From IMG/VR virus record IMGVR_UViG_2821731843_000002: a stretch of DNA of 64,000 bases; one strand, given 5' to 3'. The stretch comes from a virus. Lineage: Duplodnaviria; Caudoviricetes. The position numbers and the translations under genes were made by a program. Of this stretch, positions 1-64,000 are shown one piece after another. Under the pieces are notes generated by a model. That model did not search any database. It saw nothing but the letters and a program-made list of their open reading frames with translations, and was not told where the DNA came from. Positions within the stretch are counted from its first letter, which is position 1; each line of letters begins with the position of its first letter.

Positions 1-23
1 GTCGGTTTCAGAGGCGTTCAAAG

Positions 24-578
24 TCATGAGGTTGGCTCTCCGACTTGGGTGTAGCCGGTGACATTGTCGGTGCCGATCGCTGGCGACTGCGCCACATACA
101 ATTCGGCTCCCAAGGGCGCTGCCTCAACTGTGTGGAACGTCACCGGCTGGCCCCAGGTTACGGCCCAGAGTGACGAGGTGATGTCCTTTGCGCCGCTCGA
201 CACCAGGGTGTGCATGTGAACGCCTTGGGCTGCTCCCAGTGCGGGTTCCCCCCAGCGCTTGCCCGGAATAAGGGTCAACAAGGCCTGGCAGATATTGGCG
301 GCGGCAAGGTCACGCGGTGCGCCGAGACCGTCGCGGGTCACCACATAGGCAGCCATCGACAGTACAAAGCTATGAGCTGCATCGCTGCGAGTGACCCCAG
401 GCTTTGCGCCCAAGGTGGAAATCAGAACTGCAGGGGCGGGCAGGCCACTTTTCTTCAGCTCTTCCAGTGAGAATTTCCCGGCGTGGGGTTTGCAGGTTTT
501 CAATTCGGGAAGCCGCAATTTAACGGCGTCACATACCGATTGTGGCAACCGCGCCAGGACTTGGTCGATATCGCTCAT
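24..578 (-). CDS. Mu gp37-like tail terminator/completion protein
   Basis: 184 aa; position after gp36 and virion morphogenesis genes; parallels 40255-40683. Confidence 0.65.
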   Translation of the reverse strand: MSDIDQVLARLPQSVCDAVKLRLPELKTCKPHAGKFSLEELKKSGLPAPAVLISTLGAKPGVTRSDAAHSFVLSMAAYVVTRDGLGAPRDLAAANICQALLTLIPGKRWGEPALGAAQGVHMHTLVSSGAKDITSSLWAVTWGQPVTFHTVEAAPLGAELYVAQSPAIGTDNVTGYTQVGEPTS

Positions 579-1021
579 TGCAACAGCTCCGTCAGGCGGC
601 CGGTCACAAGGTCGGAAATATCCAGCTCGTCTTCAGCCGAGACACCCAGATAGGGGCGCGCGGGCACACCGCTGCCGATTTCGTCACCGCCAAATTGGTG
701 ATGCGCCGCATAGACCAGGTTAGACCCCACATGAGCGGCGGTGCCGGTTGCATAGCTCTGGATACTGTCCAGCAGATCGCCGTCGCTGACCAACAGGGAA
801 TGGCGGTCATGATCGCGGGTGTCGTCATAGGCCTCAGACCAGGGCGTCCAGGCTGCGCCGTCCGGATCAATCTTGGTTTCAAAACGACGCCGTGTTGAGC
901 TTTCCAGCAGTGCACCGGCCTCGTCAGCCAGTTGCGCCATGTCAAAACCGGCCAAAGCCCCAAGTTTGCGGATGGCATCGTCCAGGCCAAGGGTGGTCAA
1001 AGATGCGGTGACGCCAGTCAT
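575..1021 (-). CDS. Phage virion morphogenesis protein (Mu gpG/P2 gpS-like)
   Basis: DPDGxxW, VGSNLVYAAHHQFG and PARPYLG motifs. Confidence 0.8.
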   Translation of the reverse strand: MTGVTASLTTLGLDDAIRKLGALAGFDMAQLADEAGALLESSTRRRFETKIDPDGAAWTPWSEAYDDTRDHDRHSLLVSDGDLLDSIQSYATGTAAHVGSNLVYAAHHQFGGDEIGSGVPARPYLGVSAEDELDISDLVTGRLTELLQ

Positions 1022-1057
1022 ATTAAGTGTCCTACCGCTTTGCTACTTGAGGACATG

Positions 1058-1501
1058 TCAGAGCCCCTTCATTTTTTCGCGGGTGAACTCGCGCGGCGGA
1101 CCACCCGCAACAATCGGGCGGGGGCGGGATGGTTCCGATGGGGCTTCGCTGTCGCCGTCAGTTGCGGCCGTCAGAACCAAAGTCGCAGTGCCTTTGGCGA
1201 TTTTTTCCAGATGCTTGATCGCGTCCTCATAGCGCTGGCGGTGCTCTTCCGAGAGCACATCGCGCGATGACGCCAGCCGATAGATCGCGATATCAACGCA
1301 GAACTGCACCAGCAGATCCGGATTTTCACCGAGAGGCAGGGTGTAACGGACCGCCAGATAGCTGTCGATTTCACCGGACGCTGAGGCCAGCGCCCGTGTG
1401 ATGGCATCCACGTCAGGCACACCGTCGCCATCCCGGTCCGCCACATAAAGCGCGTCCTCGGAATACAGCGTGACAATGTCTGACTGGGTTGCGTAGGCCA
1501 T
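1058..1501 (-). CDS. Mu gp36-like head-tail adaptor (DUF1320)
   Basis: MAYAT start, EIDSYLAVRYTLPL, DIAIYRL, RYEDAIKHL motifs; homolog at 40683-41111. Confidence 0.85.
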   Translation of the reverse strand: MAYATQSDIVTLYSEDALYVADRDGDGVPDVDAITRALASASGEIDSYLAVRYTLPLGENPDLLVQFCVDIAIYRLASSRDVLSEEHRQRYEDAIKHLEKIAKGTATLVLTAATDGDSEAPSEPSRPRPIVAGGPPREFTREKMKGL

Positions 1502-1608
1502 CGGTTTCTCTTGTGGTTTTTCGGGTTTGAAAAAAGGTCCGGAGCTATGGGGCTCCCCATTCGCAGTGCTCCGGTACCGCGAAGGATCATCGTTCCCCAG
1601 GTATTGGG

Positions 1609-1995
1609 TTAGGCGTCAGGTTCTGGTGCCTTGAAGTCTTCCGCCAGCATGTGGTCCCAGATCCCATTGCGTTCACTTGCGGTGATCTTTCCCAGGTCGT
1701 CGCCCAACAGATCGTTCAAGGCGTCGACCTTGGGCTTGCCGTCTTTTTGGTAGTCGGCAGCCGCCAGGGAGCGGATGCCTTCTGCGATTTGTTCGGCCCG
1801 TGCCTCGGCCCGGCTTTCGTCATCATCCGAGGCCGGTGTGACGCGCAGCATTGGCTCGTCCTTCAGCCGTTCAAGCTGCTCTTCAGAGAAGCTTTTAGGG
1901 TCGACGATGACGCCGCTCTTGGGAAAGAACTTGCCGCACCGGTGGAAACCAGCGGCGGGAACGGCGGCGATTTTGATCATGGCTACTTTGCCCAT
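1609..1995 (-). CDS. HI1506-like capsid-associated small protein
   Basis: GFHRCGKFF and LKDEPMLRV motifs; usual position after Mu-like capsid gene; ATG 1995 with GAAAGG RBS. Confidence 0.55.
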   Translation of the reverse strand: MGKVAMIKIAAVPAAGFHRCGKFFPKSGVIVDPKSFSEEQLERLKDEPMLRVTPASDDDESRAEARAEQIAEGIRSLAAADYQKDGKPKVDALNDLLGDDLGKITASERNGIWDHMLAEDFKAPEPDA

Positions 1996-2021
1996 GGGTC
2001 TGCCTTTCAAAGAAAATGGAA

Positions 2022-2096
2022 TGGTTGCGGAGGCGGGATTTGAACCCGCGACCTCCAGCTTATGAGGCTGGCGAGCTACCGCTGCTCTACTCCGCT
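2022..2096 (-). tRNA. tRNA with CAT anticodon, initiator (fMet)-like
   Basis: 75-nt cloverleaf folded by hand: AGCGGAG/CTCCGCA acceptor stem with 1:72 mismatch, D stem GAGC/GCTC (A11:U24), anticodon arm CCAGC-CTCATAA-GCTGG, T arm GCGGG-TTCAAAT-CCCGC, encoded ACCA end. Confidence 0.92.
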
Positions 2097-2106
2097 ACGC
2101 GTGGCC

Positions 2107-3018
2107 TCAGGCGGCCCAGTCGGTGTCGAGAACATCGACCGCGTTGTAGTTGGCGTTCGACGCACCGCCTTCACCCAGCATGACTTTGACTGTCTTGTTG
2201 GCTTGTGAGCGCAGTTTCGGCCCAACAACCAGCAGGCCGGGTTTGATCCCCAGAGGGCGGCCGTTGATGTCACGCAAGCTGCGCATGTTCTCGATGGCCG
2301 CGTCCAGGCTGTCACCGTCCAGGGCGACATTGGAGGCATAAGCCATCTGCCACAGACCAAAGCCGACGTTTGAGCGCGCATCGACCCCGTAGAGGAATTC
2401 CTTGTTGTGGAAAACGTGGTCGGACACTTTCGGGTCCACATGCGCGATGAACTCAGGCTTTTTGCGTTCCTGGTAGATCATTGGCTTTAGCGGTCGACTC
2501 ACATCCAGCAGATACCACCAGGGGTTTCCGACGGCACCTGAGGCATCGACATTGGACGCAACGGTGTCAGCGCCGGTGTTGTCATGAGACGGGTGATCCG
2601 TGTCAAAGAAGTATTGGCCATCGTAACACAGCTCGGTGACACCCTTTGCCAGCAGGCCAAAGGTCAGGTCATCAGGTTGTTGGCCTGCGCTGTGACCCAT
2701 TTCCTGAAACAACGGCCCGTAAATGCCGAGGTTGTCGTCTTCAATATCGTTGCGATCAACACCAACAGTCGATTCAAAATCCTTGTTGGTGATGGAATAG
2801 CCGTGGGCTGCCATATCTTTGACAACGCGGGGCCCAACCCATTCCCGCATTTTGGGGAACTTGCCGAGCCAGCCATAGGTCTCGGACTTGGACGATGACG
2901 GCACGATGGTGGCGACTTTGGTAAAGTCGGCTTCCGGGCGGATCGCGCTGAAGGCGTCCTGAAAGTGCTTTTTATACCCAACTTGAAGGGCGGCGATAGC
3001 GGCTGCTGTGACCATCAT
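2107..3018 (-). CDS. Major capsid protein, Mu gpT family
   Basis: YGWLGKFPKMREWVGPR, FESTVGVDRNDIEDDNLG, CYDGQYFFDTDHP motifs. Confidence 0.9.
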   Translation of the reverse strand: MMVTAAAIAALQVGYKKHFQDAFSAIRPEADFTKVATIVPSSSKSETYGWLGKFPKMREWVGPRVVKDMAAHGYSITNKDFESTVGVDRNDIEDDNLGIYGPLFQEMGHSAGQQPDDLTFGLLAKGVTELCYDGQYFFDTDHPSHDNTGADTVASNVDASGAVGNPWWYLLDVSRPLKPMIYQERKKPEFIAHVDPKVSDHVFHNKEFLYGVDARSNVGFGLWQMAYASNVALDGDSLDAAIENMRSLRDINGRPLGIKPGLLVVGPKLRSQANKTVKVMLGEGGASNANYNAVDVLDTDWAA

Positions 3019-3024
3019 GGCAGG

Positions 3025-3987
3025 TTACTCCTTTGACTTCGCGTCGGCGAATTCAGCTTCGGTGAAGCCAAGGACGCGGCAGGCTGCTTGCTCCTCGGCA
3101 GACAGGGCGGTGCCACCTTTGGTGGGGTCCTTGGTGTCTAGGTCAGACTTGCCCGCAATCACCGGGCTGGCGTCGACAAAGGCTGCAAAGGAAGCAAGAC
3201 CACCCTCGGCGCGACAGGATGCCGTGTGGTAGTCGCGACTACCTGGTGCGATCTTGCCCGCCTCAACAGCGGCGTCGACGGCGGCGGTGATCGCCGCGTC
3301 TTTACGGGTCTGTTCGTCGCCCTCAAAGCCGCGAATACGGTTCATCGCCAGATCATAGTCGGCCTTGGGCACGAAACTTGAGCTGTCAGGGTGTTCGGCG
3401 CGGTTGCGGGCCGTAGCCTCATCCGACTTGAGCTTGTTGATTGCGGTCAACACATCAGTGTCAGACGCGCCATCCTTCAAACCCAGCGCCTCTAGGGCGG
3501 TTTTATCCATGGGGTGATCCTCCTGTTCGCCTGCTCGATTGAGGGCGGTAAGTTGAAAGTTTGGTTGATTGGTCAGGCCAACAGAGACCATTTTGGAAAT
3601 CTCGCGTGTCTGGCGGCCGTAGTTGAACACCGGGCTGGCATAGCGATAGGCGCGGGACGCCACGGCCTCCCGGCCTGCGTCCAGCCAGTCGATCTTGCCC
3701 CAGAGGGCGCTGTTGCGGGCTTCCATGTCCGTCAGCCAGCCAACTGCAGGGGCAGGTTCGCCCTTGGCCCCTTTTTCCTGGGTGGAATGCTCAAAGTCGA
3801 CGGGCAGGTCGCCGCCGTTGTTTCGAAACGCGGTGACCACGGCTTGTGGGTCGCTCAGTTTCCACTGGCGACCGTCCCGGCTATCGAGATCCGGACCCGC
3901 CGGAGTGAGCTGGACCCACTCGGGGGCAGCACCGCCTTCGGTATTCAGCGCAAGCGCGATGGATTGGATGGAATTGGTCAATGTCAT
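3025..3987 (-). CDS. Prohead protease/scaffold, Mu gpI family
   Basis: LPVDFEH, PAVGW, YRYASPVF, GLTNQPN motifs; ATG 3987 preferred over ORF-track start 4044. Confidence 0.88.
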   Translation of the reverse strand: MTLTNSIQSIALALNTEGGAAPEWVQLTPAGPDLDSRDGRQWKLSDPQAVVTAFRNNGGDLPVDFEHSTQEKGAKGEPAPAVGWLTDMEARNSALWGKIDWLDAGREAVASRAYRYASPVFNYGRQTREISKMVSVGLTNQPNFQLTALNRAGEQEDHPMDKTALEALGLKDGASDTDVLTAINKLKSDEATARNRAEHPDSSSFVPKADYDLAMNRIRGFEGDEQTRKDAAITAAVDAAVEAGKIAPGSRDYHTASCRAEGGLASFAAFVDASPVIAGKSDLDTKDPTKGGTALSAEEQAACRVLGFTEAEFADAKSKE

Positions 3988-4019
3988 GGGGCGACAATGC
4001 CCCGCCAAATGCGGGCTTA

Positions 4020-4039
4020 CTTCCCTGACAACTGTCGGG
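4020..4039 (-). promoter_or_regulatory. Late-promoter activator dyad upstream of gpI (CTTCCCTGACAACTGTCGGG)
   Basis: Identical 20-mer at 12237-12256; imperfect dyad; -10-like CATTGT at 3999-3994. Confidence 0.75.
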
Positions 4040-4293
4040 AGCAATTCTGCAGGGCGGGGCAGAGAAAAGAGCAGCGCGATTTAAGGGCCGCTGAGTGCAA
4101 TTTTCGCCTAAACGCTACAACCACCCGGAAAATATCGCAAGCGCCACACAGACCCGTTTAAGTGGTGTTTAAATTTGATCCTGGTTGCCAGCTGTGGGGG
4201 CGATTTGTCTACATCAGTGAGATTGGAGGATAAATCGTATGAAAACCAGTTTCAGTGGGTTAAATGTTGTCGTCAATACAAATGCAAAACCGC

Positions 4294-5163
4294 TTAACCT
4301 CTTGGTATGTTCTTTTTGCTTTTTTTTGATCGGATTTGTGTCGAAAGGCTCACCCATTTTTTTGTTGGAGGTTTCCATCTACGGTTTCTCAACCAAACAT
4401 ATGCTGCCCAACAAATCGGGATGGCCCCTATTAGGAACGCCCATATAGGTTTCATCTCGCTTGCAATGCCCTTGATCCATTGCCAATCGGTGATGTTAAC
4501 CTGAATTTCGTCTTCAAAAGTCTTCAGGGTAAAAGGTGCTCCGTCATCAACGTGTATAAAAACTGTGAGTAAGAGTATTTCAGCGCCATTCGTTTTGGTC
4601 CCCGTGACCGTCCATTGCCAGACGGTCGGTGAGAGATCAGAAATACGCTGTCGAGCCTCCCCTAATGGTTTGACTGTAAGCCCTGCGGTTCCTTTCAAAA
4701 CAACTGACATTTCTGGCGTGACTTTTGCAAATCCAGTTATTGACTCTCCCGACAAAGCAGGGGGGAGAACCGGAGCAGCCTCAGATGCCAAGTTTAGCTT
4801 TAGTACGACGGTCTCGGGGGCGCCGCGCCACAATTTGGTAATCCTATTGTAGATGAACTGACCATCGGTCAGGCTGGGCAAAACCCTTTTTAAGTTGACC
4901 ACATCCAGACATGCAGCTTCAAACTGAGGCCAGGATTTGTTGTGATCGCAAGGCGCATACCGCAAAGCTTTTCGCGCAGCTTGGCTTGGTAGATCGAACA
5001 CGTTAGGCGAGTTGTGACCCAGAGTACCAGTTGATCCCATAGCACCTCCAAATCCACCAGGTGACTTGAACGCCCCATGTAGGGAAACAAAAGTTGATGC
5101 AAGCCCGAAACCAATAAAAAAGACTGCAAAGAAAACAAGAATCCTGTTGATGTTCCGCCTCAT
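4294..5163 (-). CDS. AT-rich moron, membrane protein (N- and C-terminal hydrophobic segments), unknown function
   Basis: Long ORF between gpF and gpI; hydrophobic ILVFFAVFFIGFGLA and IWAFLIGAIPICWAAYVWL segments. Confidence 0.65.
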   Translation of the reverse strand: MRRNINRILVFFAVFFIGFGLASTFVSLHGAFKSPGGFGGAMGSTGTLGHNSPNVFDLPSQAARKALRYAPCDHNKSWPQFEAACLDVVNLKRVLPSLTDGQFIYNRITKLWRGAPETVVLKLNLASEAAPVLPPALSGESITGFAKVTPEMSVVLKGTAGLTVKPLGEARQRISDLSPTVWQWTVTGTKTNGAEILLLTVFIHVDDGAPFTLKTFEDEIQVNITDWQWIKGIASEMKPIWAFLIGAIPICWAAYVWLRNRRWKPPTKKWVSLSTQIRSKKSKKNIPRG

Positions 5164-5391
5164 GCCGCATTTCCTATCAGGAATAATACTTCTCAATTAT
5201 TTTGATCTGGCCAGGATTTTCTTTCCTTAAGCTACCTATGATAGCATAATTTACCTCACAGGGGTCAAATTGCTGGGTGAATATTTCCGCTCATTTCGGT
5301 GTAATCCATAATGATTTTTAGACGTGTACTTGATCGGTCTGGGATTGCATTCACCATTTTTGGGAGAGCTAGTTAGAGGATCTTGACCTTA

Positions 5392-6513
5392 CTAGAGCAT
5401 TAACAAAAGCTGTATATCGCCTCCCGAATGACGCTTTGTCACCACCCAACGCGGGCTGTTTGGCTTGTCCCTAACAACCCACCCGTCATCATCAATTCGC
5501 CCGTCACCGGCCTTAACCGCCAATTCTTCAATAACGCTGACGGTCGGCTCAATCCCAGCAGCCCGTGCACTGGCCATCGTCTCCTCAGAAATTGACACCA
5601 CCCGCGACCGTGACCCCAAGCGCGTGGCAACCTCGCGTGGCAGCATCGCCACAGGCACAGACCCACTAGCGCTGCCCTCATGAATACGGCGCACACGCCA
5701 GGACGACGCCATGTCCCGAGCAGCGGCATGGGCAATGGCCGGATCGGCGCTGCCGAGCTTGCCCCGCAGGAATTGCTCCATTTGGCGTTGTCGATATTGG
5801 CCGGGGTTGCTCTCCCAACCTGGATCAATGCCCGAGGGGATGGATTTAATCTCGCCGGTGCGTTTGTTGAACACCTCGCGCATCGGGATCTCGGGGCTGT
5901 CGGCGATGCCAATTTCATCGGCTTCGCGCCGGGTGATCTGGCGCACGTGACATTTGCAGCCCCAGCCGTTGGGCGGATACCAGGTTTGCCAAAACGGATC
6001 GTCAACCGGTAACACCAACCCGTTCTTGGCCTCATGGCTGGGGCGGTGGCGTTGGCTTGGACCCAGCAGATAGACCAGATAGGGCAGGGCGCGTTTGCTG
6101 CGTTGGATGCGATCCCATTGGCCGGCGGCACGGGCCGAGCGCATATTGGCCCGGTAAATGGTTTTTAGTCGACGCGGTGAGCCCAGGCGCACATTGCGCA
6201 CCTCGCCGGTGACAGGGTCGACCTGGTCTTTGACGCCCCACCACCCCATGCTGCGCAGACGCGGCTCCAGTTCCTTCTGGAACTGCTCATAGGGAATGCC
6301 CTGGTCCAGAGCTTTTTGCAGTTCGTCACGAATGGACTGCAGAACGTCAACTTGCATGGCCTTGGCGACAGTAAAGCTGACGGCGTGTTCTTCTGGTTCG
6401 ACATCCTGCCAGTTGAACGAGGGTTTCAGGCTTTTGTTGCGCAAAAACGCCGAGGCCTCGGGTGGTGGACCGGGGTTAAAGCTGTAGCCCGGCTTGTCGG
6501 TCAGCTCAGTCAT
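5392..6513 (-). CDS. Head morphogenesis protein, Mu gpF family, with C-terminal extension
   Basis: FTVAK, RLKTIYRANMR, HRPSH, FWQTWYPPNGWGCKC motifs; start overlaps portal stop. Confidence 0.88.
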   Translation of the reverse strand: MTELTDKPGYSFNPGPPPEASAFLRNKSLKPSFNWQDVEPEEHAVSFTVAKAMQVDVLQSIRDELQKALDQGIPYEQFQKELEPRLRSMGWWGVKDQVDPVTGEVRNVRLGSPRRLKTIYRANMRSARAAGQWDRIQRSKRALPYLVYLLGPSQRHRPSHEAKNGLVLPVDDPFWQTWYPPNGWGCKCHVRQITRREADEIGIADSPEIPMREVFNKRTGEIKSIPSGIDPGWESNPGQYRQRQMEQFLRGKLGSADPAIAHAAARDMASSWRVRRIHEGSASGSVPVAMLPREVATRLGSRSRVVSISEETMASARAAGIEPTVSVIEELAVKAGDGRIDDDGWVVRDKPNSPRWVVTKRHSGGDIQLLLML

Positions 6514-8047
6514 TGCCACTGTCGCCCAGGGCGCGGGCCTTAAAGGCGGATTTAACCAGGGTATCAATCAACGGGCGCGTATCCATTTGGGGGAAAGTAT
6601 CAGCCAGGGCGGCAAGGGCCTCGTCATAGGTGGTGGTTGTTTCCAAAACCTCCATCACCGGCGCAAGGATGGGCGAAACAACTTCGACCCAGTCTTCGGC
6701 CAGCTCGCCTTCCAACGCGTCCAGAGCAACATAAGGATCTGGCGGGGTATCTTGGGCCCGGTTCTTAGCGGTGGCCTCACTCTCGCTGGTCTCTGGTTTG
6801 GCCGTTCCAAGAACTTCGTCGTCGCCGTCCGGTTCCGAATAGCCCAGTTTGGCCCGCACCTCGGATTGCTTCACTTTCATGCCCCGGTCCACCAGTTCAG
6901 CCGTATGGCGCAGAGTCAGGTCCAGATCCTCGGCTTCTTCAATGATGATATCCAGCTTTGGATATCGCAGTTGCACCCCGTAGTGCAGATCCACGTAAGG
7001 CTTGACCAGGTCGCGCTTCAAAGTACCCGTGACGGATCGTGCATCCGCCTTGGCCACATCATGGCGCACCTCGTTGTGAACCTCGGCCTGGGCCTGAGAC
7101 GAGCCATTGTCCGAGGTCATGGTTTGCCCCAGAACGGCCTTCGATGTTTGCTCGTCCACCCAACGTGCCAGGCTTTCAAAGACCTGGGAATTGGCCGCGC
7201 CGGTCATCGCCTGGACGAATTCTATCTTCATACCTTCGGGAATAACCGCCGCCGCGTCAGTACCGATATTGGCCACGGCGTTGAACAACACGTCCACGTC
7301 TTCAGCGGTAGCGCTCGGCCCATAGCGCCCCAAGCGCAGGGGCAAGCCGTAGGTCTCGATAAAGGCGATCCAGTCTTTGACGGTGTAGTTTTTGCACATC
7401 CAGCCGAAGGAGACCAAACGCGCCAACCCACCTCGGATCGGCAGGCCAGATTTCAGCTTGGCCCGATGGGAAATCCACTTGAACGGGTCCAGTTCAACAC
7501 CGTCAACCAGATTGGCCTCATCCACCATGCGCACCTGGCGGCCGGTCTCGCGATCAAATGTGAAAAAGCGCGGGTCATGATGCAGGAATTCTTCAACATG
7601 CCACACCCGTTTGTTGCGCTGCCAGACGATTTCGACCTGAGAGAAGCCTTTGCCCAGGGCGTCCAGCATATTCTCAATCAGATCTGAAAACCCCTCGTGC
7701 TCGGATATGTTTTCGCGCACGTCGTCGGCGATCTTTTTATCCAGCGCACTGTCAGAGGCCGGGGTAACAATTGGGTCGACACCTGAAATGGCCCGCTTTC
7801 GAATGCCCAGCACCGAGGCATAATGGGGGTCGCGCTCTTCCATTTCCTCGGCCAGGACCAGGTAGTCGTAAAGGTTGCCCTCATTTGCAGCCAACAAGAT
7901 GCTGGATAGGCGCGATGGGGTAAGGCCCGACGCCACGGTTGGGGCCCAGGCATTGCGAATGGTGGTCAGGCCCGGTTCTGGAATTCTCTGTGTGAGCTGT
8001 TGGGCTTTTACCGGGCGTCCGTATGCGTCGAGCCATTGATGGGCCAT
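6506..8047 (-). CDS. Portal protein, Mu gp29/DUF935 family
   Basis: EEMEERDPHYASVLGIRK, WIAFIETYGLPLRLGRY, SKAVLGQT, EVHNEVR motifs. Confidence 0.9.
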   Translation of the reverse strand: MAHQWLDAYGRPVKAQQLTQRIPEPGLTTIRNAWAPTVASGLTPSRLSSILLAANEGNLYDYLVLAEEMEERDPHYASVLGIRKRAISGVDPIVTPASDSALDKKIADDVRENISEHEGFSDLIENMLDALGKGFSQVEIVWQRNKRVWHVEEFLHHDPRFFTFDRETGRQVRMVDEANLVDGVELDPFKWISHRAKLKSGLPIRGGLARLVSFGWMCKNYTVKDWIAFIETYGLPLRLGRYGPSATAEDVDVLFNAVANIGTDAAAVIPEGMKIEFVQAMTGAANSQVFESLARWVDEQTSKAVLGQTMTSDNGSSQAQAEVHNEVRHDVAKADARSVTGTLKRDLVKPYVDLHYGVQLRYPKLDIIIEEAEDLDLTLRHTAELVDRGMKVKQSEVRAKLGYSEPDGDDEVLGTAKPETSESEATAKNRAQDTPPDPYVALDALEGELAEDWVEVVSPILAPVMEVLETTTTYDEALAALADTFPQMDTRPLIDTLVKSAFKARALGDSGND

Positions 8048-9489
8048 TACCAAATTCCTTTTTGGGCGCGAAAGCCTGCGGTCAGTTTAAGCGGGCGTTG
8101 GGTATCTTTGCCGCCACCTGGGGGCACCGGGCGGTAGACGAAGGGTTGGTATTCGGTTTCGGCTCCAGCGCAGGCCAGGGCCGCTGCCCAAAAGCGGTCA
8201 GCGTGGCCGTCGGTGTCTGTGTCGGCGACCAGGCGGCGCACACCGGTAGGGCCGGTCACGGATTTGATGGAATGCAGATCCGCGCGTAACTTGGGGTCGC
8301 CTTCGGGGATCAGCATGGATCGATCCTGGAAACGCTCTTTCATGCCGGTGGCCATGTCGAGCTTGGCAGGGGCAGTAAAGATCACCCCTTCAACCCGATC
8401 CTCGCCGTGCGCCGTCTTGGCATCTTCCACCGGCTTTTCGCCCATGCCGGTTTGGTCGATGCAACAGCGGGCAACACGGTAGCGGCGGAACACATCCGCC
8501 AGTAGCGCGTCCTGGCGGGCAAATTTGATGCGCTTCTCGGCAATGATTTCTCGGGTGATCAATTGGCCGTCGACCAGTTCCATGACCCAGATCACAAACA
8601 AGTCGTTGCGGGCGGCAATATCAACGCCGACATAACAGATGCCGCCACGATAGAGGGCAGGGTGACCGGCGCGCACATCCTCGCAGGAGGAAATCAGATC
8701 GTAATCCAGCCAGCTTGAGGCGGCGTCCAGCCACTTCAGCTCAAACTCTTGCGACCAGGCGTCCTCGTCGGACATACCGGCGCGCAGCTCATCGATGTCG
8801 ACGTCCAGACCCTGTTTGACGGCCTCGTAAATATCGACGTGATGCTTGGAGAAGTTGTTGTCCACGGTGGTCATCAGATCGTGGAACTTGTTGCCCTTGC
8901 CGTTGGGGGTGCTGATGACGCGAATTTTGTGACCGCCCCGCGCTGCAACCGGAAAGGCAGAGCCCCAGATCCGGCGGCTGTCCGCATGGAAGGCGAACTC
9001 GTCAAACAGCATATTGCCACCAAATCCACGCGCCGCATCTGGCGAGGCGGAAATAGCCGTAATGCGAGACCCGCCAGGATAGCGCACCTCCTGGGCTTTA
9101 TACTTGGCCTCTTCTACATCGATCAGATGGGTGTCGCCGTTCTGGATGACTTCGCGTTTATGGGCTGGGACAATGAAGTCTTCCTCGGAAAACTCAGGCC
9201 GCCCCTTGCGCGCTAATGTTGAGTAGGCCGCATAAAAGCCCTCGGTCATTGGCTTTACAGCGTCTTCAATGGCCTCCTTAGCGGTGGCCTCGGATCGTGA
9301 CAGAATGGTCCAGCGGGTTTTGTGGCCGTCAATTTCTGCGTTAATGCAGTCGTCAACGATTTCCCCGCCCGAGCCGAATGTCTTGCCACCGCGTCGGGTA
9401 AACATACCGATCTTGAAACGCGATTTGTCAGCAATCCATGCCTTTTGATACGGCAGGAACGTGATGACTGGCTCAAAGCTAACCGGCAT
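8047..9489 (-). CDS. Terminase large subunit
   Basis: Walker A TRRGGKT, FDEFAFH Walker B, STPNGKGN, GVDIAARND nuclease motif, GHADRFWA. Confidence 0.9.
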   Translation of the reverse strand: MPVSFEPVITFLPYQKAWIADKSRFKIGMFTRRGGKTFGSGGEIVDDCINAEIDGHKTRWTILSRSEATAKEAIEDAVKPMTEGFYAAYSTLARKGRPEFSEEDFIVPAHKREVIQNGDTHLIDVEEAKYKAQEVRYPGGSRITAISASPDAARGFGGNMLFDEFAFHADSRRIWGSAFPVAARGGHKIRVISTPNGKGNKFHDLMTTVDNNFSKHHVDIYEAVKQGLDVDIDELRAGMSDEDAWSQEFELKWLDAASSWLDYDLISSCEDVRAGHPALYRGGICYVGVDIAARNDLFVIWVMELVDGQLITREIIAEKRIKFARQDALLADVFRRYRVARCCIDQTGMGEKPVEDAKTAHGEDRVEGVIFTAPAKLDMATGMKERFQDRSMLIPEGDPKLRADLHSIKSVTGPTGVRRLVADTDTDGHADRFWAAALACAGAETEYQPFVYRPVPPGGGKDTQRPLKLTAGFRAQKGIW

Positions 9490-9814
9490 AGCCGTCTTCT
9501 CTCGCCTCTGCCCAGGCGCTCATACAACGCGCGGCAAGGCTGTCTTGCGCTGGGTCATTGCCCAACAGGTCCGGGGCAAAGTCATGAGGGCCTAAGCGCC
9601 AGAGGTGACGACAATTGAGCGAATTCACCACATCCTTTTCTGCAGGGTAGACCTCAATTGCGCGGGCCTCAGCCCCCCAGGTGGCGTTTTTGATGTCCTG
9701 CAATTGGTCCCAGGTGATCTTGCCATCATGGATGACCCATAGGTGGCCGATGCCAGTGTCGACGTGGACCTCATAACCATGGGCCTTTGATGTGCGAATG
9801 TCGGGTTCAGCCAT
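9479..9814 (-). CDS. Conserved phage hypothetical protein
   Basis: TWDQLQDIK...AIEVYP...NCRHLW pattern recalled from other phage small proteins; translationally coupled on both sides; no counterpart in prophage B. Confidence 0.6.
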   Translation of the reverse strand: MAEPDIRTSKAHGYEVHVDTGIGHLWVIHDGKITWDQLQDIKNATWGAEARAIEVYPAEKDVVNSLNCRHLWRLGPHDFAPDLLGNDPAQDSLAARCMSAWAEAREDGYAG

Positions 9815-10377
9815 CAGGCAAACCCCATGATTTCTCGGGCCTTCTGGGCGGCCTCTTTTTCCACATCGCCGGCTTCGACCGCATCGTCCAGTTTGCTGGC
9901 CATCGCGGCGCGTTCCGCTTCTACGATCCGTTCCCGTTCGGCTTCCATGATTTGTTCGCGAATGCCGGAACTGGCCATGACGTCCTTCAACATCTTGCCG
10001 AGGAAGTGCAACTCGCGCGGATCGATGTCTTTGCCGTCCATGGCCATCTGGCTTTGCATGACCTTGAAGGCCAGAGTAGTGATCATCTGAAACAGAACGT
10101 TGTGACGTTGCGCTTCTTCTTCCAACCCGTTGTCATTCATCCAGCCTGCAGCCCAGGCGCTGGCCTCATCCTGGTATTTGACGAATTCGGCGTATTCGGT
10201 TCCATAGGCATGAATGGCGGATTTCTTGATCCGCAATTCAACGCCTTCTTCTTCCAGACGAAAATTCAGATCTTCGGCCAGATCCTCATAACCGGAAAAG
10301 CCGCGCTCTTTCAGCGCGTCCTGTAGCCACTTCTTTAGCTCTGCTGGTAGCAAATCGACCTTGCGAGGTGGGGGCAT
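9814..10377 (-). CDS. Mu gp27-like (DUF3486) putative terminase small subunit
   Basis: MPPPRKVDLLP start, KSAIHAYG; homolog 50867-51424. Confidence 0.8.
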   Translation of the reverse strand: MPPPRKVDLLPAELKKWLQDALKERGFSGYEDLAEDLNFRLEEEGVELRIKKSAIHAYGTEYAEFVKYQDEASAWAAGWMNDNGLEEEAQRHNVLFQMITTLAFKVMQSQMAMDGKDIDPRELHFLGKMLKDVMASSGIREQIMEAERERIVEAERAAMASKLDDAVEAGDVEKEAAQKAREIMGFA

Positions 10378-10379
10378 CG

Positions 10380-10679
10380 TTATTGACCGCCATCGGGCAA
10401 GCGCACCCCTTCATCAACGATTTCGTTGCGGGCCAGGCGTTTTCCACGTTTGGTAATCTCGGCAATGATCACGTCGCCGTCACCGCCGGTCTGAACGAGG
10501 CCCTTTTCTTCCAGCCAACTCACTGCAGCGATGATTTCATTGTAATAGGATGGAATGCCGCAACCTTTGGCCACGGCCAGCAGAATATCTGCATTCGCGG
10601 GCTGACCGTTGACCTGGTGTAGGTAGCCGACAATAGCGCCTCTTCGGGCGATTTTCTGCTCTTCTTGATAACTGTTCAT
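10380..10679 (-). CDS. Mu gp26-like small winged-helix protein
   Basis: RGAIVGYL...WLEEKGLV...ITKRG pattern; homolog 51428-51724. Confidence 0.65.
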   Translation of the reverse strand: MNSYQEEQKIARRGAIVGYLHQVNGQPANADILLAVAKGCGIPSYYNEIIAAVSWLEEKGLVQTGGDGDVIIAEITKRGKRLARNEIVDEGVRLPDGGQ

Positions 10680-11017
10680 TTGAGGTCTCTCAGAAATTTC
10701 TCATGAGCGCCGACTGTGCGTTCAACACGGTCCTGGCTGGCGGAGAGGCTTTCCATTTGGGTGAGGATTGCTTTCACGTTGCCGTTCATCCGCTCAATGC
10801 CGATGTTCAGATCGTGAAATTCGTTCTTGGAGGGCAGTGTCCTAACTTCCTGCTCGAGTTTCTGAATTTTCAGATCGTGCTCGTCCATGCGCTTGGAGCC
10901 AGTGTGAAACCGCTTGTCCACGTCTTTGCGGCGGGTGGCGAACCATGTGTAAATTATGGCCGCAACAGCCATTGCCAAATTTGTGAACTTAATACTCGTA
11001 TCTAGATCCAAGTTCAC
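10676..11017 (-). CDS. Mu gp25-like (DUF2730) small membrane/coiled-coil protein
   Basis: N-terminal TM then coiled coil; homolog 51721-52092. Confidence 0.65.
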   Translation of the reverse strand: MNLDLDTSIKFTNLAMAVAAIIYTWFATRRKDVDKRFHTGSKRMDEHDLKIQKLEQEVRTLPSKNEFHDLNIGIERMNGNVKAILTQMESLSASQDRVERTVGAHEKFLRDLK

Positions 11018-11577
11018 TTGCCTCCCTCACGCCAGGCGCGGACGGCCTCGTTGTCTGACGGCTCAATAGCGGCTTCGGACAATCCAGCGTCGGTGCCGGT
11101 CTCGGCAGCGCCTGGGCTGTCATGCCGAAGGGCACGGATTTGGCTGATGCTTTCCAGAACCTGCGGCAATCGCGCCGTGCTTTGCGTGATAGCCTGGCTG
11201 AACTCTTGCGATTTCATTTGGAAGCGTCCGCCAAAATAGAAAGCGACAATGGTTCCGGCCAACCACCACAGCGGATCTGGCACCAAAACCAGCCCCTGCA
11301 TCCGTTCGGCAAACCAAAGCGGATCGTACATGGCCGAGGCAAACAGCGAAAAAATGGCAATCACAATCAACGGGCGGGGCAGGCGGTTTAATCCGTCCAT
11401 AAAGCGGTCAAAGCGCCCCTTGCGTTCCACCTGAAACTCAGCCCCGAACTGACCCAAGGCCGACTGGGCATAATCGGCGCGGCGCTGTGCACCTGCTTCG
11501 GTGTTTTCCATGAACACCTCGGCGGTCTCGGCAACCACATTACGGCCACCACCAAAAATCAATTTCAGCAGGTTCAT
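11014..11577 (-). CDS. Holin (GTA-type 3TM family)
   Basis: NRLPRP followed by hydrophobic helices and FYFGGR; adjacent to endolysin. Confidence 0.75.
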   Translation of the reverse strand: MNLLKLIFGGGRNVVAETAEVFMENTEAGAQRRADYAQSALGQFGAEFQVERKGRFDRFMDGLNRLPRPLIVIAIFSLFASAMYDPLWFAERMQGLVLVPDPLWWLAGTIVAFYFGGRFQMKSQEFSQAITQSTARLPQVLESISQIRALRHDSPGAAETGTDAGLSEAAIEPSDNEAVRAWREGGK

Positions 11578-12185
11578 GACCAGCCCCCCACGCGCTTGGA
11601 AAATTCTTGATCTGTCATGTGGAACTCAGGGCTGATGAACTCCTCGGCCCGCTTGATCCAGCCGCCTTTGCCACCAGCCCGGGTGCGGGCGTATTTGCGC
11701 GACTTGGCGCGCCGGTCAGCAAGGCGAAAATAGTAATTGCGACGGGCGATGCCGTAGGCGTCTACGAAATATGCGCCAGCCTTTTTGAAGGCCCGGTGGA
11801 CGGCGGCGGCGGACTGGGGCCCCAAGGCCCCGTCAACAGTCACCGGTTCCTGAAAATCCCGAAGCAGCCGCTGCAGGATCTTCACCGCGTTACCGCCTGC
11901 GTTCACATACATGTCGAACATCGAGGGCTGCAGCTCAACAGGCAGCAGATTTATACGCGGTCTCTCGAAATAGTGCTTGATGAAAATATCAACGGCTTGG
12001 GGCCGGGTCAGCAAACGCACGTCCGCCGCGTCCACATCGCCATCGCGGTCCAGGTCCAGCCCCAAACGGCGCATGGTGTGGATGGTCACGCCGTAATTGG
12101 TGGCCCCGCCAGGATCGTCGGCGTCGTTCACATAGCCGCCCTCGCGCGCGACAATATCTTTGGCAATATTCTGAACTGAGTGCAT
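11574..12185 (-). CDS. Endolysin, glycoside hydrolase family 108 with PG-binding domain
   Basis: EGGYVNDADDPGGATNYGVT catalytic motif; VDGALGP. Confidence 0.9.
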   Translation of the reverse strand: MHSVQNIAKDIVAREGGYVNDADDPGGATNYGVTIHTMRRLGLDLDRDGDVDAADVRLLTRPQAVDIFIKHYFERPRINLLPVELQPSMFDMYVNAGGNAVKILQRLLRDFQEPVTVDGALGPQSAAAVHRAFKKAGAYFVDAYGIARRNYYFRLADRRAKSRKYARTRAGGKGGWIKRAEEFISPEFHMTDQEFSKRVGGWS

Positions 12186-12236
12186 TCCTACGCTCCATCT
12201 GTTTGGAGCGAAACTAGGCCGGTTTAAGGGCTAAGC

Positions 12237-12256
12237 CTTCCCTGACAACTGTCGGG
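12237..12256 (-). promoter_or_regulatory. Late-promoter activator dyad upstream of endolysin (Plys-like)
   Basis: Identical to 4020-4039; -10-like TAGTTT at 12216-12211 with the same spacing. Confidence 0.75.
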
Positions 12257-12267
12257 GGTAATTGGTA

Positions 12268-12654
12268 TTAAAGGAAAAAGTCTTGCTGTCGGCCACCCGA
12301 CAGCAGTGCCGCTACTCGTTCCACAGTTCTCACGTGGACGTCAACCTCGGCGGCAATTTCGGCATGGCTCATGCCCTGGTCGAGCAACGCGGCGATACGT
12401 TGGCGACGTCCTGTTTCACCGCCATAATTACCGGTTGGGATGATTACGTTTCCGCTGCCCAAAAGCTTGATAATCGCAGCGGCGTTTTCCTCACCAACTA
12501 TTTTTGCCAATGCGCCGTTGGGGGTTGGCGTCTTTGGAATATAGATTTGCCGACCGCCACGCGCCATGGCCAGTTTGATTGCGGCGTCCTGGTTGACCTC
12601 TTCAGTGATTAAGGCCAAGACGCCGGGCAAATAGGGTTTGAACGTGCGGTTCAA
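12268..12654 (-). CDS. Mor/C-like late transcription activator
   Basis: RGGRQIYIP motif plus C-terminal HTH (MSHAEIAAEVDVHVRTVERV); last early gene before lysis promoter. Confidence 0.72.
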   Translation of the reverse strand: MNRTFKPYLPGVLALITEEVNQDAAIKLAMARGGRQIYIPKTPTPNGALAKIVGEENAAAIIKLLGSGNVIIPTGNYGGETGRRQRIAALLDQGMSHAEIAAEVDVHVRTVERVAALLSGGRQQDFFL

Positions 12655-13106
12655 TTCCGATGCTCCAACCAGTCAAAATCAATACCAGCACGTACACCCC
12701 AGGCCTTCAGAGCTTGGATCACAGCGTTGATTTGTTTGTGATCGCGTAGCATGTCGACGTCGGCAGGCACTGAGCCCCAGGTGTTGCCAAACTGGTCCCG
12801 AATGAACTTGTTGAGCCCGGCGCGGCTGGGATCGCGCAATTCGCTTGCCTCCCCGAGCTTTGTCCAAATCACATGCACCAGGCGCAGATCTGGGCGCGGC
12901 GCAGCTTTGTGCTTTTTCTTGCCTTTTGAAGAGGTTTTAAAGCCGTCGGCTTTGAGCCGTTTAAGCACCTTCAATAGGTCGTCGTCGCTCATGTCTTTCA
13001 TCGAGTGCTTACCGGTCACAACAAGCTGCAAGGCACGGCGCGCGTCACCGTCCAGGCCAAGTTCGCGGCACCCGATGTGGATCTTTTGCTGCAGGGCGCG
13101 GTTCAT
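12651..13106 (-). CDS. GemA / Mu gp16 (DUF1018) family protein
   Basis: KIHIGCRELGLD, TGKHSMKDM, VIQALKAW motifs. Confidence 0.8.
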   Translation of the reverse strand: MNRALQQKIHIGCRELGLDGDARRALQLVVTGKHSMKDMSDDDLLKVLKRLKADGFKTSSKGKKKHKAAPRPDLRLVHVIWTKLGEASELRDPSRAGLNKFIRDQFGNTWGSVPADVDMLRDHKQINAVIQALKAWGVRAGIDFDWLEHRN

Positions 13107-13360
13107 CAGGACACCTCGTCTAAGAAGGGTGCAACCGGGTGAGACGTCGCCACGTCGGCTTCCATCCGGCGCATGGTGGTTTCCATTTCTTGGCGCGCGA
13201 TGGTGTCAAACTCACCGGGTTCCATTTTGGAAAGAGCTGCGTCCGTTTTAAGCACCGAGAGCCGGGCCCCTAAAACCAAGGAAGCCCGCCGTTGTTTGAT
13301 CGCAAAGGCGGTGAAGCTGCTGCGCAGGGCCTGGCGCATTTCTGTTTTACTCTTTGCCAT
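13106..13360 (-). CDS. Hypothetical early protein
   Basis: 84 aa, almost identical to 57951-58205. Confidence 0.65.
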   Translation of the reverse strand: MAKSKTEMRQALRSSFTAFAIKQRRASLVLGARLSVLKTDAALSKMEPGEFDTIARQEMETTMRRMEADVATSHPVAPFLDEVS

Positions 13361-13387
13361 TCTAGGGTCCTTTCTTGGGTTGGGGCT

Positions 13388-14095
13388 TCAGGCTTTTGCC
13401 AAATCAATGGTGATGTGCTGCCACTTGGCATCCAGTGTGGGACGTCGGTAGCAGCGCACATAAGTGGATTTACCCACCACACGCATGGCGTCGCGAATGG
13501 CCTGCATGGCGCGTGTCCAGCGGGTGTCCTGGATGTCCAGTTGCAAGAGTTTGTAAATCTCGGCGCGATTGATCTGGCCTTCTTTGTCGGTGTTGAAGGC
13601 ATTGGTGACGATGGCTTGCAATTCGACCGGGGCTTCGGCGGACCATTCATTCAGGCATTCGTCAACAAGGCCCTTGGCAACCTGCAGTTCGGGACCAAAG
13701 TCAAATTGGTCGGCCACCGCCACTTGAACCTTAAATAGGCCATCAAAGCTCATCAGGGTTTTGTTGCCTCGTTTGCCGCCAATGGTGGACCCGTATTCCT
13801 GTTCCAGGATCGCCTCAAAGTCTCCAATGTCGTCAAAGACATGTTCCTTGAAACGGGCGGTCTGGGTGCTGAGCGCCAAGGCGTATCCGGCAATCTTGCG
13901 CACCGTTTCGTCCTGGAGCTGGTCCTGGGCTTTGACCAGGTCAATAGGCACCAGGCCGCCCTTGGTATCGGTCATGTAGGTATTGCCGTTTGCGGTTACG
14001 CGACCGTCGGATATTGGTTCGGGCTCAAATTGGCTTGGGGTTTGGGTGGTCAATGGATCTGCTCCGTTTTGCGGGCTTCGTTCAGGATTTTGCAT
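13388..14095 (-). CDS. DUF3164 family protein with N-terminal extension created by deletion
   Basis: GGKRGNKTLMSFDG, FGPELQVAKGLVDEC, YVRCYRR motifs; ATG 14095 with GGAGG RBS. Confidence 0.8.
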   Translation of the reverse strand: MQNPERSPQNGADPLTTQTPSQFEPEPISDGRVTANGNTYMTDTKGGLVPIDLVKAQDQLQDETVRKIAGYALALSTQTARFKEHVFDDIGDFEAILEQEYGSTIGGKRGNKTLMSFDGLFKVQVAVADQFDFGPELQVAKGLVDECLNEWSAEAPVELQAIVTNAFNTDKEGQINRAEIYKLLQLDIQDTRWTRAMQAIRDAMRVVGKSTYVRCYRRPTLDAKWQHITIDLAKA

Positions 14096-14543
14096 CTGCA
14101 AACCTCCGGGATTTGAAGACAAGTTTGACGTCGGCTTCGGGCGTTGCTGTGTCCGCCGGTTTGGTGGATTTCGGGTCGTTGCGCGGGCACTTCCGGCAAA
14201 ACCGGGTCATCAGAACACGCTGAGGATCAGAGGACGTGCCGCGCCGGATTTCATCGCGCCAATGCAGGCAGATCTCGGAAGCGATTTCACCGATGGCCGG
14301 GCAGTCAATGTCGCCGCTGATGTAGATCTCGCGCACCCGCATGGCGACGTTGTCATAGCTGCCCTGATAGCTCTTTCGAATAACCTGGCTAACGGCTGCG
14401 GCGCTGATACCAAGGCGGGCTGCAACCTTGTTCTGCGAGCTGCCGTCGCACTCTTTGATCAGGGTCATGATCCAATCGGGGAGCTCGTCGCCCCAGGCAT
14501 CTTGCGCCACAATCTCACGGTCGCTGATTATGAGGTTGCCCAT
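14082..14543 (-). CDS. Early HTH-containing protein
   Basis: SQNKVAARLGISAAAVSQVI helix-turn-helix; Cys-rich C-terminus; homolog 59385-59846. Confidence 0.7.
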   Translation of the reverse strand: MGNLIISDREIVAQDAWGDELPDWIMTLIKECDGSSQNKVAARLGISAAAVSQVIRKSYQGSYDNVAMRVREIYISGDIDCPAIGEIASEICLHWRDEIRRGTSSDPQRVLMTRFCRKCPRNDPKSTKPADTATPEADVKLVFKSRRFADAKS

Positions 14544-15412
14544 GTGACCTCCTCCCCCTGGACATAGACAACACGGCCCTCGTTCGGGTCGACCACGACG
14601 GGAAGACGTTTAATCGTTGGGGGCAGCGGGCCTGTGTCGCGCACCAGGTGGTAGCGAACCGATTGCGCCGAGGTGCGGCCCCGGCGGCTGTCTTTCAGAT
14701 ACCCGGCTTTTTCCAATGTCGAGCAGTAACTGCGGATGCCCTTTTCTGAGAACTCGCCTTCAAACCCGGCAAAGGTCATCAGCATGTCCTCAACGGTGAA
14801 CTTGTTCGCAGCCCGCATTGCCGTCCAAATCCGGCCTTCCGTGGACAGACGTTTGTCCTTGGCCCGGTTCATGATTTCCAAGGTCGAGAACGCGGTATAG
14901 TAGGGCTTGCCATTGTCATAACCGGCAGATCTCAGCAGGCCGGCGTTTTCCAGGGACCTCAAAAACAATGTGGTCTTGTTATCCGGGGCGATTTTCTGCG
15001 CCAGGACAAGATCGCGGGTGAACCGGAGCTGCTGGCGCACAAAATCCCAAAGCTTTTTCTCTTCTGGCGTTTGCGGCGTCCAGGCCTGCACGGGCAGGGC
15101 CGTGTCCTGGAATGCGGAAATCTTGGAACCCAGCCTGTCAGAGCGCCATTGCGCATCCATAGCGCTGGTATCAATCAAAGCTGCATCGCCCGATAGGCTG
15201 GCCGGATCTTGCGCGGTGTAATAGCGAATGTTGCCCTTGCGCTGATAGAGTTTGACCAGGTTCAGGCGGGCCAGACTACGCAGGTAGTTGGTCCGCTTCC
15301 AATCCCCGGCAGCACAGAAGGCATCGACATCAGCGTGGGTGAACACCTGGCGCGATTGGATGAATTGCCAGATTTCCTGCTCATGTGCCCCGGATGGGGC
15401 GTGTGCGCTCAT
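14528..15412 (-). CDS. Early hypothetical protein (repeated winged-helix-like units)
   Basis: 294 aa; homolog 59831-60715. Confidence 0.7.
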   Translation of the reverse strand: MSAHAPSGAHEQEIWQFIQSRQVFTHADVDAFCAAGDWKRTNYLRSLARLNLVKLYQRKGNIRYYTAQDPASLSGDAALIDTSAMDAQWRSDRLGSKISAFQDTALPVQAWTPQTPEEKKLWDFVRQQLRFTRDLVLAQKIAPDNKTTLFLRSLENAGLLRSAGYDNGKPYYTAFSTLEIMNRAKDKRLSTEGRIWTAMRAANKFTVEDMLMTFAGFEGEFSEKGIRSYCSTLEKAGYLKDSRRGRTSAQSVRYHLVRDTGPLPPTIKRLPVVVDPNEGRVVYVQGEEVTWATS

Positions 15413-16151
15413 AGGGCACCCCCAACCGCTAGAAACTCATTCCCGGCGGGAAAGGGTTCCTTGCCCCAGTCCTTTAGGGTGACTTTCTGCATGTTCCAGG
15501 TGCGGGCCATGGTTCTGACATGGGCGATGCAGGTGCAAATCTCGCGCACCTTGCCACGTCTTTCCGAGACAATATGCTCCAGCAAATCTGGGGAGATTTC
15601 AACGCCACGGCCATAATACCCCGCAAGGGATTGGGCATCGTCCAGACTAGCCGGGTGAGCCGTGACCCGCTGCATGACACGGCTGGCGATGGCAGTGTAT
15701 TTGGCCAGTTTCGCCGGGAAGTCATAAGGGCCAATCAGGATCAGCGGCACGTCTGAGCGGTCATGCAAGAACCGGATACTGTCAATCATCCGGGGTTTCA
15801 GGGCGTGGTCGGCCTCGTCAATGACCAGGGTGCGCCCAGCCTGGGCCAGGCTTTCCTGGGCGCGCATTTCCAGATAGGCGGTGGAGCCTTTCTCGCGGGC
15901 CCCAGCTCGTTCAGGATCTTCTCAAACAGGAACTTACTGGTGTAATTGTTGGTCAGCTGAATATGCAGGATATCCTGGTGCGCCGAGGCAAACATTGCGG
16001 CATGGGTTTTGCCCACTCCGGGTTCGCCGTGAAGGACACCGATGCCGGGCAGGCCTATGTCACGGTTTTCCAGCGTCTCTATCAGCGAGGCCAATAGGTA
16101 AACATTGGTGAGCGGCTTTACATATTCGCCGAGTTTTGTTCTCTGTAACAT
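15409..16151 (-). pseudogene. MuB-like AAA+ transposition ATPase, frameshifted as sequenced
   Basis: Walker A GEPGVGKT and Walker B LVIDEAD in different frames; C4 at 15900-15903 vs C5 at 61203-61207 in the intact copy. Confidence 0.85.
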
Positions 16152-16199
16152 TGGTACCTCTGCTTCTTAGGTGTGCCATTGGGACGGCGTTTTTGGCGA

Positions 16200-18327
16200 T
16201 CAACCGGCGTCGTCCCGTTTGGCAAATTCTTCTACTTTCTGAAAACCGCGATACTCGGGCAGCTCGATGTAGCTGCGCAGCCAATCGGCCTCGCCACTGC
16301 CAACCCGTTTCCCGGCGTCTGATTTCGCGATGATGTCTTTGGCGTCTTGGAACCGCTCTTTGGGGGTTGAAGCGGGTTGAAACCGCCCAACGGCCTTGGG
16401 TTTTGGATCTAATTTCGCCTTGTCCTTCACCCGCTGCTCGAAGGCTTGCCGCGCCTCAACCACTACTGGATCTGACGTGACCTGATGGCGAGGAACCGAC
16501 ACGGTCTTTTGCTGAAAACCGGTTTCACAACCTTGGCTTCAACCAATTCCGATTGCGTCGCCGCTCGGGCGGTCCTGTCGGCGGCAATCTCTTGAACGGA
16601 CAGAGGGCGGTGGGCCTTCAGAAGCTCCTTTTGTGCTCTCTTGATCCTGTGATTACGGCGTTCAACTTCCTTGGCCCCGGTAACGTTGAAGAACCCGACT
16701 GTTTGCCGACATTCGGCAAATCCGAGGTAAGACCCGTCGAGCTCGTAGATATGAACACCGGAATGCAGATCCTCTGGATCAAATCGGGCCACAATCTTTT
16801 GCCAGCCCGCTCAGACATCCAGTCTGAATGATAGAAGTTCCTGAACAGTTGGAGCTGGCCGTTGTCCTTGTTCAGCTTGCCGGTCTCTTGACCCATCAGC
16901 CAAAGGCGACGTTGATCCTCGGTTGCCTTGCGGATAGGGGCTGTGGCGTAGCTCTCCGCAAATGTCTCGTCGAAGGATCGCCCCCGTGCAGTAGGGGACA
17001 ATCGGCCCTCGCGTAAATTGTGCTCCTCAACTCCTTCAGCCACAACCTTCACAAAATCGTCTAGAGGGATCGCACGATTGCCGTAGTTTTCGGGTTTGGC
17101 ATCTGGACGGTTGCCAGTATAAGCGCCGTCAAAGCGGGGTCTAAAGCGATGTCCTTTGCAAAATCCCGGAACCCACGTTCAATCGGTTTAGATTGGCCAC
17201 TTGCGGGCTTGGCCCAGTGAACTTGAATGCCCAGATTGGGAAGCACACCAAGGGGATCGTCTTTGCGCACCTTAAAGCGAAAGCGGTTCGGAATGCCGCC
17301 GGTGAGCCATTTACCGGTAAACTCCCGTCCGTTGTCGAACAGGCAATGGCTAGGATGCCCCAGGTTTCGACCAATTCGCCAAAGGCGGCCATGACCATTA
17401 CCATGTTGGGTGAATGATCGATGCGCCAGCTCAACATCTTGCCGGAATAGAGATCCTGGAAGGCAACGATCTGGGGCCTGTTTATGGTGCCGTCGGGCCA
17501 GCGCACGAAGACGTCAAACTTGTGGCAATCGGCGTTAACGCCTTCGAGCGCCGTCAGGGTGGTACGGTCCCGGATCTGCGCCGGAAAACAGCGCAACAAG
17601 CCCGCAAAACCTTCACGGGCCAACACTTGGCAAAGGCGCGGTACTTCATCGTCCAATCGCCGCTTTGCAGTCTTGCTGATCAGGATGTCCCAACCCTCAT
17701 GCTTGGCTTTTTGCAGGCAGCGCGATAGCATTGGGCAAATGTTGGTGGTCCTTGGCGCAGATAATCGCTTGTTAAATAGTCCATAAACGCTTGGGTGCAG
17801 GCCGCCTTATTGGGCTTGCGAACAGCCAAACGGTTACGCGGCACCAGATAGGCCAGGCGGTCCTCAGGGGCGACGCCTTCAACCATGCCGATCCAGTTGT
17901 AGACACTGCGGGCAGAGGAGCCACATTGGCGCGCGGCCTCGGCCACGGCGTGAACATGGGTAACGCCGGACTGGTGCAGACCTTCCACCATTTGCAGCGC
18001 AGCCAGCCGGGTTCTAGCCTTGGTCTTTGCAGTTTCCGGCAGGCTATCAAATGCGGCCCAGGCATTGCCCCGGTCCGGGCGTTCGTCAGGGGTCTCAGCG
18101 GCATCTGTCAGCAGCTTGCGCCGTGCTGCTAAGGGCAACACCGACCAGTGATATATCCAGCCGCCACCGCGTCCAACCTTGCGCTTGGCGCAGCCTTCAA
18201 TGGCGCGCCAGCCGAACCGCTGTGCCAGCAGGTTTATGCCTGGTTTGCTGCCCGGCAGTTCGGGCAGGCCAGAGTTGGCCAGCTCTTCAACTGTCCACCA
18301 GATCTGTTTGGGTTCAACGACGCTCAT
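16200..18327 (-). pseudogene. MuA-like DDE transposase with five -1 frameshifts as sequenced
   Basis: Fragments align to 61504-63636; NADCHKFD, FDNGREF, SKPIERGF motifs. Confidence 0.85.
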
Positions 18328-18331
18328 TTGG

Positions 18332-19240
18332 TCACCCCGCCCGTTTGCTGGTGAAGGGGACGATTTCGGCATCTGTTTCCAGGGCTTCGTCGCTAACGAC
18401 TAGGGCGTCTTTGCCCAGTAGCTCCAGCAGCTCGTCGCGGTGATCCTCGGCAAACCTCCGCCGGGCTTCTTTTGGGGCCCGTGAATAGGCGTCGTTTAGT
18501 TTTCTGCGCGCTGCCTCAACCGGGTCTTTAACTGCAGTTCCGGGGGATTTCTTACGGGCCAGAACTTCCTTGGCGGATTTGGCGGTGCCATCGCCCAGGG
18601 CGCGACAAATGTCATACCGATCCGTTGTTGTTCCGCACTTGGCTATCTCTTGCAGGTCGGAAAGGGAGACCCGCTTAGGAGCGTCTCGGAGTTCTTGGAT
18701 TTCACGGGGGCCAAGGGACCGGCCCGCAGCAACAAGGCGGCGAACTGTGCGCTCGTCGACGCCCATTTTGTCGGCTGTTGCGGTTACAAATGATACGACG
18801 GACATGTTGTCCGCCGTATCCCAACGTTTTGCGACCAAGTCTGCCCCGGTTGCTGCTTTTGTCTCAGGATAGGCCCGTTCATACACTTCTTTGCGACGGG
18901 CAAGGAATACTGCCAAATCCAAAGTGTTAAGTTCGGCATGTGCCAGGTTGTCGTCGATCTCGGCGAGGTCTGCCCAGTCGTCTGTGCAATCCCAGACCTT
19001 GGCGGGGATTACATCGCGACCCAGGGCGCGAAACGCTGCCATCCGGTGACCGCCGGCAATCAGCCGTAGCTTGCCGGTTTTCTTGACTTTGCGGACTTGG
19101 ATCTCGGACATCAGACCTTGGGTCTCAATCGAGTGTGTCAGGCTTTTAACAGCCGTTTCAGACACCGGGCGCAGTCGGTTTGATGTGTCGATGTCATCAA
19201 GCGGGATTTCTGTAACTTCAATCAGGCGTGGGGGACGCAT
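18332..19240 (-). CDS. ParB/Srx N-terminal domain protein
   Basis: SIETQGLMSEIQV and LIAGGHR motifs; AEIDDNL. Confidence 0.85.
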   Translation of the reverse strand: MRPPRLIEVTEIPLDDIDTSNRLRPVSETAVKSLTHSIETQGLMSEIQVRKVKKTGKLRLIAGGHRMAAFRALGRDVIPAKVWDCTDDWADLAEIDDNLAHAELNTLDLAVFLARRKEVYERAYPETKAATGADLVAKRWDTADNMSVVSFVTATADKMGVDERTVRRLVAAGRSLGPREIQELRDAPKRVSLSDLQEIAKCGTTTDRYDICRALGDGTAKSAKEVLARKKSPGTAVKDPVEAARRKLNDAYSRAPKEARRRFAEDHRDELLELLGKDALVVSDEALETDAEIVPFTSKRAG

Positions 19241-19263
19241 GGGGGATGCTCCTAAATGAAAAA

Positions 19264-19695
19264 TTAGCGGGTAGGGGAGGGGGCTTGGGCGGCCTTGCGA
19301 TTGCCGACAAGACGGTTCCAGAGCGCAGTGAACCTAGTGCGATCTTTTGGTCGTGTACGCGCCAGTTTTTCCCGCTCAACAGCCTTCTGGAACTGATCGC
19401 GGTTGACGAGGAAACGCTGGCAGTTGGCAAGCGTTCGGTCGTTCAATAATGCTGTGGCCCAGGCGGCCACCTTTTCCTGTGCCAGGCATTCTGCCTCGAC
19501 CGTATCGTCGAGATCGTGGGCAATACTCTCTGCGGATGCAGACCCGGCTTTCACTGAGGCCAGTTGCTCTGTCAGATCCGCTCTGAGGGCCGCGAGGCGT
19601 GTGTGCCTGGCAACGGCTTCTATCAAGCCGGATAGGCGTTCTGGCGCTGTCATTGGCGCTGTCGCCATGGCCTGACATTGGTGTTCAAAAGTCAT
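19264..19695 (-). CDS. Hypothetical early protein
   Basis: 3-prime part of ORF 19264-20073; ATG 19695 with AGGAG RBS, coupled to upstream stop. Confidence 0.5.
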   Translation of the reverse strand: MTFEHQCQAMATAPMTAPERLSGLIEAVARHTRLAALRADLTEQLASVKAGSASAESIAHDLDDTVEAECLAQEKVAAWATALLNDRTLANCQRFLVNRDQFQKAVEREKLARTRPKDRTRFTALWNRLVGNRKAAQAPSPTR

Positions 19696-19973
19696 CGAAA
19701 AATGTCTCCTGCTAAAAGTCCAATAATGAGTGTTATGAAAAGTGAGGCTGCGCCGAGGATCTCGCCGAGCCAGAAAAGGGCGGTGCCAAACCAAGCGCGT
19801 CGGCCCCAGCGTCTCTGCAGTAATGTGCAATGGCTGGGGCCCGTCTCCGCGAGTGTTGGGCAAGAATACAAAGCCCCCAGTGGCGCATCCCCATGGCCAC
19901 CGGGAGAGTTGTCCAACCGGGCCCGAGCAGGAGCGTGGTTGGATTGGGAGTGAGTGTGAAAGGCATTTAGCAT
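19692..19973 (-). CDS. Small putative membrane protein
   Basis: C-terminal hydrophobic helix; overlaps both neighbours in operon style. Confidence 0.4.
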   Translation of the reverse strand: MLNAFHTHSQSNHAPARARLDNSPGGHGDAPLGALYSCPTLAETGPSHCTLLQRRWGRRAWFGTALFWLGEILGAASLFITLIIGLLAGDIFR

Positions 19974-20329
19974 TGGGCAGCACTCCTGGCGCTACGTTGG
20001 CTAGGTCGCCGACCAAGAGAGAGCGCCACTCGTTGGCGCTTGGGGCCGTGAAGCTCTTCAACATAGCCGCCATTCGACTTTAGGTGCGGCAGTACGTCGT
20101 GCTCTGGGGCGTCTACTTGATACCCAAGCGTGTGCAGGACGAGGCGAATAACTAACACAGATGGGTTTGCATCTTTGCCTTTGGCATCTTTGTCGTTTGC
20201 AAGGCGCCTTAAGTGCCTGCCAGTTATCCCACAGGACCGACCGAGCTCCTCATATGAAAGCTTTCCGAGCCCTTTGTTCTGGGCAGCGACTTCTTCACGT
20301 AAGAAGGCCGCGAATTGTTGTCCGCTCAT
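19967..20329 (-). CDS. Cro/Ner-like HTH regulator
   Basis: LSYEELGRSCGITGRHLRRL HTH; divergent from repressor. Confidence 0.65.
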   Translation of the reverse strand: MSGQQFAAFLREEVAAQNKGLGKLSYEELGRSCGITGRHLRRLANDKDAKGKDANPSVLVIRLVLHTLGYQVDAPEHDVLPHLKSNGGYVEELHGPKRQRVALSLGRRPSQRSARSAAQC

Positions 20330-20377
20330 TTGAGGCATCTTTGGGTCCGCTATCTTCGGTTTGATATGTCTGAACGT

Positions 20378-20393
20378 TAGAAGTAAACTTCTA
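20378..20393. promoter_or_regulatory. Candidate repressor operator TAGAAGT-AA-ACTTCTA
   Basis: Perfect 7-bp inverted repeat between divergent cro-like and repressor genes; extra half-site ACTTCTA at 20430-20436. Confidence 0.55.
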
Positions 20394-20498
20394 TCAGTTC
20401 AACCCTAAAAGTCTCAATTTACGACAGATACTTCTATTTCGCCGTAAGCCGCACAACGCTTTCGGACTTATATTTCCGTTTGCAGGAATTATTATTCC

Positions 20499-20858
20499 AT
20501 GTATGTTGAGGCCATGATTGGTGCACTCGATAAAAAACAACCCACTAAAAATGGGGAGGTGGAGCTCTGGAGAAAGCGCCTGCGTCAGGCGTTGGAAGTT
20601 CGGGGTTTGGATTTTGACGAAGTGTCTGAAGCTGCTGATTGTAATCGGGAATATGTATCAAAAATGCTTGCGGGTCGGTTTAATCCGACTGTCGCGCGGC
20701 TGATGAGAATTTGTGACGCCGGAAAGATAGATATGGCGTATCTGTTTTCTGAAGAGCCGAGCGAAGAGGAGCGTAATGTTCTTGAAAAGGCTGCAAACTT
20801 GTCCAAGGACGATGCTGAGCTAGTCAGCCGGCTCATTAAGAGCGCCAGATCGAATTAA
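20499..20858 (+). CDS. Prophage repressor candidate, XRE-family HTH, no S24 peptidase domain
   Basis: EVSEAADCNREYVSKMLAGRFNPTVARL HTH; divergent from early operon; only 119 aa. Confidence 0.75.
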   Translation: MYVEAMIGALDKKQPTKNGEVELWRKRLRQALEVRGLDFDEVSEAADCNREYVSKMLAGRFNPTVARLMRICDAGKIDMAYLFSEEPSEEERNVLEKAANLSKDDAELVSRLIKSARSN

Positions 20859-20981
20859 TTCGACCTTCCTAATGGCTTCTTTGAATATTTCTGTGCCTAA
20901 ACGTGGCGACTCCCGGTTGGCCTTGATTACCTGGTTCATGATTTTTTCTAAAATGTCTGCCGTCACTTGATGCTGTTTCAT
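20820..20981 (-). CDS. 53-aa helical protein divergent from luxR and convergent on the repressor
   Basis: ATG 20981 with AGGT upstream; coding status unproven. Confidence 0.45.
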   Translation of the reverse strand: MKQHQVTADILEKIMNQVIKANRESPRLGTEIFKEAIRKVELIRSGALNEPAD

Positions 20982-21000
20982 AATTCGACCTAATATTGGC

Positions 21001-21016
21001 TTATCACTTGTGATAA
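21001..21016. promoter_or_regulatory. Palindrome TTATCAC-TT-GTGATAA between small ORF and luxR
   Basis: Perfect 7-bp arms in the 88-bp divergent intergenic region. Confidence 0.45.
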
Positions 21017-21069
21017 TCGTATAAAGCGATAGTATCGAGAGCATTACATATCAAACGTGTGTGTCCAAT

Positions 21070-21693
21070 ATGAAAAGTGATATAAAAAGTTTTCTATTCA
21101 GAACTCTGGAAGAACTGTCAGACGGCGGTTATTCAGTGGGTGTTGGTTTCCAAGGAGTGGAACCGCATTTCGTCAAGTCGACCTATTCGTCAGATTGGGT
21201 TGAACGATACATCGAACAAAACTTCATTAAACAAGACCCAACAATTCAGTTTGGTCTATCCAGGTCAGCCTACGCTACTTGGGAAGACCTAGAGAAATTG
21301 TACCCAGATTCGAAAGGCTTTTTCGCTGAGGCAAGGGCGTTTGGTTTGCTACGGGGCAATACCCTATCAGTATGTGTTAGAGGGCAAGTTTCAATTCTCA
21401 GTTGCTCTGGGGCACACTGGGACGATGCTGTATTGCGTACCGCAAGTGCGGCCCTTTACGGCTTGGCAGTATTGGTTGCGGACGTAGACACCAACAAATA
21501 TGACCCGTTGTCTCCTCGCGAGAAGGAAGTTCTCAACCTCATGACTACCGGGTCGAAGGACCAAGAGATTGCGAACATCTTGAAAATTAAAGTTGAAACT
21601 GTCCGCGCTCGAAGACGAAGCGCCTTCCTGGCAACCAACACGACTACGATTGGCCAACTTATGTCAGAAGTGATAAAAAAGGACCTCATTTAG
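21070..21693 (+). CDS. luxR: LuxR-family AHL receptor (autoinducer-binding domain plus HTH)
   Basis: Conserved W/Y (DWVERY), DP (QDPT), W and G of the AHL pocket; LSPREKEVL...G...EIA HTH. Confidence 0.88.
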   Translation: MKSDIKSFLFRTLEELSDGGYSVGVGFQGVEPHFVKSTYSSDWVERYIEQNFIKQDPTIQFGLSRSAYATWEDLEKLYPDSKGFFAEARAFGLLRGNTLSVCVRGQVSILSCSGAHWDDAVLRTASAALYGLAVLVADVDTNKYDPLSPREKEVLNLMTTGSKDQEIANILKIKVETVRARRRSAFLATNTTTIGQLMSEVIKKDLI

Positions 21694-21754
21694 GAGTTCT
21701 TTGTTTCCAAAAGAGTGATGGTCCACAAAATGGCGCTGCAAGTTGGAGAGCGCC

Positions 21755-22438
21755 ATGCGATTACACACATTTTCATTTCTAGATCAATATCATCACGGTT
21801 CCATTTTTTCTGATTATCTCGCTTTGAGATATAGGGCATTGGTCAGAAAATTAGGCTGGGACCTGTCACATGATGGATCGGTGGAAATGGATCAGTATGA
21901 TCATCCAGGTGCAGTATTCTCGGTCGTTACTTATCAGGGCAAAGTGATCGGTGGAGCGCGTGCATTGCCGTGTAGCGCTTCATGGGGAGGTTGGTCCTAT
22001 ATGCTGAAAGATGCATCATTGGGTAAGCTTGGACGAATACCAAATGATCTATTGTCCGAGTATCCCAACGCTGGCCATACGTGGGAAGGTACTCGCCTGG
22101 TAATGGACGAGACAGTTGAGTCGGCACAGGTCCGCCTGATGGCAATACGGTTGGTTGTGTTTGGGCTCTGCAAGTTGGCCAGTAAAGGTGGTGCTGAAAC
22201 AATAATCTCTTTGTCTCCTTCACCATTTGGCCGGTTGTTGGGGGTTATGGGGTATACAGCAGTGCCAATTGGTCGGGAATACATCGGCGAGGAAGACAGT
22301 CTATCATACCGCGCCTTTTCAATGCCGTGCAATCCGCTGATAAATGCGGATGTATGCGCAGGGCTCGAAGTTATATCTGCTCGGTCTGAACAGCTCTTTA
22401 TCCCTGGAGGAGAGGTCACCTACCTGCAGAGAGTTTGA
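21755..22438 (+). CDS. luxI: LuxI-family acyl-homoserine lactone synthase
   Basis: LRY..LV..LGW, EMDQYD, GGARALP, YML, WEGTR motifs; the conserved F of RxxxF is L here; GGAG RBS before ATG 21755. Confidence 0.85.
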   Translation: MRLHTFSFLDQYHHGSIFSDYLALRYRALVRKLGWDLSHDGSVEMDQYDHPGAVFSVVTYQGKVIGGARALPCSASWGGWSYMLKDASLGKLGRIPNDLLSEYPNAGHTWEGTRLVMDETVESAQVRLMAIRLVVFGLCKLASKGGAETIISLSPSPFGRLLGVMGYTAVPIGREYIGEEDSLSYRAFSMPCNPLINADVCAGLEVISARSEQLFIPGGEVTYLQRV

Positions 22439-22455
22439 AACGGTACTCTCCCATA

Positions 22456-22562
22456 AATGTCGAGAGCGGCCCTGACCTGCCGTTTGTGCCATATCCGTCT
22501 AACGGCAGTTCCCAGCCCATAGCAGTCATTGTTTTTCGGCACATCGGGCGGACGCCGCCGTT
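22456..22562. repeat. Cluster of three degenerate ~30-bp palindromes
   Basis: 22456-22484 AATGTCGA...CTGCCGTT; 22501-22530 AACGGCAG...CAGTCATT; ~22533-22562 ending CCGCCGTT. Confidence 0.6.
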
Positions 22563-22729
22563 CGCTGCAAGTGCAGTGTTTTTTGGACAGCGCCGCAGAA
22601 GCAGCCACTCACACTATTTTTTTTGGAGCACGTGAAAGCAGCTCTCTTTGCAAGAACTTCAATCGCTTTCCTGAAAGCTTTAGCTTTAAGGCATTTTTCC
22701 GTGTTGCCTTAATCTAGATGATTTGCGAA

Positions 22730-24439
22730 TTAATCTTCTGAGAGTGGATTAACTTTGAAGCGTCTTTCATCCGGCGAATTCCCTGTTTCGTTTGAGTAAG
22801 TTTTTATGAACTCACGCGTATCTCCGTCGTATGTAATGCTACCATGCAGACAGACGCTTGCAACCTTGGGGCTTTTCACTCTCATTCTCTCAAAATGTCT
22901 TCGTGTCCAATCAAGCACGGCTAGTCTGAGGGGGTTTTCTTGTTTGCCATAATTCTTATGCCGTTGATCATTCAGACCCAGAACGTTGAGGCAGAATCCT
23001 AAGTAGCTAGCGCCTTTGAAGTTGTAGAATTCATCCATTCGGCGAATTTCTTGGTAGATTAACCTTGCTACCCTACGATGTATCCATTTGCTGGTTTTGC
23101 TTTCGTTGAAATGAAAAAGCCGACTCCAAACTGTGTTGTGAGTGACGCTCCAACAAATATCGACGGGCTTTCGCACTTGAGATGCTTTGAAGATCAGATC
23201 AAATATGAGGTCCGCGAGGCGTTCATGGAAGCCGTTATTAAATGTGTCTTCTGGTTTGAGTGAAGACCAGATCTCGACGTCCTTGTCGTCAAGAAGTTTC
23301 ATTAGTGCACGCAAAAAATCCACAAGTACAATGAGTCTGGCGTGTTCGTCACGCTGGTAGTATCGACTGTCATCGTCGTTAAGGTTGTAAAGATCGTGGA
23401 CCATGCTTTTACAGTTTTCCAAGATTTGGTTCACAGCGAAGCTATCCATGCCATCTAAGCCGTGTGGCGACTCTCCCAACAGGCGCTCAATGTATAGGAG
23501 GCTGACGCGCGTATAAGCTTTCCAATTTTCCGCATCCCATTCGTCACGAATATTGTAGCGTGGGTCCAATGGTGAACTGTGTCTATTTGACAGTGACCGG
23601 ATCAGCTTGGGGTTGGCGAAAATTGCGGAGCTGTAGAGCTGGACGTAACCGGACCAACCGGAATCCCAACCACTATCTTCATGGAATATGGGGGAAGTTT
23701 TGCAGCTCAGAAATTCAACGGAGACATTTTGTGCAAATGTATGAAATGAAATTCCCGCCTTATCCTGTGCTGAGACTTCATTAAAAATTGCCTCTGCTGT
23801 GTTTGGTGCAAAGCACGCCATTTCTGCACATACCCTACGATTTGCAAGCAACAACAAAAAATCATGAGCGATTTGTTCGGTTCGGCTCAAATTCCACGGC
23901 GTTCCTTTCTCATTTGGGGGAACCGGTGCAAACTTAATCAAGCTATGTGCCGAGCGTGCTAATTCATGCAGCGCAATCCTTAGCTCTGTGTCACCTTCAT
24001 GGTGAGTCGCTCGTTGGTAGAACCAAAAGAACCGGCGGCTGTTCCAACGTGAAAACTTCGGGGGGCGGATATATGAGACGAATACCCAATAGAGTATTGC
24101 TAATACGCAGGGTGCGAGCAGGAAAGAGTCAATTACAAGGCGGTCGTCCATCACAGGCAACAACGGCCAGCCGTTGTAGAACCACACCTCAGCTAGCAAT
24201 TTCAGTACAAAAACTGCCACGAAGAGCCAGAAGCTAAGTTGATAGACAGGTATTGGAGCGAGTGAGAGTCGCAATTTGTTTCTATAGTCCGATATGGTGT
24301 ATATCACCAAAAGTAACGCAAGCGCAGATAGATAATCTGAAACGCCAAAAAGTGACTCTGAACCAGATGATCCGGCGGCAACCCAGCATACCTCAAACTC
24401 GTAGTATGCGTCCTTTAAAATCTCTTTGCAGGTCTGCAA
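22730..24439 (-). CDS. AT-rich hypothetical protein with ~3 N-terminal TM segments and large soluble domain
   Basis: 569-aa ORF; true start uncertain; no motif recognised. Confidence 0.7.
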   Translation of the reverse strand: MQTCKEILKDAYYEFEVCWVAAGSSGSESLFGVSDYLSALALLLVIYTISDYRNKLRLSLAPIPVYQLSFWLFVAVFVLKLLAEVWFYNGWPLLPVMDDRLVIDSFLLAPCVLAILYWVFVSYIRPPKFSRWNSRRFFWFYQRATHHEGDTELRIALHELARSAHSLIKFAPVPPNEKGTPWNLSRTEQIAHDFLLLLANRRVCAEMACFAPNTAEAIFNEVSAQDKAGISFHTFAQNVSVEFLSCKTSPIFHEDSGWDSGWSGYVQLYSSAIFANPKLIRSLSNRHSSPLDPRYNIRDEWDAENWKAYTRVSLLYIERLLGESPHGLDGMDSFAVNQILENCKSMVHDLYNLNDDDSRYYQRDEHARLIVLVDFLRALMKLLDDKDVEIWSSLKPEDTFNNGFHERLADLIFDLIFKASQVRKPVDICWSVTHNTVWSRLFHFNESKTSKWIHRRVARLIYQEIRRMDEFYNFKGASYLGFCLNVLGLNDQRHKNYGKQENPLRLAVLDWTRRHFERMRVKSPKVASVCLHGSITYDGDTREFIKTYSNETGNSPDERRFKVNPLSED

Positions 24440-24616
24440 TAGCCAACCCCTAATTGCTTACAATGATCATCTGGCACAATAACCTATGTTTCTTCTGCAC
24501 GACATGACATTTGTAGTGTTCCGTTGTTACGGGTCTCGTACTTAAACAATGATGTTGCGCGATGGGCGAATGGCTAGTCTTGTGAAGTTTCACCGCAGCA
24601 TCAGATCGGTCAGCAA

Positions 24617-24707
24617 AAGGTAAGTATGAACCGTCCGCTCGACTTTGCAAAGTGCTCTATCTGCGCATAGCTGTCCTTGGAGCCGATGGCAGCGAATGGC
24701 CGCATAA
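24617..24707. repeat. Cluster of three degenerate ~30-bp palindromes, last one truncated
   Basis: 24617-24646, 24649-24678 (AAAGTGCTCTATCTGCGCATAGCTGTCCTT), 24685-24707 (GATGGCAG...GCATAA, cut off). Confidence 0.6.
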
Positions 24708-24847
24708 TGTTATGGTTCCCCCTAATATCGCTTTCTAGTTCCAGCATTAGAAATGGCGTACTAAATTTCCCTACCGCCATGATTTAAAACAACCTTTCTA
24801 TATCTAGAAAGTCGTCACCGAACAAAAAAGGCGACTTTCTAGTTCCA
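24708..24847 (-). other. Candidate right end (attR) of prophage B with repeated transposase-binding motifs
   Basis: Starts TG; CTTTCTAGTTCCA at 24731-24743 and 24835-24847; inverted CTAGAAAGTCG at 24804-24814; partial CTTTCTA at 24794-24800. Confidence 0.5.
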
Positions 24848-25148
24848 AGGTGCAAAAGTCGCTGTAATTATGAGCGTTTGAAGTATCGGAGAAGGGCACT
24901 AGCCTTATTATTATGGCGCTCTGGGACGCTGGTGGAATTTGCAGAGTTTGGTGTCCCAATATCGGCCTATTGGCGTTTAAAGCCTGTTTTGAGCCTTTTT
25001 GAAAGACACGCGTCCAATCTGCCCTGGTCACGCTCGGTTGCCTCAAACGCCCTTGTTTTTAAGACTCTATCCGGCTTCTTCCGCCATCTTCCGGGCTCTT
25101 CCGGTTACTGCAATAACAAGTGTCCAACAACAAGCGCTGAGACATCTT

Positions 25149-25436
25149 CTAAAAGCCGCTGTTCGTCTCTGGCCGCAAGGGCAATCCATCGGGCACCGGC
25201 ACGTCGTGGGCCACTAACCACTCTCGGATAGCAGTCCAGCGATCCTGGATCATTGGTAGGCACCGATATTCATCCAACCGCCCAACCTCACGCAACAGGG
25301 CAGCTTCCCATTGGAGTTTGAACTCTAGCCGGTGAGACTTAGCCCAGCTTTGGAACGCGGCGCGCCAGGCGTCGTGGTCCGCTGCCTCTAGGGTCTCGTA
25401 CAAGTCATAAGGGATAGTTCGGGGCCAGTCGGGCAT
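25149..25436 (-). CDS. Hypothetical Trp-rich small protein near phage end
   Basis: 95 aa, plausible composition. Confidence 0.55.
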   Translation of the reverse strand: MPDWPRTIPYDLYETLEAADHDAWRAAFQSWAKSHRLEFKLQWEAALLREVGRLDEYRCLPMIQDRWTAIREWLVAHDVPVPDGLPLRPETNSGF

Positions 25437-25653
25437 GTTGTCCTCTCAGGGTTGGATAACAGATGTGTCGCAGTTGGCAGGAACGCAAGGCCCAGAAGAT
25501 TTCGCTTGGGCGCAATTGGTGCCAGGCGTATTGGAACGAGATAGTTGCAATGACCGAGCAGGCGGCGGCGAAAACCGATTAGAAAGCCACCGCGAAGAAG
25601 TTCTTAAACAGTCTTTGAAAGGCCTGTAGGACAGAGTCCGCCTGACTTAAGTG

Positions 25654-26361
25654 TTACCGAGGTCCATCGATCCATAGCCAGCTGAGATTTTCATATTTTA
25701 TCCATTCGCTGTTGAAGTAAGCCACATCGACGACGATGCAGATCAGACCAATGGGCAGAATGATTTCGAAGAGTAAATAACCTACAAATGCTGGATAACC
25801 GATCAAATTGTGAAATAGTTGCCGCGCCAACTTCCAATACATGTATTTGGAATATGAGAGAATTTGCAGCCTCGCCTCTTCCATGACGCGAATAGCTTCA
25901 GACATCCTTTCATCCTGCGACAAAGTGCTGTTCTCATCTTGGAAAATGTCATGAATACTCTCAGACACTTCTACTACTTGATCGTTCGGTTGATAGTAAG
26001 GTTCCTTAAATTTAGCCATCTTGCGTACAGTGAATTTGCAAGCTGGTACTTTCAATATGTTGATGACGTTCGAATTTAGTGACATCACATCAGTCAACTT
26101 GTGAGCGCTTCCGATCCAGTTCTTTTGCCAAGTCATGAAGAAGACATCTGAAATCAGGTTTATTGCGTACCGAACAAACAGCAAAGCAGTTACCCAAAAC
26201 AGGGTTGTGGTGACATACTCTGGCTTGAGCTTGATGTTGACCGCTGTTTCGGCCATTGGGGCCAAATCAATATCAAATATGTATATTGATAAGAATGCTG
26301 TCGCTGATACGAAAAATGATGTTTGGCGTTTCAGAGTCAGCGTACTCAGTGGTTTTTCCAT
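25654..26361 (-). CDS. AT-rich membrane protein (moron)
   Basis: 235 aa, two N-terminal and one or two C-terminal hydrophobic segments; GAGG RBS. Confidence 0.65.
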   Translation of the reverse strand: MEKPLSTLTLKRQTSFFVSATAFLSIYIFDIDLAPMAETAVNIKLKPEYVTTTLFWVTALLFVRYAINLISDVFFMTWQKNWIGSAHKLTDVMSLNSNVINILKVPACKFTVRKMAKFKEPYYQPNDQVVEVSESIHDIFQDENSTLSQDERMSEAIRVMEEARLQILSYSKYMYWKLARQLFHNLIGYPAFVGYLLFEIILPIGLICIVVDVAYFNSEWIKYENLSWLWIDGPR

Positions 26362-26476
26362 CGGTTCCTCAATTTCATATTGGCTAAGTTGACTAGTGGC
26401 CTGCTGGCTTCAGAAAAACACAGAATAGAAAAACTTAATTTGCGCTGAATCTCCAGGCACACTTTAAACGCAAGTG

Positions 26477-26498
26477 GAACGGGGTTTAAACCCCGTTC
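26477..26498. repeat. Perfect 22-bp palindrome GAACGGGGTTTAAACCCCGTTC downstream of formyltransferase
   Basis: Self-complementary; no U-tract on the minus-strand side, so terminator role uncertain. Confidence 0.6.
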
Positions 26499-26542
26499 AA
26501 AAGCTCCTTTTTCAACGCTTCAAACGCACTTGCCCTAGGGCG

Positions 26543-27100
26543 TCACCGTGCCAATGCTTGCACGGCTTCTGCCAATAGATCTGCCCCCATTGGTGCCAGC
26601 GCCCGCCTCCACAGCCCCATCGCCGTTTCACCGGGCAGGATCTGCACTTGGTCCTGGAGCCTTCGCCCGTTGGCAATGACCGCCGGTCCGCCGTCAATTG
26701 CATCCGTCAGCCAGTAGACGGTGCCGCCGGTAAACCGCGCGTCGTCTGCCAGGCAATCGCGGATGGCGTTACGGCCCTTGTAGGCGGGGAGAATAGACGG
26801 GTGGTAGCCGATAGCCCCCAGCCGGGCCCATTCAATGAACCAGCCCGGCACAATGCGGAAGGAGTGGGCAGATATAACCAGATCCGGACGCCAGGGCAGA
26901 TCAGCCGACAACAGGGGCAGGGCGCGCGGCTTGACCGTGCACGGCAGCTCCAGGTCCTTGGCGGCGCGGGCAGCCAGACGGTCCTCAGGCTCAGTTATCA
27001 ACGCTGTTGCAACTCCTTCGGCATCAAGGCGTCGCAGGGTCTCGGCAGCAAGCCAGGAACAGCCAATCACGGCCACGCGGAACTGATTGTTACTCGACAT
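26543..27100 (-). CDS. Formyltransferase-family protein (N-domain only)
   Basis: YHPSILPAYKG, GGTVYW, DAIDGGP; catalytic His and Asp present; no Fmt C-terminal tRNA-binding domain. Confidence 0.85.
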   Translation of the reverse strand: MSSNNQFRVAVIGCSWLAAETLRRLDAEGVATALITEPEDRLAARAAKDLELPCTVKPRALPLLSADLPWRPDLVISAHSFRIVPGWFIEWARLGAIGYHPSILPAYKGRNAIRDCLADDARFTGGTVYWLTDAIDGGPAVIANGRRLQDQVQILPGETAMGLWRRALAPMGADLLAEAVQALAR

Positions 27101-28166
27101 AGCGAAACCCCTGTACTGCTCGGAAATGCCCGCCTAAGCGACCTTTGATGCCGCTGGACTTGGCGGATGATTTTTGGCCGAGATTGGCTGAGGTTTGTGC
27201 CCAAAGCGGTTGCGCCCTGAGCGCCGTGGCAAGGCCGGGATGGGACGTGTGGAACAGGGTGGGCAAGGGGCGTTGATAGCGGTTCACACCGCGCCGCCAC
27301 AAGGCGCACAGCTCATTTAGGAACCGCAGCCCCAGCCCTGCTCCTTGCCATTCGGGCATGATAACAAGGCGGCAGGCGCGGGCCTCAACCAGCCCCGGTC
27401 TAGGGCTGAAACAGATATGCGCCACGGGTTCGTTGTCGACAAAGCCGACGTAGTAATCAGCGGCCACCATGCGGGGCAGCTTCAGGTAGTGATGCGGCTC
27501 AAACAGGGGCCAGTAGGAACCATCGGTTTTGTGAATGTCCATTGTGAGGCGCGGGGGCCGTCGAAGACGCCTCCATTTGAATTCGGCGCTACGGGTATCA
27601 ATGACCCAATCGGGCTGCAGCCATTGCACAACGTCGTCGTGGCAAGTGACGCCGACAAACTGACCTCCGGTGCGCCGCCAGGCCTTGGCAAATGCCGCCG
27701 CGCCAATCCGGGCCACGCGGCGATCAATTGTCGATGTGAACTCGTCCACAACGGCCAGCTTTGGCTTGTCACACAGCAGGCGGGCGAGGTTGGCGCGGAA
27801 CTGTTCGCCGTTGGATAACAGCCCATGCGGGCGCAGCCAGCTCGGGACCGATCCGAGCCCAACGGCGGCCAGGGCAGCCGTGACACTGTCCATTTCAGCG
27901 TCTGGGGCAATGGCCTCTATAATGGCCTGGTCTATGGGCCACTTTGGGTCGCGGGTGATAGCCTTGCCAAAGAGCGCGCGCCCGAGTGAGGTTTTTCCGG
28001 TACCAGACGGCCCAACAATGAGGCCGACGCCCCAAGGCTGTGCGTTTAAATCGGCTTCAACGGTCAATTTAAAGTCGGCGTCGCCTTCGACATTGAACAT
28101 GCTGGAGACCCGCGCGGCACGGTAGGTTTCAGGAATGGGCGATTTGTGGTGGATCTCGACCTTCAT
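27090..28166 (-). CDS. ABC-type ATPase fused to GNAT-fold transferase
   Basis: Walker A GPSGTGKT, LSNGE signature, VVDEF Walker B, H-loop TCH; then PHHYL and RLVIMPEWQGAGLG acyl-CoA motif. Confidence 0.85.
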   Translation of the reverse strand: MKVEIHHKSPIPETYRAARVSSMFNVEGDADFKLTVEADLNAQPWGVGLIVGPSGTGKTSLGRALFGKAITRDPKWPIDQAIIEAIAPDAEMDSVTAALAAVGLGSVPSWLRPHGLLSNGEQFRANLARLLCDKPKLAVVDEFTSTIDRRVARIGAAAFAKAWRRTGGQFVGVTCHDDVVQWLQPDWVIDTRSAEFKWRRLRRPPRLTMDIHKTDGSYWPLFEPHHYLKLPRMVAADYYVGFVDNEPVAHICFSPRPGLVEARACRLVIMPEWQGAGLGLRFLNELCALWRRGVNRYQRPLPTLFHTSHPGLATALRAQPLWAQTSANLGQKSSAKSSGIKGRLGGHFRAVQGFRYVE

Positions 28167-28345
28167 GTGTTCACCACCTTGCAGCGGTGCCCGTGGCCGG
28201 TCAGCTGTTCAAATAGGGATTTCTGCGCCGGTTCGTCCTGGACCAGGACAATGACGCCGAACTGCTGTTTATAGCGGTTCCCCTTGGGTATTCCGTGGGT
28301 TCCCGGCGGTAGCGGGGGCAGGTTGATTTCTTCGGATTTGGCCAC
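28163..28345 (-). CDS. 60-aa protein starting (GTG) inside com
   Basis: AAGGAAGG RBS 5 nt before GTG 28345 (alternative ATG 28363); stop coupled to ABC-GNAT start. Confidence 0.6.
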   Translation of the reverse strand: MAKSEEINLPPLPPGTHGIPKGNRYKQQFGVIVLVQDEPAQKSLFEQLTGHGHRCKVVNT

Positions 28346-28517
28346 TGGAGCCTTCCTTTCCATCGCGCTCCTGGCGCTTGGATAAAGGGCTCTGTTGTGG
28401 CCTCAAATGATTGTGTGCCTTGCATCTTGGGCACTTGATGTTGAGCGCGCCGTTTAGGGCATCACTCTCTATTTTAAATAGCAGTCGGGCACATTGGCCG
28501 CAACGCTGGTCTTGCAT
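28269..28517 (-). CDS. com: Com-like zinc-finger translational regulator
   Basis: RCGQCARLL...IKCPRCKAHN Cys4 finger; located after tail fibre as in Mu. Confidence 0.8.
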   Translation of the reverse strand: MQDQRCGQCARLLFKIESDALNGALNIKCPRCKAHNHLRPQQSPLSKRQERDGKEGSSGQIRRNQPAPATAGNPRNTQGEPL

Positions 28518-28665
28518 GGACAAGTGGAATCACCTCAGAAAGGCCACACCCTCGCGAGGGGTGGGAGCGGCCATGAGGAAATGCTGGTCGGCGGGGTTTA
28601 GTGTGAATATTAGTCCCCGTGTTAAGGAGTGTTACAGCACCCCTTAGCCTCCCTGTAAGGAGGCG

Positions 28666-30288
28666 TTACGACGCCGCCATCAGGAAGCACATCAGCTCGG
28701 CGTAGCGCAGGCCCAGGCGATCTCCGTTGGGCTCCTCGACCGCGTATTCCTCGGCGACGATCTCCATGACCGGAATGCGGTGTGTGCCGATTTTGGTGCC
28801 GTCTTCGTCAACCAGTGGAATGTCAGCCATGACACCCTGTTTGACTGTTTTGGACACCAGCGTTTGAACTGCGACCCCGTCCACAACTTCAACTTCCATG
28901 ACGTCAGATGTGATCGTCTCAGTCACTTGCCGCTCAACTTCGCGGGTCTTGGTGACGGTCTTGGTAACAGGTGTGCGGGTGAACAGGCTGTAGCGGCCTA
29001 CGTCCAGCCCCTCGGCGTCAAATGCTGCTTCGACGTCCTGGGCGATAAAGCCGCAGTGCAGCCGGGCGGCGTTCTCGCCCTTGGCCTCGACCGCATCAAT
29101 CCACTGATAGATACGAGTGCCTGCCATGAGCGAAGCAGCCACCCGTTTTTCCGCATCGTTCAACACCCGAATACCGTGTTTCAGGCGCTCATCAGAGGAC
29201 TGAATTGCCGTGTTGGTGGCATAGAAATCATCCCAGCGGAAGGACGCCGTGCCCAGGCTTTGAGCGTCATCTGTACCGGGGTGAATATGACCGTCGTACC
29301 TGATCCGCAGCCTTTCCACCGGGTCAGCGGCAGAGGACGTAAAGAACGACATTCCGACCTGTGTAGACCCATCCTGAACAGATCGAATAGAGGCATCCCG
29401 CGACCCGACACCGTTGCGGCTGGGATCAAGTGAAAGCTGCACAACGCCGTCGCTGGAGTGCCTGCGCAGTGCCAAATGCGCGGCACTGTCGCTCTTAACG
29501 GTGACGGCTGAACCAGCAATTGGCGCAACGCCGACGCCCAGCCCATCGGAGGTCAACTTTAGACCCTCGACCCCTTCTACCCGCCAACTATGGCTGGTCG
29601 CACCAAGAGCCCCCAGTCTCATCTCATAATCGATTGAGACACTCGCTCCGGCATCATCCCGTGTGGCCATTCGGAACACATCGGTCCAACGAAGAAAGCG
29701 AGTGCGTTGGTGGCTCGCCGGGTCGTCACTATTGCTGAGGTCCATAACGGGTGAAGGACCAACCACGTTGACAGCAGAAAACGACGCTACAGCCGGTGTC
29801 GCTTGCCCAATCGGGGTATCTTCCAATGCAAGCATTTCTGCCCGGTCAGTGAACAGCTTGATGATATCCGTGCCACCGGCGACCAAGGCCCAGTTGTTGT
29901 CGCCGATGCGGCGCGCGCCGCTGTCCAGGTCCGCAAGGAACCGCCAGCCTGGTGCGCCCAAAGTGCCATCTGGGAACTTACCCTGGCCCGCGCCGTCGTA
30001 GATCGACTGGTAATTGGTGATCAGCGATTGGACCGACGCCACCAGGGCAATGTCCAGGCTGTTGGTGGGAAAGATCGCATAGGCCTGCGGCGAGGCTGTT
30101 GCCCCCTGATAAGCAGTGCCCAGTGTGAGGGAGGCGGCATCCGTAATGCTCTCGATTTCATAGAGCCGGCCATCGGGGCCGACAAAACCCCAGCCGTTTT
30201 GCAATGCACCAAACCAGCCGGTGCCGGTCCCGGTGACAAGGGTTGCGCCGTTGGTGACGCTGACAGTGCCGGTGCTGTACCATGACAT
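28666..30288 (-). CDS. Tail fibre/spike with C-terminal S74 intramolecular chaperone
   Basis: WYSTGTVSVTNG N-terminus; SDERLK, HCGFIAQDV, LRYAELMCF chaperone motifs. Confidence 0.85.
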   Translation of the reverse strand: MSWYSTGTVSVTNGATLVTGTGTGWFGALQNGWGFVGPDGRLYEIESITDAASLTLGTAYQGATASPQAYAIFPTNSLDIALVASVQSLITNYQSIYDGAGQGKFPDGTLGAPGWRFLADLDSGARRIGDNNWALVAGGTDIIKLFTDRAEMLALEDTPIGQATPAVASFSAVNVVGPSPVMDLSNSDDPASHQRTRFLRWTDVFRMATRDDAGASVSIDYEMRLGALGATSHSWRVEGVEGLKLTSDGLGVGVAPIAGSAVTVKSDSAAHLALRRHSSDGVVQLSLDPSRNGVGSRDASIRSVQDGSTQVGMSFFTSSAADPVERLRIRYDGHIHPGTDDAQSLGTASFRWDDFYATNTAIQSSDERLKHGIRVLNDAEKRVAASLMAGTRIYQWIDAVEAKGENAARLHCGFIAQDVEAAFDAEGLDVGRYSLFTRTPVTKTVTKTREVERQVTETITSDVMEVEVVDGVAVQTLVSKTVKQGVMADIPLVDEDGTKIGTHRIPVMEIVAEEYAVEEPNGDRLGLRYAELMCFLMAAS

Positions 30289-30300
30289 AATTTGTATCCC

Positions 30301-33300
30301 CTATGTGACTTGGAAAACCGTCCACTCGACGGTTGGATTGTTTAAATAAACGCCGCCCTGAGTGTCGAGCTGGATGCGCATAAAGACCCGTTGATCGGTG
30401 CCGCTGGACCAATGTGGCTTGACCAGATTTGCCGGATCGCGCTGCCAGACCAGATTGGGTTGGGTGTTCGGGTAGCCGAACCAGCGCGCGCCGGGCTGCA
30501 GGCTGGCGTTCAAGCTCCAGAAGCTGTTGTAAGGATCAAGCCCACTGGGGCCATTGCCGCCTGAATTTATGGCCGCGACGACAACCAGGGCCGCAGTGCT
30601 GGCCTGCCATACATCGTCGCGGCCAACCTTGATGCCGGTGTTCACAAAGTTCCAAACATAGCCGTTGCTATGGGTGCCGGAGGCGGTGAAAGACCCCTGC
30701 GCCAGCACCATTTGCCGAGAAACGACAATCCCGGCCGCCTTCAATAGACCGTTTACAAAATCCAGTTTTAGACCACTTGTGGGAATGCCGTTGCTGTCCT
30801 CGGAATAGCCGTCGCTTACGATCTGATCAGCGATTTGCAAACGGCCCACTTTGCCCCGGCCAATATGGACATTCGGCATGTGAACGCCTGCGGGCAGCAG
30901 CACTCCGTCCACTTCGGTGTCCTCGGTATAGACCACAAATGGGGCCAAACGATTGCCGCCCCCTGGTCCAACAATGGCGAACATGTCAGAGACAAAGGCC
31001 ACCTCGGTTGAAGGCACCCCGGCGGCGTCCAACTCTGAGCGTAAAGTCATGCCACTGACCACGCCGTTGTTGTCAATTCGCAGTGTATATTCTGCCTGGA
31101 CGCCGTCGATAGCGGACGTCACTTCAGCGATAGAGGCCGTGTGCTGGCCCTGCGTGGTTGTAAGTTCAGTCAGGGCCGTGGCCTGGCTGGACACTGCGCC
31201 CTCAGTCGTCGCAACACGGGTGGTAATCTGCTGCAGGGCGCTGGCCTGACCGTCGAGGCCCGACTCTGCATCTTCCAACCGGGAATTCAGGCCCAACGCA
31301 TAGGTCGACAGGGCGTCCACCAAGGCTTCCGTTGCGGTGACACGCGATGTGACGGCCAACAGCGCGTCGGCACTGGCCGAGATGCTTCCTTGCGTGGCAG
31401 TCACATCAAGCTGCAACTGGTGCACGGCGCGCGCGGTGCCGCTGGCGCTGTCCACGGCCACCCGGTTCAGCTCGACAATAGCGCTGTCGGCCTCGCCAGC
31501 CTGTACCTGCAAAGTCGAGATTGACGCGGCGAGGGCAGCGGCTTCACTGCTGCGCACAGAGGTTTCCGTCTCAATCAGGGCTGTGTTGCCATCAATCGCT
31601 GCACCCAGTGTTGTCACGATTTCAGCCGTGGCAACGCGGCCCTCAGTGACCAGGGCGCGCATGTCCTGGCTGGCGTAGGCAATATCCTGACGCCAAATTT
31701 CCCGGTTTTCATATTGCTGCAGTAACAAGGCCAGAGTCGCGGCATTCCCGGCCTCAGCCGCTTCCATCAGGGCACGGGTATCCGCCACTGTCTGGGTGAT
31801 CTGCGGCCCGTTCAGGGTTTCAATAGTGACCTCTGCCGACTGCAGGCGCGAGGCCACACCATCAAACTCGGCTGTGTCGACCTTAAGTTCGATTGCAGCG
31901 TTGGCCGCATCGATCTGCACCCAGGCACTGGAAAGGCTGACCGTCAGGCCATCCACGGTGACCTGATCGGCCTTGAGCGCAATTGCGGCTTCAGCGGCGT
32001 CCAGATCAATCATGACCTGATTAACCTGGACTTGCAGCGCTGCGACCAAGGGGATTTGGGTGGGGTCCAGCAGGGCATCCGTCACCACTTGATCGACATA
32101 GGCCTGACTGGCGGAAAGGTTGATATTGGCCTCGGCGGCATTCAGGCGGATCTCGACTTCGTTGATCAGGTTTTCAGCGGCTGAGACGCCGTAAATGCTG
32201 ACCAGACCTGTTTCGGGATCGGTGATAATGCCAGCGTCGGCAAAGGTGCTTTGAACCTGCGACAGGCGTTCGGTGGCCCAGAGGATCTGACCGTTGATCA
32301 CGCCCAAAGCCTGCGCCACAGACCGCTGCTCGATGTCGCGCAATTCCAATTGAGTATCGACGCGCTGGATCTCGCTTTCCAGCGGTGTAATGCGCGCGGC
32401 AATCAGCGCGTTGTCCAGGTTGGCGGCGGCTTCGTTTGCGTCGTCGGTTACGGCCTGCCAGAACTCTGGAGAGAGCGCGTCCGGACCTAATCGCACGTCT
32501 GGTGTGGTGACAGGCAGCCAGGTGGTCCAGTCGGTGTTGCGCTCATTGGAAATGGCCTTGGCCCGCACCTCATAGGGCCGGTTGGCCAGGGTTTCCAGAT
32601 TGAATTCCAGCGCAGAGATATCCGACGTGCTGGCAGAGAGCCGCTCGTCTGTGCCGCCAACAATCCGAGCCTGAAAGGCCAGGGCAGAGGTTGTGCCCTC
32701 AAGACCGGCAAGCCAGGTCGCCCGGATTGCCACCCCACGGTCATTGCCGTTTTCGTCCTTCAGGCGGATGCCAGCGACGGCAAATCCGGGCACTCCGGCG
32801 TCCGGGACCTGCGGCGATCCGGTGACCTGGGGCAGGTCGGGCAGCTCAAACTCCGGATCAGATGCAAAATCATCTGGGTCCGTTTCCTGCAGACTGACTG
32901 CGACATTCAAGGTCCGCAGATCATAGACCACTTCGGTGATTTTGAAGGTCTTCAAGTCATAGCTGTTTGCCTCATTAGAGAGGCGGATTGTCTGAAGGGG
33001 CTGCAGGTGGAAAAAGTCAGGTGGTAGGGAAAACCGGTGACGGCGGAACCGGCGATTGTCGAGCAGCAGGCTATTGCCAATCTGGCGACATTGTTCAGCC
33101 GACGACACCATAGGCAGACGCAACTCAAACAACCGTTGGCGACCATCCTCAATGACCCAATCGTCCTTTATGATGATGTCGAGGGGATCTGCGTTCCATA
33201 GGGCATTGGGGGAGGGATGGGTGATTGTGACCGCGTTAAAGGTCGTCTCAGCACCGGGGAAGGGTTTGTATTGCTCGGGCTCAGAGACCAGAATGTCGGT

Positions 33301-34380
33301 GTCGTCAATGTCCACGGTTGGCGCAGCAGACCCGGCAACAAGAGGATACCAATAACCACCGAGCTCGTAGATCTCAGCATTGGCAGAGGAAAACAGCTCT
33401 TCCAGGAAGTCGGCCGGCTCTTCTTCAAACCGGACTTCAAAGCCCCCTTCAAAGCGCGGTCTTTGATTTGTTCCGATAGGTGCGTCGCAGGTGTCCATAG
33501 CAAGGGTCCACCAGTCCAGTGGCAAATCCTCAGCAGGGAGACCTCCGCCCCAGGTGCTGCCACAGGGCAGGGCAATTCCGCGAAACACATTGTAGCCGAT
33601 CACCATCAGATTGCGGGTCGGCTCCCATGTGGTGGGATCAGTCCAGAGCTGTGCCCCTGTGCCACCCGCCGTGGCATCTTTGCGCGGGTCATAAAGGGCA
33701 GGTCCATCAAGCTCAAACCGCACGTCTGGTCGCCCATTGGGGAACATGCGGTCAAGCCGGTCAAAGGTCAAAATGGCATGGGGGACGCCAGTCAAAATAT
33801 GGTTGTCGGTCCAGGGGCGCTCCTCAATCAGACCAAACTTGTCGACCAGATAAGGGTCCGCCGCCAGATGGGAGCCATTTATGAACCGGACCCAGCCCCG
33901 GTCGTTTCCGGCCCCGTCATTCTTGGAGACAAGCGGATAGCCAAAATCCGCGTGTGCGGTGTCGCCCAGGTCCGAGTATTCGCCATCAATGATAACCCGG
34001 CTCAAAGAGACGCCGGGCAGGTCGCCCACTGCAATCACAAAACACAAGTAGCGGAAATTGCCGCCATGGCTGCCCTGGTATTCCAGGTGCCCGGAGGTCG
34101 CATAGTGGCCCAGTATGGTGCCTTGCGGGTCGGTGCCGCCTGAGGTCGTGAATGTGGTTTGCAGGCCGGGTTCGCGTTGCTTGCGCTGCTGCAGCTTGGC
34201 GACCAGCATCGAAATTCCGGCTTTGACCAATGAGCGAAGCGCAAGAGAGGCCAGGGCCTTGACCGTTAAAGCGGCTTTGAAGGCTGCTCCCAGGGACGCC
34301 AAAACGGCGGCAATGGGGGCGGCGTCAGCAGGCTGAGTCAGTGCCAGCCAAAGGGCAAGGGCTGTTAAGAACAGGTTCAT
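30301..34380 (-). CDS. Central tail fibre/host specificity protein (lambda J-like)
   Basis: 1359 aa; LYDPRKD motif, FN3-like segment, long coiled coil, GLKLDFVNG. Confidence 0.85.
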   Translation of the reverse strand: MNLFLTALALWLALTQPADAAPIAAVLASLGAAFKAALTVKALASLALRSLVKAGISMLVAKLQQRKQREPGLQTTFTTSGGTDPQGTILGHYATSGHLEYQGSHGGNFRYLCFVIAVGDLPGVSLSRVIIDGEYSDLGDTAHADFGYPLVSKNDGAGNDRGWVRFINGSHLAADPYLVDKFGLIEERPWTDNHILTGVPHAILTFDRLDRMFPNGRPDVRFELDGPALYDPRKDATAGGTGAQLWTDPTTWEPTRNLMVIGYNVFRGIALPCGSTWGGGLPAEDLPLDWWTLAMDTCDAPIGTNQRPRFEGGFEVRFEEEPADFLEELFSSANAEIYELGGYWYPLVAGSAAPTVDIDDTDILVSEPEQYKPFPGAETTFNAVTITHPSPNALWNADPLDIIIKDDWVIEDGRQRLFELRLPMVSSAEQCRQIGNSLLLDNRRFRRHRFSLPPDFFHLQPLQTIRLSNEANSYDLKTFKITEVVYDLRTLNVAVSLQETDPDDFASDPEFELPDLPQVTGSPQVPDAGVPGFAVAGIRLKDENGNDRGVAIRATWLAGLEGTTSALAFQARIVGGTDERLSASTSDISALEFNLETLANRPYEVRAKAISNERNTDWTTWLPVTTPDVRLGPDALSPEFWQAVTDDANEAAANLDNALIAARITPLESEIQRVDTQLELRDIEQRSVAQALGVINGQILWATERLSQVQSTFADAGIITDPETGLVSIYGVSAAENLINEVEIRLNAAEANINLSASQAYVDQVVTDALLDPTQIPLVAALQVQVNQVMIDLDAAEAAIALKADQVTVDGLTVSLSSAWVQIDAANAAIELKVDTAEFDGVASRLQSAEVTIETLNGPQITQTVADTRALMEAAEAGNAATLALLLQQYENREIWRQDIAYASQDMRALVTEGRVATAEIVTTLGAAIDGNTALIETETSVRSSEAAALAASISTLQVQAGEADSAIVELNRVAVDSASGTARAVHQLQLDVTATQGSISASADALLAVTSRVTATEALVDALSTYALGLNSRLEDAESGLDGQASALQQITTRVATTEGAVSSQATALTELTTTQGQHTASIAEVTSAIDGVQAEYTLRIDNNGVVSGMTLRSELDAAGVPSTEVAFVSDMFAIVGPGGGNRLAPFVVYTEDTEVDGVLLPAGVHMPNVHIGRGKVGRLQIADQIVSDGYSEDSNGIPTSGLKLDFVNGLLKAAGIVVSRQMVLAQGSFTASGTHSNGYVWNFVNTGIKVGRDDVWQASTAALVVVAAINSGGNGPSGLDPYNSFWSLNASLQPGARWFGYPNTQPNLVWQRDPANLVKPHWSSGTDQRVFMRIQLDTQGGVYLNNPTVEWTVFQVT

Positions 34381-34793
34381 GGGCGAAACACCCTGACGGC
34401 GCGGGCCAGATGGACGTAATCCAATCGACGCGGGGTTAATACGTGGATTTGCGGCCCGCCAATAATGCCAAATGCGTCGTGGCCGTCTTCAGACAGCACA
34501 GCAATGTCACCAGGAGCGGACAGCGCCCAGCCGTCCACTTCAATCAGGTGGGACGCCGCCAAATCCCCCAGGCTGGCGTGGCCATGGTCTGCCAGCAAAG
34601 CGCGGCCCTGATCAAAACTCTGGTAACGCCCACGCCAGTTGGTGCTGGGGTCAGAACCGGTCAGGGCATTGACCCAACCCGCTGCAAACAGGGCACAGTC
34701 AAAATTCCCGGCAAAGCGACCGGCGCTCAGGCGCGGGTAGCTGGCGCGCACATTGGCCAGATAGTCATAAAGAGCTTTTGAGCGATCCATCAT
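34377..34793 (-). CDS. NlpC/P60-like tail tip protein
   Basis: FDCALFAAGWV and PGDIAV motifs; start coupled to upstream stop. Confidence 0.7.
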   Translation of the reverse strand: MMDRSKALYDYLANVRASYPRLSAGRFAGNFDCALFAAGWVNALTGSDPSTNWRGRYQSFDQGRALLADHGHASLGDLAASHLIEVDGWALSAPGDIAVLSEDGHDAFGIIGGPQIHVLTPRRLDYVHLARAVRVFRP

Positions 34794-35389
34794 CACCCGC
34801 CCCACCGGACAGGCCATTCACCAGCCGTAGTGCTGTATTCGCGGCCCAGGTCCGCCGGATCTCGGCGTTGCAACTCAGAGCTGGACCGCTTCAGGGGCAG
34901 GCCCAAAGTCAGATTGCGGGCAGAGGACACCAGAACCAATTGCAGGAAATTCTCGCCGCCTTTGCGGGCAATCTCTTCGGGGGCTTCGTTCAAAAAGCCT
35001 TTGAACATGCGGATGGGTTCACCAAGCTGATTGCCGGTGTCGATATCCATCGGGCAGGAATGGATCTCAACACTGGCCAGGCGCGGATCATATTGGCGGA
35101 CCAGGGCCTGCACTTCGTCTGTCAGGGGGGGCAGCTTGATCCGGGTTTGGCGGACTTGGAACCCAAGGCTGGCGGTGATCGGTGGAACATCAATCACGTT
35201 GCCTGCGCCGTAATATGTGCGCACTTCGCCGCCCACCAAAAAGATCTGGTGATCGTCACCGGTCCAAAACCCCAGGCTTTCTGGCGCGCCGGTGTCTCGG
35301 TTCTTGGCAACAATCCACAACAGCACCTGGCCGTCGGTGCCCCGGCGTTCGGCAAGCTGATTTTGGGTTGGGGTGGGGACTATGGGCAT
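34793..35389 (-). CDS. Tail tip/baseplate hub-associated protein
   Basis: LGFWTGDD and YYGAG motifs; position between distal tail and NlpC-like genes. Confidence 0.65.
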   Translation of the reverse strand: MPIVPTPTQNQLAERRGTDGQVLLWIVAKNRDTGAPESLGFWTGDDHQIFLVGGEVRTYYGAGNVIDVPPITASLGFQVRQTRIKLPPLTDEVQALVRQYDPRLASVEIHSCPMDIDTGNQLGEPIRMFKGFLNEAPEEIARKGGENFLQLVLVSSARNLTLGLPLKRSSSELQRRDPADLGREYSTTAGEWPVRWGG

Positions 35390-35393
35390 AGAT

Positions 35394-36044
35394 CTACCTC
35401 AGGGTCTGGGTCCAGTTAATGACCCCGCCTTCACTGACAATGGACCGGCTGGCACCGTATTCGGCTTCCAGAATTTTTGCCCTGAGAACCGGATCGCCCA
35501 GCGTGACCGCAGCCCCCGCCTCTGCACCAGGGCGGATGAAGGGGATCACCTCAATATTGCTGATGGTTCCGGCCAGATTGGCGATTGCGTCGGAGACGAC
35601 ACGGTGCACTGCGTAGCGGGTTGGGTTTGATCCGTAGGTGAAGCCAAGCAAGTCGCCCTGCGAGACCTTATAGAGCGCCGGTGCGCCGGTCAGGCTGAAC
35701 TCGCGGTTGTTGGTGTTTAGGTCGGAAATCGTCGGAGTGGCCGCGCCAAGGCCGCTTTTATCGGGGTCGGCAATAGGGCCTGGCAGCCTGATATCACGCA
35801 GCAAAAACGACGCGCCGGGTTCCTCCAGGAGGGCAATGCGGGCTTCAATCGCGGCCCAGACGCTGTGATAGTCCTTATCCAAGACAATCTGGCCCTGCCA
35901 CAGCCGGGCCCCGCGTTTGTTGGCAATGACGTCGCCACCGCCAGTTTCAGATTGGGTCTGAGCACGGGCCAGTCGAAAGGTCACCTTGGCGACCGGCAGC
36001 GTGTCCAGAAATTGAGAGGTTGTCAGGGGCCATTGCAATGCCAT
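35394..36044 (-). CDS. Distal tail protein candidate
   Basis: Immediately after tape measure. Confidence 0.65.
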   Translation of the reverse strand: MALQWPLTTSQFLDTLPVAKVTFRLARAQTQSETGGGDVIANKRGARLWQGQIVLDKDYHSVWAAIEARIALLEEPGASFLLRDIRLPGPIADPDKSGLGAATPTISDLNTNNREFSLTGAPALYKVSQGDLLGFTYGSNPTRYAVHRVVSDAIANLAGTISNIEVIPFIRPGAEAGAAVTLGDPVLRAKILEAEYGASRSIVSEGGVINWTQTLR

Positions 36045-38452
36045 CAGCCAGTTCCTCGCGGGTCATTCAAAACGCGGTGCACAGTTCCTGGCGCGACGTT
36101 GCTGTCGTAATCCTCGACCACATCCACGGCGATATTCTGGGCGGTTTCCTCGACCGTGGCTTTGAATAAGGGGCTGGGCTGGATGCGCAGCAGCACAGAT
36201 TGCGGCCCGGAGTTTGAGCCGCCGGACAGGGGCTGTGCCGGTTGCATGCCGATGGTGCCACCGCTGGCCAGACCAGGGATATCAACACCGTCATTCATTG
36301 CCTGCAGCAGCGGGCGGTATTGCCGGGTTGCTTTTGCCGTGACCACGGTTTCGCCTGGGGAGAGCCAAGCCGGGACCTTGTCGTCTTTGTTGCCACCAGC
36401 GCCATAAACTGTCCCGCCATCGGCCAGGCCGATGCCCCCCAGGATCAGGCCGGTCAGACCGCCAGTATCTCCACCCAAGCCAAACAAATCGGCCCAGGGG
36501 CCGTCGCCCAGCAACAGCGCCTGCAGCGCGGCTGCAGCGATTGCAGCTTCAACCTGCTTCCAGGCATCCGCAGCCTGTTCGCCGCCTGCAACCATGCCTT
36601 CGGCTAGCGTTTGAATATTGCTGTCGAGAAAATCCGCAGTCTGGCTCGTCAGCTCAATCGCCTGCTGTTCCTTCAGGCGCTCACGGATCAGCTCTTCAAC
36701 GGCTTCGCGTTCGGCATCGGTGGCGTTTATCAAGACATCGCGAACACGGGCCATTTCTTGCAGAACAGGATCAGTTTCGCGCAAGACCTCCAGGCGTTCG
36801 CGTTCCCGCCCGATCAGTCTTTCAATGGCATCGCGTTCGGCGTTGATCTGGCTGGCACCACCACCACCGCCACCGCCGCCGCTGCGACGGGTGCTGGCGG
36901 AACGCGGATTTGGTGGCATGACCACGGGCGGGATATTCATGTCCGGGCGGGTGTAATCGATATTCCCCGCGCCAATACCTTCGCCACGGGGATCATAGAA
37001 ATCTGGATTTTGATTGATATTGGAGACGATTTCTTGGCCCCGCGCCTTCAGCAGGTTTGTGTTGAGCCGGTGCGCCTCATCTGCTGCCAGGGTAATGTTG
37101 CCAGCCATATCCACGTTTGCAACGCCGTTGGCGGCGTCCCAGGCTTCCATCAGTTCGGCCTTCAGGGCGTCGGCAATCTCGCGGGCTTGCGTTTGCTGCT
37201 GATAGATCGCGCGCTCTGCTTCCAGACGTTGCTCAGCAACCGCAACGCTGCCTTCGCCATGAACCGCAATTGTCGCTTGGATAGCGGCCTCGGCTCGAAG
37301 CTGCTGCAGGGTGTTGCGCGCGCTGGTGTCGATCTTAAGGCGCTGGCTCAGATAGTCCTGGGCAGAGGCCGCCATACTGGCCCAGAGGTCAGCGCCGGTT
37401 TTCTTCAGTTCCTGCCAAGGTTCCTGCAGGCGGCCGGCAAAAATTTCCAAATTGCGGATGAGACCGGCCAGACCGTCATAGAATTCCCGCTGTTTAGCAT
37501 TGAGGTTCTCTAATCCTCCCGAGGCGTCCAGAAGCATGGCCCGCACGTCCAGGGCGGCTTGTAGCTTGGTTGCAGGCTCCTCGCTGCTGTCCAAAATTTC
37601 CAGGTTCCTGGCGAACTCAACACCGGCCAGGCGGGCAGATTTTCGAATTGAATTCAGGCCAAGGAAATCCTGAGACGCAGTGGCAGAGCTGTGATCGTCC
37701 CACCAGGATAGCTCCAGCACCAGATTGCGGACACTGGTTGCCGTGGCATCCATCTGTTGTGAAGCGTCAAACTTTGCCAGAGCGGCCATGTCAGCCAGAA
37801 CAAGACGCAATGCAGGCGAGGCGGTGCCGAACTCTGCCAGCATATCGGCGGTGCTTTGACGGGCAGAGCGGGACTTTTCGGCAAAGGCATCAATGGCGTC
37901 GCCCACCGATTGGATGGCCTCTTCCAGGGTTTCGGCGTCCTCGTCCGCGCCGGTCAGCCAGTTTGACATGGCAGCAGCAGCGGCAATGGAGCCGATTGTG
38001 ATAATGCTGATGGGGCTAATCATGCCGAGAAACCCGGCCTTGAGGGATTTTACCGCACCGGCTGCGCCCATTGGACCGATGACCTGGCTAATCTGCGTAC
38101 CCTGTTGAATGGCAAGCTGCAGTGGGTTCTGACCGGCGGCCATCATCACGCCGATATCGTTGAACTGGGCTGTGAGGTTGCCGACCTGGCCCGCTGCGGC
38201 CCGCTGCGAATTGCCCATGGTCATGGCCTCGCGGGCGACGGATTGCTCCGCTGCAGCCATCGCTCTGGCTTTAGAGGCTGCGGCGGTAGAGGCCGCGCCC
38301 ATTTTCTTGGTCGCAGTTGTGGCTTTTACCTCGGCAACGTTGACGTCAGTCGTTGCCTTTTTGACGCTCTCTTTGGCGGCTTTGACTTCCTTCAACTCAG
38401 ACACAGCCTGACTGCCGTCCATTAAGACCTTTCCTGAGACTACAAACGACAT
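36044..38452 (-). CDS. Tail tape measure protein (lambda-like)
   Basis: Ala-rich helical; AQFNDIGVMMAAGQNPLQLAIQQGTQI; DKVPAWLSPGE. Confidence 0.88.
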   Translation of the reverse strand: MSFVVSGKVLMDGSQAVSELKEVKAAKESVKKATTDVNVAEVKATTATKKMGAASTAAASKARAMAAAEQSVAREAMTMGNSQRAAAGQVGNLTAQFNDIGVMMAAGQNPLQLAIQQGTQISQVIGPMGAAGAVKSLKAGFLGMISPISIITIGSIAAAAAMSNWLTGADEDAETLEEAIQSVGDAIDAFAEKSRSARQSTADMLAEFGTASPALRLVLADMAALAKFDASQQMDATATSVRNLVLELSWWDDHSSATASQDFLGLNSIRKSARLAGVEFARNLEILDSSEEPATKLQAALDVRAMLLDASGGLENLNAKQREFYDGLAGLIRNLEIFAGRLQEPWQELKKTGADLWASMAASAQDYLSQRLKIDTSARNTLQQLRAEAAIQATIAVHGEGSVAVAEQRLEAERAIYQQQTQAREIADALKAELMEAWDAANGVANVDMAGNITLAADEAHRLNTNLLKARGQEIVSNINQNPDFYDPRGEGIGAGNIDYTRPDMNIPPVVMPPNPRSASTRRSGGGGGGGGASQINAERDAIERLIGRERERLEVLRETDPVLQEMARVRDVLINATDAEREAVEELIRERLKEQQAIELTSQTADFLDSNIQTLAEGMVAGGEQAADAWKQVEAAIAAAALQALLLGDGPWADLFGLGGDTGGLTGLILGGIGLADGGTVYGAGGNKDDKVPAWLSPGETVVTAKATRQYRPLLQAMNDGVDIPGLASGGTIGMQPAQPLSGGSNSGPQSVLLRIQPSPLFKATVEETAQNIAVDVVEDYDSNVAPGTVHRVLNDPRGTG

Positions 38453-38453
38453 C

Positions 38454-38780
38454 TTACTTTCCGCTCCATTCGGCCAATGCGCCGCGTTCAATCATCTGCA
38501 CCTGGGCAAACAGATCCGGCGTCATATCCACCCCGGCCATTTGCCAGGCAGCCTGGGCACCTGGGTAGTTCAGCCCCGTCACCCGAAACGTCCCGTCAGG
38601 CATAGCAATGCGGGTGAACTGCGTGGTGACGTCCAGAAAGGCCTGCACAGCATCGACGTTTGCGGCCCAAACGCCGTGTTCGTGGTTAATGTCTGGCCCA
38701 ATGTCGTCCAGCGGGATGCCCAGCAATTCGCAATCGGTCTTGTCTTCGTCACAGTCTTCGTCACTGGGCCCGGTTTCCAT
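38454..38780 (-). CDS. C-terminal (T) part of tail assembly chaperone GT (DUF1799-like)
   Basis: In the -1 frame of 38816-39145 with open reading through the junction; GLNYPGA and QMIERGAL motifs. Confidence 0.75.
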   Translation of the reverse strand: METGPSDEDCDEDKTDCELLGIPLDDIGPDINHEHGVWAANVDAVQAFLDVTTQFTRIAMPDGTFRVTGLNYPGAQAAWQMAGVDMTPDLFAQVQMIERGALAEWSGK

Positions 38781-38815
38781 GAGCGTGCCCCGAACCCAGG
38801 CGCGCCCGGCCCAGA

Positions 38816-39145
38816 TCAGTTTCCCAGTGCGTCCTGGATTAGGGCCGTGGTGTAGGTTTTCAGTAGGGCCATGCGCACATAAGGCAGGTTCAACAGGCCC
38901 TCGCGGATCTCTTCGCTGTAGGGGATTGGCTTTTCCTTGTCGTCGACCAGGTCATCAGCGGAAATCATGACTTCCCGCAGAAATTCCTTGACGCCCTCCG
39001 TTTCAAACCAATCCAAACCCTCCGATTGGTCACTTGGAACGACCTTAAAAAGCCCTTTAAAGCTCTGTTCAAGGTGCCCATCCCCATCAGGGACTTTGAC
39101 TTTGACGGTGCGGGAAAACGTGGGGACGGTGACAACATTGAACAT
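38816..39145 (-). CDS. Tail assembly chaperone G
   Basis: Between tail tube and tape measure; ends in slippery site. Confidence 0.78.
   Translation of the reverse strand: MFNVVTVPTFSRTVKVKVPDGDGHLEQSFKGLFKVVPSDQSEGLDWFETEGVKEFLREVMISADDLVDDKEKPIPYSEEIREGLLNLPYVRMALLKTYTTALIQDALGN
38819..38825 (-). other. Programmed -1 ribosomal frameshift site G-GGA-AAC
   Basis: Slippery heptamer just before the TGA of the chaperone gene; -1 frame runs open into 38454-38780. Confidence 0.8.
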
Positions 39146-39163
39146 CAGGCGGGCTCCGGGAAA

Positions 39164-40099
39164 TTAAGTAAGGGTCAGCGACCACTGGTCGTTTTGAGTG
39201 GCGGCGCGCGGGATTAGCCGCAGGGGCCATTCTTTGATATTTTGGGACTGGCTAATGCTGGGGCGCTGCATTTGCGCCGTGGCCAGGCTCAGCGTGGCAA
39301 TGCTGCCAGCCGTCGTGCCGTGCACCAGGCTAACCGGGACCCGATCCATATTGACTGCCATGGTGAAGGGATCAAACGCGGTCAGTGGCTGCGCTTCAAC
39401 CGTGGTTTCAAACGTCTCGGATTTATCGGTGATCAACACCCGATCGGAGCCAACCAGGAAGCGCGGTTCAATCTTATTGCCCAGGGCCAGTTTGGCCGAT
39501 GACATGACAAAGGATGTGCCGTCGATAGTGAAGGTGGGAGTGTTCTTGGCTGAGACAATCTTGGGCTCTTTCCAGCTTGAGAGAACAACAACCGGGGCGC
39601 TGACTTCAGTCGGGATTGTAAATAGCCCGGTGAAGTCAAACTTGATTTTTGGCGTGGCCTGAGCGCTCAGGTCAAATTCCGCGGTGCCCCGTGCGCCCAG
39701 AATGACATAGCGGGTTTTGTCGATCACCATGTGAAAGGTGCCGCTCTCAAAGCTTTCACTGATCGGCGTATATTCCACGGATGTGCCTGCAGTAATGGTC
39801 TCGGCGGCACCGCAGGCGCGCAACAGGGCACCCCAGGCAGGGGCCGTTCCGGCGGTTCCGGAGGCGCTGAGATCCACTGTGAAGCTAAGAGTGGAATGCA
39901 GATCAGTTGGAATGGTGCCGTTTGCGCCCATGCCCGGCTGTTCCAGATCGCGCTCCTGGTCCTGGCCTTCCATGGGCTTCAGAGTGGCGTCCATGGCCAG
40001 CACGGCATTTGCCGCACCCGTGGGGCCGGGGTCGGTGCCATAGGTACTTTCCAGGGCAAACAGAATGCGCTTATTGCGCCAGAAGATTGGATCTGCCAT
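39164..40099 (-). CDS. Major tail tube protein
   Basis: ESTYGTD, PAWGALLRACG motifs; precedes chaperones; no sheath gene present. Confidence 0.8.
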   Translation of the reverse strand: MADPIFWRNKRILFALESTYGTDPGPTGAANAVLAMDATLKPMEGQDQERDLEQPGMGANGTIPTDLHSTLSFTVDLSASGTAGTAPAWGALLRACGAAETITAGTSVEYTPISESFESGTFHMVIDKTRYVILGARGTAEFDLSAQATPKIKFDFTGLFTIPTEVSAPVVVLSSWKEPKIVSAKNTPTFTIDGTSFVMSSAKLALGNKIEPRFLVGSDRVLITDKSETFETTVEAQPLTAFDPFTMAVNMDRVPVSLVHGTTAGSIATLSLATAQMQRPSISQSQNIKEWPLRLIPRAATQNDQWSLTLT

Positions 40100-40258
40100 T
40101 TACTTGGCCCCCTTTTTGGAACTGGGTTTTGGAGTTTGGATCTCAGGCTTGGCGGATTTGAGAGCCGGGTTAGAGGTTGGTTTTTCGACCTGCTTCAGGC
40201 TGCCATCGGGCTGGCGCACAAAGCTGCCGCCACCTTGCGGAATTTTGGGCTTCGTCAT
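40100..40258 (-). CDS. 52-aa Lys/Pro-rich small protein (not in ORF track)
   Basis: MTKPKIPQGGGSFVRQPDGSLKQVE...; coupled to both neighbours. Confidence 0.55.
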   Translation of the reverse strand: MTKPKIPQGGGSFVRQPDGSLKQVEKPTSNPALKSAKPEIQTPKPSSKKGAK

Positions 40259-40683
40259 GCTGAGATCCTCAGTTGGTCGGTGATTGAAAAGTCGATCTGA
40301 AACACCATTCGGCCCTGGTGCAGGGACAAGAGCTTGCCACGCTCAACCTGAAACACGCCGCTCACATCCTCGGGGGCCCATCCAGCAAGGGTGTCCACCA
40401 CTTCGCGGATCAGTGGGTCAATGCGTTTCAACGCCTTTTGCCCCGCCTTGTCATGGGCTGAGGCAATCAACAAAACGCCGATCACCTCATTTATGTCCTG
40501 GGTGAACATCCCAGCAGCGTCGCCTGGCTTGCCGCCCCTGAACCCCAATGGCACCACAATGGCGCTGGCATTGGCGGGCAGGCGTCCGGATTTCATCAGG
40601 TCAGCCAGATGGGCAACGGTTTCCACCTTGCCCTGCAGATCCGCGACCAGGGCATTCAGCCGGTCAGCAACGGCGTCAATCAT
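40255..40683 (-). CDS. Tail terminator (gp37-like)
   Basis: Position after gp36; LAGWAP motif. Confidence 0.7.
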   Translation of the reverse strand: MIDAVADRLNALVADLQGKVETVAHLADLMKSGRLPANASAIVVPLGFRGGKPGDAAGMFTQDINEVIGVLLIASAHDKAGQKALKRIDPLIREVVDTLAGWAPEDVSGVFQVERGKLLSLHQGRMVFQIDFSITDQLRISA

Positions 40684-41111
40684 CAGATGAACCCCGTCAT
40701 TTTGCTGGCTTCCAGCGGGCGTTCGCGGTCGGTGATCTTGACGCCGGTCTCGTCAGAGCCGGTTGGTTCAACGCCTGCGATGGGCAACCGAATAGTGCCT
40801 TTGGCGATGTCGCGCAGGGCAGTCACCGCGTCTTTGTACTCGCTTTGGATTTTGTCTGAGGCCTCATAGACGTGCAGCCGGTAGATGGTGATCGCCGTGG
40901 CAAGATCTGCAATCAACGGCGGCGTCTCAGACAGGGGCAAGGTGTAACGGCCATGCAAATAGCCGTCGATCACGGCTCCGGCACCCTCAACGGCCTGGGC
41001 GACTGTGTTTACGTCAACGGCCCCGGTGCTGACTTCACCCCGGTCTGTCAACTCGACCAGTAGGTTTTCACCATAGCGGTCGTTTAGCTCTTGCAGCGTG
41101 GTGTAGGCCAT
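40683..41111 (-). CDS. Mu gp36-like head-tail adaptor (DUF1320)
   Basis: MAYTT, IDGYLHGRYTLPL, YKDAVTAL motifs. Confidence 0.85.
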   Translation of the reverse strand: MAYTTLQELNDRYGENLLVELTDRGEVSTGAVDVNTVAQAVEGAGAVIDGYLHGRYTLPLSETPPLIADLATAITIYRLHVYEASDKIQSEYKDAVTALRDIAKGTIRLPIAGVEPTGSDETGVKITDRERPLEASKMTGFI

Positions 41112-41174
41112 GGGGCGCAGTCCGGTGTGAAGGGGTCAGGGGAGGGCGGCGCGATTACAACGCCGCCCTGTTGG

Positions 41175-41678
41175 TCAATCGGCCTCGGCGGCCTCTACGA
41201 CGCCCAGGTGTTCCAGGCGGAAGAACTGCTTTTGGGTCAGCTCGACTGTCTCGTCCGGGCCATAGTCCGTGCCGTTGTGCCTGAGCTGGTCGAGAACAAC
41301 GGCGGCCACCAGGTCTGAAACTGGTTTGGGCGTGGGGTCCGGCCCGGGTTTAGGCACTGGCTTGGGCTTAGGCACTGGCGTAGGAACCGGATCTGGGTCC
41401 GGAGTTGGTGCGGGAGCCGGTGCCGGATCAGGAATGGGGGCAGGAGCCGTATTTGTGGTCGGGGCAGGTTTATCCGCCCCGGCGTTTGGCTCTGGGTCTG
41501 TCCCCAGAGTGTCCTCTGACTTGGCCGCCACAGTTCCTTTGTCATCGATGCCAGCCGCTGCGTCCAATTGAGCCTCTTTCCCAGCGACAGCCTTTTTCAA
41601 CTTAACGTTGGAAATATTGCCGGGCAGCTCTAGGCCGAGCTCTTTGGCTCGAGCCAGCAGGGTTTCACGTTCACTCAT
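41175..41678 (-). CDS. Capsid-associated protein with helical N-domain, Pro-rich linker and small C-domain
   Basis: RETLLARAKELGL; (PX)n linker; LRHNGTDYGPDETVEL. Confidence 0.65.
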   Translation of the reverse strand: MSERETLLARAKELGLELPGNISNVKLKKAVAGKEAQLDAAAGIDDKGTVAAKSEDTLGTDPEPNAGADKPAPTTNTAPAPIPDPAPAPAPTPDPDPVPTPVPKPKPVPKPGPDPTPKPVSDLVAAVVLDQLRHNGTDYGPDETVELTQKQFFRLEHLGVVEAAEAD

Positions 41679-41692
41679 GATCTGACCCTCCC

Positions 41693-42670
41693 TTAGGCTG
41701 CGATTGCGTCTTGGATGAAGTAGCCGAGGTCTTTGGCGACGATCAGCTCTTTGACCCGCTCACCGCGTCGAATGCGGGTACCGCCCTGCAGGCCGATGTC
41801 TTTATCTTCAATGCGGCCTGCGATCTTGCCGCCATATTCAGCCGTCAGGCCCCAGGTCAGATCGCCACCTTCTGCGGTTGCCATCTTGTTGATGTGCAGC
41901 ATGGAGATGTGGTTGCCCCAGGCGCGTTGCAGGTTGGCGGCCTGCTTGGGCTTTGCGGCGTTGTAAAAGGCGTCACCGATCAGCAGGCGAGAAATGCCCT
42001 CGCCAGAGAACAGATCCACGAACTGCTGACGGGTGACAATGCCCTCAGAAGTCAGGTTGCCCTTGACTGCGTTGACGATCTTTGGGTGTGAGCTGAGTTT
42101 TGACCAGACTTTGCGGCCCATCACCATTGTGTTGGGCGGCAATATCAGGGTGCTTTCCAGGCCGGTCTTGATCAACGCGATGGGGTCGGAGCCTGCATAG
42201 TCAGAAAGTTGATCACTTCCGGATAGGGTAACTTTGCGGCCCGTGGCATAGTTGGCCGCATTGTGAACCATCTTCGCCACCCGAACTTCGCGGATATTGA
42301 GAATAGTTTCCGACAGCATTTCGACCGCGTGGCCTTCGGGGTCAAAGGCCGACAGGTTGTTGGCGCGGGCGTTTGCCGCCGCCTCGATGTCGGAGAACGG
42401 GATGGGTGCATCAAGGCCGTAGTCTTCGACTTCACTGGTCTTTTGAGTGCCGTTGAATTCCAACTGCTGGACGCGGCCTTTGCGCCCGACTTTGGCGTCG
42501 GGAACGTTAAAGGCCTCTTCAAGCGGGTATTCGGTCCAGCTGAACTTTTCACCACCGACGGCAGCGCGTGGCATGACCTCATCGGCGATGCGGGACACCG
42601 CAGGGTTCTTATAGCCAATCGCAATTGCAGAGAGGACGGGATCGACCTGGAAGGGACGTTTGGGAGCCAT
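41693..42670 (-). CDS. Major capsid protein (not Mu gpT type)
   Basis: VDPVLSAIAIGYKN start; follows protease and cement genes. Confidence 0.82.
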   Translation of the reverse strand: MAPKRPFQVDPVLSAIAIGYKNPAVSRIADEVMPRAAVGGEKFSWTEYPLEEAFNVPDAKVGRKGRVQQLEFNGTQKTSEVEDYGLDAPIPFSDIEAAANARANNLSAFDPEGHAVEMLSETILNIREVRVAKMVHNAANYATGRKVTLSGSDQLSDYAGSDPIALIKTGLESTLILPPNTMVMGRKVWSKLSSHPKIVNAVKGNLTSEGIVTRQQFVDLFSGEGISRLLIGDAFYNAAKPKQAANLQRAWGNHISMLHINKMATAEGGDLTWGLTAEYGGKIAGRIEDKDIGLQGGTRIRRGERVKELIVAKDLGYFIQDAIAA

Positions 42671-42691
42671 GTTTCAGATCCTTTCTAAAGA

Positions 42692-43072
42692 TTAGGCTTC
42701 GTGCAGCAGAGCAGGGGACAGGAAGGCGTCGATGACGTCACCGGTAACGCCAGGCTCATCGGCAAAACCGACAATGCGGATGGTGGTGGCAGTGGCGGCA
42801 ATAGCCGCAATGGCCTTGCCCTCGCCGTCTGAGGTCAGCGGATCACCTGCGGCGACGGTGCCGCCCAGTTCAACATGGACCAACCCGTCACGGTGCACGT
42901 CGCACATGCCGTCAAGCTCAGACCCCATGGCATCTGAGACGCCAAGACTTGAAGCCGTGTTGCTATCTGCTTGAGTGATGGTGTTACTGGAGGCGGCGTC
43001 GGAAAACATGACGATGCGGTAACCGGCTACAGCGGCGCCTGCCGGATAGGCGCGAATAAATGTCGGGATCAT
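42692..43072 (-). CDS. Capsid cement/decoration protein (DUF2190-like)
   Basis: VELGGTVAAGDPLTSDGEGKA motif. Confidence 0.75.
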   Translation of the reverse strand: MIPTFIRAYPAGAAVAGYRIVMFSDAASSNTITQADSNTASSLGVSDAMGSELDGMCDVHRDGLVHVELGGTVAAGDPLTSDGEGKAIAAIAATATTIRIVGFADEPGVTGDVIDAFLSPALLHEA

Positions 43073-44169
43073 GTTTGGGCTCCTTCAACGGCGCGCACGG
43101 CAACAGACATGCTGATGTCATTTCCGGCGGCTGCCTGGTCCGCCTGATAGACGGTGGCCTTGGCCGCCAGTTCAGCAGCATTCAGGGAAATGGCCCCGCC
43201 ATGTTCTGGAAGAACATCGGGAATAATCGCACCGTTCATTTTGGGCAGTGCGTTGATTTCCTTTTCAACCCGCTCGGGGTCCTGTTGGTGCATGGAAATG
43301 TAATGATCCTTCATCGGGCTTGGGATCATGCGGCCCTTTTCCATCTCGCCAGTGACGAATGACTTAGCCTTTTCCAAAGCGCGGTCATTAGTCAGAGCCG
43401 AAAGGTCGGTTTGCAGGCTGGTATTTGCCGCCTGCAGCTCAGCAACTGAGGCCTGCAGGGCGGTCTCGCCCCCCAAACCGGCCCTGGCAACCTTGGCTGC
43501 AGCCAGCACATCGCCGCCGTCAGCGACGCCCAGAACAGTGCCAATTTCGCCAAGCTGTGATTGCAGCTCGATTGTTGCGGTTGCGCCGCCGTCTTTCAAA
43601 GTGGTCAGCGCGGAGGAAATATCCTCTTCCGAGGCATCGGCGCTAAGCCCCAGCACCCCGGCGATGTTTTTCTGAAACGACATGTCGTCGGTCTCCTGGT
43701 TGAGCGAGGCAAGCCCGCGAAAGTTGGGTCGATTAACAAGACTGGCCCGCAAAATTCCCATGACGGACTTGGAAGCCTTGTCGGGGATGGCAATTACAGG
43801 GGAGAGGTTGCGATAGGCGCGTGTCGTCAGCAGGGAACGGCCTTCATCAGACCATTCAACCTTGCCCCAGATCCCATCTGTGCGGGCCTGCATTTCAACG
43901 ATCCAGCCGCGCGCTGGGGCGGGGAGCCCCTTTGGCGCGGCAAGGTCAATAGCGTGGTTTTCGTCAATGGGCAGGCGTTCGGCAAAGGCAAAACTGTCTG
44001 CAATGATCTTTTCCGCGTTGGTTACATGGTAGGGACCCCGCGCATCATTGGTTTGCACCAGGCCGTCGCTGGTGGGCAGCAGATGCACCCACTCAGGCAC
44101 CGCGCCCATGTCATCGGGCAGGAGCTGGGAATTCAACGCAACGGAGGTGGTTTGTGTGATTTTACTCAT
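43069..44169 (-). CDS. Prohead protease/scaffold, Mu gpI family
   Basis: LPIDENH, PARGW, YRNLSPV, SLVNRPN motifs. Confidence 0.88.
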   Translation of the reverse strand: MSKITQTTSVALNSQLLPDDMGAVPEWVHLLPTSDGLVQTNDARGPYHVTNAEKIIADSFAFAERLPIDENHAIDLAAPKGLPAPARGWIVEMQARTDGIWGKVEWSDEGRSLLTTRAYRNLSPVIAIPDKASKSVMGILRASLVNRPNFRGLASLNQETDDMSFQKNIAGVLGLSADASEEDISSALTTLKDGGATATIELQSQLGEIGTVLGVADGGDVLAAAKVARAGLGGETALQASVAELQAANTSLQTDLSALTNDRALEKAKSFVTGEMEKGRMIPSPMKDHYISMHQQDPERVEKEINALPKMNGAIIPDVLPEHGGAISLNAAELAAKATVYQADQAAAGNDISMSVAVRAVEGAQT

Positions 44170-44201
44170 GCCGCCATATTCGCAGCAGAGCTAAAACGCA
44201 G

Positions 44202-44225
44202 ACACCCGCAACAGCTTGCGGGTGT
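44202..44225 (-). promoter_or_regulatory. Late-promoter dyad ACACCCGCAA-CAGC-TTGCGGGTGT upstream of gpI
   Basis: Perfect 10-bp arms; related copy at 53322-53345; -10-like GAATAT at 44181-44176. Confidence 0.75.
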
Positions 44226-44285
44226 GGGGGTATCATGGCGTGTTGGACAAGATGACGAGGAAATCCGTGCCAGTCAATCTGCCAG

Positions 44286-44777
44286 TCAATCCTGGCTGTT
44301 AGCGGCCTCTTCCAGCCAGTCTTCCAGCTCGGCCAGGATACCGGCCTCATCGTCATCAGACAAGCCAATGAAAGGACGGGCAGGAATGGTGCCCCAGGGA
44401 AGTGAAGCCCCATTCGCCTCCTTACCAAAAGCCCCCTTGGCCGCACCAAACTGCATCACGGCGGCTTGAATGGCGTTTGAGCCATATTCGACGCCGTCTT
44501 TGTCCGCATCATAAAACAGCGTGTTGCGCATATCGCCTGATTGATTCAGTGGCGCCCCAAAACTCAGGCTCAGTTTGGCGTAGCGATCCAGGGTGGTTTG
44601 AGAGCGCGGCGCAAAGGGAGAGCCGTCGGGTTGTTCGCCGTCACGCATGCGGTCCTGGGCTGAGGCCACCAGCAACTCGCCAATGTCGGCCATCACCAGC
44701 GACATGTCCTCAACTGCGGCGGCCACCGCAGCCAGAGCCGGGTCCAGGGTGTCTGTATTGTACTCAATACTGGCCAT
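44286..44777 (-). CDS. Phage virion morphogenesis protein (gpG-like)
   Basis: QPDGSPFAP, GSNAIQAAVMQFG, IPARPFIG motifs. Confidence 0.85.
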   Translation of the reverse strand: MASIEYNTDTLDPALAAVAAAVEDMSLVMADIGELLVASAQDRMRDGEQPDGSPFAPRSQTTLDRYAKLSLSFGAPLNQSGDMRNTLFYDADKDGVEYGSNAIQAAVMQFGAAKGAFGKEANGASLPWGTIPARPFIGLSDDDEAGILAELEDWLEEAANSQD

Positions 44778-45069
44778 AGCGATTTCACCTTTGCTTTCGC
44801 TGGGGGCATTAGACCGCCAGGTTCCTTTGCTGAACTATACAGGGATCGCGCAAAACCCATAGCCGCCGATGCGAATATCGCAGGAAATTAAACCGAGGCG
44901 GTGAACTGCAATCATTCACTGCGGTGAGTGCGAGTGACTAGGTTGCGGACTTTAACTCTGCTCGTCGCTGTAAGGCCAAAGACCGCTTTCAGATCTGGAG
45001 TTTCGCAAAGGCTTCACGGTGAGACAATTTACTCTCTTACCATGAAATAGCACTTTTAAAGGTCGGCAT

Positions 45070-46056
45070 TCATTGGCTTGAATCGCCAGTGATAGATGAA
45101 AGTTCTTCAAGAATTGTAGTTCGAAGGTGGCGATTAGAAATTTGTCCTCGATCAAAAACGCGTTCTATTGGTATCCCGAATTCTGCCATGAGATCACTGA
45201 TCAGTTTCCGAAGACTGAAAATTTGGTCATTGGATAAGTCACATTTAATTGTGCCTGCAAGTTCCTCCCAAAGAGGGCAGTTGATATAGATACCAATAGT
45301 ATTTTCATTACTCCCAGAAAGGACTGCTGGCGCCTTTGAAATGCTTCTACCGTTTTCAATAGTGCCTTGGGACGTAATGAGGAAATGTGCACCTACATCC
45401 GAAAAACCTAGAGAGCTTATCTGAAATTTTTTTATATTCAAAATATTGTCAGACTGAACGGGTGCGATAATGATTCGATTTATTTCTCGGCCCGTGTCAC
45501 CATATTGAGTTGGAGACGGCAATATGGATGAAATTCCAGCCTCTCTTACCAGACGTTGCAATTCGGCTTTCTGCGTATCCAACTCTTGACGTAAAATGTC
45601 CAAAGCAGGATTTTCTAACGGTGGCTCTCCGGTTGGTGTGTCACGCGCCAATTCTTGTAGTGCCGCTGATATCTCGTTCGTTTTCGTGGTCAAGTTCGCT
45701 TCAAGTTGAGCTAACTTTTCAAGCCGAACGACTTCTTCATTAGCCCATAGCTTTGCGTCTTCGTCATCAAGCGTTCTTGCAAGGTACCTCAAAACAAAAA
45801 CTCGCTCTGCCCCTTGCTGCGCGAGTGTATTGTTTACGATGGAGAACTCAAGAGATTGGTTGTCATTTGCGTTTTTTAAACTCTGCTCTCTTGTTTTTTC
45901 CACCGCGAGTTCAATGTCTTGCTGCTTTGATAGATAATCGCTTACAACTTCTGGCACAGTTAGAAACGCACCTATGACACCAACAATTGCAGTAACCCAT
46001 TTTGGATTGTGCCATACTGGTTTAGGATCACTTTTTTTTGCAACTCCATTGGGCAT
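45070..46056 (-). CDS. AT-rich moron: TM anchor, coiled coil and degenerate amidase-2/PGRP-like domain
   Basis: INRIII..., DVGAHFLI...GTIENGR, SNENTIGI pattern of T7-lysozyme fold without the usual Zn-ligand His residues. Confidence 0.7.
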   Translation of the reverse strand: MPNGVAKKSDPKPVWHNPKWVTAIVGVIGAFLTVPEVVSDYLSKQQDIELAVEKTREQSLKNANDNQSLEFSIVNNTLAQQGAERVFVLRYLARTLDDEDAKLWANEEVVRLEKLAQLEANLTTKTNEISAALQELARDTPTGEPPLENPALDILRQELDTQKAELQRLVREAGISSILPSPTQYGDTGREINRIIIAPVQSDNILNIKKFQISSLGFSDVGAHFLITSQGTIENGRSISKAPAVLSGSNENTIGIYINCPLWEELAGTIKCDLSNDQIFSLRKLISDLMAEFGIPIERVFDRGQISNRHLRTTILEELSSITGDSSQ

Positions 46057-46298
46057 TTTGTGCCTCCATTATTCGTCATAAGAAATTTCTAAAAAGTACT
46101 AATGTACACTAACAGTTAATGTATTTCTGTTGATCAAGTATAGTGTAATATTCTTCATGTTTGATACCCTCAATGTTGAAATCTCTTAGATCTCCGACAA
46201 GACTGTTGTCATTTGCTCCAGTCGGTCAAACTGGCAATTTGGCCTCTGGCCCACCATTTTCTGGGATCTAAAAAAGTGTTGGTTCCGAGGCAGGGCGT

Positions 46299-47549
46299 TC
46301 AAATCGGAGATCGAACAGGAGAGTTTCTCCCCCACATACTTTGCACCACCAACATGCGGTGCTTATTGCCCTGAATCTCTAGCGCCACTGTGTAGATCTG
46401 TGCGCCAAACCGCCTCGAGAACCGAACAATCGAATGACCAGCGCGCGAAGTGCCTGCGGCCTCTATGCTATCAGGTTGATCCAGAATGCGGGGCAACAAA
46501 GCAAGGTTTTCCTGGTTGATCTCGAATTGACCCCGCAAGTCTTCTGAGGCGTTGCCGTGTGACGCCAGGACATGGCGCACAGCGGAATCGTCCAGAGTGA
46601 AGTGGTAGTTGTCCAGATCTTGCCCGGTGGCTTCGGCAATGCGCTGGCGATGTGCCTGGCTCAACCGGCCCATTGTGCGGATCGGCGCGACTGTGCGCCC
46701 GTCAGCAACCGCCCCGGCGTAGCGGCGCACGTCGTCCTGCAGCGAGACCAGGTTGCGATAGGCGGTGGAATGGGCGTCCTGGGCCGAGGCGGGCAGGTCA
46801 TCCATATAGGCGCGAGAAATCGCATAGGGCCAGTTGACGGTTTTGCCTGCCATAGTCTGCACCAGGTCGGCGACAGAGCCACCGGGGGCATGGTCCCAGC
46901 CTTCCCCAATACCGTCCAGACGTCCGGTGTTGGGGTTCACCTGGCCCCAATCGTCAGGCAGGACCTTGGAAGGATCGCCGCCGCGCCGTTTGGCTCCACC
47001 CATGGTGCGCGCGCCAAAGATCTGGCAATTGCAGCCAAACCCATTGGGTGGGAAGGCCTTCACCCAGAATGGATGATCTGACGGCAGGATCAGCCCGTCC
47101 CAGGCAAGGTGCTGCAAACGTGGCTCGTTGGACCCGCCGTGGCGGTAAATCCAATACTTGAATTTGCCCTGGCGCAACTGAGCAAGGCGACCGGCCATAA
47201 AGGAGCTTCGCATATTGGTGTGGTAGATCGTCCGCATCCGCCAGGCTTGCCCGGCTTCAGTGTCTTCTCCTGTCCAGCCGGTCCATCCGCGCTTGGCAAC
47301 AATGGCCCTGAAATCGCGTTTGAATGCTTCAGTGCCGGTGCCTTCAGTAATTGTTCGCTCTACTGCGGCTGCCAGATCCGCTAGCAGATCGGCCTTAACG
47401 GCACCGGCCACCATAAAGCCCCGGTCCTGAGCGGACCCCGCCAAATCATCCCAAGCCGAACTGGGCACCAGATTGCCCAGGCGCAGCCGGAACGCCGCCA
47501 CTTGCTGCGCAAAGGGCTGGCGGAAAATGGCACCAACCGGGTCAGTCAT
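46299..47549 (-). CDS. Head morphogenesis protein gpF with C-terminal putative nuclease (PBECR-like) domain
   Basis: RTIYHTN, RLQH..WDG, FPPNGFGCNC; C-terminal LDDSAVRHVLASHG motif. Confidence 0.85.
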   Translation of the reverse strand: MTDPVGAIFRQPFAQQVAAFRLRLGNLVPSSAWDDLAGSAQDRGFMVAGAVKADLLADLAAAVERTITEGTGTEAFKRDFRAIVAKRGWTGWTGEDTEAGQAWRMRTIYHTNMRSSFMAGRLAQLRQGKFKYWIYRHGGSNEPRLQHLAWDGLILPSDHPFWVKAFPPNGFGCNCQIFGARTMGGAKRRGGDPSKVLPDDWGQVNPNTGRLDGIGEGWDHAPGGSVADLVQTMAGKTVNWPYAISRAYMDDLPASAQDAHSTAYRNLVSLQDDVRRYAGAVADGRTVAPIRTMGRLSQAHRQRIAEATGQDLDNYHFTLDDSAVRHVLASHGNASEDLRGQFEINQENLALLPRILDQPDSIEAAGTSRAGHSIVRFSRRFGAQIYTVALEIQGNKHRMLVVQSMWGRNSPVRSPI

Positions 47550-49191
47550 CTGCGGCGTCTTCAATCATGGCGCGGCCACCAGCCATAGAGGCAGCAATGG
47601 CCTCGCCCATGACTTTGGCCAGATCCTCGGTGGGCAGTTCTGGAAATCCGCCCAGGAGATTTTCACGGAATTCTTCCAGCGAACCAGACGCTTCCAGCAT
47701 GGCCTCAATTGTTGAAACCATGTTCGTCATTGCCGGAGTGGCGGCTTGACCCAATTGATCGGCTAAAAGCGCAGTTGGCTCGATATCGTCAACGTGGCCC
47801 GCTGAGGGCTCTTGAGACTGTAGAGCGGCATCCCCCTGAAAATTCCCGTTGAGGCCCTTTAAGTGGTATTTAACTTTAGTCTCAGGGCTATTCTTGTCGC
47901 CTTTGCCACCGGCGACCTGTGGATTTGAAGCTGTGGACGCGGTTTTGCCCAAAACTGGCGCGCCAGCCTTGGGGGCACTCAGGCCCAGCTTGTCGCGGAT
48001 TTCGCCTTCATCCACTTCGAGGCCAATCTGAACCCATGGCACGGCGGCATCGGTCCAGGCTTTTAAGTCTTCCGCTTTCGGGCGGGCGATCACCAGGCGC
48101 GGGTAGGTTTTCTGTGGCCCAAACTCAAACTGCATCCAGGGAATAATCAGATCGCGGTTTAGAATTGCGCCCAGATCCTGAGCGTCGGCGGTCTCGATAT
48201 CCTCCTGGACCTCTCGATGCTCTTTGCCAGAACCCAGGCCACCGGTGACGGCATCGGTGGTGGCAGTCTGACCCAACACAAGTTTGGAGGTTTGCCGGTC
48301 CAGCCAGTCGCAGCGCTTTTCATAATGCTCGGTTGAGGAGCCCATGTTTTGGGCCGTGACAAATTCAATCATCATGCTTTCGGGAATGATGGCGGCGCAG
48401 TCACCGGCAATATTCGCCACCGCCTGAAACAGCTTGTTGCGATCTTTCTCAGATGTTCCCGGCCCATATTTGCCGATCCGCAAAGGCTGGCCGTAGGTTT
48501 GGCTGAAGATCGACCAGTCTCGCTGGGTGAAGGCCTTGAACATCCAAGTCCAGGCCGCCACGCGGGCGATACCGGACCGCAAGGCCAGGCCCGACTTGGC
48601 TTGCATCCGGGCATGAATGAACCTGAAGGCGGGCAGGGGAACCTCTTGGCCGATATCATTCAGCATAAGTGGCGTTTCCAGGTTATGGCGCTCAAACCGG
48701 AACCAACGCGGGTCACGGAGTTTAAGTTCCTTAGGCTGCCATTGCCCCTCAGAGCTTTCCCAGATGATTTCCGTAAAGGAATAGCCTTTGCCGACAGCAT
48801 CCAGAATATGAAACAGCTCACTGGTCAACTCGCCGCGCTTCACCCACTTGCGGACCCGCTCGGCCATCTCGACGCTAATAGGGCTGTCATCAACGGTCTC
48901 TACTGCGATGTCGAGCTGACTGACTGACCGTTTACGGGTGCCCAACACACCGACGTAATGCGGGTCGCGCTCTTCAATGGCTTCGGCCAGTTCCAGATAG
49001 CGCACCGGGTCGCCGTGGTCGGCAGACCTGAGGATCTGCGCCAGACGCAACGGGTTCAACCCATCAGCCGGATAGCCAGTCACAGGGGAGCGGACCCCGC
49101 CAAAGCTCGGCGCGGCGATTTCCTCTGTAAGCGATGCACGGTCAATCGGGCGACCATCTGGGCCGAGAACTTTTTGTTGTCTACGGGCCAT
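47542..49191 (-). CDS. Portal protein, DUF935 family
   Basis: EAIEERDPHYVGVLGTRK, FSQTYGQPLRIGKY, SKLVLGQT motifs. Confidence 0.9.
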   Translation of the reverse strand: MARRQQKVLGPDGRPIDRASLTEEIAAPSFGGVRSPVTGYPADGLNPLRLAQILRSADHGDPVRYLELAEAIEERDPHYVGVLGTRKRSVSQLDIAVETVDDSPISVEMAERVRKWVKRGELTSELFHILDAVGKGYSFTEIIWESSEGQWQPKELKLRDPRWFRFERHNLETPLMLNDIGQEVPLPAFRFIHARMQAKSGLALRSGIARVAAWTWMFKAFTQRDWSIFSQTYGQPLRIGKYGPGTSEKDRNKLFQAVANIAGDCAAIIPESMMIEFVTAQNMGSSTEHYEKRCDWLDRQTSKLVLGQTATTDAVTGGLGSGKEHREVQEDIETADAQDLGAILNRDLIIPWMQFEFGPQKTYPRLVIARPKAEDLKAWTDAAVPWVQIGLEVDEGEIRDKLGLSAPKAGAPVLGKTASTASNPQVAGGKGDKNSPETKVKYHLKGLNGNFQGDAALQSQEPSAGHVDDIEPTALLADQLGQAATPAMTNMVSTIEAMLEASGSLEEFRENLLGGFPELPTEDLAKVMGEAIAASMAGGRAMIEDAADD

Positions 49192-50870
49192 TAGATCCCC
49201 CCTCTTAAACCGGCACCTAACGGTGACCGCCACCAATCGCTGCCTTCAGACGCTGAGCCCCATTCATCGCCGGAATTGCCGGTCAGGCTGTCGCGGCGCG
49301 GATCGCCGACCGGCGTGTAGTCAATTTCCACCCAACGTTGGCGGGAGGCGAAATGCGCCAGTGCCAGGGCGATGGCATAATCGCCGTGGCGTTTCTTGCC
49401 TTTGGCGTCTGCTTCGCGCACTTCAGGCACACGCGGAATGCCCCGGATTTTCTTCACCGAGCGCAGATCGCTGACGTGGTCGTCGCTTTTGCCGATTGCG
49501 ATGGTGGCGTCTTCAAAGGCGGTTTTAAGGGGCGGCATTTCCAGCCGGTACCAGTCCTGGCTAAACTTGATAGCCCAAACCAGGCCGGGGGTATCAATAC
49601 TCTCGCGCAAGCCAAATTTGCGGCCCATGTCTTCGGCGACGGTCCAACCCATGCCAGTGGCATCAAAGGCAGCCCCGACCAGGCCTTCGCGCACCGCGTT
49701 CATGACTTCAGCGACAATGGCCTTTTGCTCATCGCCTGGCACATTGCGCATTTCAATCGACAGGGCCTCGCGGCGGTTCAGGTTTTGCTCGATGGCCAGC
49801 AGGCTCAGGACTGACAGATCGGCCACGCGGGCAAAGTCAAATCCCAAGGCATAATGGGGCTTTTGATCAAGCCCCGAGAGCACCTCTTCCAGATCCAACA
49901 TGAAGTCGCGCAACAGGTCCCGCCGTCTGTCTTCAGGCAATTGCAGGTAGTCGTCTGGCAGCTCTAAGGTCAGAACCGGAGCGTCGGCAGTCATGCGCGC
50001 CTCGATCAGCGGCGCGGTGAGCCAGGCCCCGGTGCCCGCTTTGGGAATACAATGAAGCTCTTCGTCGGCATCGTCGCCATAGATCTTGTGAATATCATCT
50101 GACCAGGCTTTCTTGGCCTCTTCGGTGTCGGGTTTGCCAGTGACAAGGGCGATGCGCTCATAAAGCCCGGCCTCAATGGCGTCGCTGAAATCAACCCGCA
50201 CCACTTTGGCATTGTCGCCGCGCTCTCCCGCCTGGATCTGACGCACCAGGACATTGAACGGGTTGGCATCGCCGTCGTGGGTGGAAATCACCAGCACCTT
50301 GCCGCCCCACATTAGCAGTGCGTTGGCGGCTTTCAACATCTCGTCCAGCTCTTCGTGGAAGGCCGCCTCGTCAAAGATCACATAACCCTGACGTCCCCGC
50401 AGGGATCGCGGCTTGCTGGTCAGTGCGACAATCTCAAAGCCAGAGGCAAACTTGATCCGGAAGGCCAGAATGTCTCGATCTTCTTCCCCGTTGCGCTGAT
50501 CCTTGAACAGGAATTCCTGCACCGAACTGGCCGCCGGAATAAAGGCCTTTGCCCACATCGCCGCCGTGTCGATGAATTCGCGCGCCATGTCGAGATTAAA
50601 GCCGATGTAAAGCGTGTCCATGCCGCCAGCGGGTTTGGACGCGCCCGAGGTCAGCACAGCGTCTGCGGCCACCGCCCAGGTCATGCCGATCCGGCGGGAC
50701 TTTTCGCAGACTACGAATGGGTACAAAGCGGTCGTTTGCAGCAGCGTTTTTTGATAGTCCAGCAGCACCGCTGGCAGATCGTCGTCGTCAGCAATGACAT
50801 CGGGTAGGGCCTGGCGGCTTTGGGCGCGCAGGGCGTCCCATTTCTGGTCGGAGAGGGGTTCAGCAGTCAT
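49191..50870 (-). CDS. Terminase large subunit (Mu gp28-like)
   Basis: EKSRRIGMTW, IFDEAAFH, ISTHDG, GFDFARVAD, HGDYAIA motifs. Confidence 0.9.
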   Translation of the reverse strand: MTAEPLSDQKWDALRAQSRQALPDVIADDDDLPAVLLDYQKTLLQTTALYPFVVCEKSRRIGMTWAVAADAVLTSGASKPAGGMDTLYIGFNLDMAREFIDTAAMWAKAFIPAASSVQEFLFKDQRNGEEDRDILAFRIKFASGFEIVALTSKPRSLRGRQGYVIFDEAAFHEELDEMLKAANALLMWGGKVLVISTHDGDANPFNVLVRQIQAGERGDNAKVVRVDFSDAIEAGLYERIALVTGKPDTEEAKKAWSDDIHKIYGDDADEELHCIPKAGTGAWLTAPLIEARMTADAPVLTLELPDDYLQLPEDRRRDLLRDFMLDLEEVLSGLDQKPHYALGFDFARVADLSVLSLLAIEQNLNRREALSIEMRNVPGDEQKAIVAEVMNAVREGLVGAAFDATGMGWTVAEDMGRKFGLRESIDTPGLVWAIKFSQDWYRLEMPPLKTAFEDATIAIGKSDDHVSDLRSVKKIRGIPRVPEVREADAKGKKRHGDYAIALALAHFASRQRWVEIDYTPVGDPRRDSLTGNSGDEWGSASEGSDWWRSPLGAGLRGGI

Positions 50871-51424
50871 CGCTTGCCGCCAAACAAAATCTGTTCGCGG
50901 ATGCCCTGGATGGTGCCTTTGGTCATGCCGAGCTGAATGGCCGCTTGCTCAAAGTCATCAACGGCGGCTTCGCGGGCCTTCTGCTCAACGCGGCGGCGCT
51001 CGTCTTCTCGCAGTTTTTCGCGCATCCCAGCAGACTGCATCAGATCCTTAAGCATGCGGGACAGGTTGGCCAGGCTTTTGGGGTCAAAGTCCTGATCCTT
51101 TTCAGACATGGCTTGCATCATCTGGAAGGCGGCTGTTGCAATCATCTGCATCAGCACTTTGTGCATGTTGCTTTCGCCCTCGATGTCCAAGTCGGCCAAC
51201 ATGGTTTCAGCCATGGCAAAAGCGTCGCGCTGATCTTTCAGCAGCTTGGAAAACTCTCCTACGGCTGACTTGCCGATGGTGAGTTTTTCGCCGCGTTCTT
51301 CAAGCCACGAATTCAGTTCGTCGGTGACGTCCATGATGTCACCAAAACCGCGTTCCTGTAGCAGTTGCGCCAATCGTTGGCGCAGCTCATCCGGGACCAG
51401 ATCCAGTTTCTTAGGCGGAGGCAT
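50867..51424 (-). CDS. Mu gp27-like (DUF3486) putative terminase small subunit
   Basis: MPPPKKLDLVP, GKSAVG motifs. Confidence 0.8.
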   Translation of the reverse strand: MPPPKKLDLVPDELRQRLAQLLQERGFGDIMDVTDELNSWLEERGEKLTIGKSAVGEFSKLLKDQRDAFAMAETMLADLDIEGESNMHKVLMQMIATAAFQMMQAMSEKDQDFDPKSLANLSRMLKDLMQSAGMREKLREDERRRVEQKAREAAVDDFEQAAIQLGMTKGTIQGIREQILFGGKR

Positions 51425-51427
51425 GGA

Positions 51428-51724
51428 TTACGCCCCCGGCTTGGGGCGCTGGATTTCAGGATGGCGGGCAATGCCCTGGGCAATCTCGACGCCGCGCGTG
51501 GTCGCAATAGCAACGATGAACGCGCCAGTTTCCTCGGTTTCAACCAAGCCCTGTTCCTTTAGCCAGGCCAGCTCGGTCACCACTTGGGCACGGGTGAAGG
51601 CAATTCCGATCAGGGGAAGTTGCGAGGCCAGCATGGACACATTCGATGTGTACTTTGGCGCGTCTTCCAGAAAGCGCAGAATGGCAATCCGGGCATGTTG
51701 GCGCACTGTGTCTGAATAGCTCAC
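51428..51724 (-). CDS. Mu gp26-like small protein
   Basis: RIAILRFL, WLKEQGLV, TTRGVEIAQG motifs. Confidence 0.7.
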   Translation of the reverse strand: MSYSDTVRQHARIAILRFLEDAPKYTSNVSMLASQLPLIGIAFTRAQVVTELAWLKEQGLVETEETGAFIVAIATTRGVEIAQGIARHPEIQRPKPGA

Positions 51725-52092
51725 TTGCCTTTTCCTTTGTCGAGTAGGTGGTCTTCATGCCGCGTGACAACGGTTTCCAGGCGTCGCATCACATCGCGCT
51801 GCGCGCCAATGTGGGCAGCGATGGCTTTGATTTCGCCGCCGATGTCGCTCATTGTCAGTTCCAGTCGGTGCATGTCTTCTTTTGCAGGCAGCGAGGCAAC
51901 GGTCTGTTGCAGCGCCTGGATTTCCAGATCGTGCTGGTCCATACGTTTGGACCCAGTGTCCAGGCGGGAGCTGACGGTCTTGAGGGCCTCGTCCACGTCC
52001 TTTTGACGGGTGGCAAACCAGGTGTAGATTATGCCGCCCAGTGGAATAGCCACCCCAAGGGTTTTCAGGGCCAGATCATAATCCAAAGTCAC
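51721..52092 (-). CDS. Mu gp25-like (DUF2730) protein
   Basis: TM then coiled coil, LPAKED motif. Confidence 0.7.
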   Translation of the reverse strand: MTLDYDLALKTLGVAIPLGGIIYTWFATRQKDVDEALKTVSSRLDTGSKRMDQHDLEIQALQQTVASLPAKEDMHRLELTMSDIGGEIKAIAAHIGAQRDVMRRLETVVTRHEDHLLDKGKGK

Positions 52093-52652
52093 TTGCCACC
52101 CTCGCGCCAGGCGCGGACGGCCTCGTTGTCTGACGGTTCAATAGCGGCTTCGGACAATCCAGCGTCGGTGCCGGTCTCGGCAGCGCCTGGGCTGTCATGG
52201 CGGAGGGCACGGATTTGGCTGATGCTTTCCAGAACCTGCGGCAACCGGGCGGTGCTTTGCGTGATTGCTTGGCTGAACTCTTGCGATTTCATCTGGAAGC
52301 GACCGCCAAAATAGAAGGCCACAATGGTTCCGGCCAACCACCACAATGGGTCTGGCACCAGAACCAGCCCCTGCATCCGTTCGGCAAACCAAAGCGGGTC
52401 GAACATGGCCGAGGCAAACAGTGAAAAAATGGCAATCACAATAAACGGACGGGGCAGGCGGTTTAACCCGTCCATAAAGCGATCAAAACGCCCCTTGCGT
52501 TCGACCTGGAACTCGGCCCCGAACTGGCCCAATGCCGACTGAGCATAATCGGCGCGACGCTGTGCGCCTGCTTCGGTGTTTTCCATGAACACCCCGGCGG
52601 TCTCGGCGACCACATTACGGCCACCACCAAAAATCAATTTCAGCAGGTTCAT
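52089..52652 (-). CDS. Holin (GTA-type 3TM family)
   Basis: Near-identical to 11014-11577. Confidence 0.75.
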   Translation of the reverse strand: MNLLKLIFGGGRNVVAETAGVFMENTEAGAQRRADYAQSALGQFGAEFQVERKGRFDRFMDGLNRLPRPFIVIAIFSLFASAMFDPLWFAERMQGLVLVPDPLWWLAGTIVAFYFGGRFQMKSQEFSQAITQSTARLPQVLESISQIRALRHDSPGAAETGTDAGLSEAAIEPSDNEAVRAWREGGK

Positions 52653-53260
52653 GACCAGCCCCCTACGCGCTTGGAAAATTCTTGATCTGTCATGTGGAAC
52701 TGCGGAGCGATGAACTCCTCGGCCCGCTTGATCCAGCCGCCTTTACCGCCAGCACGAGTGCGGGCGTATTTGCGCGACTTGGTGCGCCGGTCAGCAAGGC
52801 GAAAATAGTAATTGCGGCGGGCGATGCCGTAGGCGTCCACGAAATATGCGCCAGCCTTTTTGTAAGCCCGCTGGACGGCGGCGGCGGACTTGGGGCCTAG
52901 CGCGCCGTCTACAGTCACCGGTTCCTGAAAATCCCGAAGCAGCCGCTGCAGGATCTTCACCGCATTGCCGCCAGCGTTCACATACATGTCGAACACTGAT
53001 GGCTGCAGCTCGACAGGCAGCAGATCAATGCGCGGTCCCTTGAAATAGTGCCGGATGAAAATATCAACAGCCTGGGGCCGGGTCAGCAGGCGCACGTCTG
53101 AGACGTCCACATCGCCGTCGCGGTCCAGGTCTAGCCCCAAACGGCGCATGGTGTGGATGGTCACGCCGTAATTGGTAGCCCCGCCAGGATCGTCGGCGTC
53201 GTTCACATAGCCGCCCTCGCGCGCGACAATGGCTTTGGCAATTTGCTGAACTGACTGCAT
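52649..53260 (-). CDS. Endolysin, GH108 family
   Basis: EGGYVNDADDPGGATNYG; ATG 53260 with GAGGGG RBS. Confidence 0.9.
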   Translation of the reverse strand: MQSVQQIAKAIVAREGGYVNDADDPGGATNYGVTIHTMRRLGLDLDRDGDVDVSDVRLLTRPQAVDIFIRHYFKGPRIDLLPVELQPSVFDMYVNAGGNAVKILQRLLRDFQEPVTVDGALGPKSAAAVQRAYKKAGAYFVDAYGIARRNYYFRLADRRTKSRKYARTRAGGKGGWIKRAEEFIAPQFHMTDQEFSKRVGGWS

Positions 53261-53321
53261 TATTCGACCCCTCTGCAAACCTGTTTTCAGGGTCAGAATG
53301 GTCGACTTCAGAGTGCTTTAA

Positions 53322-53345
53322 ACACCCGCAACTGGTTGTGGCAGG
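53322..53345 (-). promoter_or_regulatory. Late-promoter dyad upstream of endolysin
   Basis: ACACCCGCAAC... matches 44202-44225 at 18/24; -10-like CATTCT at 53300-53295. Confidence 0.65.
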
Positions 53346-53510
53346 TAAACTTGGGGGAGTGAATGTTCGTTTGGGACTGGGGCCAACGCTCTTTTTGCCT
53401 CAAAGTCTGCATTGGGCTGCGGCTATTAGCCACTAGGCTAAAGCCCCTTCGTTGACAACGCCTTCTAAACAGTCGCAGATAACTGCATTTAGAAACAGGT
53501 CAATTTAGTA

Positions 53511-54059
53511 ATGAGATTGAAGGGTTGGAGTATGGTTGCGGTTGGAGCTGTCATTGGTTTGGCTGCTCTTGATGATGATTCAAACGATTTTTCAATTCGA
53601 AAAGTGCCAACCCCTACCACTGTGTCCACGCCCAGATCCCAGAATGCTCCATCGTCCAAAACCCAATATGTTACCGGCAATGTCGTGAATGTTCGGTCGG
53701 GGCCCGGCACTTCCTACAATAAGATATTTCAGCTGAAACGAGGCCAGAGGGTTCAAGCGCTCACTTCGGAAAATGGGTGGATCAAGCTTTCTGTCAACAA
53801 CCGCATTGGTTGGATGTTTGGAAAATACCTGAGTACCACTCAGCGACCTAGGCAAGTGCAACAAACCCAAGTCACCCACACCTTGGAAAAGAAGTGCCAC
53901 CCTAGTTACACTGGGGCTTGTGTGCCTATTGCAAGCGACGTGGATTGCGCTGGAGGTCGAGGCAATGGGCCTGCCTATGTTCGCGGACCGGTACGTGTTG
54001 TAGGTCCTGATATATACGGGCTAGACCGTGATCGAGATGGGATCGGATGTGACAGATAA
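53511..54059 (+). CDS. Exported SH3b-domain protein with C-terminal Cys/Ca-binding (excalibur-like) domain
   Basis: N-terminal hydrophobic stretch; VNVRSGPG...GWIKL...GWMFGKYL; CHPSY...DVDC...LDRDRDGIGC. Confidence 0.8.
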   Translation: MRLKGWSMVAVGAVIGLAALDDDSNDFSIRKVPTPTTVSTPRSQNAPSSKTQYVTGNVVNVRSGPGTSYNKIFQLKRGQRVQALTSENGWIKLSVNNRIGWMFGKYLSTTQRPRQVQQTQVTHTLEKKCHPSYTGACVPIASDVDCAGGRGNGPAYVRGPVRVVGPDIYGLDRDRDGIGCDR

Positions 54060-54119
54060 GGCGATTTTCGGCTCCTTGTCACTGTTGGCATCAAGCAAGT
54101 CTAATGTCCGCTTCCAGCC

Positions 54120-54335
54120 GATTGTGTTGAAAAGCTCAGATTTCGAGCATAGGTGGCAAATTCCTGACCGATACAGGGCAAGTGCAAAATTTGGCAGAGG
54201 GGTCGGCCAAAACTGGCCTCCGGTGCTGGTGGGTGAACTCTGCGCGCCTTGGGAACAACCTCATCTGATTTTAGTAAGAGATGCGTTTCTGCCAAAAATT
54301 TTCCAATTGCTGATATTAGAGTTTTCAACACAATC
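54120..54335. mobile_element. 216-bp MITE-like element
   Basis: Perfect 14-bp TIRs GATTGTGTTGAAAA / TTTTCAACACAATC; 4-bp direct repeat AGCC at 54116-54119 and 54336-54339; no transposase. Confidence 0.75.
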
Positions 54336-54460
54336 AGCCCCAACTCGACATTCGTTTGCGTAATGTATCTGAAACCCAGGCCTAGTAGTATGGACGGATA
54401 GCAGACATTAGCTGCTGCGCGGTTAATCCATGCACCCAACTGGCGGTAGTCAACTAAATT

Positions 54461-55423
54461 TCAAACTGATTTTGCTGTTGCCGCAGCTGCATCGCCAACA
54501 GCAATAATGGCTTCTCTAACTGAAACGAGGTGCTGTTCGACGTCAGCGCATTTCAGGGTTAACCGTTCGCCTAAAGGAGCTGTGTCGCCCGATTTCTTTA
54601 AGTATTCCAAGTCAACCACACCACGATTGTGAACGAAAAGGTGCCGCCTCTGGTTCAATATCCATAGGTCTTTGCCTAATGCGGTCTGAATATTTGACGA
54701 ATTGAAAAAAGCCTTCATTGCCCCCCTGATGTTTCCAAGACTGTCGAGCCGTCGATCTTTAAAGAGAACTGTGCCCATCGACTTTGAAAGGTCGAATCCG
54801 TGGTCGCCAATTGTTTGAAGATCGACGACCTTCTTTCCAAAAAAATCTTTCAAATCCTGAGAGGCAATGATGGAAGATGCTCGACTAGGATCATCATTAA
54901 GCCATGCAATTATAAATGAACGAGCGAAGCTTTCGAAGATTGACCAAGTGGAAATCAACGTCTGAACAAGTAATTCTTGCGCAGCAATCCTCACGGTTGA
55001 TGATTTCAAGCGCCTATCCATTTCAAAAATTATTTGATCCCGTATGATATCGCTTCCCTCGTCGTTATTAAGGAATTCAGTCATCTTTTGGTCAGCTGAC
55101 TTTAAGGCGCGTCGCTCAGAGTCTTCACTAAGGCCACTGCCTGGCTTTTCGGGAATAAGAGCAAGAATACGCTCCGCAGCATGAAACCTGTCAAATCGAC
55201 GCTGCATCGTCGACTCTTGAATAAGTTGGAATGGAAGCCCGGCCGCACTGATCACGCTATGAAGACCCTCAGCCGCAGAAGCAACAGATTTCGCGCACGG
55301 ATACTCACCGTCTGAATACGGCTCAAGCGGAGCAAGGAATGTTTCCGAGGGAAATATCATAAATACTTGTGCAGCTTCGATAGCTAAGTCACGAGGAGAG
55401 GGTGCTTTTTGTTTGTTGGTCAT
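54461..55423 (-). CDS. Hypothetical protein with C-terminal HEPN-type RxxxxH motif
   Basis: NQRRHLFVHNRG; all-helical, AT-rich; ATG 55423 preferred. Confidence 0.65.
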   Translation of the reverse strand: MTNKQKAPSPRDLAIEAAQVFMIFPSETFLAPLEPYSDGEYPCAKSVASAAEGLHSVISAAGLPFQLIQESTMQRRFDRFHAAERILALIPEKPGSGLSEDSERRALKSADQKMTEFLNNDEGSDIIRDQIIFEMDRRLKSSTVRIAAQELLVQTLISTWSIFESFARSFIIAWLNDDPSRASSIIASQDLKDFFGKKVVDLQTIGDHGFDLSKSMGTVLFKDRRLDSLGNIRGAMKAFFNSSNIQTALGKDLWILNQRRHLFVHNRGVVDLEYLKKSGDTAPLGERLTLKCADVEQHLVSVREAIIAVGDAAAATAKSV

Positions 55424-55798
55424 ACCAAAATTTCCGCTAAAAATATAATGTATGAATATGATGATAAACGACACCTGACAACTAACAGGAATCCCATTAT
55501 AAGAGTCACGCATCAATGTCACTTTGTGGAAACATTATACCATACACCGTTCCGATCTAGCCGTGCTTCTCGTTTCACATGTAAGTGGCGCCCTAAAAGC
55601 TGCACCGATAAGAATGGCGGCATTAGGAGTGTAGGTTTGCAAAGCCGAGCGGCAGGTGACTGCTTCGAAAGGCTGCACTGCAATGTTCCACACCCTGTTG
55701 AACGGCGGATCTAGGCCGAACAGACTGGCATTTGGTGGTCGGTTCAGCCGGTACGAGAAAAGCTATTAGTCGCAATATTTTAAAAGTTGGAAATCAAA

Positions 55799-56533
55799 AT
55801 GACCCAAATTATTGGCCAGAAAGAAGCCGAGGAAGCTTACGTACAAGCCGTTAGTGTCTGGCTCAAGAAAGCCTCCGAGTCTGAAGCAATAGGCGTGTTG
55901 GTCGAACGCTTGGGTATGAACCGCGCATCCGCCAGTGACATGATCCGAAACTTCTCGCAGATGTTGAAGGGTGAAGAGTACCATAGGACGCTTAGCGAAC
56001 TAGTTACGCGTTTCTATTTCGAACGTATATGTCTTGAGTTCGGGTTCGAATGCCTGAAAAAGGCCATCCAAGCGACGATGGCACACATAGAATATTACGA
56101 GGCCCTTTCGAGTGGGGGTAACCGTCCTGGATTGCGGAAGTTGTGCAAAGAATTTGAGGCTATTTTACCGCCCTTATGCCAAGATCCTGTTTATCGTTTT
56201 CAAGCAGAGGTCGACGCTGCATTGATGAACTCATCGGAGGATCGCCGTTCACGTCTAGAAAATACAGATCCAAACTCAAATCGAGTTGTTATCAGGACAT
56301 TTGCGTTCCGGCGCAATCCAGACGTAGTGGCAGAAAGGTTGAGCCAGGCCAATGGTATCTGCGACCGATGCCTATCCCCTGCGCCATTCAACCGCAAATC
56401 CAATGGCCGCCCATTTTTGGAAGTCCACCATACAATACCATTGGCAGAAGGAGGTCAGGACGTAGTTGAAAATACTATGGCTCTTTGCCCAAACTGCCAT
56501 AGAGAAGCTCATTTCGGTGAGGATTGGGCTTAA
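55799..56533 (+). CDS. HNH endonuclease (McrA-like C-terminal domain) with uncharacterised N-domain
   Basis: CDRC...LEVHHTIPLAEGG.D...NTMALCPNCHREAH. Confidence 0.85.
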   Translation: MTQIIGQKEAEEAYVQAVSVWLKKASESEAIGVLVERLGMNRASASDMIRNFSQMLKGEEYHRTLSELVTRFYFERICLEFGFECLKKAIQATMAHIEYYEALSSGGNRPGLRKLCKEFEAILPPLCQDPVYRFQAEVDAALMNSSEDRRSRLENTDPNSNRVVIRTFAFRRNPDVVAERLSQANGICDRCLSPAPFNRKSNGRPFLEVHHTIPLAEGGQDVVENTMALCPNCHREAHFGEDWA

Positions 56534-56704
56534 TTTGATAACATCTAACTAATTTCCTGTTTGTCAGATATTGATGAACAAGGTAGTTTCCCCAATTCGG
56601 AAATGGCCGCCTCGGTGACGCTGCAACATAGCATTGACTGGCGACACGAGTGTCCAGTTTGGATCGTTCACGTTCTAACAGAACGAACTGCGCCCGAACT
56701 TGGC

Positions 56705-56770
56705 AAAGGTGACTATCTGCGCATTGCTGCCGTTGAAACTAACCGCAGCGAAGGCCCGGAAACCACCTTT
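56705..56770. repeat. Two degenerate 30-bp palindromes
   Basis: 56705-56734 AAAGGTGACTATCTGCGCATTGCTGCCGTT (close match to 24649-24678); 56741-56770 AACCGCAG...AACCACCTTT. Confidence 0.65.
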
Positions 56771-56841
56771 CGTGCAGAATGCCTCAACAGTTTAACTCGC
56801 GACTAACAGATCAATACTGACACTGCTAGATTGCGAAAACT

Positions 56842-57249
56842 TTAGAGATCAGGAAACAAAGGCAAGGGAGGTAGGGGGGTGCTCTTTCGTTGGGCGTGAT
56901 TTTGAACCTCGCCAACCTTTAACCAGTTACGAACAGCCACGTCGGTTACGCCAAGTTTTCGGGCGATCTCAACCGTTGCTAGGCCTTGGGCTTTGTAGGC
57001 GCACGCACGCCATTTTTTTGCCAGTGGGACCCGAGGCTGCAAGCGGTGCGATATGCTAGTCAGCGCATTTGCCTTGTCGAAACCAAGCAATGCCACGACG
57101 CTGGATCGGGTTCTGGGGTTTTTGGCGATATAGATTTCGGTGCCGCCGAACTCTTCGATAAAGCGCAGGGTGTCGGTCAGGCCAAGAACCTCGAAGTAGG
57201 GTTCGACCTGGGCAGTTGGTCTTGGATAGGGCCGGTCAGGAGCGATCAT
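56842..57249 (-). CDS. Mor/C-like late activator, unlike that of prophage A
   Basis: FGGTEIYIA motif; C-terminal HTH ATVEIARKLGVTDVAVRNWL; ATG 57249. Confidence 0.72.
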   Translation of the reverse strand: MIAPDRPYPRPTAQVEPYFEVLGLTDTLRFIEEFGGTEIYIAKNPRTRSSVVALLGFDKANALTSISHRLQPRVPLAKKWRACAYKAQGLATVEIARKLGVTDVAVRNWLKVGEVQNHAQRKSTPLPPLPLFPDL

Positions 57250-57499
57250 TACGTCGCCCACTTCCACCTTTGCGTCCGGATTGGTGGCGGCGATTGGCGG
57301 GGATGATCGTGGAAACAACGCCGCCCTGCAGCTTGTAGACGAAGCCACCCGAGACCACACCGCTGGCCCCGTCATGTTCCCGATGTCGGTCGACGATGCG
57401 GCCAATCCTGCGCCGCAATGCCTCTATGTCGAAGCCTTGCACCTGCTGCATGTAGCGCAGGACGGCGTGGTCAGAAACGCGGTGACGGGGCTTTTTCAT
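57236..57499 (-). CDS. Small hypothetical protein, absent from prophage A
   Basis: RVSDHAVLRY motif; coupled to neighbours. Confidence 0.65.
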   Translation of the reverse strand: MKKPRHRVSDHAVLRYMQQVQGFDIEALRRRIGRIVDRHREHDGASGVVSGGFVYKLQGGVVSTIIPANRRHQSGRKGGSGRRNDRS

Positions 57500-57951
57500 T
57501 TGCGATGCCCCAACCAGTTAAAATCAATACCAGCGCGTACACCCCAGGCCTTCAGAGCTTGGATCACAGCGTTGATTTGTTTGTGATCGCGTAGCATGTC
57601 GACGTCGGCAGGCACTGAGCCCCAGACATTGCCAAACTGATCCCGAATGAATTTGTTCAATCCTTTCCGGCTGGGATCTCGCAATTCGCCTGCCTCGCCG
57701 AGCTTTGTCCAAATCACATGCACCAGGCGCAGATCTGGACGCGGCGCGGCCTTATGCTTTTTCGATCCCTTTGAAGAGGTTTTAAAGCCGTCGCTTTTGA
57801 GCCGTTTAAGCACTTTTAATAGTTCGGCGTCGCTCATGTCTTTCATGGAGGCCTTGCCGGTCACAACAAGCTGCAGGGCACGGCGCGCGTCACCGTCCAG
57901 GCCAAGTTCGCGGCAACCGATGTGGATCTTTTGCTGCAGGGCGCGGTTCAT
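57496..57951 (-). CDS. GemA / gp16 (DUF1018) family protein
   Basis: Near-identical to 12651-13106. Confidence 0.8.
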   Translation of the reverse strand: MNRALQQKIHIGCRELGLDGDARRALQLVVTGKASMKDMSDAELLKVLKRLKSDGFKTSSKGSKKHKAAPRPDLRLVHVIWTKLGEAGELRDPSRKGLNKFIRDQFGNVWGSVPADVDMLRDHKQINAVIQALKAWGVRAGIDFNWLGHRK

Positions 57952-58205
57952 CAGGACACCTCGCTTGATAGGGGCACAACCGGGTGAGACGTCGCCACGT
58001 CGGCTTCCATCCGGCGCATGGTGGTTTCCATTTCTTGGCGCGCGATGGTGTCAAACTCACCGGGTTCCATTTTGGACAGGGCTGCGTCCGTTTTAAGCAC
58101 CGAGAGCCGGGCCCCTAAAACCAAGGAGGCTCGCCGTTGTTTGATCGCAAAGGCGGTGAAGCTGCTGCGTAGAGCCTGGCGCATTTCGGTTTTACTCTTT
58201 GCCAT
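57951..58205 (-). CDS. Hypothetical early protein
   Basis: Near-identical to 13106-13360. Confidence 0.65.
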   Translation of the reverse strand: MAKSKTEMRQALRSSFTAFAIKQRRASLVLGARLSVLKTDAALSKMEPGEFDTIARQEMETTMRRMEADVATSHPVVPLSSEVS

Positions 58206-58232
58206 TCTAGGGTCCTTTCTTGGGTGGGGGCT

Positions 58233-58898
58233 TCAGGCTTTTGCCAAATCAATGGTGATGTGCTGCCACTTGGCATCCGGTGTGGGGCGTCGGTAGCAGC
58301 GCACATAAGTGGATTTTCCGACCACGCGCATAGCGTCGCGAATGGCCTGCATGGCGCGCGTCCAGCGTTCGTCCTGGATGTCCAGTTGCAAGAGTTTGTA
58401 AATCTCGGCGCGATTGATCTGGCCTTCTTTGTCGGTGTTGAAGGCATTGGTGACGATGGCTTGCAATTCGACCGGGGCTTCGGCGGACCATTCATTCAGG
58501 CATTCGTCAACAAGACCCTTGGCAATCTGCAGCTCGGGGCCAAAGTCGAACTGATCGGCCACCGACACTTGAACCTTGAATAGGCCATCAAAGCTCATCA
58601 GGGTTTTGTTGCCTCGTTTGCCGCCAATGGTGGACCCGTATTCCTGTTCCAGGATCGCCTCAAAGTCTCCAATGTCGTCAAAGACATGTTCTTTGAACCG
58701 GGCGGTCTGGGTGCTGAGCGCCAATGCGTATCCGGCAATCTTACGCACCGTTTCGTCCTGGAGCTGGTCCTGGGCTTTGACCAGGTCAACCGGAATAAGA
58801 CCGCCCTTGGCATCGGTCATGTAGGTATTACCGTTTGCAGTGACGCGACCGTCGGGTATCGGTGCGGGTTCAAATTGGCTTGGGGTTTGAGGGCTCAA
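58233..58898 (-). CDS. DUF3164 family protein
   Basis: Near-identical to 13388-14050; TTG start overlapping upstream stop. Confidence 0.8.
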   Translation of the reverse strand: MSPQTPSQFEPAPIPDGRVTANGNTYMTDAKGGLIPVDLVKAQDQLQDETVRKIAGYALALSTQTARFKEHVFDDIGDFEAILEQEYGSTIGGKRGNKTLMSFDGLFKVQVSVADQFDFGPELQIAKGLVDECLNEWSAEAPVELQAIVTNAFNTDKEGQINRAEIYKLLQLDIQDERWTRAMQAIRDAMRVVGKSTYVRCYRRPTPDAKWQHITIDLAKA

Positions 58899-59398
58899 TG
58901 GATCTGCTCCGGTTTGGGTGTTTCAGGGGGGTGAGACAGGATTGCGATGGGTTCGGGCTGCAGGTCCGAAAACCCGGCTTCCTCGGCCAACATTTGGAAA
59001 TCGCATGGGCTTAGGACACCAGCGCATTGCGCCAGAATGCACCGGGCCTCGTATGTCTTGTAAAAGCTACGAACCGTCATCACGGCCAGCGTCAGGTCAC
59101 CGGCGCAGTCAAAACGGCCGGCCCGGATGGCATGGCGCAGCACGATGCGTTCGGGCGTTTCCGGGGCGTTTCCAAGCGGGCGCAACAGGATGTTGGCATC
59201 GACCCCAAAGAAAGTACAAATCCGGTCCAAGACATCAGGGCGTGGAAAGCTCTCGCCAGTCAGATAGCGGTTGAACTGGTTTCGGCTAATGTTTGCTTTC
59301 TTGCAGATCTGTGAGACCACCATACCATCAGTCAACTTGAGCAGATTAGCGGATAGTTGATTGCGCAAGTCTTGCGGGCTTCGTTCAGGATTTTGCAT
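58895..59398 (-). CDS. XRE-family HTH protein, deleted in prophage A
   Basis: SQICKKANISRNQFNRYLTGESFPRPDVL HTH; ATG 59398 with GGAGG RBS. Confidence 0.75.
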   Translation of the reverse strand: MQNPERSPQDLRNQLSANLLKLTDGMVVSQICKKANISRNQFNRYLTGESFPRPDVLDRICTFFGVDANILLRPLGNAPETPERIVLRHAIRAGRFDCAGDLTLAVMTVRSFYKTYEARCILAQCAGVLSPCDFQMLAEEAGFSDLQPEPIAILSHPPETPKPEQIH

Positions 59399-59846
59399 CT
59401 GCAAACCTCCGGGACTTGAAGACAAGTTTGACGTCGGTTTCGGGCGTTGCTATGTCCCTAGCGCCGCTGGATTTTGGAGCGTTGCGTGGGCACTTCCGGC
59501 AAAACCGGGTCATCAGAACGCGCTGGGGATCGGAGGAGGTGCCGCGCCGGATCTCGTCGCGCCAATGCAGGCAGATTTCAGAAGCGATTTCACCGATGGC
59601 AGGGCACTCGATATCGCCGCTCATGTAGATTTCGCGCACCCGCATGGCGACGTTGTCGTAACTGCCCTGGTAGCTTTTTCGAATGACCTGGCTAACGGCT
59701 GCGGCGCTGATACCAAGGCGGGTGGCAACCTTGTTTTGTGAGCTGCCGTCGCATTCGCGGATCAGGGTCATGATCCAGTCGGGGATCTCATCGCCCCAGG
59801 CATCTTGCGCCACAATTTCGCGGTCGCTGATTATGAGGTTGCCCAT
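59385..59846 (-). CDS. Early HTH-containing protein
   Basis: Homolog of 14082-14543. Confidence 0.7.
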   Translation of the reverse strand: MGNLIISDREIVAQDAWGDEIPDWIMTLIRECDGSSQNKVATRLGISAAAVSQVIRKSYQGSYDNVAMRVREIYMSGDIECPAIGEIASEICLHWRDEIRRGTSSDPQRVLMTRFCRKCPRNAPKSSGARDIATPETDVKLVFKSRRFADAKS

Positions 59847-60715
59847 GTGACTTCCTCCCCCTGGACGTAGACAACACGGCCCTCGTTTGGGTCGACCACG
59901 ACGGGAAGACGTTTAATTGTTGGGGGCAGGGGGCCAGTGTCGCGCACCAGGTGGTAGCGAACAGATTGCGCCGAGGTGCGGCCCCGGCGGCTGTCTTTCA
60001 GATACCCGGCTTTTTCCAATGTCGAGCAGTAGCTGCGGATGCCCTTTTCCGAGAAGTCCTCTTCCAACCCGGCAAAGGTCATCAGCATGTCCTCAACGGT
60101 GAACTTGTTCGCGGCCCGCATTGCCGTCCAGATCCTACCTTCCGTGGACAGGCGTTTGTCCTTGGCCCGGCTCATGATTTCCAAGGTCGAGAACGCGGTA
60201 TAGTAGGGCTTGCCATTGTCATAACCGGCGGATCTCAGCAGGCCGGCGTTTTCCAAGGACCTCAAAAACAATGTTGTTTTGTTGTCCGGGGCGATCTTCT
60301 GCGCCAGGACAAGATCGCGGGTGAACCGGAGCTGCCTGCGGACAAAACCCCAGAGCTTTTGCTCTTCGGGGGATTGCGGCGTCCAGGGCTGGAGCGGCTG
60401 TGCCCTGTCCTGGAATGCGGAAATCTTGGACCCCAGCCTGTCAGAGCGCCATTGCGCATCCATAGCGCTGGTATCAATCAAAGCTGCATCGCCCGACAGG
60501 CTGGCCGGATCTTGCGCGGTGTAATAGCGAATGTTGCCCTTGCGCTGATATAGCATGACCAGGTTCAGGCGGGCCAGACTGCGCAGGTAGTTGGTGCGCT
60601 TCCAATCCCCAGCAGCACAGAAGGCTTCGACGTCAGCATGGGTGAACACCTGGCGCGACTGGATGAACTGCCAGATTTCTTGCTCATATTTCCCGGATGG
60701 GACGTAGTCGCTCAT
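59831..60715 (-). CDS. Early hypothetical protein
   Basis: Homolog of 14528-15412. Confidence 0.7.
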   Translation of the reverse strand: MSDYVPSGKYEQEIWQFIQSRQVFTHADVEAFCAAGDWKRTNYLRSLARLNLVMLYQRKGNIRYYTAQDPASLSGDAALIDTSAMDAQWRSDRLGSKISAFQDRAQPLQPWTPQSPEEQKLWGFVRRQLRFTRDLVLAQKIAPDNKTTLFLRSLENAGLLRSAGYDNGKPYYTAFSTLEIMSRAKDKRLSTEGRIWTAMRAANKFTVEDMLMTFAGLEEDFSEKGIRSYCSTLEKAGYLKDSRRGRTSAQSVRYHLVRDTGPLPPTIKRLPVVVDPNEGRVVYVQGEEVTWATS

Positions 60716-61455
60716 AGGGCACCCCCAACGGCCAGAAACTCATTCCCGGCTGGAAAGGGTTCCTTGCCCCAGTCCTTTAGGGTGACCTTCTGCATGTTCC
60801 AGGTGCGGGCCATGGTTCTGACATGGGCGATGCAGGTGCAAATCTCGCGCACCTTGCCATGTCTTTCCGAGACAATATGCTCCAGCAAATCTGGGGCGAT
60901 TTCAACGCCACGGCCATAATACCCCGCAAGGGATTGGGCATCGTCCAGACTAGCCGGGTGGGCCGTGACCCGCTGCATAACCCGGCTGGCGATGGCAGTG
61001 TATTTGGCCAGTTTCGCCGGGAAGTCATAAGGGCCGATCAGGATCAGCGGCACGTCCGAGCGGTCATGCAGGAACCGGATGCTGTCGATCATGCGGGGCT
61101 TCAGGGCATGGTCGGCTTCGTCAATGACCAGGGTGCGCCCAGCCTGGGCCAGGCTTTCCTGGGCGCGCATTTCCAGATAGGCGGTGGAGCCTTTCTCGCG
61201 GGCCCCCAGCTCGTTCAGGATCTTCTCAAACAGGAACTTACTGGTGTAATTGTTGGTGAGCTGAATATGCAGGATATCCTGGTGCGCCGAGGCAAACATT
61301 GCCGCGTGTGTTTTGCCCACGCCGGGTTCGCCGTGAAGGACACCGATGCCGGGCAGGCCAATGTCACGGTTTTCCAGCGTCTCTATCAGCGAGGCCAATA
61401 GGTAAACATTGGTGAGCGGCTTTACATATTCGCCGAGTTTTGTTTTCTGTAACAT
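60712..61455 (-). CDS. MuB-like AAA+ transposition ATPase (intact)
   Basis: GEPGVGKT, LVIDEAD motifs. Confidence 0.88.
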   Translation of the reverse strand: MLQKTKLGEYVKPLTNVYLLASLIETLENRDIGLPGIGVLHGEPGVGKTHAAMFASAHQDILHIQLTNNYTSKFLFEKILNELGAREKGSTAYLEMRAQESLAQAGRTLVIDEADHALKPRMIDSIRFLHDRSDVPLILIGPYDFPAKLAKYTAIASRVMQRVTAHPASLDDAQSLAGYYGRGVEIAPDLLEHIVSERHGKVREICTCIAHVRTMARTWNMQKVTLKDWGKEPFPAGNEFLAVGGAL

Positions 61456-61503
61456 TGGTACCTCTGCTTCTTAGGTGTGCCATTGGGACGGCGTTATTGG
61501 CGA

Positions 61504-63636
61504 TCAACCGGCGTCGTCCCGCTTGGCAAATTCTTCTACTTTCTGAAAACCGCGATATTCCGGCAGCTCGATGTAGCTGCGCAGCCAGTCGGCCTCGCCA
61601 CTGCCAACCCGTTTCCCGGCGTCTGATTTCGCAATGATGTCTTTGGCGTCCTGAAACCGTTCTCTCGGTGTCGAGGCAGGTTGAAACCGCCCAACGGCCT
61701 TGGGTTTCGGATCTGATTTCTTTTTGTCCTTCACACGCTGTTCAAAGGCCTGTCGCGCCTCCAGGACTGTGGGGTCGGAGGTGACCTGATGGCGCGGAAC
61801 CGACACGGGGTCTTTGCTGAAAACCGGTTTCACAACCTTGGCTTCAACCAACTCCGATTGCATCGCCGCGCGGGCAGTCCTGTCGGCGGCAATGTCTTGA
61901 ACGGATAGAGGGCGGTGGGCCTTCAGAAGCTCCTTTTGTGCTCTCTTGATCCTGTGATTACGGCGTTCAACTTCCTTGGCCCCGGTAACGTTGAAGAACC
62001 CGACTGATTGCCGACATTCGGCAAATCCGAGGTAAGACCCGTCGAGCTCGTAGATATGAACACCGGAATGCAGATCCTCTGGATCAAATCGGGCCACGAT
62101 CTTTTTGCCAGCCCGCTCAGACATCCAGTCTGAATGATAGAAGTTCCTGAACAGTTGGAGCTGGCCGTTGTCCTTGTTCAGCTTGCCGGTCTCTTGACCC
62201 ATCAGCCAAAGGCGACGTTGATCCTCGGTTGCCTTGCGGATAGGGGCTGTGGCGTAGCTCTCCGCAAATGTCTCGTCGAAGGATCGCCCCCGTGCAGTAG
62301 GGGACAATCGGCCCTCGCGTAAATTGTGCTCCTCAACACCTTCAGCCACAACCTTCACAAAATCGTCTAGAGGGATCGCACGATTGCCGTAGTTTTCGGG
62401 TTTGGCATCTGGACGGTTGCCAGTATAAGCGCCGTCAAAGCGGGGGGCTAAAGCGACGTCCTTTGCAAAATCCCGGAACCCACGTTCAATCGGTTTAGAT
62501 TGGCCACTTGCGGGCTTGGCCCAGTGAACTTGAATGCCCAGATTGGGAAGCACAGCAAGGGGATCGTCTTTGCGCACCTTAAAGCGAAAGCGGTTCGGAA
62601 TGCCGCCGGTGAGCCATTTACCGGTAAATTCCCGTCCGTTGTCGAACAGGCAATGGCTAGGGATGCCCCAGTTTTCAACCAATTCGCCAAAGGCGGCCAT
62701 GACCATTACCATGTTGGGTGAATGATCGATGCGCCAGCTCAACATCTTGCCGGAATAGAGATCCTGGAAGGCAACGATCTGGGGCCTGTTTATGGTGCCG
62801 TCGGGCCAGCGCACGAAGACGTCAAACTTGTGGCAATCGGCGTTAACGCCTTCGAGCGCCGTCAGGGTGGTACGGTCCCGGATCTGCGCCGGAAAACAGC
62901 GCTACAAGCCCGCAAAACCTTCACGGGCCAGCACTTGGCAAAGGCGCGGTACTTCATCGTCCAATCGCCGCTTTGCAGTCTTGCTGATCAGGATGTCCCA
63001 ACCCTCATGCTTGGCTTTTTTGCAGGCAGCGCGATAGCATTGGGCAAATGTTGGTGGTCCTTGGCGCAGATAATCGCTTGTTAAATAGTCCATAAACGCT
63101 TGGGTGCAGGCCGCTTTATTGGGCTTGCGAACAGCCAAACGGTTACGCGGCACCAGATAGGCCAGGCGGTCCTCAGGGGCGACGCCTTCAACCATGCCGA
63201 TCCAGTTGTAGACACTGCGGGCAGAGGAGCCACATTGGCGCGCGGCCTCGGCCACGGCGTGAACATGTGTAACGCCGGACTGGTGCAACCCGTCCACGAT
63301 CTGCAGAGCTGCCAGCCGTGTCTTTGCTTTGGTCTTTGCAGTTTCCGGCAGGCTATCAAATGCGGCCCAGGCATTGCCCCGGTCCGGGCGTTCGTCAGGG
63401 GTCTCAGCGGCATCTGTCAGCAGCTTGCGCCGTGCTGCTAAGGGCAGCACCGACCAGTGATATATCCAGCCGCCACCGCGTCCAACCTTGCGCTTGGCGC
63501 AGCCTTCAATAGCGCGCCAGCCGAACCGCTGTGCCAGCAGATTTATGCCCGGCTTGCTGCCCGGCAGTTCGGGCAGGCCAGAGTTGGCCAGCTCTTCAAC
63601 TGTCCACCAGATCTGTTTGGGTACAACGACGCTCAT
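61504..63636 (-). pseudogene. MuA-like DDE transposase interrupted by one in-frame TAG at 62902-62904
   Basis: ORFs 62902-63636 and 61504-62814 share a frame; prophage A has TTG (Leu) at the same codon (17594-17596). Confidence 0.85.
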
Positions 63637-63640
63637 TTGA

Positions 63641-64000
63641 TCACCCCGCCCGTTTGCTGGTGAAGGGGACGATTTCCGCGTCTATCTCGGGGGCCTGGTC
63701 GCTTTTGATCGAGACGTCTTCGCCCAGCAGCTCCAGCAGCTCGTCACTGTGATCCTGGGCAAACCGCCGGCGGGCTTCTTTTGGAGCCCGTGAATAAGCG
63801 TCGTTTAGTTTGCCGCTCGCCGCTTCAACCGGGTCTTTAACAGCAGTTCCGGGGGATTTCTTGCGGGCCAGAATTTCCTTGGAGGATTTGGCGGAGCCAT
63901 TGCCAAGGGCGCGGCAAATATTGGCGCGGTCACTGGCGTCGCCACATTTTGCGATCTGTTCCAAGTCAGTGAATTGGACCTTGCGAGGAGCCTCTCGCAA
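63641..64000 (-). CDS. ParB-domain protein, C-terminal part (5-prime end beyond window)
   Basis: Homolog of C-terminus of 18332-19240. Confidence 0.8.
   Translation of the reverse strand: MREAPRKVQFTDLEQIAKCGDASDRANICRALGNGSAKSSKEILARKKSPGTAVKDPVEAASGKLNDAYSRAPKEARRRFAQDHSDELLELLGEDVSIKSDQAPEIDAEIVPFTSKRAG

Follow-up and report, generated by a model that had tools for sequence, protein, structure and literature searches.

A Mu-like prophage of a marine Parasedimentitalea probably carries a Roseobacter-group xre-luxR-luxI quorum-sensing switch with a conserved antisense small gene

In the Phaeobacter Phage A group, the lysogeny promoter is switched on by LuxR (and XRE) together with the phage's own AHL, and blocking of the signal leads to lysis (Bunsick et al., bioRxiv July 2026, PMC13345283). 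The role of XRE already differs between the two phages studied in that work, and the parallel to arbitrium was drawn by the authors themselves. A second design is known from the Aeromonas phages Apop/ARM81ld (Silpe et al., Nature 2023, PMC10432266). These are linear plasmid-like phages that lack luxI and sense the C4-HSL of the host, and the signal leads to lysis. Their small gene (smORF) is located upstream of xre, and its product inactivates a separate cI.

Here, we describe a locus in a window of 64,000 nucleotides, i.e. the whole stretch of DNA that was analysed. With a probability of about 0.75, it represents the cassette for immunity and decision in a Mu-like transposable prophage and belongs to the Roseobacter-group hth/xre-luxR-luxI quorum-sensing switch family (the slash separates the counter-oriented genes). 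The prophage, named A, resides in a marine Parasedimentitalea and has a length of 38,718 bp, and all genes from hth to a 569-aa gene are inside it. The features are as follows.

16618 to 18372, minus strand: MuA-type transposase gene of prophage A (Pfam HTH_Tnp_Mu_1/2 and DDE_2)
19967 to 20338, minus strand: hth, 123 aa, divergent from xre, first gene of the swapped low-GC cassette
20339 to 20513: putative divergent promoter/operator region, from the alignment of 10 modules
20499 to 20858, plus strand: xre, 119 aa (114 aa from 20514), HTH_3/HTH_26 only, in the repressor position
20820 to 20981, minus strand: smORF, 53 codons, convergent with xre and divergent from luxR
21001 to 21016: palindrome TTATCAC-TT-GTGATAA between smORF and luxR
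21070 to 21693, plus strand: luxR, 207 aa, AHL receptor and transcription factor by Pfam
21755 to 22438, plus strand: luxI, 227 aa, AHL synthase by Pfam, PHROG and alignment with TofI
22563 to 22578, plus strand: terminator-like hairpin 3' of luxI
22730 to 24439, minus strand: 569-aa cargo gene (phrog_25374 at 2.7e-49) in a variable slot between luxI and the left end of the phage
24641 to 25132: left-end segment of the Mu-like element, ending with ...GTTACTGCAATAACAAGTGTCCAACAACA at 25132
25133 to 25137: target-site duplication AGCGC, 5 bp, a perfect repeat on both sides of prophage A

Judged by sequence comparison, each gene of the cassette has a homologue in the module of the Phaeobacter Mu-family Phage A group. 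A close Phaeobacter relative, locus L052, was used in place of Phage A of strain T5T, which spans 466368-504848 of NZ_KI421498. The LuxR of L052 has the termini that the T5T Phage A primers encode, namely MINDIMR at the N-terminus and LVIKYGLI at the C-terminus; the primer covering the luxR start of T5T Phage A had no exact match in IMG/VR. The identities to L052 were 58% for hth, 60% for xre, 50% for LuxR, and 46% for LuxI. The four-gene synteny was also found, with hth in counter-orientation and xre, luxR, and luxI on one strand. The first-pass annotation had suggested a search for the same cassette in relatives, and it was indeed present at the same place in other Mu-like phages: the order MuB-MuA-ParB-...-hth/xre-smORF-luxR-luxI was seen in P. 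huanghaiensis, in a Mu-like contig of IMG/VR, and in Phaeobacter genomes as well as metagenome contigs. Among deposited phage genomes, the cassette DNA had no match, and a protein search retrieved only distant LuxI/LuxR genes (Acinetobacter, Aeromonas, and other phages).

The module extends beyond the range of the first-pass annotation to hth. The hth product is 35-74% identical to its counterpart in 10 of 11 related modules; for the G339 module, tblastn yielded no hth match, and just a same-sized ORF is found at the same position. Neither Pfam nor PADLOC nor NCBIfam contained a match to hth, and canonical cI/Cro or c/Ner regulators are absent from the module. We infer that hth encodes the lysis-side regulator. 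The XRE protein matches phage repressor PHROGs and is 36-76% identical across related modules. The description of a 119-aa repressor without an S24 domain was confirmed, as the Pfam search revealed HTH domains only. The starts of xre, luxR, and luxI were corrected using homologues and the published primers; xre possibly starts at 20514 instead of 20499, whereas the ATG codons at 21070 and 21755 are most likely the starts of luxR and luxI. The divergent region contains the palindrome TAGAAGTAAACTTCTA at 20378-20393, which occurs only once in the window, a second site, similar to TAGA-N8-TCTA, near 20426-20437, and a promoter-like site at 20361-20389. The alignment of 10 modules also revealed a near-invariant block of 42 nt (20464-20505) that comprises a -35/-10-like pair just 5' of the second xre ATG.

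A complete luxR and luxI pair had been noted next to the immunity gene; both ORFs are intact, and the cassette is part of the immunity region. LuxR has Autoind_bind (1.6e-14) and GerE (9.9e-9) domains, and a HMMER alignment to CviR showed that the W, Y, D-P, W, and G of the ligand pocket and the E, L, and G of the DNA-binding domain are retained. Its identity to P0014, the Phage A-type LuxR of Phaeobacter, is 49-50%. LuxI matches Autoind_synth at 1.8e-6, with a low score of 28 bits, and phrog_31881 at 1.6e-21. Compared with TofI, the residues R, W, D, D, R, E, and R are retained, while F28 is replaced by L and S103 by T. On the basis of residue conservation, both proteins are predicted to be functional. 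LuxI falls into a clade of 12 module LuxIs with a support of 99/97. It shares 64-76% identity with the members of its own subclade and no more than 55% with other module LuxIs, which would make it a separate type under the 80% rule of Bunsick et al. (PMC13345283). Thus, the cassette probably carries a new LuxI type.

The first-pass annotation had also pointed to a 53-aa ORF that overlaps the 3' end of the repressor gene. This smORF is present, and it overlaps xre by 39 nt in antisense orientation and in codon phase. A homologous smORF was found in 12 of 12 modules, has a length of 53 aa in nine of them, and overlaps the xre 3' end in all. The profile search yielded a family of 17 representatives, almost all of 53 aa. 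Differences between codon positions follow the order 3>1>2, and unsaturated pairs have a dN/dS of about 0.2-0.4, which together indicate purifying selection. Pfam, PHROG, PADLOC, and NCBIfam contained no match. AlphaFold2 predicted a two-helix hairpin, a generic helical fold, at a pLDDT of 78.6, and Foldseek with this model gave no match below E = 4. On this comparative evidence the 53-codon ORF is a real, conserved gene and an extra component of the module family. A term search in the text of the preprint (PMC13345283) gave no mention of the gene or of the palindrome between xre and luxR, and the early attention to this ORF was thus justified.

In 11 of 12 modules, smORF faces luxR across a TATCAC-N2-GTGATA palindrome, at a distance of 23-29 nt to the ATG of smORF and of 60-73 nt to that of luxR; in 10 of these 11 modules, the distances are confined to 27-29 nt and 60-63 nt, respectively. 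It occurs once in the window, compared with 0.02 occurrences expected by chance. The palindrome probably serves two back-to-back promoters as a common operator. On the luxR side, the choice of the -10 hexamer for the putative promoter would place the palindrome centre near -33 or -48, and neither fits the usual lux-box position of -42.5. A terminator-like hairpin was not found between xre and luxR. The promoter-like arrangement and the conserved operator 5' of luxR suggest that luxR-luxI may have more than the xre promoter.

For the cassette as a whole, we propose a mechanism that is transferred by homology from Phage A of Phaeobacter inhibens T5T, whose relative is only 46-60% identical. In lysogens, a lysogeny promoter within the divergent region of 175 bp would drive the xre-luxR-luxI operon, and the AHL made by LuxI would serve as a readout of lysogen density. 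LuxR-AHL, probably with XRE, would activate the lysogeny promoter in a positive feedback, and the lysis promoter in the opposite direction, from which hth and the early operon for transposition (ParB-like, MuA, MuB) would be expressed, would be held shut. A drop of the signal, or its antagonism, would result in collapse of the lysogeny promoter and start the lytic/transposition programme. The direction of regulation and the identity of the AHL are thus presumed by analogy, and XRE, LuxR, and HTH are candidates for binding to the palindromes. The first-pass annotation had predicted that the phage would both make and sense its own AHL in an arbitrium-like circuit of possible novelty. Such a circuit was shown experimentally for homologous modules; hence, the idea is right, but it is no longer novel after the July 2026 preprint. 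Our best guess for smORF is a small helical anti-regulator that transcription running through from the lysogeny promoter would keep silent and that would be made only when this promoter is weak. In a wider and tentative form, which we put somewhat below even odds, smORF would be a fifth functional component in every Phage A-type switch, very probably including that of the studied Phaeobacter phage, and its small helical product would bind to XRE or LuxR as an anti-regulator, being made only when lysogeny read-through ceases.

The ends of the element could be mapped. The left tip (...CA) of prophage A is at 25132 of the window, and the right tip (TG...), which was located by motif search and then by the target duplication, lies 13.6 kb upstream of the window start. 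The second AGCGC copy is found immediately 5' of the right tip TGTAGCC... (G000:C1:1678534-1678538). The left-end segment has a sharp boundary that is common to all copies in the genome and in same-genus genomes, and it pairs as a terminal inverted repeat with the right tips. The sister element P0 has the same TG...CA ends, subterminal inverted repeats, and a 5-bp duplication, TTTGG. The alternative that the left-end segment is an unrelated repeat was rejected, since the segment and the right tips form an inverted repeat and matching duplications flank two elements. The right end of the sister prophage B was sought and not located.

The host genome contains four full Mu-like prophages and one remnant, and the module is present in only one of them; the Mu-like prophages elsewhere in the genome have positional homologues of xre in place. 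P0 and B are 94-99% identical to prophage A up to about position 19960; DNA homology ends at about 19954-19960, and from there on they have unrelated XRE genes and no luxRI. Consequently, the cassette that was to be looked for in prophage B does not exist there. The GC content of the cassette is 47%, versus 57% for the backbone. The slot between luxI and the left end is occupied by other genes in related phages. The 569-aa cargo protein had no match in Pfam, PADLOC, or NCBIfam, and in the protein atlas it matched hypothetical clusters only.

Prophage A might be dead and unable to transpose, with the cassette serving the host, to which it could offer an additional channel for AHL or a decoy driving related phages that enter the cell into lysogeny. 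In comparison with P0 and B, tblastn found the MuA transposase in pieces owing to five 1-nt deletions, and MuB, of which the AAA+ partner domains were found, is split by one frameshift, near position 15899, in the assembly. Furthermore, luxI/R modules in cryptic prophages were reported, and such a use was proposed, by Bunsick et al. (PMC13345283); the relative G339 has a five-gene module without phage genes within about 10 kb, and G007 has luxI and a truncated luxR. However, all frameshifts are single-base losses in homopolymer runs of a three-copy repeat, which is the pattern of assembly consensus errors, and a near-identical metagenome contig has an extra T at 17707. All head, packaging, and lysis genes that were examined (terminase, portal, MuF, protease, major head, and endolysin) are intact, and the ends and the duplication are perfect. 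Taken together, we regard a dead prophage as unlikely. If the frameshifts in the transposase gene were real, the switch would control a phage that is unable to replicate. A search of sequencing runs gave a seawater metagenome as the sole match, which covers parts of the MuA/ParB region and none of 20480-22500; no RNA run was listed.

A second alternative is that the signal induces the phage. LuxR-AHL and XRE would act at TATCAC-N2-GTGATA to switch on smORF, its product would inactivate XRE, and a high AHL level would lead to lysis. This is the route that the first-pass annotation had envisaged, and it is also the logic of Apop/ARM81ld. The TF-smORF geometry is in line with it, as a small gene without outside homologues is counter-oriented to luxR across a conserved palindrome, and so are the purifying selection on smORF and its invariable co-inheritance with the xre tail. 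In contrast, the lysogeny promoter of the homologous Phaeobacter modules is activated by the cognate AHL, and the phage is induced by signal inhibition, so that AHL should maintain lysogeny and not trigger induction. The distance between palindrome centre and smORF ATG would suit an operator within or downstream of the promoter, not an activator site. Moreover, a self-made inducer would destabilise every dense lysogen culture, and a small-antirepressor or antisense route is not the published mechanism of this module family. Induction by the signal is therefore quite improbable.

Although the low GC content and a repeat element of the host's genus 3' of luxI could point to a host quorum-sensing island that merely adjoins the prophage, this reading is refuted by the mapped ends, with the conserved tip and the target duplication 2.7 kb past the 3' end of luxI, and is further opposed by the identical placement of the cassette in other Mu-like phages and its absence from the syntenic host context in 40 relatives. 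Thus, luxRI, whose position inside the phage end had been left unproven, are inside.

For the preferred reading as a lysogeny-holding switch of the phage, the locus extends the just-described counting of lysogens by phages to a new host genus and, probably, to a new signal type. With four full Mu-like prophages and a remnant, only one of which has the module, this host is naturally suited to test the competition that was proposed between co-resident phages. Of all results, the conserved small gene with its putative operator is the most useful. If smORF works as proposed, it would make the switch bistable, it would unite the TF-smORF induction and the xre-luxR-luxI lysogeny designs in one cassette, and it would be a component that is missing from models of the published switch.

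Among other phage systems, vibriophage VP882 (VqmAPhage-Qtip) also has a phage quorum-sensing receptor beside a small divergent gene. However, that receptor, which had been called LuxR-type at first, is of the VqmA type and binds DPO, not AHL; a synthase is lacking, and the signal leads to lysis. Arbitrium (AimR/AimP of SPbeta-like Bacillus phages) follows the same logic, as a phage-made diffusible signal counts infected cells and favours lysogeny, but it uses a peptide signal and a TPR receptor and has no homology to the cassette. With Apop/ARM81ld (PMC10432266), the locus shares a phage xre-luxR with a counter-oriented orphan small gene and an SOS-independent route to induction. It differs in that the signal is phage-made, the small gene is placed between xre and luxR, a separate cI is lacking, and the phage is Mu-like; the TF-smORF modules, in contrast, are located beside par or repA-telN on linear plasmid-like phages, with a separate cI. 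The closest relative is the Phage A switch of Bunsick et al. (PMC13345283), which has the same phage type, position at the repressor end, gene order, and orientation, and likewise lacks cI, Ner, and S24; all four of its published genes have homologues here. In both cases the module is an exchangeable unit between otherwise near-identical phages. In contrast to that work, in which the type D module is without the 53-codon gene, the antisense gene and the xre-luxR palindrome are described here. By sequence, the cassette is a member of the hth/xre-luxR-luxI family in Parasedimentitalea, a genus that is absent from the prophage table of the preprint, in which P. marina appears only in the list of multi-luxI genomes.

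The window corresponds to G000:C1:1692125-1756124 of a five-contig genome of 5.08 Mb, and reading its ORFs yielded five intact genes between 19967 and 22438, followed by a sixth gene on the minus strand:

19967-20338, minus strand: hth, 123 aa
20499-20858, plus strand: xre, start perhaps at the ATG at 20514
20820-20981, minus strand: 53-codon ORF (smORF)
21070-21693, plus strand: luxR
21755-22438, plus strand: luxI
22730-24439, minus strand: 569-aa gene with hydrophobic N-terminal segments, matching phrog_25374 (no assigned function)

The first-pass annotation had read the stretch from xre to luxI as a candidate AHL-dependent lysis-lysogeny switch, and its gene observations were borne out, in that the named ORFs are open and the domains are as it described them. 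XRE matched only HTH_3/HTH_26 in Pfam, together with phage repressor PHROGs, and the Pfam domain search found no S24 domain in it. LuxR combines Autoind_bind and GerE domains, and alignment to CviR revealed that the ligand-pocket residues W, Y, D-P, W, and G and the DNA-binding residues E, L, and G are retained. LuxI matched Autoind_synth weakly (28 bits) and the phage family phrog_31881 at 1.6e-21; aligned to TofI, it retains R, W, D, D, R, E, and R, with two conservative changes. A terminator-like hairpin follows luxI, and the hairpin scan of the locus found none between xre and luxR. Another luxR and a second, distant luxI (29% identity) are located elsewhere in the genome.

Whether luxR and luxI belong to the phage had been left unproven and was settled by mapping the element ends. 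Three Mu-like elements (P0, A, and B) stand in a tandem row in the genome, which has a further full element and a remnant at other sites. Distal to each of the Mu-like elements there is a copy of a segment of about 490 bp (window 24641-25132), every copy ending at an identical base, ...GTGTCCAACAACA, in this and same-genus genomes. At its tip this segment forms a terminal inverted repeat with the right tips, and the two have the motif GGACA-N4-TTATTGCAGTAAC in common. The right tip of prophage A, TGTAGCCGGACAG..., begins at C1:1678539, and its left tip ends at C1:1717256 (window 25132). AGCGC stands immediately outside both ends of this 38,718-bp element, and P0 has the same end arrangement with the flanking repeat TTTGG. 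Because the mapped tips and the AGCGC flanks enclose them, hth, xre, the smORF, luxR, luxI, and the 569-aa gene all lie within prophage A. The row is arranged head to tail in one orientation (G000:C1:1641524-1771555, window -50600 to 79431), with only 16 bp between the P0 left tip and the A right tip, and a partial right-end duplicate is found upstream of P0 (C1:1641480-1641600). The right tip of prophage B was looked for and not found; its length would be about 51 kb.

Prophage A carries MuA and MuB domains and has intact genes for the terminase, portal, MuF, protease, major head protein, and endolysin. Compared with intact sister copies, five single-nucleotide deletions were found in MuA and one in MuB, every one in a homopolymer run (window 15899, 16507, 16796, 17135, 17352, and 17707). 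The MuB break is present in A as well as in P0, and only A has a broken MuA. These deletions are probably consensus errors of the assembly in a three-copy repeat. Among public runs, related sequence was present in one seawater metagenome only, in which a near-identical contig has an extra T at 17707; in that run the luxRI genes had no cover.

The early region of prophage A is 98.6% identical to that of P0 and 94% identical to that of B, and this homology ends at about 19954-19960, the stop-codon end of hth. The equivalent position is occupied by an unrelated or distant XRE gene in P0, in B, and in the element near 2.70 Mb, none of which has luxRI there. The GC content of the cassette is 47%, versus 57% for the backbone. 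The cassette, hth divergent from xre-luxR-luxI, is an exchange unit.

The 569-aa gene sits in a variable cargo slot, which in related phages is occupied by a TPR/glycosyltransferase-41, DUF2855, HD-domain, or AF_1680-like protein. In P0 and B, 11-14 kb separate the repressor gene from the conserved left tip (L001:1700-10540 and L002:1200-13700) and encode ABC transporters, a phosphonate-binding protein, a racemase, GntR/WYL/DtxR-type regulators, and a 1108-aa WD40 protein; the alternatives are cargo of very large size and captured host DNA. A 50-90-bp element that looks like a REP-like intergenic repeat occurs in many copies in this and other genomes of the genus (window 22445-22532, 24634-24704, and 26464-26527), including copies directly 3' of luxI and just inside the left-end segment of the phage.

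This exact architecture was described by Bunsick et al. (bioRxiv, 3 July 2026, PMC13345283). In that preprint, two phages of Phaeobacter inhibens T5T, Phage A of the Mu family and Phage B, have an xre-luxR-luxI operon with hth in the opposite orientation, and the LuxI of each produces an AHL of its own. The operon's own promoter (PLysogeny) is activated by LuxR with AHL, to which XRE is added in Phage A; PLysis, the promoter of hth, is off in lysogens, and inhibition of the phage signal leads to lysis and virion release. Such modules were reported in 53 of 93 Roseobacter prophages, exchanged as cassettes and sometimes retained in cryptic prophages (PMC13345283). The preprint's primers show with which codons the Phage A genes begin and end, and the termini of a Phaeobacter LuxR cluster (P0014) agree with them. 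The locus of that LuxR shares 58% (hth), 60% (XRE), 50% (LuxR), and 46% (LuxI) identity with the window, and on these grounds, as judged from sequence, the cassette belongs by homology to the Phage A-type family. The preprint includes Parasedimentitalea marina W43 in its list of multi-luxI genomes and no Parasedimentitalea prophages in its prophage table (PMC13345283). The cassette is real, complete, and well placed in a Mu-like prophage, with a quorum-sensing switch function assigned by homology. Because this kind of switch was first described in mid-2026, the main claim is no longer new; the cassette is a new member, and its LuxI is probably a new type within that kind.

The same arrangement was found in a Mu-like prophage of Parasedimentitalea huanghaiensis CY05 with intact MuA (cro-like hth 74%, XRE 75%, LuxR 65%, and LuxI 64% identity), in one IMG/VR Mu-like contig, and in two Phaeobacter genomes and several metagenome contigs. 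The P. huanghaiensis match establishes Parasedimentitalea as the genus of the window. In the Phaeobacter and metagenome modules the upstream order is MuB and MuA-type transposase (each whole or in part), then ParB, with two to four small genes separating it from hth. A genome of the same family (G339) has a five-gene module (L045:11071-13596, G339:C22) with xre, smORF, luxR, luxI, and, at the hth position, a same-sized ORF without detected similarity to the window's hth. Its neighbors are an NRPS-like adenylation protein on one side and a TctABC transporter on the other; phage genes are absent for about 10 kb around it, and the module is an orphan that may have been domesticated. Among 46 LuxI proteins placed in a tree, the 12 module LuxIs formed one clade (support 99/97), sister to chromosomal LuxIs, 23 of 27 of which, among those sampled, have a luxR-luxR-luxI arrangement. 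The window's LuxI clustered with those of P. huanghaiensis and of a MAG (G007) that retains luxI with a truncated luxR. In a Phage A-type module of Phaeobacter (L057:5591-7072, JAYMTY010000030) no luxI was called after luxR; tblastn gave a LuxI match (47% identity, 201 aa), and the gene was either missed in gene calling or is damaged. A different Mu-like phage (IMGVR_UViG_2788500356_000003) has a luxI (35% identity) on the strand of its ParB-MuA-MuB operon, with no luxR detected by the query used, and is another way to attach luxI to a transposable phage.

A minus-strand ORF stands at the place of the smORF in all 12 modules examined; nine of these ORFs have 53 codons, and the remaining three have 54, 55, and 59. 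In the seven modules with coordinates compared, it overlaps the xre 3'-end by exactly 39 nt; the codon phasing of this overlap was read from the window's sequence only. The nine 53-codon copies share 43-73% nucleotide identity, their differences fall on third (0.64), first (0.47), and second (0.36) codon positions in that order, and dN/dS is about 0.2-0.4 for unsaturated pairs. A profile search of 1.84 billion representatives retrieved only 17 proteins, nearly all of 53 aa. Structure prediction gave a two-helix hairpin (pLDDT 78.6), for which the structure search gave no informative match. Between the smORF and luxR, the palindrome TATCAC-N2-GTGATA, which occurs once in the window, is kept in 11 of the 12 modules. 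In 10 of these 11 the distance from its center to the ATG is 27-29 nt for the smORF and 60-63 nt for luxR (outliers, 23 and 73 nt), and beyond it come a -10-like element and a luxR leader, both conserved. The type D module of Phaeobacter gallaeciensis plasmid pGal_G40 has neither smORF nor palindrome. We infer two back-to-back promoters with the palindrome as common operator; the small protein would be produced only at low read-through from the xre promoter. A close relative suggests that Phage A itself would also encode the smORF. The preprint text mentions neither the smORF nor the luxR-side palindrome (PMC13345283), and this part, outside the preprint's coverage, deserves follow-up.

The hth-xre region is alignable in ten modules and contains two or three TAGA-N8-TCTA sites, one of which is a perfect palindrome in the window (20378-20393). 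A near-invariant 42-nt block (20464-20505) common to the ten ends in a -35/-10-like pair, the placement of which could put the xre mRNA start at or near the second ATG.

The most likely mechanism is that of the homologous Phaeobacter family. Lysogens would express xre-luxR-luxI, such that AHL would be a readout of lysogen density. LuxR-AHL with XRE would exert positive feedback on the lysogeny promoter and hold the hth/early-operon promoter off, and loss or antagonism of the signal would induce the phage. The arbitrium-like idea of the first-pass annotation thus appears right, because a phage AHL would report lysogen density, as in homologous published modules, with the expected sign that AHL holds lysogeny. 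In contrast, the antirepressor route proposed with it differs from the published mechanism of xre-luxR-luxI modules. The parallel drawn to a LuxR-type receptor of phage VP882 was inexact: VP882 has a VqmA-type receptor. For a small antirepressor driven by LuxR and XRE, the actual precedent lies in the Aeromonas phages Apop and ARM81ld, which have no luxI and lyse in response to host C4-HSL (PMC10432266).

Follow-up and report, generated by a model that had tools for sequence, protein, structure and literature searches.

Which function is encoded by the genes that stand behind com, in the place that mom occupies in phage Mu, in the last operon of a Mu-like siphovirus prophage of a Rhodobacteraceae genome? 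The window analysed here is a stretch of 64,000 nucleotides (IMG/VR record IMGVR_UViG_2821731843_000002), in which an earlier note had read a Cys4 Com finger, a small open reading frame (ORF), an ABC ATPase fused to a GNAT domain and a stand-alone formyltransferase, and had proposed that these genes form a novel DNA hypermodification system. All four genes are indeed found on the minus strand, in this order, after a tail-fibre gene that contains a Peptidase_S74 tail-fibre chaperone domain. The translational coupling that had been claimed for them agrees with the overlaps at the junctions, 4 nt (ATGA, 28163-28166) between the small ORF and the fusion gene and 11 nt (27090-27100) between the fusion and formyltransferase genes. 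Overall, we lean, by a modest measure, towards the reading of this operon as a Com-gated, late-expressed DNA-modification cassette working as proposed below, which probably adds a small acyl group, possibly formyl, to the phage DNA.

Com and the putative translational switch

The com gene (28269..28517, minus strand) encodes a predicted Cys4 zinc-ribbon translational activator of 82 aa, which matches PF10122 (E 3e-12; 46.1 bits, against a Pfam gathering cut-off of 22.9) and phrog_6417 (E 3e-14) and, in the CxxC...CxxC finger, shares 46% of its residues with Mu Com. Its start is likely the ATG at 28517, the list of ORFs having the TTG at 28523. The small ORF (28163..28363, minus strand) begins inside com, as previously suggested, 92 nt ahead of the com stop; its product comprises 66 aa and not the 60 aa given at first. 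One base 5′ of its AUG, we read from the sequence a putative Com operator hairpin, GCGC-CAGGA-GCGC (28365..28377, minus strand), with a loop containing CC-AG-GAG, where GGAG also serves as the Shine-Dalgarno sequence. Such a hairpin before the first cargo AUG fits the published Com recognition motif, CC-N2-GAG, and Mu has an AUGC-CUGCGA-GCAU hairpin at the equivalent position. Across the family, 30 Com-motif hairpins are present in 21 of 28 Com-bearing loci, compared with 5.8 +/- 2.4 in shuffled sequences; the kinship of the loci inflates the observed number, and the stems vary between loci and yet remain complementary.

RNA folding of the region 28320-28440 gives a minimum free energy of -39.1 kcal/mol (z -3.65), with none of 200 shuffles equally stable, and the predicted translation-inhibition stem-loop (28340..28402, minus strand) encloses both the Shine-Dalgarno sequence and the small-ORF AUG; its inner stem, GAGCC/GGCUC, is kept in a sister prophage. 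Folding locus by locus at assumed small-ORF starts is noisy (mean z -1.1) because starts taken from the longest ORF are unreliable, and the motif-based hairpin count is the more informative measure. Translation of the cassette is thus under the putative control of Com, exerted via a hairpin that precedes a start codon located within com. Following the Mu com/mom paradigm, Com would bind the CC-N2-GAG hairpin and open the inhibitory stem-loop, and the three coupled genes would therefore be translated only late in infection. As to transcription, the late-promoter dyad of the prophage (ACACCCGCAA-N4-TTGCGGGTGT at 44202) is absent upstream of com, even with up to 3 mismatches allowed, and no sigma-70-like promoter was detected in 26300-28800; read-through from the tail operon is a possible route. 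Among the matches listed in a search of sequencing runs there are only two sediment metagenomes, with small word shares, and no RNA run.

The sister prophage, located in the same genome, encodes a Dam methylase (TIGR00571, E 5e-28) behind the same com. Up to the cargo AUG, DNA identity between the two prophages is about 97%; past it, the sequences are unrelated. The two com products share 93% identity over the first 57 residues; comparison of the two prophages downstream of the cargo genes revealed no similarity that would indicate a common right end. The assignment of the cassette to a com-controlled mom slot is hence upheld, with Dam at exactly the equivalent place, and other Mu-like prophages, too, carry adenine methylases where mom would stand (PMC3299994). 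Moreover, the same putative Com switch precedes Dam in one sister prophage and the cassette in the other, so that the genome provides a built-in control.

The ABC-GNAT fusion, its small neighbour and its probable acyl donor

The fusion gene (27090..28166, minus strand; PF00005 + PF00583) encodes an ABC-type ATPase domain (27582..28166, minus strand; residues 1 to about 195; PF00005) and a GNAT acyl-CoA N-acyltransferase domain (27090..27575, minus strand; approximately residues 198-358, stop codon counted; PF00583/PF13508). By its profile match (phrog_11143, E 6.5e-132, residues 1-357 on profile positions 1-349 of 357), the protein is a member of the known ABC-ATPase+GNAT system of PHROG 11143, not a new kind of system, and it is 58% identical to gp29 of phiE255. 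The novelty attributed to the cassette therefore does not stand: this PHROG family is large and, according to PMC7824862, which restates the proposal, Iyer and Aravind predicted in 2013 that ABC-ATPase+GNAT proteins acylate a DNA base. Tenacibaculum phage pT24, named in the same paper, carries a homologue of the fusion. The number of relatives is at least 4740, from more than 10 phyla, and the 80 loci compared here (identity of 49% or more) span Proteobacteria, Bacteroidota, Planctomycetota, Verrucomicrobiota, Acidobacteriota, Chloroflexota, Spirochaetota and Bacillota. Our literature search found neither experimental work on the cassette nor a paper on a modified base in a cassette-bearing phage, in line with the earlier statement that the chemistry is uncharacterised, and the 2013 prediction has apparently not been put to the test at the bench. 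Few phage enzyme sets for which we found no experimental work are as widespread as this family, with its thousands of members at 50% identity or more in over 10 phyla.

The motifs of both domains are intact: Walker A (G52-K58), the signature (L117-E121, LSNGE), Walker B (D141-E142), the H-loop (H176) and, in the GNAT domain, motif A (Q274-G279, QGAGxG) are invariant in 23 homologues, and FEPHHYL is invariant as well. Foldseek matches the AlphaFold model of the ABC domain to nucleotide-binding domains of ABC transporters (E ~1e-8). The only neighbours of the fusion gene are the small ORF and the formyltransferase gene, with no permease partner. The model of the GNAT domain (pLDDT 85) matches GCN5/RimI (Foldseek E 5e-6) and CoA-bound GNATs (VIA Z 12-14); the sequence profile of this domain found nothing significant among PDB sequences. 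The resemblance of PHHYL to Mom, suggested previously, could not be confirmed: kinship with Mom was rejected at the sequence level, the GNAT profile being aligned with Mu Mom at an hhalign probability of 0.2%, and the Mom family is not among the Pfam or PHROG matches of the cassette proteins. Similarly, the Pfam families of TmcA/NAT10 are not matched at E values up to 1, and the NTPase here is an ABC domain.

The 66-aa product of the small ORF belongs to a conserved family (phrog_28816, E 8e-8) and consists of a beta-alpha-beta module with the core YKxQFGVIVxxxDExxQ...KVVxV. In 79 of the 80 loci, a module of this kind immediately precedes the fusion; in 17 of these, it forms the C-terminus of a protein with a ParB N-domain. 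The small protein aligns with residues 162-201 of the ParB-like gp1 of Gordonia phage Axumite (hhalign probability 98.3%, E 2e-14) and, judging from these alignments and gene arrangements, is the 40-residue C-terminal tail, in detached form, of the ParB-like proteins encoded ahead of the fusion in other phages.

The last gene of the operon encodes the formyltransferase (26543..27100, minus strand; 185 aa; PF00551, E 6e-16; phrog_9240, E 4e-35), which comprises the N-terminal domain only. Its alignments end around residues 185-212 of the 314-322-aa Met-tRNA formyltransferases, so that the tRNA-binding domain is missing, as had been noted, and identity with Met-tRNA formyltransferase was rejected for lack of this C-terminal domain; a tie to the tRNA-Met(CAU) gene was likewise rejected, the sole tRNA gene of the window being located in the Dam-bearing prophage. 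Catalytic His100 and Asp136 are present and Tyr99 replaces the canonical Asn, a position taken by Y in 51, F in 10 and L in 1 of 62 cassette members. The YHPS motif, previously likened to that of 10-formyl-THF dehydrogenase, is indeed shared with this enzyme, and the likeness extends far beyond one motif: the family profile retrieves the dehydrogenase N-domain from the PDB over its full length with an E value of 1e-48 (168 bits), compared to 1e-29 for Met-tRNA formyltransferase and at most 106 bits for amine formyltransferases. The dehydrogenase N-domain hands the formyl group to a 4′-phosphopantetheine arm (PMC8748788), an argument that draws on homology to a single domain within a multidomain enzyme of eukaryotes. 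In the phage Jace-like subfamily, a family-III CoA-transferase-like gene follows the ABC-GNAT gene in 20 viral contigs, 16 of which also encode an aspartate decarboxylase; the CoA-transferase-like protein is short, with only its first 92 residues matching the Pfam model. Taken together, the relationship to a phosphopantetheine-formylating domain and the CoA-transferase swap in the sister subfamily suggest that the partner genes probably supply the acyl-CoA donor of the GNAT, here formyl-CoA. We know of no GNAT that uses formyl-CoA. The formyltransferase gene lies downstream of the fusion in about 59 of the 80 loci (com is present in 30 of the 80), and about a quarter of the loci lack it, so that the core reaction can do without it; no substitute tailoring enzyme was found in the formyltransferase-free loci, where only terminase or host genes occur.

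Alternatively, with DNA still the target, the formyltransferase could act after or beside the GNAT and N-formylate an amine on the appended acyl group or on the base, with no donor synthesis. Most characterised PF00551 enzymes do formylate amines, the catalytic His and Asp are conserved in the cassette protein, and the phage formyltransferase DpdN has been linked to a formylated DNA base, proposed to be formyl-dPreQ1 (PMC10516641). However, no cassette gene would provide an amine-bearing acyl donor, the bit scores place the family far closer to the phosphopantetheine-directed domain, and the alternative partner in the sister subfamily, a CoA-transferase, is a donor-side enzyme. We thus consider this order of events improbable and retain donor supply as the role of the formyltransferase.

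The target of the cassette

Three lines of evidence converge on DNA as the target, namely, the swap with Dam in the sister prophage, the fusion of the tail module to ParB N-domain proteins in other phages, and the gene neighbourhoods in which the ParB/ABC-GNAT pair adjoins terminase or DNA methylases. Against this reading count the likeness of the ABC domain to transporter-type nucleotide-binding domains rather than to the DNA-handling SMC, Rad50 and UvrA, and the generic nature of the nearest GNAT structures, which include the protein N-alpha-acetyltransferases RimI and Naa50. Furthermore, the ends of Mu-like prophages may carry any type of moron.

The same structural neighbours leave room for a target in the translation apparatus, another RNA or a protein, for instance, if tRNA, rRNA or a ribosomal protein were N-acylated at the expense of ATP in combination with formyl transfer, which could serve host takeover or anti-defence. 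Such a role would be compatible with the soluble ABC domains found in ribosome-binding ABC-F proteins (among the NCBIfam matches), with the ATPase+GNAT layout of the tRNA enzyme TmcA, with the relationship of the formyltransferases to Met-tRNA formyltransferase, and with Streptococcus phages that carry a nearby gene for an ASCH protein, a family that includes an N4-acylcytosine amidohydrolase. Yet, the ParB N-domain fusions, the neighbourhoods and the Dam swap favour DNA, the 185-aa formyltransferase has no tRNA-binding C-domain, the only tRNA gene of the window accompanies Dam, and neither the helicase nor the GNAT families of the TmcA type are matched in Pfam; we accordingly regard an RNA or protein target as unlikely. 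Even more doubtful is an anti-defence set that acylates a defence protein of the host, the second option of the earlier note, or else a signal in the form of a small molecule or nucleotide, with the ParB-tail protein as a regulatory subunit only: it could appeal to the very many substrates of GNATs, to the position of the cassette at the accessory end of the prophage and to the label ‘acr candidate’ of the small ORF in Porphyromonas phage records, but this label was assigned automatically as a guess. Conservation is extreme, at 50% identity or more between phyla, and suits a universal substrate, DNA for example, better than it suits host-specific defence proteins; the ParB linkage likewise favours DNA.

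With DNA as the preferred target, the cassette could work as follows. The ABC-GNAT enzyme would depend on the 66-aa ParB-tail protein as its partner or activator, and where this module instead ends a ParB-like protein, as in other phages, that protein would recruit the enzyme to DNA. The ABC domain would dimerise on ATP and, by analogy with the helicase module of TmcA, its cycle could engage duplex DNA or expose a base, whereupon the GNAT domain would move a short acyl group from acyl-CoA to the exocyclic amine of the base. In the least certain step, the formyltransferase would transfer the formyl group of 10-formyl-THF to the phosphopantetheine thiol of CoA, yielding formyl-CoA; with this donor, the mark would therefore be N-formyl. 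Formyltransferase-free cassettes would draw on host acyl-CoA, such as acetyl-CoA. The modified virion DNA would escape host restriction, as it does with Mom in Mu, and the same is expected of the sister Dam.

Pressed to its full extent, this proposal amounts to a two-enzyme relay that writes N-formyl on an exocyclic base amine, a DNA mark undescribed in any organism, by means of an ABC-GNAT enzyme activated by a 40-residue ParB tail, whereas Jace-type sets, with aspartate decarboxylase and CoA-transferase, would write beta-alanyl, so that the whole would constitute a family of ‘acyl-CoA to DNA’ writers with swappable donors. We offer this extended version as a tentative conjecture and deem it rather unlikely as a whole. 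An N-acyl or N-formyl base, should the mark prove to be one, would represent a new class of natural DNA modification, would show ABC ATPases and GNATs in a role new to them, and might yield a new enzymatic tool. The donor-supply reading, in particular, lends itself to simple in vitro assays.

Relation to known systems

The closest counterpart is the system predicted by Iyer, Zhang, Burroughs and Aravind (NAR 2013; PHROG 11143), from which nothing fundamental sets the cassette apart: the protein family is the same and so is the predicted acyl modification of a DNA base. The copy in the window differs in having a minimal ParB tail in place of a full ParB-like protein, a formyltransferase and control by Com.

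With Mom/Com of Mu, the cassette shares its position as the final operon behind the tail-fibre genes, along with a homologous Com, a first cargo gene that begins inside com (80 nt in Mu vs 92 nt here), a Com-motif hairpin ahead of its start codon and an effector of the GNAT fold, although a sequence relation between Mom and the GNAT domain is undetectable by hhalign. Mom acts as a lone enzyme and draws on glycyl-tRNA (PMC13219725). The cassette, by contrast, combines an ABC ATPase with a GNAT whose CoA-binding motif is intact, and adds a putative adaptor protein and a formyltransferase.

Among solved structures, the N-domain of ALDH1L1 (PDB 4qpd, 1s3i, 7rlt) comes closest to the formyltransferases of the cassette, with a match over residues 1-206; both have YHPSLLPRHRG as well as the two catalytic residues, His and Asp. 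Unlike ALDH1L1, the phage protein lacks the second subdomain, the carrier domain and the aldehyde dehydrogenase domain; its acceptor would be free CoA. TmcA/NAT10 follow the same logic as the fusion, an NTPase module joined to a GNAT that places an acyl group from acyl-CoA on a nucleobase amine (cytidine N4), but their NTPase is a RecD-like helicase in place of the ABC domain, and their substrate is RNA. Finally, phage thymine dioxygenases need ParB-like activators on dsDNA (PMC13229309) and thus likewise present a ParB-like gene adjoining a post-replicative DNA-modifying enzyme; theirs, however, is of the Fe/2-oxoglutarate class, and the cassette retains only the 40-residue tail of the ParB-like protein.

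A predicted phage modification system behind com

On the minus strand of the Mu-like prophage, com (28269-28517) directly follows a tail-fibre gene of 540 aa with a Peptidase_S74 chaperone domain (28666-30288) and is succeeded by a small ORF of 66 aa (28163-28363), an ABC-ATPase/GNAT fusion of 358 aa (27090-28166) and a formyltransferase of 185 aa (26543-27100). The com stop lies 92 nt beyond the start of the small ORF, which is joined to the fusion by an ATGA overlap; the fusion in turn shares 11 nt with the formyltransferase. ORF calls and matches in Pfam and PHROGs show the four-gene description of the earlier note to be accurate, except that the small ORF has 66 rather than 60 aa; overall, the observation is confirmed, and its reading as an ATP-driven acyl or formyl modification of phage DNA or of a host defence protein is partly supported.

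The cassette has a G+C content of 56-64% and the phage tail genes one of 57-60%, as against 42-47% in most of the stretch downstream. A perfect hairpin (AACGGGG-TTTAAA-CCCCGTT, 26478-26497), ~45 nt past the formyltransferase stop, is probably the operon terminator. After it, ...GATTCA / GCGC near 26450 may mark the right end of the prophage, and the stretch between the two prophages (22730-26361; 42-47% G+C over most of its length), which may be cargo or an island, includes minus-strand ORFs of 569 aa (22730-24439) and 235 aa (25654-26361) that matched no Pfam family. No promoter of the com operon was identified by a sigma-70-like search over 26300-28800 or by a search for a late dyad upstream of com. 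A perfect 10-nt dyad, ACACCCGCAA N4 TTGCGGGTGT, precedes the protease/scaffold gene of this prophage (44202-44225) and, with up to 3 mismatches allowed, has no copy upstream of com, so that transcription of the com operon may differ from that of the other late operons.

The fusion matches phrog_11143 end to end (E 6.5e-132) and has a homologue (identity 31%, query coverage 88%) in Tenacibaculum phage pT24, which is named for the ABC-ATPase+GNAT system in a passage of PMC7824862 citing its authors' own 2013 NAR paper. For this system the paper predicts an acyl modification of a DNA base. Thus, the cassette belongs to a known phage system predicted computationally; a full-text literature search found no experimental follow-up of that prediction. 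At least 4740 relatives were found among the candidates scored in a word-indexed search, and a genome scan yielded 80 loci with 49-87% identity to the fusion in at least 8 phyla. The same trio follows the tail genes in the Mu-like Burkholderia phiE255 and Pseudomonas Komp_PAO1_1, and further carriers of the fusion family are Gordonia 'Sourvirus' phages (genes 1-3, adjoining the terminase), Porphyromonas prophages, phages of Streptococcus, Lactococcus, Oenococcus, Leptospira and Pasteurella, and jumbo phages. In Streptococcus phage 315.4, where records of this type show the ABC and GNAT parts as two pieces, the ParB/ABC/GNAT genes are followed by an ASCH-domain gene (L004:4616-4993, the phage record); the ASCH family includes N4-acylcytosine amidohydrolase (YqfB).

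No ABC motif varies among 23 diverse homologues, and neither does the CoA-binding motif of the GNAT domain. AlphaFold models (pLDDT 78 for the whole fusion, 85 for the GNAT domain) resemble ABC nucleotide-binding domains, closer to the transporter type than to DNA-handling ABC proteins, and ordinary acyl-CoA GNATs, the structural neighbours of the GNAT domain being generic. Both likenesses count against the reading as a DNA-modifying system. Since this domain has no detectable relation to Mom, the proposed likeness of PHHYL to Mom is unsupported; FEPHHYL is an invariant motif of the fusion family itself.

Partner genes and the proposed acyl donor

Directly upstream of the fusion, 79 of the 80 loci carry a 40-residue core, YKxQFGVIV..DE..Q....KVVxV, which in 17 of the 79 forms the C-terminal end of a ParB N-domain protein (~190-240 aa). 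A profile built from the free-standing versions aligns with ParB-like gp1 of Gordonia phage Axumite over the final 40 residues of that protein (hhalign probability 98.3%, E 2e-14). Judging by this placement and alignment, the 66-aa protein is a detached 'ParB tail' and, most simply, a piece that would couple ParB-like partners to the ABC-GNAT enzyme. Activation of a DNA-modifying enzyme on duplex DNA by a phage ParB-like protein has recently been demonstrated for thymine dioxygenases (PMC13229309).

The formyltransferase comprises the catalytic N-domain only and retains its catalytic residues, His and Asp. Tyr stands at the canonical Asn position in the window protein; among 62 cassette members this position is Tyr in 51, Phe in 10 and Leu in one. 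The resemblance of its YHPS motif to 10-formyl-THF dehydrogenase, previously pointed out, is correct and was understated: a profile of 25 cassette formyltransferases, searched against solved structures, matched the N-terminal domain of this dehydrogenase over its full length (E 1e-48, 168 bits), ahead of Met-tRNA formyltransferase (E 1e-29, 106 bits), ArnA (E 2e-23, 86 bits) and PurN (E 6e-18, 68 bits). CoA carries a 4'-phosphopantetheine group at its reactive end. Such a group, in the form of an arm, receives the formyl that the dehydrogenase domain takes from 10-formyl-THF (PMC8748788).

Rhodococcus phage Jace has, after its ParB and ABC-GNAT genes, an aspartate decarboxylase (PF02261, E 2e-33) and a family-III CoA-transferase-like protein (PF02515, E 2e-8, the match covering the first 92 residues only). 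The CoA-transferase-like gene, a short one, comes directly after the fusion in 20 of 42 related viral contigs, 16 of which also carry the decarboxylase; this variant cassette (L006:4610-5721 and the IMG/VR contigs L094-L117), conserved in ~20 viral contigs, had no earlier description in the literature examined. By gene content, then, the slot after the GNAT is filled by alternative CoA-centred modules, which suggests that the acyl-CoA donor comes from the partner genes, as beta-alanyl-CoA in the Jace-type set and as formyl-CoA in the window cassette. Because about one-quarter of the loci have no partner gene, only terminase or host genes lying downstream, the core ABC-GNAT enzyme can presumably use host acyl-CoA. 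The window copy offers a concrete, testable donor-supply hypothesis, formyl-CoA from a formyltransferase resembling the N-terminal domain of 10-formyl-THF dehydrogenase.

The Com switch and its exchanged cargo

The same genome contains a second com (62 aa), in a sister prophage, followed by a Dam-family adenine methylase (TIGR00571, E 5e-28; L088:683-1671 in the sister record, G000:C1 about 1679497-1680485 in the genome). The DNA of the two prophages shows ~97% identity between a point upstream of com and the ATGGAAA where the cargo begins; beyond it they are unrelated. In the sister, the shared AUG opens a mini-ORF of five codons (MEKAL, stop), and 1 base past its TAA comes a GTG in frame with Dam; Dam appears to be reached through the mini-ORF, a layout that suggests termination-reinitiation coupling to the Com switch. 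The exact swap of the cassette and Dam is the best local argument for a DNA-acting cargo. Alternatively, the cassette may target RNA, the translation machinery or a protein of the host; a link to tRNA is weakened by the location of the only tRNA gene of the window, tRNA-Met (CAU; 2022-2096), within the other, Dam-carrying prophage. The window copy is valuable for the natural exchange of Dam and cassette that one genome displays behind the same Com switch.

That the cassette is com-controlled, as previously proposed, is well supported at the sequence level by a hairpin fitting the Com motif, a stem-loop and a cargo start inside com. The hairpin, GCGC-CAGGA-GCGC, lies 1 base 5' of the shared cargo AUG, and its loop fits the SELEX-derived motif CC(N)2-3GAG, found in a short hairpin beside a translation-inhibition structure (PMC6483171). 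The surrounding 121 nt are predicted to fold into a stem-loop around the Shine-Dalgarno sequence and the AUG (z -3.65). Such hairpins number 30 and are spread over 21 of the 28 loci with Com, whereas dinucleotide shuffles give 5.8 +/- 2.4, a contrast inflated by the relatedness of the loci; their stems vary in sequence between loci and keep complementarity. In other Mu-like prophages, mom is replaced by adenine methylases (PMC3299994). Mu itself has AUGC-CUGCGA-GCAU at the position equivalent to the window hairpin, and in both phages the cargo starts inside com, the small ORF 92 nt ahead of its stop and mom 80 nt inside.
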